Shown piece by piece: positions 1 through 20,000 of a DNA stretch of 20,000 bases. The position numbers were made by a program, and so were the translations under genes. Each line of letters opens with the position of its first letter. Positions within the stretch are counted from its first letter, which is position 1. The notes beneath the pieces are model-generated. The model did not search any database, was not told the origin of the DNA, and saw only the letters and a list, made by a program, of their open reading frames with translations. Source of the DNA: Asterionella formosa (taxonomy: Eukaryota); contig NKIB01012799.1 of the NCBI GenBank assembly GCA_002256025.1, positions 50,345 to 70,344 of the forward strand, in the 5' to 3' direction.

Positions 1-1889
1 ACGTGGTTGCATCACTTTCCCGCTGGCCGTCCTCACAAATAACTTTCTCTGCTTCAATTGCTGTATTATCCGCCTTGCTCTACAAAGCTACAGATCCATG
101 TATAAAATTCAAAAATAGAAAGGTTAAGGCAACTATATTTGAAAAACAATTTCGTGCTTTTTCGACTGTTGCTTTGGCCATCTCAGGCAACTTTTGGCGA
201 TGTATGAGGACCCTTTGTTGTTTGTTTGCCATCACCTCCTCTCAACAAGCATTTGAGAACGGATATAACACCACAAGAGCATCAATTTTTGTTGAATGTT
301 GGATTATGTTTTGTAAAACTCAAAAGATTACATGGTAGAGAATCAAAACCGTTAAAAATTTGGTGACAAGAATCCATGTACAATAGCAATATAGCCCGAA
401 TGGAACTTCGCACTTAGCTACTAGGTCATTCTATAATTAAGAAAGTAACAAAATTGCATCACTTTCCAACGAATATTTGAGTGGCTGGCCATTTTGGAAA
501 AGGGGATGATGATATAAAAATTTACCCAGAAAATATCATATGTATGTCAAATTGGGTTCAATTAATCTACTATATCAACCAACTGTGGTAGAAGATGGTT
601 GCTACTAAATGAAAGTAAAATAAAGCTAGGTTTCTTTAAGGAATCTCGATTTTTTCCACCATTTCGATTGGCCATTTGGCCATCTCGAGCAAAATGCAGA
701 GTTATGAGGTTTTTTGGGCTAGCTACGCCTAGTATTCTCCTCGACGAGGGTGCAAAACCGTACGTGAGCCAAGAAGAGCAACAGATGATATTGGAACAGG
801 ACGTGACAGATATTTTTCTTTAATTTTTATTTATGCCTAGGACTGACAGACATTTCCTGACTCAGACGACATTAGAGATCAAAGTTTGAAATTAACTTTT
901 AATGATTGGCATATGTTGCCATAAAAATGAAAATATTCGATATTTTCAAATATTATTTCACAAACAGGTTTTTATGGAACTGTTACTTCAAATAACGTAG
1001 CTATTTCAGGACTATTTCATATTAACAATTTCAATCAACTTCGAATAACAACTTTAAAAAACAAAGTTTGCTTAAACTAGCTGATCCATTGAGCTGTAAA
1101 ATAAATCTCATACTGGCAATTGCCCTGCAGTTGTCAGGATTTAACAAGTAGGTTCTGGGTAATTGTGAGCTTAATGATTAGTTTATCGATATTAGCTCCT
1201 AGTCCGAGGGGAGGGGGGGGGGACTCACAAGGGTCTTGATGAGAAGGGTATGTTCTAGGTGTCAAGAGTCCATGCTAGGTGTCATGCATGTTTTAGCCTA
1301 GCATTGGTACATCTATTCTAGAGATACATCTGTACCAATAGTTATCACGTAACATATAGCTGAGGGTACATAATGCAATATGTACTACGAGCTACATAGA
1401 TACTAGTAACCGTGTGTATAGCATCACGTCCTTATCATGATCACTCTCGTGTACATGTATATGTACTACGTATGGGTTTCATGGTAGTCGTGTGCGTAAT
1501 GTAAAAAGGGTACACCTTTCAGTTATGGTTGAAGTGGTATACATTCACAGTGTGTATTGTGTAAATCTCTTCAGTGAGAGTAAACAAGTACCGTATACTT
1601 TATATGGTCTGTATAGAAGAGCCTATAAGGTTAATGTTATATAGGACTTATACCATCTAATGATATACCAGTAGTATACTATCTAGCGTGGTACATACTG
1701 TACCATAGGTCATTATTTTTCAATATTACTTCTACCTGTAATCACAATGATTTACAAGTAGTCCTTCTATATTGTATACTCCATGTCGATTACCAATACA
1801 CATGTAGAAGAATATGCTGATATATAGTGGAGAGTGAAATTTGTCTTTCATCATTGTTAGTTGAGGATAATCAGATGTGACATATGAAT

Positions 1890-2106
1890 ATGTAAAATAA
1901 ATAAATGATAATCCATTTTATTGCTCATTTGTACTTGATCACTCATTCTAGGCAAGTAGTCGTTGTGTTTACTGCCAACAAGACCTGTGCTTCCCTAGAA
2001 GTGGCCACCTTAGCCGAAGCATTAGGGGAAACGCCAACACATAGGAAGGCAGCATGCGCTGCTTCGGGGTGCATCCACTATTTCCTGCACACTTGACAAG
2101 ACCATG
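1890..2106 (-). mobile_element. SINE-like element copy A, 5'-truncated (body and 3' tail only, no tRNA head)
   Basis: Matches the reverse complement of 12207-12440 in blocks: CTGCCAACAAGACCTGTGCTTCCC (identical), CTTAGCCGaAGcaTTAGGGGAAAC, CCACTATTTCcTGCACAC..GaCAAGACC and GCtCATTtGTACT. The segment equivalent to ~12307-12358 is shorter here. Boundaries approximate. Confidence 0.8.
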
Positions 2107-2241
2107 ACCCACACAAAGTATGTGTATTATTATTACTATGTATGAAGGTGGAAGAAAAAATTTATAAAATCAATCACAGAATTTGGGATGAAGTTGGTAT
2201 ACAGTTTGCGATTCGACTGGTGGCTTTCACCACACCATGAT

Positions 2242-2287
2242 TGAGAAGGGCGCTGGTCTCCATCTGAGAAGGGGGCTGGTCTCCATC
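2242..2287. repeat. Tandem duplication, 2 x 23 bp (TGAGAAGGG[C/G]GCTGGTCTCCATC)
   Basis: Units at 2242-2264 and 2265-2287 differ at one position. Confidence 0.9.
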
Positions 2288-3422
2288 TAATGAGTGACAC
2301 CAAGTGTGTCATCATTTTTGCTACTTCTCCCGATGCTCCAAGCCACTATTTACGTCATATGGATAAAACAAAAGCCTTACTCTGGAGCAACTATCTTGTT
2401 GAAAACATCCTGTACTCAGCTTGCTTGCCCCCCCCCCCCAGCTTGCCAAGGCTCAGGTTTAGAATTTTGGAAGGTTCACATGACCACCATTCATGCATCG
2501 ATGTCATCTCCACTTGTTGTCGCTGTATCTTTGAGAAAAGCAAATCCTGACATAGAAGATGATCCTCCTTTAATTTTTTTATAAATAGGAGTATCAGGTA
2601 ACAGTGAACTGTTCTTTTTTGGTGGTATGTTTACTTCAACTTCAATCTTGCTTATGCATACTGGTAGTATCATTACATTAAGGGTGATGACAATCGGCAT
2701 GAAATATTGATGTCATGCATTTAAGCAAAGTTAGATAGGGCAACACATCCCTAGAACTTTAAGCATAAATAATGGGAGCAAATGCAATTATAAGCAAAAC
2801 AGATGTGTTCCTATATTTTTAGCTAAATCCGCTTAAAGCCAAAAATAATTTGGATCAACAAGGCTGCCAGGATGATGGATAAAATGAAATAAATATGAAA
2901 GGTACAATAAGTTTGGAACTGATATCATTATAGCAGGAAAGCAAATGTACATAGAACTAGACATAGAAAAATTATGACAACTTACTCGTCCACTCACCAT
3001 TCAATAATAAAACCCTACATAAAATTAAAATATATGGATATGATGTTATCCTTTACATAACAATAATGCAATGCTCTATGATTTACCAGTTGGTCTACCT
3101 GCATATATGGGTGAGTAAATAAAATAGAGACACCACAGCGCTTTAGAGGTATCTGGAAAGCAGAGAGATTTTATGAGTGTCAGCAGTACAGCATGGCTTA
3201 GCTACCTGTACCTCTATGATACCTGATTTCACTAAATGTAATATTTTTAGTAGGAACTGTTGGTGTCAAATCGGGGCTTACCACCAGATCCTACCAATAA
3301 GGAGATGGGCCTCAGGAGCACTGTTGAAGAGATTGTTTACTGTATAATATAGAAAGGATATTTTCCTTGCTGAGCATGATCCTTTGTGTACGCCGATGTT
3401 CTCTACTTTACTAACTAATAGT

Positions 3423-4966
3423 CTAGCCACCATATCGGAAGTGAAATCTTTGTCCTCCGCCATGTTGAAACTGTTGGTTGAAAAATTGATGGGCGTTCTG
3501 ATGGTGTGCACCACCTCCTTGATTCTCAAATACTGGTTCCCCTCGATCATATTTGGCGCGAAGTTCCTTGTCTGACAAAACCTCATAGGCTTCACTAACA
3601 TCTTGAAACTTCTTCTCAGCTTCGTCCTTGCCTTCGCCAAGGTTCTTGTCAGGATGCCACTTGAGAGCCATTTCACGGTATGCTTTTTTTATTTCTTTCG
3701 CGTCAGCGTTTCGTTGGAGGCCAAGAATTTTATAGTAATTCTTCTCTTTTGACTGCTTCAATGCCACTTCAGCTTCTCGGATCTTTTGCTGGGCTGCTTG
3801 CTTTCCTTCTTGAGGCTGGAATTGAAGTTTACGAGAGTTAGTGACAGGGAGAGGGTTTGCAAAAGTTGAGAAAAGTGAGAAGTACCTTTCATGTGCCATT
3901 GTTTACTTTGATAAAGAATGGTACGTACCGAAATTTCTTCAGCCCTTCTGAAGGAGCGTATGGCATCCTCGAAGTGTTCAGCCTCCACTTGTGCCTCTCC
4001 CAAAGCAAACAAACCCTCCACGCTCTCCAGGTTTTCGATGTGTTTCTCGGCTTCTTCAATAGCCTTGGCGTGCTGGCCTAATTTAGTATGCGCTTTGACA
4101 ATCTTGAGCAGCGTTGGTCGAAAGAAAGCAATATGAGTGCCATCAATATTTATAGCCTGCCACCAATTCCCAATAGCCTCTTCGTACTTGCCAGCATCAA
4201 AGGCGGCGTCTCCTTTTTTGTTTTTCTTTTCTATCCCTTTGATGAACTTGTGACCAGCTTTGCAACCCTTGTGCTCAGGGTCCAACTTCAAACCTTCTCT
4301 GTAGTGGTTGATTGCAGTTGGATGATCGCCTAGTTTCATGTATGCATCACCTCTTAGCTCGTAAGCTTCGATGTGGTTCGCGTGTGCCTTCAATACGCGA
4401 CCTAGGTCACCAATGGTACCGTAGTAGTCTCCTAGATGAAACATAGCCTCGGCCCTTTGGAATGCAAGACCGGAAGCCTGTTCCACATGCTTCATAGCAG
4501 CATCCAACTGATCCACTGCTAAAGCCCAATCCTTTTCGAACATAGCCTGTTGCGCCGCAGAGATCGAGGCAAAGCAACTAATGACTTCACCTTTAAGATC
4601 CTCCTGGCCTTCGAGCGATGCTATCTCCGCCGATGCTTCTTCGCACTGCCCCAATGACTTCAGTAGCTTGATCTTCTGGATCTTGTAGTCATCCGATTGC
4701 GGCTTCAATTCTGCGCTTTTAGAAATCGACCTGAGGGCATCCACATACTTTCGCATTCTTTGTTGAACCCGAAATAGTTTGTAGTGATTGAGCGCATTCT
4801 CTGGCTCTAGGTCAACAGCAGCTTGGTAATATTGCAGCGCAAGTTCCGGCTGCCCTGACATCATGGCTTCCTCTCCCTGTGAGCGTAGCTTTCCAGCAGA
4901 AGCATCTTGGGCGGCAGCGGAAGCAAGCAAATAAAGGAGCGATACAATTGTCCTGCCAGCCATCAT
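3423..4966 (-). CDS. DNAJC3: DnaJC3/P58IPK-like ER co-chaperone (signal peptide, TPR repeats, C-terminal J domain); join(complement(3929..4966),complement(3423..3815)), ~476 aa
   Basis: N-terminal signal peptide [21 protein letters not shown]. Multiple TPR helices (e.g. [57 protein letters not shown]). J domain NYYKILGL...[17 protein letters not shown]...[14 protein letters not shown]...YDRGE with the HPD motif. The two ORF-track ORFs join in frame across a phase-0 intron. Confidence 0.93.
3816..3928 (-). other. Spliceosomal intron (113 bp) in the DnaJC3-like gene
   Basis: Minus-strand donor GTACGT at 3928, branch point CACTAAC at 3843-3837, acceptor TTCCAG ending at 3816. Splicing gives ...AEEIS|PQEGKQ... 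in frame. Confidence 0.9.
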
Positions 4967-5227
4967 GATGGTCCTTGTATGCGTGAGCTGTCTTGAGACT
5001 ACGAGCAGGAATGCGCTTTATTGTTTCTATGAAGAGGATGCCGTGAGGGCTAACAATACTTCAACGACAATGTTGCAATGTTGCAATGTAGAGGGCCAGT
5101 AAGGCGGCGATGACCAATGATGATTTAAGTCATAAACCGTTCGCAAATTGCCACGACGCAAAACTATATTGTTAAAGCCTAAGATGTATACCGGTATACA
5201 CCACAGCCATCATATCATAGACCGGAA

Positions 5228-5378
5228 CCAGGTACCTGAACCAGGTACCAGGTACCTGGTACCACGTACCCTGGTACACCTTATGCTATCCGGTATGACG
5301 ACAAACGACACGAGCGCGCACAAGCAAGCCAGTAACACTAGGTACCTGGTACTGGTACCTGATGCTGGTACCAGGTAG
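5228..5378. repeat. Cluster of GTACCAG/CTGGTAC (CCAGGTACCTGG-type palindromic) repeats upstream of the DnaJC3-like gene
   Basis: ccaggtacctgaaccaggtaccaggtacctggtacc... and taggtacctggtactggtacctgatgctggtaccagg; more units at ~5624-5653. Confidence 0.8.
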
Positions 5379-5414
5379 CTAAATCTGACGAATGATACAG
5401 ATGAACCGTAGGAA

Positions 5415-5481
5415 GGGGGGGGGGGGGGGGGGGGGGGGGTTGTGTGGGGGGGTGGTGGGTGGGGGGGGTGGGGGTGGGGGT

Positions 5482-5543
<62 letters not shown>

Positions 5544-5586
5544 GGGGGGNNNNNNNNNNCCCCGGCCCCCCCCCCCCCCCCCCCCC
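5415..5586. other. Assembly gap (10 N at 5550-5559) flanked by poly-G on the left and poly-C on the right; likely artefact
   Basis: A G homopolymer runs into the gap and a C homopolymer runs out of it, so both strands read poly-G toward the gap. This is the pattern expected from no-signal poly-G read tails. Confidence 0.8.
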
Positions 5587-6297
5587 AGACGGTATTACTG
5601 GCACTCTTTTTTACCAATACAATACCAGGTACCAGGGTGGTACCCAGTGGGTACAAGGGTGACAATGACCAGCCAGCAAGCAATGTAATAAGCAGTACTG
5701 TAATCCGCAAAGTAAGCAAGTTTTGCTTACTTGTTTGCTTCCTATTCTCCAAACTCAGACTGCAGGGCGTCCTTCCAGGATTTCCCAGCATAGGGCGAGG
5801 TGGAGCCGAGCTCCATCTCCTTGAATCAGTGTCCATGTATGATACCACGCCTAAAGAGAAGTTTCCACTTTCTTGATCCACAAAAGCTTTTGGGACAACA
5901 CGTGCCGCTTAATTCGAATGGCACTTGGCAGTTGGAATAACTATATCAGTCTCATTTCCCATGATGTGGGCATACAGGAGTGCTTCACATTCATCAGCTT
6001 GTTCCTCGAGAACTCTATACAAATTGACAATTTGCGATCAATCAATTCTCAGTAGATAATAACCTCATTTCACATCTTTTGCTTTGATTATTCGCTCATT
6101 TTATTGCTGCAGTCGTAGTCTTATTTGTACTGTAGCTACTGTAAAAGTGTCATATTTGCTCATTGCACCAATATTTAAAAATTGCTACATCTCTAATTAT
6201 TACATGAAAAAATGTGCTATTGGCGACTTCAATTTTCGTTCTCAATATTTATTCTTTTATTATTTTGAACGGAATGGTGTATATGATATATGTTCTA

Positions 6298-6449
6298 AAG
6301 GAATGACTTAGTTGTTGTGCATGTTGCTTGCCTTTGAACTGAATTTGTGCGGTTCAATTCCCGCAACTTTTTTGAGAAGAAATTGTTGGGTTCGACTCTC
6401 ACACTTCTTAGTACCATCCCACAAGTTCTTGCCTGAATGCAAGAAAATA
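6298..6449 (+). mobile_element. SINE-like element copy B (degenerate tRNA-like head plus part of body; 3' part missing)
   Basis: GAATGACTTAGTTG (A-box-like), CCTTTGAACTGA, B-box-like GGTTCAATTCC 6351-6361, T6 run, second GGTTCGACTCT 6389-6399, then TCTTGCCTG..TGCAAGAAA. Collinear with 12091-12231. Confidence 0.8.
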
Positions 6450-6607
6450 ACACTTCTCATAGAGCAAAACAAACATGCTGTCTACCGATATTCATTGGCC
6501 AGCCGATGTACAAGCTAAGAGCGCATTTGGAAATATGTTCATGTACCCGGTCAATATGATTTCGAATAACGTAACTATTGATTTTGAGTTTAAAATCAAG
6601 TCTAAAT

Positions 6608-6757
6608 AGAGAATGGCTTAGTAGTTTAGCACATTGCTGTTGATCTAAGGTTGTGAGGTTCGATTCCTGCAATTTTTTGAGAAACAATTCGGTTCGACTC
6701 CCACACTCTTTAACTTCCCGCATAGTCTTGCCTGGTGTGCAAGAGATAGTGGGTTCC

Positions 6758-6813
<56 letters not shown>

Positions 6814-6834
6814 GCCTTTCTAGGCGGTTGGAGT
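6608..6834 (+). mobile_element. SINE-like element copy C (tRNA-like head plus body, with internal (AC)27; 3' tail missing)
   Basis: A-box TGGCTTAGTAG 6614-6624, B-box GGTTCGATTCC 6657-6667, T6 6673-6678, second B-box-like GGTTCGACTCC 6691-6701, GTCTTGCCTGGTGTGCAAGAgATAGTGGGTT. Homology resumes after the microsatellite with CCGCCTTtCTAGGCGGTtGGAGT (compare 12262-12284). Confidence 0.88.
6759..6812. repeat. (AC)27 microsatellite
   Basis: Perfect dinucleotide run. Confidence 0.98.
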
Positions 6835-7675
6835 AGCAAAAAACGCAAATTTCGAGCAAGCTGACCTGTCCAGGGACTCCCTGCCTACTCTTGGGGTACT
6901 ATTTAATTTATCAAAACACTGGGGCTCAGAAATACTGGAGGAATCCGAGGAAACGAGCATCTCCATGGCCCATAAATGGTCATCTGTAGCCATCCTTCCT
7001 TCAACTGTGGTCATAGGCTACTACACAGGCATGGGATGAAAGCAATGGCTAAGGTGCTTCATCATGTTAAAAATCAAAGTATATTGCCTTTGGAATTTGA
7101 TGTGCAAATTTCATCTTTCTACACCAGAAGGGATGAGATATGTGTTCGAGGAGATGCACATTTGTTTCAGGGCCCACTTCACTAACTTCTCAAATCAAGA
7201 GTGCGATCAATAGCAGTTCTTGGCAAAGGCCAAGTTTTTGTTCAAGGAATCAGCGGCATTGGCTAAAACAGACAGCAATATTTGAAAAAAAATCTCAGAG
7301 TATCAGCAAAAAGGGAGGGTGTTAGACCACCACTACAGGCAATGGGGGGGGGTTCTCATTCTAGAACAAGCAACAGTTCAAACAAAGTTACATAAGGGAA
7401 AGAATGAATATATAAGATACCACACCACTGTCCCACCCACCAAGTATCCTGCTCGACTCCCAGTCGAGGGAATACCCCCACCTTTTCCCAGCATTCCAGC
7501 ACCCAGCACAGTCACCACGTTTGTTGGGTTCATTCTGATACTGGGTCGGTAGGTAAGTCTGCACACCATGGCTGGCAATGCCAGGGAACACTACCCGGTA
7601 TGCAAGCTCCTCTACTGTTCCTAGCAATAGGGTCGTTTGAAATGAAGTTATGATATAGTACTTACTACATACTCC

Positions 7676-7885
7676 GTACCTGGTACCTGGTACCCCTCCC
7701 CCTGGCATCATCATTAATGATGAGCGATACTCAATTCGGTTGCTTCGCTCCCATGCATGTACCGGTAGAGGTGGTTCCTGGTACTCCTACGGAAAATGAT
7801 ATCATGATATCGGAAAGCTAGTACCAGGTACCAGGTACGTCGTACAGGAGTACCAGGTACCAGTACCTGGTACTCATACCGGTAT
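7676..7885. repeat. Cluster of GTACCAG/CTGGTAC repeats upstream of the Nudix gene
   Basis: gtacctggtacctggtaccc from 7676 and gtaccaggtaccaggtacgtcgtacaggagtaccaggtaccagtacctggtact from 7821. Confidence 0.8.
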
Positions 7886-7950
7886 TGTAATTTGGAATTA
7901 CCGGTAAGTCCATAAATATATCAAAAGCGTCATAACGAAAGAAAACCAAC

Positions 7951-8688
7951 ATGACAACTGTCGGGCTAGTCCTAACTTCTTTATTGCTACTGTCACTACA
8001 ACCCCTTACATTTTCATCGTCCGATAGTGTCGCGCCACAATTGGCTTTTGTTCGGAAAACGCAAAGCCTCCATAGCGGCAAGCATAACACCAGCTCAACA
8101 GTATCCACAACGCCGCATGGATACAACATTGTCGACGAGAAAGTCGTGTACAGTAAATGGCGAATCTTGCTGCAACGACTGATACAATTACCCAACGGTA
8201 AAGTGGCAGACTTTGATATCGTCAGTCAAAAGGGGGCTGGAGCTGCCATTGTTTTTGTTTGGGATAGCAACACCAAGACCGCTACATTGGTCCGCGAATA
8301 CAACCCTGGACCTCACGAAATACTTTACGGTTTGGCTGCTGGCTTGATTGAGCAAGATAAACACAATGATTCTGATCCTAGAGTTGCAGCTGAATATGAG
8401 TTGAATGAAGAATGCCATTTGGAAGGAGGGACGTGGCATATGCTGACTGACAGACCTATAGCTATGGATAAATATGTGGACTTCAGGGTACATGCCTATC
8501 TGGTCATTGATCCAACGCCTGTGGAATATCCAAGACCATTGGACGATGAGGAAATTATTGAGATTATACGTGGTGTTACACTGGATGAGATAAAGCGAAT
8601 GCTACGAGGAGGAGAAATGAACATGGTTGCAAGTTGGGCTTCCCTGTTGGCATTGGAAAGGTTGAGAGATTTGGGTGAAATAGAGTAA
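7951..8688 (+). CDS. Nudix hydrolase (ADP-ribose/ADP-sugar pyrophosphatase-like) with N-terminal signal peptide, 245 aa
   Basis: Intronless ORF preceded by A/C-rich context (AAAACCAACATG). Hydrophobic N-terminus. Nudix-box-like AAGLIE...VAAEYELNEECHL preceded by LVREYNPG and followed by LDDEEIIEI, as in NudF-type enzymes. Substrate is inferred only. Confidence 0.85.
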   Translation: MTTVGLVLTSLLLLSLQPLTFSSSDSVAPQLAFVRKTQSLHSGKHNTSSTVSTTPHGYNIVDEKVVYSKWRILLQRLIQLPNGKVADFDIVSQKGAGAAIVFVWDSNTKTATLVREYNPGPHEILYGLAAGLIEQDKHNDSDPRVAAEYELNEECHLEGGTWHMLTDRPIAMDKYVDFRVHAYLVIDPTPVEYPRPLDDEEIIEIIRGVTLDEIKRMLRGGEMNMVASWASLLALERLRDLGEIE

Positions 8689-8704
8689 GTAGTCTAGGAA
8701 CTTT

Positions 8705-10567
8705 TCAGGTCAGCTCTTGAAGGACTTCCTGTAATGCATGCTGTAATAACTCAGGATCTGCGTTACCAAGACTTTCCTTCATTGCTTGGCCAATGAAGAA
8801 TCTCTCCATTTTCGTAACATCCTTGCCACCCTTGCGATACCGCTCCAGATGCGAGTTGTGTTTTGTATCATAAACCACTTGGATGCAAAGATCTTTCAGT
8901 TGTTTGAGGTCAGAGACGACCTTCCAATTGCGCTCCGCTGCAATAATTCGAGGACTCTTACCCGCCACTTCTGTGTACATCACCTCCAGCGTTTTCTTTG
9001 CCATGGTAGTTGACAGCGTTCCATCAATAATTAGGACCATCAATTCACCTAGCTGAATCCCACTTACCAAAGATTCTTGGACGGTAACCTCGATTTCCTC
9101 GTCCACCATTGGCAAATGTCTTTTCACAAGCGCGAACAGGTCATTGCATAGCCAGTTGGCCGTCATCGTTTCAAGCCTGGATGCGGATGGATGGTCACCC
9201 AATGTTCGCCTGGCTTCTTTAATTGCTTCCTCGTACAAGGCAACAGCGGAGGGATCACTTGTGATAACCAACGCCACAGACTCTTGTAAACCATACTCAT
9301 GCATCAACCTCAACGTAGCCTTTTCTGGTAATTCTCGGAGATACGTGTCAAGGAATCCCTTCAGGTCGTGTCCACCCAAGGTATCTTTGTCTAAGGCAAT
9401 CGGTGGCAAATCCGGCTCGGGCATGAAACGATAATCTACAGCACCCTCTTTTGACCGAGTTGTTACGGTCGTGAGTGTACTAGGATCAAACGTTCGGGTT
9501 TCTTTTTTCGTGGGGCAACCTTTCGAGAATGCAATTGCTTGTCTAATGGCCTCGTATTCGGCGGCTTGGGCAACTTGTTTGATGGAATTGAGATTCTTTA
9601 CTTCCACCCGATGGCCTGTACCTGGTGGCAAGTGCTCCCGAAAAGGATTATCAGGGTCAACTTGAATTCCTGTATTTTCCCCCAAGGGTGCAATTGAAAT
9701 GTTGAGATCACATCGAAGCGAGCCCTCTTCCATTTTTCCATTGCATGTTCCTATGTGCCGGACAAGGTTGCGAAAGGTTGCGAGAACTGCAGAAGCGTCG
9801 TTAGCTGACCGAATATCTGGGAGAAATACAATTTCGATCAAAGCAGACCCTGCTCGATTAAAATCGACTATTGATTTTGTTATGAACCTGTCATTCTGTG
9901 TCGAGGAGAAAACGAGGATGAGCGACTATGATGGTTGTCGTACTGTTACATGAATGCGCCGATGCAGGAAACGTACCACTTTCCTTGTCACTGTCGTAGT
10001 CTTCCCAGTATCTTGCTCGAGTTGAATTCGGTCGATGCCGACAGCGATAAACTTTTCGCCGCCACACTGTTCCTTCTTTCCCGGCAGAGCGCGCTTCCTG
10101 CTTTGTAGTCGCCCATTTCGGGCCAAAGGCCAGCGCTGTTGCGTCATTTGATAGCCGAGGGGTTGATCGGCGTACGCATAGTGCTTCCGCTCAAAACGAG
10201 AAATGTGCTGTAGCTCGCAGTTGCAGGCCGCTGCTGTTAGGACAGCAGCTTGTAGGGCGTCGGCCGAAAGGACTGGCAAGACGCCGGGCACCGCCACGTC
10301 CAGGGGATGGACGGCTTGATTGGGGTTGGCGTTGGCAGTTGAGGCTGCCGAAAAGAGCTTGGTTGGTATGTCCAGTTGCGCATGGATTTCCATCCCAATT
10401 ATAGTTTGAAATAAAGGTTCTGCGTGAAAGGAGACTATCCCGGTGTCTAGGTCGACATTCCAGTCAACTGATGAGAGTGATCGAGCGCCGAATTTCTGGC
10501 AACAATTTTCGGTTATGGAAGACCATTTGGCTGATGAAACGAATCGAAACATTTTCATCGACGACAT
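8705..10567 (-). CDS. gatB: Asp/Glu-tRNA(Asn/Gln) amidotransferase subunit B, organellar (probably mitochondrial, PET112-like); join(complement(9977..10567),complement(8705..9895)), ~593 aa
   Basis: GatB motifs in order: IGMEIHAQL..TKLFS, PGVLPVL, FERKHYAYAD, IQLEQDTGK, VDFNRAG..LIEIV, MEEGSLRCDLNISI, VEVKNLNS, KETR, DYRFMPEPDLPP, plus a C-terminal YqeY-like tail (FFIGQAMK..GNADP). The Ser/Arg/Lys-rich N-terminus ending ...GARSLSS resembles a mitochondrial presequence. Confidence 0.95.
9896..9976 (-). other. Spliceosomal intron (81 bp) in gatB
   Basis: Donor GTACGT at 9976; pyrimidine tract and CACAG acceptor ending at 9896; phase 0. Splicing restores ...TTVTRKV|NDRFITKSIVDFNRAG. The intron contains an in-frame TAG (9926-9928). 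Confidence 0.88.
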
Positions 10568-11167
10568 GCAAAGGCGCTGTGATCAAGTGATTTTTGGTCG
10601 ACGCTCTCATCGTTGTCGATGTTCAGCTTGGAGGGAGTAGGCAGGGGAACCATCAAGCTTGACCTCGCGTTTTGCGTTCGGCGGGGCATGTACCGTTCGT
10701 TTTGTGGTCCAAGATACAAATGTACAGTAAGCGTTGATGCGTGTGTGGCCTATTATTAATCTACCGGTACATAACTATTACATACTGGTAATACATGAGT
10801 TTTAATAATAGTTATGATAATTTTTTACTAAATTTACCGCTTTTAGGTGTACGAATGTACCCGTATACTTATATGTATATTGTAGAATCTATAATTTTTA
10901 GCTTAAATGTATTCCGTTGTTGTAAATACCGGTAAGCAAATACAATTGATGTACCGGGTCTCCAGGTGCCAGGGGTACCAGGTTAGCATCACCGTGTATT
11001 TGTTAGGGAGGACCAGGCCCCAGTACCTTATGGTTGATGTGGCTTCGCTTCTGCCTCGTCGTTCGTTGCTTGCTGAGGCGCTATGATGTATGATTCTCAT
11101 GATTATCGTGAGTGACATCATTCCCATTGATTGTACCCAACACATCAAGAAATAACATACAAACACC

Positions 11168-11545
11168 ATGCGTTGCTCACTATTCCTTACTCTCCTTGTT
11201 GCTGTGTCTACCGCAGTTTCTTCAGCCTTTGTTGTAAAGGCTCCGGCTCGTACATCAGTGGTTCGTATGGAAGCTCAGAGGAACAAGTTCGTCGAGATCG
11301 CCACTACAGCAGCTATTGCTTTGTCGGTCTCGCCTCTGGCTGCTCTTGCCGATGAAGATTATGAATATGGAGCAGTCAGCGCCCCCATTGGCCTTGCCTG
11401 GGGTGTTGGCGTCTTGGCAATCTTGACTGCTTTACTTCCCATCGTTCTACGGGGCGGAGAAGAGGCCTTTGAGGAAATGAAGGACCGTGACAGCGATAGC
11501 TGGGGATCCGGAACGTCTGATCCTTTGGGCAAGAAGAAGAGATAA
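11168..11545 (+). CDS. Small nucleus-encoded plastid protein, predicted single-pass thylakoid membrane protein of unknown function (125 aa precursor)
   Basis: Signal peptide ending VSSA|FVVKAP (ASAF-type heterokont plastid motif, Phe at +1), basic transit peptide, second hydrophobic segment ending in A-x-A (SPLAALA|DED), then an acidic stretch, one TM helix (IGLAWGVGVLAILTALLPIVL) and a charged tail. Start context AAACACCATG. Confidence 0.88.
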   Translation: MRCSLFLTLLVAVSTAVSSAFVVKAPARTSVVRMEAQRNKFVEIATTAAIALSVSPLAALADEDYEYGAVSAPIGLAWGVGVLAILTALLPIVLRGGEEAFEEMKDRDSDSWGSGTSDPLGKKKR

Positions 11546-12087
11546 ATGCTGAATTCTCATTCTATCGAAAGAGCCTGACAACCATCGTCCGTTCTTCAAA
11601 CTATAGCAAATGGTGGAATTACTGTACCCCACAATATGGACGACCTTTTTAGTCAACTAGTTGTGGAATGATCTACATAGCAATAAACTACTGCGCACTG
11701 ATTGTAACTTTTTAGTGGCTTCTACAAAGTATTTATAATTGTGGAAGTGTCTCCAACAGTACGCGATTGAAAAGATGGCATCAAACCTGCATTGATTTAG
11801 GTTAGTACACAATCACCTAGTCATTGTTTACTAGTGATCGAATCTTTCCCACGAGCTCATGTATAATGGTATTGAAGAGTTCTGAACAAGAAGTGTATTG
11901 TTGAATATACATATAAATGTCTTAATTAAACTACAAAATGACCTAATTCAAATTCCACAAAAATGTGAACCACAACATCAAGTACATACACGAAAGTCAC
12001 AACAAATGAGGTATTCTCTTGTATTTTGAGCTGTTGCACCCTTTTCGAGATTTTTTTCTCAATGTTTCTCATTAATTTGTACAGAAA

Positions 12088-12448
12088 AGGGAATGGCTTA
12101 GTGGTTAAGCACGTTGCCTTTGATCTGAGGTTGTGAGGTTTGATTCCTTCAATTTTTTTGAGAAGCAATTGATGGGTTCAACTCCCACACTCCTTACCGT
12201 CCCGCACGGTCTTGCCTGGTGTGCAAGAAATAGTGGGTTGCCCCCCTACAAGAAGCTTGTGCCGCCTTCCTAGGCGGTCGGAGTTTCCCCTAACACTGCG
12301 GCTAAGACAATCACCTTTCGCAAAAGGTGGTTGGGGACTCACCTACGCTAACAAAACTTGGGAAGCACAGGTCTTGTTGGCAGGTAGCACAATGAAATAT
12401 TTGCCTTGAAAGAGGGGAGTACGAATGGGCTGTAAAGGATACTAACTT
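12088..12448 (+). mobile_element. Full-length tRNA-derived SINE-like element (copy D, ~361 bp) with 16-bp target-site duplication
   Basis: A-box TGGCTTAGTGG 12094-12104 with D-stem GCTT/AAGC, anticodon-loop-like CTTTGAT, B-box GGTTTGATTCC 12137-12147. Flanked by TTAATTTGTACAGAAA (12072-12087) and TTAATTTTCACAGAAA (12449-12464), 14/16 identical. Three other partial copies lie in the window. Confidence 0.88.
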
Positions 12449-14799
12449 TTAATTTTCACAGAAACTAGAAATAATTATATGATAGAAATTATCAAACTAC
12501 TCACTGCGGACTCAACAATGTCTCTACTTTTTCGTATCTTTCAAACTGATCAAACGCTGGCGAAAACGCATTCCAGTAGCGGCGATTTCAATTTCGTTGT
12601 CAATATCATAGACCATTCAAATGATTTCAACCCCATGGGTTTGGAACAGATGTATTTTTGCTGAAGGCAATACATTCCCGAGGTGGTCTCATGCCTGCGA
12701 GTATACATGTGTTCGAGGCAGGGTGGCGCCAGTAGGTTGACTGTACAAGTGGCGCCCCTGCTGGCGCTGTGAGACGAAGGTCACCCTACAAGTGCCATCC
12801 CAGCCAAGTACACATGTGTACGAGAAGGCATGTAGCCACCGAGAAGGGTATTGCTGAGGCAATTCACAAACTAGCTATCGTTGTGCCATTCGCTTGCCTA
12901 GCTACTGCCCACTCATCGAGTGTAAATGTCAATTTAAAATATATTTCGTATATTTCCTATCTTCACATCGAAATTTGCAATGGGTCCGATATTGCCCATG
13001 ATTAAAATATATTTTTCATATTTCCATTTTGGCATTACAATTTGTAGCGATTGCCCCTCGGTTGTCCAGCCCTGGGATTGCCGAAATTGGCAAGGGGTCT
13101 ACTTAAGGAAACCATTTTATATACTCTAGAGATTTTAATAATTTATATCTAGAATTCACCTCGTTTTTGTTCGTCTCCTGAAAAGTGGACTCCCGTAGTT
13201 CACCTTTCACCATGCCGATCGTCGTCCATCATTACTGGTTTGAAGAAAAATCAGTTCAGTGATGACGCCAGTAGCGATTCGTTGTCTAACTGATGCTGTT
13301 GGTTGTTGGATTGCTTATCTTCTCGAGGGATTCATGTAGTCGCATCGTCCATATTTCCACAGACGAATGATGATATTGATACATCTGATGTTGGCGGCAA
13401 GTTTTTGCTCCGGTCATGCATGTGAGATGCTTATCGGACATTCTACCAGTAGTCATCTAGCCTACATAAGTACATGGTACTTGAAACAACCATGGATGGT
13501 TTAAGCTAAACTTTAATGCTTACTTTAAGCACGTTATGATATTATCTCTGTAGACTCGGTATTATCTTTATGAAACCAAAGAATGTTAAATTGTATCGTT
13601 CACATATTGATTGATTTTACGTACCAAATGCCCGATTTCGTCCTCACAATTAAAATTCTCACTCTATCCTGCCTTCTGTTGCTCAATTTGGGCTTGTTGC
13701 AAAAGGAACTTTCGACTTTCTTATGAACCCATCGTCTGCTGTGTGTTACGCAGTACAACAGTGAAACACTTAATGTGATCGTAGATACAAACTTGTCGAA
13801 GTTCCAATTTGATTGCTTCCGTGGTTTTTTTGATCGCTTCCATCGTTGTTGGTCGTTCTACACTGTCGTTTTGTTTCGATTGTATCTGCTATCTACACAA
13901 GAGCCAATGTATTTATCGATGACTACTCTTTGACGACATATTGTTGTTGATTGTATTTGTTGATGTGTATAGTAGTCATTTACCATGATGTCAATATTGC
14001 CGCCAAGCAATGCTTTTCTTGCACTAACGCACTTTGCTACATTTCTACTATGAGTTCATATCACAAGCTACATAAATACTCAACTAGAGAGAGTCAATAG
14101 TGCTGGTGCAGCGTGGCGATCACGCTTGCTCAGAATGGAATGATCAGGGTTGCTTGTTTGGTGGCCGGAGGAATGACTGTGGCGGAAAAACTGCTACTGG
14201 TGTAAGGCTACTACAGCGATGCGCATGGTTGCAGCAACCAGACCATTTACGCTACATAACGATGCAGGTCTAAATTGGGTTCAGCGTTTTTTCTTCTTCT
14301 TTCAGTCTTCGATTGTGTGGTGATGGAAAGTCAAGCAATGCTGCCTGTGTAAATACTACAATGATTCACAATGCATGCGTCTCCATTGAAACTCCTTTTT
14401 TTACTTCATTTCTAACCCAAAACAATTTTTTCTATTTCTTATTTGATGCAACTTATTACATCGCATTTCATACTTTGGTTGCTCCAAACATCATGTTCAT
14501 TTTTCATTGATGTTGCATGTTGTTACAATCATTCTCGTATGTTTTACGCTTGTTGTACCACCATCTCCATGCATATTACCGTTATTCTGGTTGTCATGCT
14601 AAAAATCGGCAATTTTAATGCCGAAAAATTCGATGTGCCCCATATTGCCCCTAAATAAAAATAACTTAGAGCCTAAAAATTACTTAGAAGTACCCGAATG
14701 GCAAGACGATAGATGGGGCGGGAATTGTTCGTAAATCATCCCAGAAGTGTTGTCTTGGATTCCAGCTGTTGTGATGCAAAGATTTCAACTTTCGCAATT

Positions 14800-15930
14800 T
14801 TTGCATCATAGTATACGCTGTTTCCATCCCTAGCTAGTAACCCAGTATGAATTTTGGCTAACCTGATGTGCTGCGAAAACCACAACATTGAATTCGTCTT
14901 TTCCCTTGAAACACATCCATGCCCAGCAACCGAGGTCCACATCAGATCCTCTGTCTAGAAGCCTCGAGTGATGGTGTGAAGTGCACGACATGTTACATCC
15001 TCCTCGTTGCAAAATTTTATCTGACCGTTTATCAAAGCATGTATGACTAAACTTTAATTGAGTATAATCTTTCATCAGTCTTTGTTCCCACCGCCCAATT
15101 GCGGAAGCTGTAGCTAGTAGTATCCCAATTCACATTTGTTTCACTCATTCCTTTTAGGTGCCCTTCTAAGAATCTAATTTTTTAAATTCTGCATGTACTG
15201 CGGCAAAACTAGCTATTCCATTAATGTTTTGGAAAACTAATCTTATGTGATTATCATTTAAATACTCGGGATGATCTTCCCATCCGCATTGATTTATCCC
15301 GGATAAAGAGATACTCCCCGGCCGGTGTCATGGACTGAGAATCATCCTGTTGAGTGTTTAGCATGCAGACATATCTGTATCCTGAAGCTGTTGTGTGGGA
15401 TGTTGAATATGTTGTCTGTCACCTGATGTATAAATAATGACGCACTCCAGGGTTTTGCCTTGAGTCATTCGATGGCTCCATAACCAGTGCGATGTGAGTC
15501 TGTTGTTGGTGTAACCTATCGATTCGCAGTAGGTCCGCTCAGGGAGCACTGCACTGCTGGTGATAAATGTAATTGTTGCATCATAGTAAACATCATCTGA
15601 GAAATGTTCTGTTGAAGTTCCTTTGTATCGGTTTGGAGATGCTGCACTTGTGTAAATCAATTTAACCAAGCATGGTACTGGTATTCATCTAGATTTTCTT
15701 GCATTTTTGCCAACTCTGTTTGAATAAAATTTAGACCATGGGTAGTGGATAATAACTGTCAATCTTCCAATCTCTGCTTCAACACATTTGTCTTTTCAAG
15801 CTGGTGAGATGCGCCCTTGTGCCTTATGTTATTTGCCCTTGCATTCAGCTGTGCATGTAAAGTAGTAGACCTAGATTGGTTTTTCTTGATCTGCCATCTT
15901 CTGCTCCATCTTGTGCTGGCACTTTCGTCT
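14800..15930 (-). mobile_element. Decayed non-LTR retrotransposon fragment: N-terminal part of an AP endonuclease domain (~15260-14800) plus upstream sequence
   Basis: Minus-strand translation across frameshifts: DNHIRLVFQNINGI (FQNINGI ~15234-15214), GMSETNVNWD (~15150-15121), LQRGG, DRGSDVDLGCWAWMCFKGKDEFNVVVFAAHQVSQ. These resemble APE motifs of diatom LINEs (FQNxNG, xETN, QPGG, D.LGRWSW...SAYRV). Assignment of 15300-15930 rests only on strand composition. Confidence 0.78.
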
Positions 15931-15939
15931 CTGCAGAAC

Positions 15940-18070
15940 TCGGCAAGGATGACACACCAATCTCACCATCTCCAATTGATACAAAGACTAGGGACATGGT
16001 TTTCGGGATCTTCAATTGAATGGACAACGAAATTTCATGTGCAAACAACAACCCTATGATCATGGATATATTCTAGGCGCAAGAAAAGATGGAGGACAAT
16101 GCATGGAAATATCTCTACTCCCGCCAGACTAAATTTTGAAGTGAACACTGGTAGAGCCAGAAGAAAGGTCCAGTCACCAACAGAGATTTGCCCATGTGAT
16201 CTACTGACTCATGGGAGGATACAATACCAAAACAAAGTATCCATGGTAGACAACTTCGAAGGTCCAAAAAAACATACCGGGACTTTCGAAATTCTCTTCC
16301 GCATTATCACATGCGATTATTGGAGCATCTACTATGCCTAGCACTTGCAGGGACAGAAATATTGCTTAGGCATTTGAAACTGGGATTAAGAATACATATA
16401 GCCACAGAGGATGGGTCACTGAGGACTGCAGAAGGTCGCAGTTCTTTTGGATGTTGTCTATGTTTATCACGACTCCAGAAAATAACCACCAGGGAAACAA
16501 TGGTGGTGTGCTCAGGACCGGTAGATGGGGACAAGACTGCAAACAGTTCAACGAGGGGCGGAATTATTTGGAATAGCATCAAGTTTGCTCTTTCTCATCT
16601 AATTTCTAAAATTTCATGACATAGAGACAACCTCAAGTGAGACTACATGGAGCGATAGTGCTGCCTCTTTAGCGACACTCCACTTTTTATCCTGGACAAG
16701 ACCTCCGGCAAACTCTGATATAGTATCCTCAATATCAGAGATGATTAGAATGTTACCTATATCGGTTCGAATCAAGTGGATTAAAGAACATCAGCAGGAA
16801 GACACTAAAAAAATTCATTTATCATATGAAGAAGCCCAAATGAATGTGAAGGCAGATGCCTGGGCAACACAGTTTTTGCAAACATACAACAAGGACAGAG
16901 GAGGATGGTGGCCCATTCCACAACTCGGCACATTTCTACGCATGGGGGCGAGTCTGCTGATAGATGGTAAAAGAGTCCATAGTCAAGTGGCGGGGAAAAT
17001 CAGTTCAGTCATAAAACACAAGAGCTACAACGTATATTTCGAGAAAAGATAGGAGTTAACACCTGCAATGATGGAGGATCTGGACTGGGAAAGCTTCGAG
17101 GGAGCATTTAAATCACAGGCACATGGAACGAAAACATGTCTCACCAAATTTATTCATGGATGGCTTCCATGTGATAAACGCAGAAAACTGATAAATGATG
17201 GAAATGATGAATGCCCCCATTGTGGTCTTAAAGAGAACAACGAACATATTCTAGTCTGTCGACATCCATGCTCATTTTATAATCAAGGAATCCGGCTCAC
17301 AGCACTAATAAGGGAGGCTAGAATAGTGGCCGTCAAGCATCAAGAGCAACTAGGTGGTTCTAAGATGACGTTAAGGGGTTATCTGAGCATGAAGTGGCAA
17401 CACATGGTAAGTCAAGCCACCAGCCTTCTGGCAGTGCAGACACAGGATCCAGGTAGCAGGTGGGCATGCATGGCAATATCGTAACTTTGGAAGATAACTA
17501 CAGAGGCATGGAAAACGAGGAACGATGAGCTACACAAGGACTGGAACTCAGAAATAGCACAATCGGCAAAAAATGAGAGGATTCGAGTTCTATACAGGGA
17601 ACGGTGAAATCAGTCATCAGGACAGCCACATTTTCAATACAGACCTAGAGATGCTATTGAAATGAAGATTACATAAAATGAGGAGATTCCCAGAGAGAGC
17701 TGATTTCCTAGTAGGGGCGCCATAGACATTTGTGGTGACAGGACAAACAAAACTAAGCACATATTTCATGGCTAAAACCAAAAGGAAGAGAAAAGAAACC
17801 AAGAAAGGCACTTCTACGAGCATACAGAGGGTTCTATTAAAACAAATTAAATTTAGGATCAAGGTCCTTGACCCACATACAGTAAATGAGGATCCATTGG
17901 ACAGGAAAACAAACAATGACAGCACAATTTTGTTTCAGACTCCTCCACACCAAGGGAGTGACCACCACACAATCTTCCACTGCCCAGCTATTTGGGTCAT
18001 GGAGCGCAATGCATATAATCCTGTAGTGAGGCTAGTACTAATGCGCTTTAAAAATTTATTTATATATAAA
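15940..18070 (+). mobile_element. Decayed non-LTR retrotransposon (LINE) 3' part: RNase H, CCHC zinc knuckle, C-terminus and 3' UTR; Ambal-like by domain content
   Basis: RNase H motifs IHIATEDGS (~16392), SSTR/AELFGI (1-nt frameshift ~16557), TTWSDSAASL, IKWIKEHQ, QMNVKADAWA. Then LDWESF, TKFIHGWLP, CPHC-x7-H-x3-C (17212-17259), GYLSMKW, LWKITTEAWKTRNDELH. In-frame stops at 17050, 17482 and 17605. No RT domain seen. Ends in AT-rich TTTATTTATATATA. Clade name is inferred from APE+RNase H content in a diatom. Confidence 0.88.
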
Positions 18071-18235
18071 TAGAAGATGTTCTTTTTGTAGCATTAAAAA
18101 AGTCCCTGTCCATCGACACATTGTCCATTTCAGGAAAATAACTGCAACTTTCAGGTACCCTTATACCAGGTGCTCTGTTTCCCCTACATAATTGAACATT
18201 TCCTACCTATCAGATCACTATTTCTGCACATTTCT

Positions 18236-18275
18236 TTTTTCTTGTGGTGAAAATCTTTTTCTTGTGGTGAAAATC
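18236..18275. repeat. Perfect tandem duplication, 2 x 20 bp (TTTTTCTTGTGGTGAAAATC), ~620 bp upstream of SIT
   Basis: Units at 18236-18255 and 18256-18275. Confidence 0.92.
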
Positions 18276-18892
18276 ATCCAATATTTCCTGACATGATGGA
18301 CCGAAAAAAGGAAATCACATCGGAAGCAAGCAAAAATCGCGACTGAACTGGTCGGCATGTTCAAAAAGAAAGTGTACAAAATGAACCACAAATATTTTGC
18401 CCCAATATGGCTAATAACAATATGTAGGTGATTATACTTCCTATTGATGTACGCAGCGTCTTCATTTATCATTTCGTGCGTACTCCGCGCAACAAATTTT
18501 ATCGACCGTCGGAGGTCCACGTCAACAGTTTATAACCACCGTGGTCAAAAAGAAACTGGCTTTTCCTTCTGTAGATTCTACACAGAGCTCGTATGTTCAA
18601 AATGAAGTTGTTATGATAGTCGTTGTGAACTCAACTTCTTTGTAACTTCCACCTCTCGCAGAACCAATCAATCCTAAGTAGATACGGGATCTGGGATCGG
18701 CCAGCTTTCATTTCAATTCTGGCGGACGGTGACATCGCTCATCCGTTATTACCGACGGTTGCGGGGTCACCCGCCTGCCTCGTCAGCATCAAAATTCGGG
18801 AAAGATACATCGCTTTTCGAACAAATCTTTAATTTTAACTCTACTCACTTTTCTATTTGGGGCCAACCCTGAAAGCCTGAAAAACAACCATC

Positions 18893-20000
18893 ATGACTGA
18901 TAAGGGCGACGTATCATTTGATACCGCCACTGGCGCTACTGCCGTTATACACCACGCTCCTGTCGATATTCATGTCAACCATATTGACGGGAATGTAAAC
19001 CCTTTCACCGCTCATGTCCCTGATGACGACGAAGAAGCCTCTGTCGGAGATGATGACATGGATAATACCTTACCCATTGCGGATGAACACGGTAACCCTA
19101 TGCATTACCCTGACGAAGGAAAGGGCAAGTCGTTGGAATCCGGGGAGAAGAAAAAGGAGGCTTCTCGTTCTGTTATTGGGGCAGGTATTGAGTCTTTCAA
19201 GTACCTGTACTCATGTGGTCTTTTGATTTTCTCTGTTGCCGTGGTCATGGCTGCTATCTTCACGAAGCAGACTGGAGGTACCGCAGACCGTGGTATTCCC
19301 CCTGTGGTTGCCTTTTTCCTCTTTTGGTTCCTTATCATCTGGCTCGCGATGATGGAGGGAGGACAGGGTGCTCTTGTCGGTCTTCAACCCATTGACAAGG
19401 CTCTTTATGCCGAATCCCATCCACGTGCTTTGAAAAACACTACCCTGGCCCACAAGGGAGACAACATGGAACGTTTCATTGTTGGGCGTCAATTTCTTGT
19501 TGTCCTCGTGGTTTTCCTTACGAATATGATGTCGTCCCCGATCAAAGGTGCCAGTGTTTTCGGCATGTCCTCTGGCGCTTGCGATGTCTTTCTTGCCAAC
19601 GGTGTCGCCGTAATCTTGACTGTTATCATGATTGGTCAGTTGACTGCTCAGGTCAACGCAAGTAATTGCTTACTTGACTTCATCAACAACTACTTCATGT
19701 TGTTCACCACCTACGTCTCGCTTGGCATTGAATTCTCCGGTCTCTTGCACTCGGTGTACCTTGTTCAGATCTTTTTCTCCAAGCTCACCGGAAAGCCAAT
19801 TGACTCAAATGAGCCACCCCGAAACGCCATGCAGAATCTGTTTTTCTGGGCCCGCGTCTTGCTGTCCCTCGCAGTTCTCGGATATGCCTTTGCTGTTACT
19901 CTTGGAGCGCTGTTTGCTGGAAAGACTACCATGTGGGACGGCATCCCATCGGCTGTCTCTGTCGTTGTCTTCTTCCTGCTCATGGCCTTTGTTGGAATGA
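18893..20000 (+). CDS. SIT: Silicon (silicic acid) transporter, 5' part (369 codons, continues past the window); resembles SIT3/clade B type
   Basis: Open frame from ATG 18893 (context CAACCATCATG) to the window end, not listed in the ORF track. Contains FWFLIIWLAMMEGGQGALVGLQP (EGXQ), HKGDNMERFIVGRQFLVVLVVF (GRQ), MIGQLTAQVNASNCLLDFINNYF and GIEFSGLLHSVYLVQ, and ends at FFLLMAFVGM just before the expected second EGXQ. Clade assignment is from remembered similarity only. Confidence 0.96.
   Translation, partial: MTDKGDVSFDTATGATAVIHHAPVDIHVNHIDGNVNPFTAHVPDDDEEASVGDDDMDNTLPIADEHGNPMHYPDEGKGKSLESGEKKKEASRSVIGAGIESFKYLYSCGLLIFSVAVVMAAIFTKQTGGTADRGIPPVVAFFLFWFLIIWLAMMEGGQGALVGLQPIDKALYAESHPRALKNTTLAHKGDNMERFIVGRQFLVVLVVFLTNMMSSPIKGASVFGMSSGACDVFLANGVAVILTVIMIGQLTAQVNASNCLLDFINNYFMLFTTYVSLGIEFSGLLHSVYLVQIFFSKLTGKPIDSNEPPRNAMQNLFFWARVLLSLAVLGYAFAVTLGALFAGKTTMWDGIPSAVSVVVFFLLMAFVGM

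Follow-up and report, generated by a model that had tools for sequence, protein, structure and literature searches.

SINEBase defines a SINE as an interspersed, non-tandem element shorter than 1 kb, with 60% identity or more to a tRNA, 5S or 7SL RNA across a minimum of 60 nt and with an extra body (PMC3531059). In stringent SINE/LINE pairs, the LINE protein binds a tail common to both elements and uses target-primed reverse transcription to copy the SINE; tobacco TS/RTE-1_Stu, maize ZmSINE2/LINE1-1_ZM and Chlamydomonas SINEX/RandI are examples from a 2013 review of 58 pairs, whose accessible text makes no mention of diatom, Ambal, Thalassiosira, stramenopile or heterokont (PMC3747384). T-rich ends go with target-site duplications (TSDs) that start with T (PMC6007223). 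Unicellular eukaryotes were for a long time believed to lack SINEs, and diatom SINEs are mainly software labels, SINE repeat classes being reported for C. cryptica and P. tricornutum (PMC7466962). In the accessible parts of two further sources, SINEs and LINE/Ambal are listed for Pleurosigma pacificum (PMC12803021), and a whole-word search on diatom SINEs gives no match (PMC8147415). The Ambal clade is named in PMC4455052 and PMC5753468 and listed as protist-only in PMC4438587. In the main text of open-access articles we found neither a described diatom SINE family nor an Ambal LINE with a SINE as its partner. A SINE of Thalassiosira may be present in Repbase.

Here we analysed a window, a 20,000-nucleotide stretch of Asterionella formosa DNA, in which the original prediction had read four homologous segments as a tRNA-derived SINE family. 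Our results support that interpretation: each kind of observation that the prediction listed as refuting it was looked for, and none was obtained. They also add what was missing from it: a LINE-like tail, a second B box, an internal T run and the probable tRNA source of the head.

Copies, boundaries and target sites of the family

All four segments were recovered with a profile built from 30 genomic copies (E 3.5e-135 to 3.5e-29; Table 1). The copy said to be intact is full-length and is flanked by the direct repeat described; its first B box, however, differs from that of most copies by a C-to-T change at 12141. The minus-strand copy is 5'-truncated as described, having lost the first ~116 consensus bases, and the copy at 6608–6834 contains an (AC)27 tract at 6759–6812. 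No convincing TSD was found at the copies starting at 6298 and 6608 or at the minus-strand copy (best 10/11 bases, weak).

Window DNA was partly present in 20 of the 24 listed runs, which come from 14 studies and mostly from fresh water; nine runs contain at least half of its words. Contigs of two studies other than the one with the most of the window cross the insertion junctions of the full-length copy, X2 spanning the 5' junction and X3 the 3' junction, so this insertion is not an assembly artefact. Loose contig ends heap up at 12088 in two DNA runs, marking a sharp 5' boundary. A search of four runs for an empty-site allele found none among the 15 of 92 joints shown. Upstream of the SINE lies a small gene with a plastid-type leader (11156–11545), and one RNA-library contig runs from this gene into the SINE head with no differences (11545–12140); it could be 3' UTR read-through or DNA. 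Elsewhere in the window, positions 12658–14727 contain a second high-copy repeat, of ~2.07 kb, that is 82–89% identical to many copies (811 first-look candidates). It has consistent ends and short repeats in its interior but lacks any ORF of 100 aa, and it is probably a non-autonomous DNA element. Long poly-G/poly-C runs around an N gap at 5415–5586 are probably a sequencing or assembly artefact. The NUDIX gene of the window has diatoms as its best named relatives, as expected for a diatom host.

Table 1. Coordinates of repeats, their parts and genes in the window.
Feature	Position	Strand	Basis or remarks
Older, 5'-truncated SINE copy with internal deletion	1907–2107	-	~78% identical; consensus 117–359, E 3.5e-29
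TPR plus DnaJ protein gene	3423–5017	-	Ordinary host gene
Older, 3'-truncated SINE copy	6298–6449	+	81% identical; profile 6300–6446, consensus 3–143, E 8.5e-31
3'-truncated SINE copy with (AC)27 expansion	6608–6834	+	Profile 6609–6834, consensus 2–197, E 6e-44
NUDIX hydrolase gene	7936–8688	+	Best named relatives Synedropsis cf. recta, Leptocylindrus, Chaetoceros, Cylindrotheca
GatB gene	8705–10582	-	Ordinary host gene
5' TSD copy, 16 bp	12072–12087	+	14/16 identical to 12449–12464
Full-length SINE	12088–12448	+	96.1% identical to consensus; profile 12088–12449, consensus 1–362, E 3.5e-135
A box	12094–12104	+	Sequence; alignment to the genome's tRNA genes; consensus 7–17
First B box, C-to-T at 12141 in this copy	12137–12147	+	Consensus 50–60
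Internal T7 run, potential Pol III terminator	12153–12159	+	At tRNA-Ala 3' acceptor-strand position; consensus 66–72
Second B box / duplicated T-arm	12175–12185	+	Consensus 88–98; self-alignment of 44–70 with 82–108
LINE-like 3' tail, predicted stem-loop, then short T run overlapping TSD start	12364–12448	+	Alignment to LINE ends
3' TSD copy	12449–12464	+	Pairs with 12072–12087
Decayed 3' part of RNase H / CCHC LINE, candidate partner group	15970–18065	+	tblastn to P0001 residues 1362–2073, E down to 3e-63
3' terminus of window LINE, homologous to SINE tail	17979–18065	+	Tail alignments

The high copy number suspected from the window was evident throughout the assembly (68.4 Mb, 15,436 contigs). 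One 30-mer from the body matched 314 places with at most three mismatches (156 forward, 158 reverse; control 0), which puts the family at 314 copies or more, and a terminal 20-mer matched 79 places with at most one mismatch (control 0). A DNA search with 12088–12448 returned 41 matches from 40 scored out of 761 first-look candidates; the 30 taken as loci cover 344–361 of the 361 bases, at 89.5–93.6% identity once the self match is set aside. Against the 363-bp family consensus, 45 full copies were 88.0–97.2% identical, in a sample biased to close copies. Copies sit on many contigs, and their flanks are unrelated from locus to locus. Summed contig depth over the SINE relative to its flank was roughly 700–1900x in two DNA runs; although such depth is not a copy number, the excess suggests about a thousand genomic copies. 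Two locus pairs (L009/L022 and L010/L030) each resemble one insertion assembled twice. Two other loci, L012 and L034, each carry two SINE copies in tandem, and at L012 one target sequence occurs three times (before, between and after the copies), which suggests either a local duplication or more than one insertion at the same site.

In the 30-locus alignment, base conservation falls to background at both ends; homology thus stops sharply instead of extending beyond the boundaries first drawn. The two consensus ends, anticipated to be free of terminal inverted repeats, are not inverted repeats of each other. The ~290 conserved bases that follow the head make the element more than an RNA pseudogene. 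At the 3' end, copies mostly terminate in 2–6 T, which merge into the start of the TSD. Of ~66 segments reaching this end, 20 begin no earlier than position 15, among them a few split copies that are not truncations.

TSDs were also found at other copies. Among 41 distinct full copies (loci L001–L060), 30 had a TSD score of at least 8, against 2 of 404 mismatched flank pairs. Their lengths vary from 9 to 20 bp, 15 and 16 being the commonest (seven copies each), and the first base is T in 28 of 30 as printed. The features of target-primed reverse transcription are therefore all present: variable TSDs, a fixed 3' end and 5' truncation.

The tRNA-like head, second B box and internal T run

The A and B boxes noted in the three plus-strand copies were confirmed in each, and across the family they show 80–99% conservation per column. 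The starts cluster: about 46 of 66 segments begin no more than five bases away from a single position, which precedes the A box by six bases. ARAGORN called no tRNA in the window. With Rfam, neither the window (E ≤ 5) nor a 96%-identical copy matched a tRNA. This is in line with the low or pseudogene score foreseen for a tRNA caller and fits an unpaired cloverleaf.

A TTG anticodon-like loop had been pointed out in the head; it proved not to be good evidence for tRNA-Gln. The eight best tRNAs of the genome are 61–67% identical to the head over 72–77 columns, and four of them are Ala types, in a comparison set of 63 tRNAs scored out of 3876 candidates, with nuclear tRNA-Gln not among them. The best were an organellar-type tRNA-Ala(UGC) (50/75, 67%), tRNA-Arg(CCU) (49/75) and nuclear tRNA-Ala(AGC) (47/74, 64%); since the mean for shuffled heads is 57% and their maximum 62%, the margin is narrow. 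On this comparison, the source of the head is probably tRNA-Ala, which fits better than tRNA-Gln, a less likely but possible source. The family thus has the three properties in the SINEBase definition, that of tRNA identity narrowly, and we regard its assignment as a SINE as close to certain.

A second SINE family has tRNA-Ala-like heads (L173, minus, ~2497–2573; L133, 4189–4262; L201), a shortened anticodon arm and a different body. L173 and L133 were head-only matches, with the first ~24 bases in common. At exactly the position of the T run of the 363-bp family, this second family keeps the acceptor strand of tRNA-Ala(AGC), in an alignment of which one wrongly oriented row (L146) was disregarded. 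From this we infer a tRNA-Ala origin of the head and, for the T7, an origin by C-to-T changes in the tRNA-Ala acceptor strand.

In 53 heads, the run was T7 in 23, T6 in 14, T5 in 3 and shorter in 13, so that 40 have at least five T and 37 have six or seven. Downstream of the nuclear tRNAs, a T run lies no more than 40 bases away in 33 of 34 rows (T4 in 17, T5 in 7, T6 in 8 and T8 in 1), and the T6–7 run of the SINE exceeds the first T run after 32 of these 33 genes. As the run is longer than nearly all native terminator runs, many Pol III transcripts would be expected to end before they reach the tail. Full-length copies carrying T7 nevertheless predominate despite this terminator-like run. 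In other eukaryotes, termination at T runs can be leaky, and leakage at the internal T7 would be the simplest reading of the full-length copies.

The LINE-like tail and its candidate partner

The body had been described as unrelated to the head. This holds in that ~290 bases contain no tRNA, but the last ~85 bases are LINE-like. When the last 88 bases of the SINE were compared with 38 LINE-end loci, found by a LINE-end profile with SINE copies masked, their best match lay at the LINE 3' terminus in 30 (0.8 expected), whereas five other SINE segments gave 1, 3, 0, 0 and 2 of 38. Because the 38 LINE loci are related, 30/38 amounts to one homology seen many times. The last ~75 bases of the window LINE align to SINE positions 277–350 with a score of 47, against a mean of 23 and maxima of 30–34 for shuffles of other test sequences. 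An alignment of 24 tails (9 SINE, 15 LINE-type) has a single one-base gap, with 27–41 of 51 columns in common (mean 35.7), yet a motif that favours likeness served to choose the rows, and SINE–LINE identity is only ~70%.

A single degenerate pattern retrieved 68 ends, some of SINE and some of LINE kind (control 0), and in SINE copies with an older-looking tail the loop sequence is identical to that of one LINE subgroup. The LINE-end profile reported 23 of 31 real sequences and 1 of 200 shuffles; against single SINE copies it was weak (best 8.2 bits, E 0.04), so the positional test carries the weight. In the predicted tail stem-loop, 86.5% of cells pair, against 20–41% in slid controls; its covariation score was reached by 111 of 500 shuffles and so lends the stem-loop no support. 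Joint RNAalifold of SINE and LINE tails gave no pairs, while rows folded apart gave the same outer and inner helices. Judged from these alignments, the tail is homologous to the 3' terminus of an RNase H LINE group.

This candidate partner group was found through the zinc-finger remnant in the window, which has 103 genome matches; among the loci read, PF00078 missed its reverse transcriptase (RT). A near-complete but broken LINE of ~8 kb (L220) has, in order, an ORF1-like frame and endonuclease, RT and CCHC-finger pieces, together with an RNase H region, and matches the 2073-aa protein P0001 over residues 85–1998. Its N-terminal frame aligns to relatives whose profile shows APE-type motifs. 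Domain matches of the partner LINE were RVT_1 (E 5e-4 and 9e-6) and RNase_H (E 1e-3), all under Pfam's cut-offs, and its relatives carry Exo_endo_phos, RNase_H and zf-RVT. The L220 RT has 432 relatives of 750–2140 aa; the six with a named organism among the 120 listed are all Fragilaria crotonensis. P0001 gave no match to solved structures. Ambal elements are long diatom LINEs with RNase H, defined by an APE endonuclease, RT, RNase H and a CCHC finger in a long ORF2. The candidate partner shows the same architecture, with Pfam scores under the cut-offs, and may belong to this clade.

No intact tail-sharing LINE was present among the copies read, all of which are broken by stops or frameshifts, and the SINE–LINE pair may no longer be active. 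TSDs for LINE ends, searched within 1.5 kb, were found in 1 of 26 cases, an uninformative result because most LINE 5' ends lie beyond that distance. A ~940-bp non-coding family ends in the last ~250 bases of the LINE and made up 6 of the 20 regions fetched at ends with the tail pattern. Its members (L262, L263, L264, L266, L267 and L268) have a fixed 5' end, and five of the six copies have TSDs of 16–20 bp, T-starting in four of the five. This family is a non-autonomous LINE derivative with the same tail.

Two other LINE groups were considered as partner and rejected. One is a young GC-rich LINE with an open endonuclease–RT–zinc-finger frame, seen on many short collapsed contigs (L061–L074, L120–L127, L136); it ends in poly(A), and its tail score is 21 against a shuffle mean of 23. 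The other is a second family of RNase H LINEs (L222, L223, L224, L233, L235), whose open frame is long and whose short 3' end of ~110 bases has a separate hairpin; L222, L223 and L233 have no tail match at the end. A profile of the N-terminal domain of the partner LINE did not match the other LINE's endonuclease. On the minus strand of L122, a 1058-aa frame resembles a telomerase reverse transcriptase gene, as read from the sequence.

Proposed mechanism, alternatives and known systems

The reading we favour, and consider likely, is that of a SINE of tRNA origin, its source probably being tRNA-Ala, which lives as a parasite of resident RNase H LINEs by means of a common 3' end. Pol III would transcribe the SINE from its internal A and B boxes and would sometimes read through the T6–7 run. 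The last ~85 bases would mimic the LINE 3' UTR and be bound by the LINE endonuclease/RT protein. This protein would nick a T-starting target, where the U-rich end of the RNA could pair with a few target bases; target-primed reverse transcription and a second nick ~15–16 bp away would then yield the TSD, and incomplete copying the 5'-truncated copies. Synthesis by Pol III, read-through of T7, binding of the tail and mobilisation by the LINE group are steps that we infer.

A fuller proposal is tentative, and we lean against its holding in every part. It is that of a SINE–LINE partnership in a stramenopile and for Ambal-type LINEs, neither of which appeared in the literature searched, and in which one 3' hairpin would be exploited by both a tRNA-Ala SINE and the ~940-bp element. 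The T7, derived from the acceptor strand by C-to-T changes, would act as a brake, so that most products would be ~70-nt tRNA-like RNAs and few would be mobile; the second T-arm and B box may aid the rare read-through.

The element could also be a true SINE that keeps its LINE-like tail as a relic and is now copied, through its U-rich end alone, by another LINE, such as an unseen RTE-like element or the young GC-rich one. The commonest young subfamily is indeed the furthest drifted from the LINE tail, all the tail-sharing LINEs read are broken, an intact-looking LINE of another kind is present in the assembly, and a T-rich end with a T-starting TSD is the signature of Au-like SINEs mobilised by RTE (PMC6007223). 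However, the intact-looking GC-rich LINE has its poly(A) end and no tail similarity, none of the 50 RT loci read, out of 150 listed matches, could be recognised as RTE, the TSDs of 15–16 bp are longer than the 10–12 bp mode of RTE (PMC6007223), and the ~940-bp LINE-tailed family makes similar TSDs. We therefore consider a relic tail unlikely. Slightly less probable again is a short non-autonomous LINE with a tRNA-like leader, whose full-length RNA would come from Pol II read-through or another route while Pol III halts at T7. T6–7 runs in 37 of 53 heads, set against native terminators of T4–T6 at 32 of 33 tRNA genes, would suit such a route, as would the RNA-library contig that extends from the upstream gene into the head as far as 12140, although this contig may be DNA. 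The clustering of starts in ~46 of 66 segments, as Pol III initiation would give, the conservation of the A and B boxes and the leakiness of T-run termination in other eukaryotes argue for Pol III.

That the copies are instead MITEs, Helitrons, fragments of a larger element or tRNA pseudogenes is hardly credible. The head does fall below the ARAGORN and Rfam thresholds, and the RNA folds into long hairpins (z -2.5), but variable TSDs of 9–20 bp, the lack of terminal inverted repeats, equal strands, unrelated flanks and 290 bases of non-tRNA body with a LINE-type end stand against it. The sharp ends, the TSDs and the match to the LINE terminus refute this reading. We conclude that mobilisation of the tRNA-derived SINE by the RNase H LINE group is the likely account.

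While the tail mechanism itself is already known, the lineage is under-described, and SINE/LINE tail mimicry now reaches the stramenopiles through a well-defined family that has TSDs and a candidate partner. The family also points to an RNA signal recognised by a little-studied LINE group: a ~55-base element found in several LINE subgroups, in the SINE and in a non-autonomous family. The rules by which Pol III terminates in diatoms could be tested simply on the internal T7, and hundreds of insertions could mark populations of a freshwater diatom found in many lake samples.

As far as the accessible text of the sources allows comparison, the A. formosa family is like the stringent pairs in its tRNA head, body, 50–100-base tail shared with a LINE, predicted hairpin and TSDs (PMC3747384). 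It differs from them in its partner, a ~2000-aa endonuclease–RT–RNase H–CCHC LINE, in its diatom host, and in a head with two B boxes and an internal T7 (PMC3747384). With plant Au-like SINEs it shares a short terminal T run, T-starting TSDs and a hairpin in the LINE-shared tail; those SINEs pair with RTE LINEs, for which a TSD mode of 10–12 bp is given, whereas here the mode is 15–16 bp and the tail matches a LINE with RNase H (PMC6007223). The SINEs of Cyclotella cryptica and Pleurosigma, compared by description, are given as repeat classes only, with no anatomy, TSDs or partner LINE (PMC7466962, PMC12803021). The partner, of ~8 kb with an ORF2 of ~2000 aa and with named relatives in the diatom Fragilaria crotonensis, compares with the clade named Ambal (PMC4455052, PMC5753468), of which its architecture makes it a possible member.

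Follow-up and report, generated by a model that had tools for sequence, protein, structure and literature searches.

The 20,000-nt stretch of Asterionella formosa DNA analysed here (contig NKIB01012799.1; hereafter, the window) holds copies of a short interspersed element (SINE) and the decayed remnant of a long one (LINE). The first-pass annotation had noticed that the 3′ ends of the two resemble each other and had proposed that they form a pair with a shared stem-loop. The question raised by this locus is, therefore, whether the resemblance reflects common ancestry and, if it does, whether the SINE is copied by the machinery of this LINE.

The SINE is represented in full by copy D (12088–12457, plus strand), whose 370 nt comprise a head, a body, a 3′ block shared with the LINE, and a T-rich terminus. 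The 5′ end of the head contains the box A-like motif TGGCTTAGTGG, which is followed at a spacing of about 33 nt by the box B-like motif GGTTYGATTCC; two box B-like motifs are present in this copy, at 12137 and 12175. In the SINE heads, the second box B-like motif lies 34–38 nt past the first, and a run of four to seven T residues separates them; the run that follows the first box B is T6–T7, with T4 in L001, a metagenome copy described below. A T6–T7 run in the head would be expected to terminate RNA polymerase III transcription ahead of the tail. Neither ARAGORN nor Rfam matched a tRNA or another RNA family in the SINE heads, the sole match being a chance-level snoRNA (E 0.28). Copy D lies between two copies of the 7-bp sequence ACAGAAA (12081–12087 and 12458–12464), a direct repeat that represents a target-site duplication. 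The 5′ edge of D at 12088 coincides with a loose-end site seen in four runs with diverse flanks, and 46–49 contigs per DNA run lose similarity there. The duplication of D alone is clear, no convincing one being found for copy A or L001. The terminus of D (12437–12457, plus strand; GGATACTAACTTTTAATTTTC) fills the 21 nt between the block and the duplication and is partly common to copy A and to L001, in which the segment ATACTAACTTTTA recurs.

Together with D, the window contains four copies or fragments of this SINE, all related to D by blastn. Copy A (1894–2106, minus strand) belongs to a diverged subfamily and is headless, that is, 5′-truncated; the first ~117 nt are missing, the tail is present (tail pattern match at 1917–1952), and the alignment extends to position 12456 of D. 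Copy B (6297–6446, plus strand) consists of part of the head only, with box B-like motifs at 6351 and 6389 and 77% identity to D over 151 nt. Copy C (6605–6834, plus strand) retains the head and part of the body, with an intervening (CA)n run, and lacks the tail; it is 85% identical to D over 155 nt, and 6812–6834 matches in addition. A scan of metagenome contigs with the tail pattern returned a single further SINE copy, L001, on an unrelated contig. The SINE body anchor had no match in the viral contigs or genome contigs collections, and the SINE/LINE tail pattern had none in the viral contigs collection.

The family is abundant. The summed contig depth of the SINE in run X1 is ~1600 times that of single-copy contigs, a rough figure, depth not being copy number; in the sequencing runs that contain this diatom, the family amounts to about 1000 copy-equivalents. 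The features of the SINE class seen here are short length (370 nt), interspersion, high depth, a target-site duplication, and a 5′-truncated copy. Among the RNA contigs of run X10, parts of the SINE are covered as segments of longer contigs, which is no demonstration of SINE transcription. The idea that the SINE is the left-hand end of a single long element spanning 12088–14727 was considered and rejected, as single-copy contigs cover 12402–12706 in two runs and 12860–14727, bounded by 33-nt inverted ends of its own, forms a distinct element. Genes for GatB, a TPR protein, and a silicon transporter also lie in the window, so that in these 20 kb the four SINE copies and fragments adjoin genes. 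Because the SINE is very abundant and lies next to genes, it probably has an effect on the genome size of this freshwater diatom and on the neighbourhoods of its genes.

The second element is a LINE, of which tblastn with 150 library proteins recognises the decayed 3′ part of ORF2 (16215–17821, plus strand). This remnant comprises an RNase H-like region, a CPxC...H...C zinc motif, and the C-terminal sequence ...GQTKLSTYF, and is broken by in-frame stops and at least one frameshift. A first protein search, with the ORF at 16603–17052 against longer proteins, found nothing; an exhaustive HMMER search gave 881 library matches at E ≤ 1e-3. The relatives are proteins of 1.8–2.3 kaa, some of which have Pfam endonuclease, reverse-transcriptase, or zinc-finger matches. 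Among 13 relatives scanned, Exo_endo_phos was found in two (P0032 and P0095), RVT_1 in two (P0126, E 4.2e-10; and P0032, weakly, E 8.4e-4, below Pfam's cutoff), and zf-RVT in one; among 29, zf-RVT was found in six, RNase_H in two, and RVT_3 in one. A profile of the 29 relatives matched only RNase HI in the PDB, and weakly (E 0.0049–0.068). Pfam recognised no family, RNase H included, in the LINE pieces of the window, whether taken as stop-to-stop ORFs or as the read-through translation P0001. The window copy retains only the part 3′ of the reverse transcriptase and is consequently devoid of that domain; the endonuclease and reverse-transcriptase domains are those of the relatives. A fragment with an endonuclease domain is located on the minus strand at 14675–15003 (tblastn of P0072, residues 117–167 and 195–229) and is not colinear with the 3′ part; by eye, endonuclease-like peptides on that strand extend to about 15330. 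The protein and peptide queries found no relative in the viral contigs or genome contigs collections. Taken together, the sequence comparisons support a genuine endonuclease/reverse-transcriptase element with a weak RNase H-like signal, decayed in the window.

Downstream of ORF2, three segments can be distinguished, all on the plus strand: a 3′UTR (17822–17981), which at the peptide level is colinear with the relatives P0158, P0166, and P0167; the block resembling the SINE tail (17982–18052); and an AT-rich terminus with an approximate end (18053–18075; AATTTATTTATATATAAATAGAA). The block is assigned to the 3′UTR because ORF2 homology ends near 17821 and because the long relatives stop shortly after a ..TYF-type motif, without the block. 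Peptide-level similarity to P0154 continues to about 18064, beyond which P0154, P0166, P0167, and the window diverge. In run X1 a contig break falls at 18028–18056. No 7-mer common to 15650–16330 and 18053–18110 was found that might represent a LINE target-site duplication, and elsewhere only AT-rich 8-mers were found. Among the loose-end clusters listed, none lies at a SINE or LINE 3′ end, which speaks neither for nor against the proposed boundaries.

How similar, then, are the two tails? The initial claim was a match of 37 of 53 positions with one gap between 12384–12436 of the SINE and 18001–18052 of the LINE. Both strings are located at these positions, and global alignment gives the same count. 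In fact, these segments are the 3′ parts of a longer match, in which the 3′ block of SINE D (12365–12436, plus strand) aligns with 17982–18052 at 48/72 identical positions (score 22). The best of 5000 dinucleotide shuffles scored 16 (Gumbel p ~7e-7), and the best of 1410 real control windows scored 14. When the SINE D tail was compared with 3970 70-nt windows on both strands (mean local score 6.7, sd 2.05), its best non-self match was the LINE tail, which scored 19 and outscored even the tail of SINE A (18); the match is reciprocal. The pattern CCT-NN-A-NN-GAG-N3-6-AGTAC-N-AATG-N-GC-NN-TAAA occurs in the window only in SINE A, SINE D, and the LINE tail and in 0/200 shuffles, although it should be noted that its 22 specified bases were drawn from the same three sequences that it matches. 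Given that the two regions have a fairly high AT content and that short AT-rich matches are common in this DNA (e.g., TTAATTT), a chance similarity of two AT-rich ends had to be considered. We reject it: the score was reached by no shuffle and by no real window, the tails are reciprocal best matches, and the shared motif of the block is not AT-rich. The comparisons thus show the SINE and LINE tails to be homologous.

Within the SINE, the block of D is identical to that of L001 at 69/72 positions and to that of A at 57/72, and between D and A it is better kept than the body (93/160). The SINE–LINE tail identity of 67–70% is no better than that between the two SINE subfamilies. The annotation had placed both tails in sense orientation at the extreme 3′ ends of their elements. 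The orientation and the proximity to the 3′ end hold; the SINE block, however, is followed by 21 nt, and since D runs to 12457, the block is not at the extreme end of the element. These 21 nt are unlike the LINE terminus apart from their AT-richness.

Homology by itself leaves open the possibility that 18001–18052 is a separate, 5′-truncated SINE fragment that landed beside the LINE remnant, the LINE's own end being located upstream. The SINE is very abundant and does produce 5′-truncated copies, as exemplified by copy A; the identity between the LINE and D (70%) equals that between A and D over the same stretch; the LINE terminus ATTTATTTAT resembles that of copy A; and the depth bin of the block is higher than the bins upstream. 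What decides against a stray fragment is that the same block, recognisable at the peptide level as MER.AY.P..RLVLMR, recurs in three other diverged LINE 3′ regions, those of the P0154 cluster (10 members), P0166, and P0167, where its position, behind the end of ORF2 and the 3′UTR, is the same. For P0158 and P0167 the similarity can be followed back to the ORF2 C-terminus (KKRRFLE.ADFLV...GQT.L.T..), and the continuation past the block is different in each of the P0154 cluster, P0166, and P0167. Moreover, the sequence before 17982 contains neither an AT-rich nor a repeat terminus, and the sequences that flank the block in the SINE, GGGAAGCACAGG... upstream and ATACTAACTTTTA downstream, are absent here. 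We therefore regard a stray SINE fragment as very unlikely; these alignments support assignment of the block to the LINE, and its retention across four diverged LINE 3′ regions suggests a lasting feature of the LINE lineage. The other regions are known from predicted peptides alone, and the protein search finds only open-frame copies. Some of these copies may also represent the orthologous locus in related species, although their sequences past the block are not alike.

The peptide-level evidence invites yet another explanation, namely that the block is conserved as protein-coding sequence, either as the end of a small ORF of ~112 codons (MAK...RLVLMR...) or as part of an extended ORF2, and that the SINE merely inherited it. 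An open frame does cross the 3′UTR and block, in the window at 17726–18073 (115 codons) and also in P0154, P0158 (172 aa), P0166, and P0167. A protein database, however, returns open frames only, so this evidence is subject to ascertainment bias. In addition, the frame of P0167 differs from that of the window just upstream of the block (by eye, the 17886–18026 frame), the long endonuclease–reverse-transcriptase relatives end before the block region and are free of the motif, the block ORFs match no Pfam family, and the SINE block carries a frame-breaking 1-nt indel. In our opinion, coding constraint is an improbable reason for the conservation of the block.

If the block acts as RNA rather than as protein, one would look for a conserved fold, and the annotation had indeed drawn stems in both tails. 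The stems can be drawn and are predicted by folding programs, but the LINE tail folds no better than shuffled sequence (z −0.6 and −0.8; 56/200 and 37/200 shuffles as good). A check with RNAalifold on four sequences had an analogous outcome: a consensus hairpin of −4.22 kcal/mol is predicted, but its covariation term is +0.25, and 37–62 of 500 column shuffles are as good. In the common two-tier hairpin, 91% of cells are paired and 2/14 pairs show double changes, figures that derive from only these four sequences; in SINE A, five of eight outer-stem pairs are broken. The folding predictions are compatible with a shared stem-loop, which the comparisons with shuffled sequence do not support.

On this evidence, the window contains a SINE together with a decayed copy of its probable partner LINE, whose copying machinery the SINE would use. 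The LINE family encodes an endonuclease and a reverse transcriptase, along with an RNase H-like domain and, at the C-terminus, a zinc motif, and has a 3′UTR of ~250 nt, the last ~70 nt of which, with a short AT-rich terminus, appear to be kept in several diverged LINE lineages. On the LINE's own RNA, this 3′ module would be recognised by the LINE protein. The SINE, with its putative polymerase III-type box A/box B head, homologous block of ~70 nt, and T-rich terminus of ~20 nt, would present a copy of the module on its RNA and be reverse-transcribed into nicked target DNA, which would yield short target-site duplications and 5′-truncated copies. Three elements of this scheme are inferred: that the LINE protein recognises the block, that a hairpin has any role, and that the driver is this family and not a close relative.

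The last of these deserves particular attention, since the SINE may in truth be driven by a more closely matching LINE family. The tails could be homologous and yet a different LINE family, similar in its 3′ end, be the source of the SINE tail and its present or past driver; alternatively, the pairing could be an extinct relic. Several observations point in this direction: the 67–70% identity, the decay of the window copy by stops and a frameshift, the difference between the termini past the block, and the depth of the LINE, which at ≥80% likeness is, as a rough estimate, ~1–4 times single-copy depth in the body and ~15 times in the last bin, against ~1600 times for the SINE. By bin, summed LINE contig depth is ~1× at 16099–16319, then 2×, 4×, and 15× at 17867–18087 (≥80% likeness; rough, and depth is not copy number). 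Such a rise towards the 3′ end is the pattern that would be expected of 5′-truncated copies; the raised depth also runs on, unexplained, into 18088–18308, past the proposed LINE end. On the other hand, the LINE tail is the best match of the SINE tail anywhere in the window, and the block is kept in four diverged LINE 3′ regions. For these reasons, we consider a different or extinct driver unlikely, if not negligibly so, and retain the partnership with this LINE family as the probable reading.

A bolder version of the partnership can be offered tentatively. This diatom may harbour a stringent-type system, in which an RNase H-bearing, endonuclease-type LINE lineage keeps a two-tier hairpin module of ~70 nt and is parasitised by a SINE of ~1000 copies, the double box-B head and T-run of which might reflect an unusual mode of transcription, either read-through of a weak terminator or a second promoter unit. 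The predicted hairpin stems contain invariant AGC.CA / UG.GC and UA / UA bases. Were this version true, stramenopile algae would have their first worked-out SINE/LINE partnership, and the system would offer a handle for building a diatom insertion tool on a transposon. The pairing as such, if true, would provide a defined RNA module and a protein for testing template choice by non-LTR elements in stramenopiles, as well as insertion presence/absence markers for diatom population studies.

In animals and plants, the pairing of a SINE with a LINE through a common 3′ tail is textbook knowledge. The eel pair UnaL2/UnaSINE1 is of the stringent type, and in classical stringent pairs the very 3′ end, including terminal repeats, is common to the SINE and the LINE. 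Like such pairs, the diatom elements combine an abundant short element, a putative polymerase III-type head, and ~70 nt of same-orientation homology to a LINE 3′UTR; short target duplications and 5′-truncated copies are further points of likeness. Unlike UnaL2/UnaSINE1, they reside in a diatom host, their tails share 67–70% identity, the last ~20 nt differ, and the hairpin is a predicted one. To our knowledge, the RNase H-like domain and zf-RVT-like motif of the diatom LINE have no counterpart in the L2-clade partner.

The general principle of LINE/SINE pairing through a shared 3′ tail is stated in the abstracts of PMC5786205 and PMC7245038; we found no description of such a partnership in diatoms in the literature searched. 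The consulted part of the Repbase description (PMC4455052) lists Ambal, the clade to which the first-pass annotation had likened the LINE, among non-LTR retrotransposons and places tRNA-derived SINEs in its SINE2 class; such SINEs are also treated in the consulted part of SINEBase (PMC3531059). The diatom SINE is like them in having box A/B-like 5′ motifs, then a body, and then a LINE-like tail; it is unlike them in that no tRNA is recognised in it and a second box B-like motif follows the first, with the T4–T7 run between. The closest diatom precedent comes from Phaeodactylum tricornutum, for which the excerpted account (PMC5859163) presents a "putative SINE" (13 elements, 1,454 bp) as the first in a diatom; the repeat table of that account has no LINE row. 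Compared by description with that excerpted account, the A. formosa family is more abundant by some three orders of magnitude, as judged from summed contig depth, and is accompanied by a candidate partner LINE.

The 3′ tail of the SINE and that of the LINE lie in the same orientation near the 3′ ends of their elements, and their similarity is, on alignment statistics, real homology. The tail strings reported by the first-pass annotation are present at 12384–12436 (SINE copy D) and 18001–18052 (LINE), and global alignment reproduces its 37/53 identical positions with one gap. Local alignment of the 100-nt ends extends the match to a block of 48/72 identical positions (12365–12436 versus 17982–18052; score 22), a score reached by 0 of 5000 dinucleotide shuffles (maximum 16; Gumbel p ~7e-7) and above the maximum of 14 among 1410 real control windows. 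When 3970 70-nt windows were scanned on both strands (mean 6.7, sd 2.05), the LINE tail (19) outscored every other non-self match to the SINE D tail, including the second tailed SINE copy, A (18); the match was also reciprocal. A pattern of 22 specified bases, drawn from the tails of SINE A, SINE D and the LINE themselves, matches only these three within the window and has no match in any of 200 shuffles; allowing 3 mismatches at fixed spacing gave no extra site in the window.

Four SINE copies or fragments were located in the window by blastn: A (1894–2106, minus strand, without the first ~117 nt), B (6297–6446, head only), C (6605–6834, head and a further piece, with a (CA)n interruption) and the full-length D. 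A tblastn match of one LINE-related library protein downstream of copy C, at 7054–7179 (plus strand), may be another small LINE scrap. Public contigs from three DNA runs and one RNA run, all of freshwater or lake samples, were compared with 11900–18500. Similarity is lost at 12088 in all four runs (46–49 contigs per DNA run, 4 in the RNA run), and the flanks of the contigs breaking there are diverse (agreement ~0.4). A 7-bp direct repeat, ACAGAAA, occupies 12081–12087 and 12458–12464; SINE D therefore spans 12088–12457, and 21 nt, GGATACTAACTTTTAATTTTC, follow the shared block. The sole metagenome match is a further copy (L001), identical to D at 311/329 positions and having ATACTAACTTTTA after the block in common with it. 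Summed depth over the SINE body, which is not a copy number, is ~1600x that of neighbouring single-copy contigs. The diverged copies D and A agree more closely in the block (57/72 identical) than in the body (93/160), a pattern that, for these two copies only, fits constraint on the tail.

The SINE head carries a box A-like motif, TGGCTTAGTGG, and, in B, C and D, two box B-like motifs 34–38 nt apart; ARAGORN and Rfam recognised no tRNA in it. Between the two box B-like motifs every head has a T-run: T7 in D (12151–12157), T6 in B (6366–6371) and C (6671–6676), and T4 in L001 (~597–600). Such a run would form a polymerase III terminator inside the element, at which transcription is predicted to halt, and full-length SINE RNA would have to arise despite it.

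We also considered whether the SINE belongs to the large repeat on its right-hand side and rejected this, because single-copy contigs cover 12402–12706 in two runs. That repeat is a non-coding 1.87-kb element at 12860–14727 whose 33-nt inverted ends are imperfect (76% complementary); it resembles a non-autonomous DNA transposon of very high abundance. Its summed contig depth reaches ~2700x that of single-copy contigs, above the SINE, and a cluster of loose contig ends with diverse flanks marks its right end at 14727. Just to its left, within the same high-depth zone, a palindromic unit of ~160 nt (12682–12840; 42-nt arms, 74% complementary) may be a MITE-like element. The setting is nuclear diatom DNA, with genes for a silicon transporter (18881–19999), GatB (8705–10582, minus strand) and a TPR protein (3758–5017, minus strand). 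At 5405–5593 a long poly-G tract, 10 N and a poly-C tract follow one another; they look non-biological, a gap in the scaffold with sequencing or assembly artefact on either side.

The coding part of the LINE is decayed. Single ORF pieces matched no Pfam family, and the frame 16603–17607 has only three in-frame stops. With these read through as X it served as the query (P0001) of an exhaustive library search, which returned 881 proteins at E<=1e-3; tblastn of relatives places ORF2 homology at 16215–17821 (plus strand). Among 13 of the best 150 relatives, Pfam found Exo_endo_phos in two (P0032, P0095), RVT_1 in two (P0032 weakly, P0126 at 4e-10), zf-RVT in one and no family in eight. In relatives of 1.8–2.3 kaa the part matching P0001 lies C-terminal to the RT. 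The name "RNase H-bearing LINE", used in the first-pass annotation, is plausible though weakly supported, because a profile of 29 relatives matched RNase HI chains only, and weakly, in the PDB (E 0.0049–0.068), and Pfam gave RNase_H in 2/29 and RVT_3 in 1/29 (zf-RVT in 6). A minus-strand endonuclease-domain fragment at 14675–15003 by tblastn (endonuclease-like peptides continue to ~15330) lies on the opposite strand, so the window holds no single colinear LINE. The fragment is head-to-head with the plus-strand 3′ part, the RT missing in between, and could stem either from a second insertion or from an inversion with deletion. Its homology apparently extends past 14727, where the neighbouring repeat ends.

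The long relatives stop soon after a "..T.YF"-type motif, found at ~17765 in the window, and all of them are without the block motif, which sets 17982–18052 near the end of a 3′UTR of ~250 nt. A chance ORF spanning 3′UTR and block (17726–18073), and then the resulting alignment, were searched against the protein collection and found three more LINE 3′ regions, namely the 10-member P0154 cluster, P0166 and P0167. One cluster member, P0158, extends back into the ORF2 C-terminus (...KKRRFLEQADFLV...GQTTLSTLL...), and P0167 likewise begins within it. In each of the three the block sits at the corresponding place (window, VMERNAYNPVVRLVLMRFKN; P0154, AMERSAYDPEARLVLMRYIN; P0167, AMERNEYNPVARLVLMRYKN; P0166, EWERNDYNPVTRLVQMHH), and beyond it they diverge, each in its own way. 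This makes it unlikely, on this peptide comparison, that 18001–18052 is a separate SINE fragment beside the LINE, a possibility raised in the first-pass annotation. Some of these regions might conceivably be orthologous loci of related species. A fourth pair, P0152/P0153 (~80% identical), breaks off right where the block begins and is uninformative on this point. In the window, and likewise in several of the diverged copies (P0154–P0167), 3′UTR and block are spanned by an open frame of 106–172 codons, which begins with MAK.. in P0166 and the P0154 cluster. It may be a small 3′ ORF; it is probably ascertainment bias, the protein search finding open-frame copies only.

Sequence comparison places the LINE end within ~10–25 nt after 18052. 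Summed depth climbs towards it from ~1x to 15x single copy and one contig breaks at 18028–18056, which is weakly consistent with an end here. The raised DNA depth going on into 18088–18308 (~6.5x single copy) is unexplained by that end and points to a further repeat or to an upstream region that paralogous genes have in common. An identical 272-nt contig of the RNA run (18088–18358) starts just past the LINE end, with the silicon-transporter homology ~520 nt farther downstream.

The shared stem-loop claimed for the two tails is foldable. Folded alone, the LINE tail is predicted to form an 8-bp outer stem around short inner stems, a two-tier topology also predicted for SINE D and L001. The invariant tail bases fall largely in stems, and a shared hairpin is therefore compatible with the data. 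Against it, the LINE folds no better than its shuffles (52-mer, z -0.6, 56/200 as good; 81-mer, z -0.8, 37/200), and 5/8 outer-stem pairs are broken in SINE A; SINE D and L001 reach z -1.9 and -2.1 (9/200 shuffles as good in each). The RNAalifold consensus of the four tails has an energy of -4.22 kcal/mol (covariation term, +0.25), and double changes occur in 2/14 pairs. Pair counting found 91% of cells paired versus 28–48% in slid controls, for a structure derived from these same sequences; 37–62 of 500 column shuffles equalled the count.

The analysis shows that the tails are homologous, where and in which orientation they lie, that the block is part of the LINE, and that the SINE bears the hallmarks of a retroposon. 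Taken together, the SINE and this LINE family, or a close relative of it, are in our opinion probably partners with a common 3′ recognition module: the LINE protein would recognise the block, and the SINE would be mobilised in trans. The chief rival, that a different and closer LINE family drives the SINE, draws on the SINE/LINE identity of only 67–70% and on the unlike last ~20 nt of the two elements; we consider it rather improbable. For the partnership itself, our search of the openly accessible literature found no earlier description in diatoms. Thirteen "putative SINE" elements have been reported as the first in a diatom (PMC5859163), in a source whose repeat table has no LINE row. The present case would add a diatom example to a kind of system that is well known (PMC5786205, PMC7245038).
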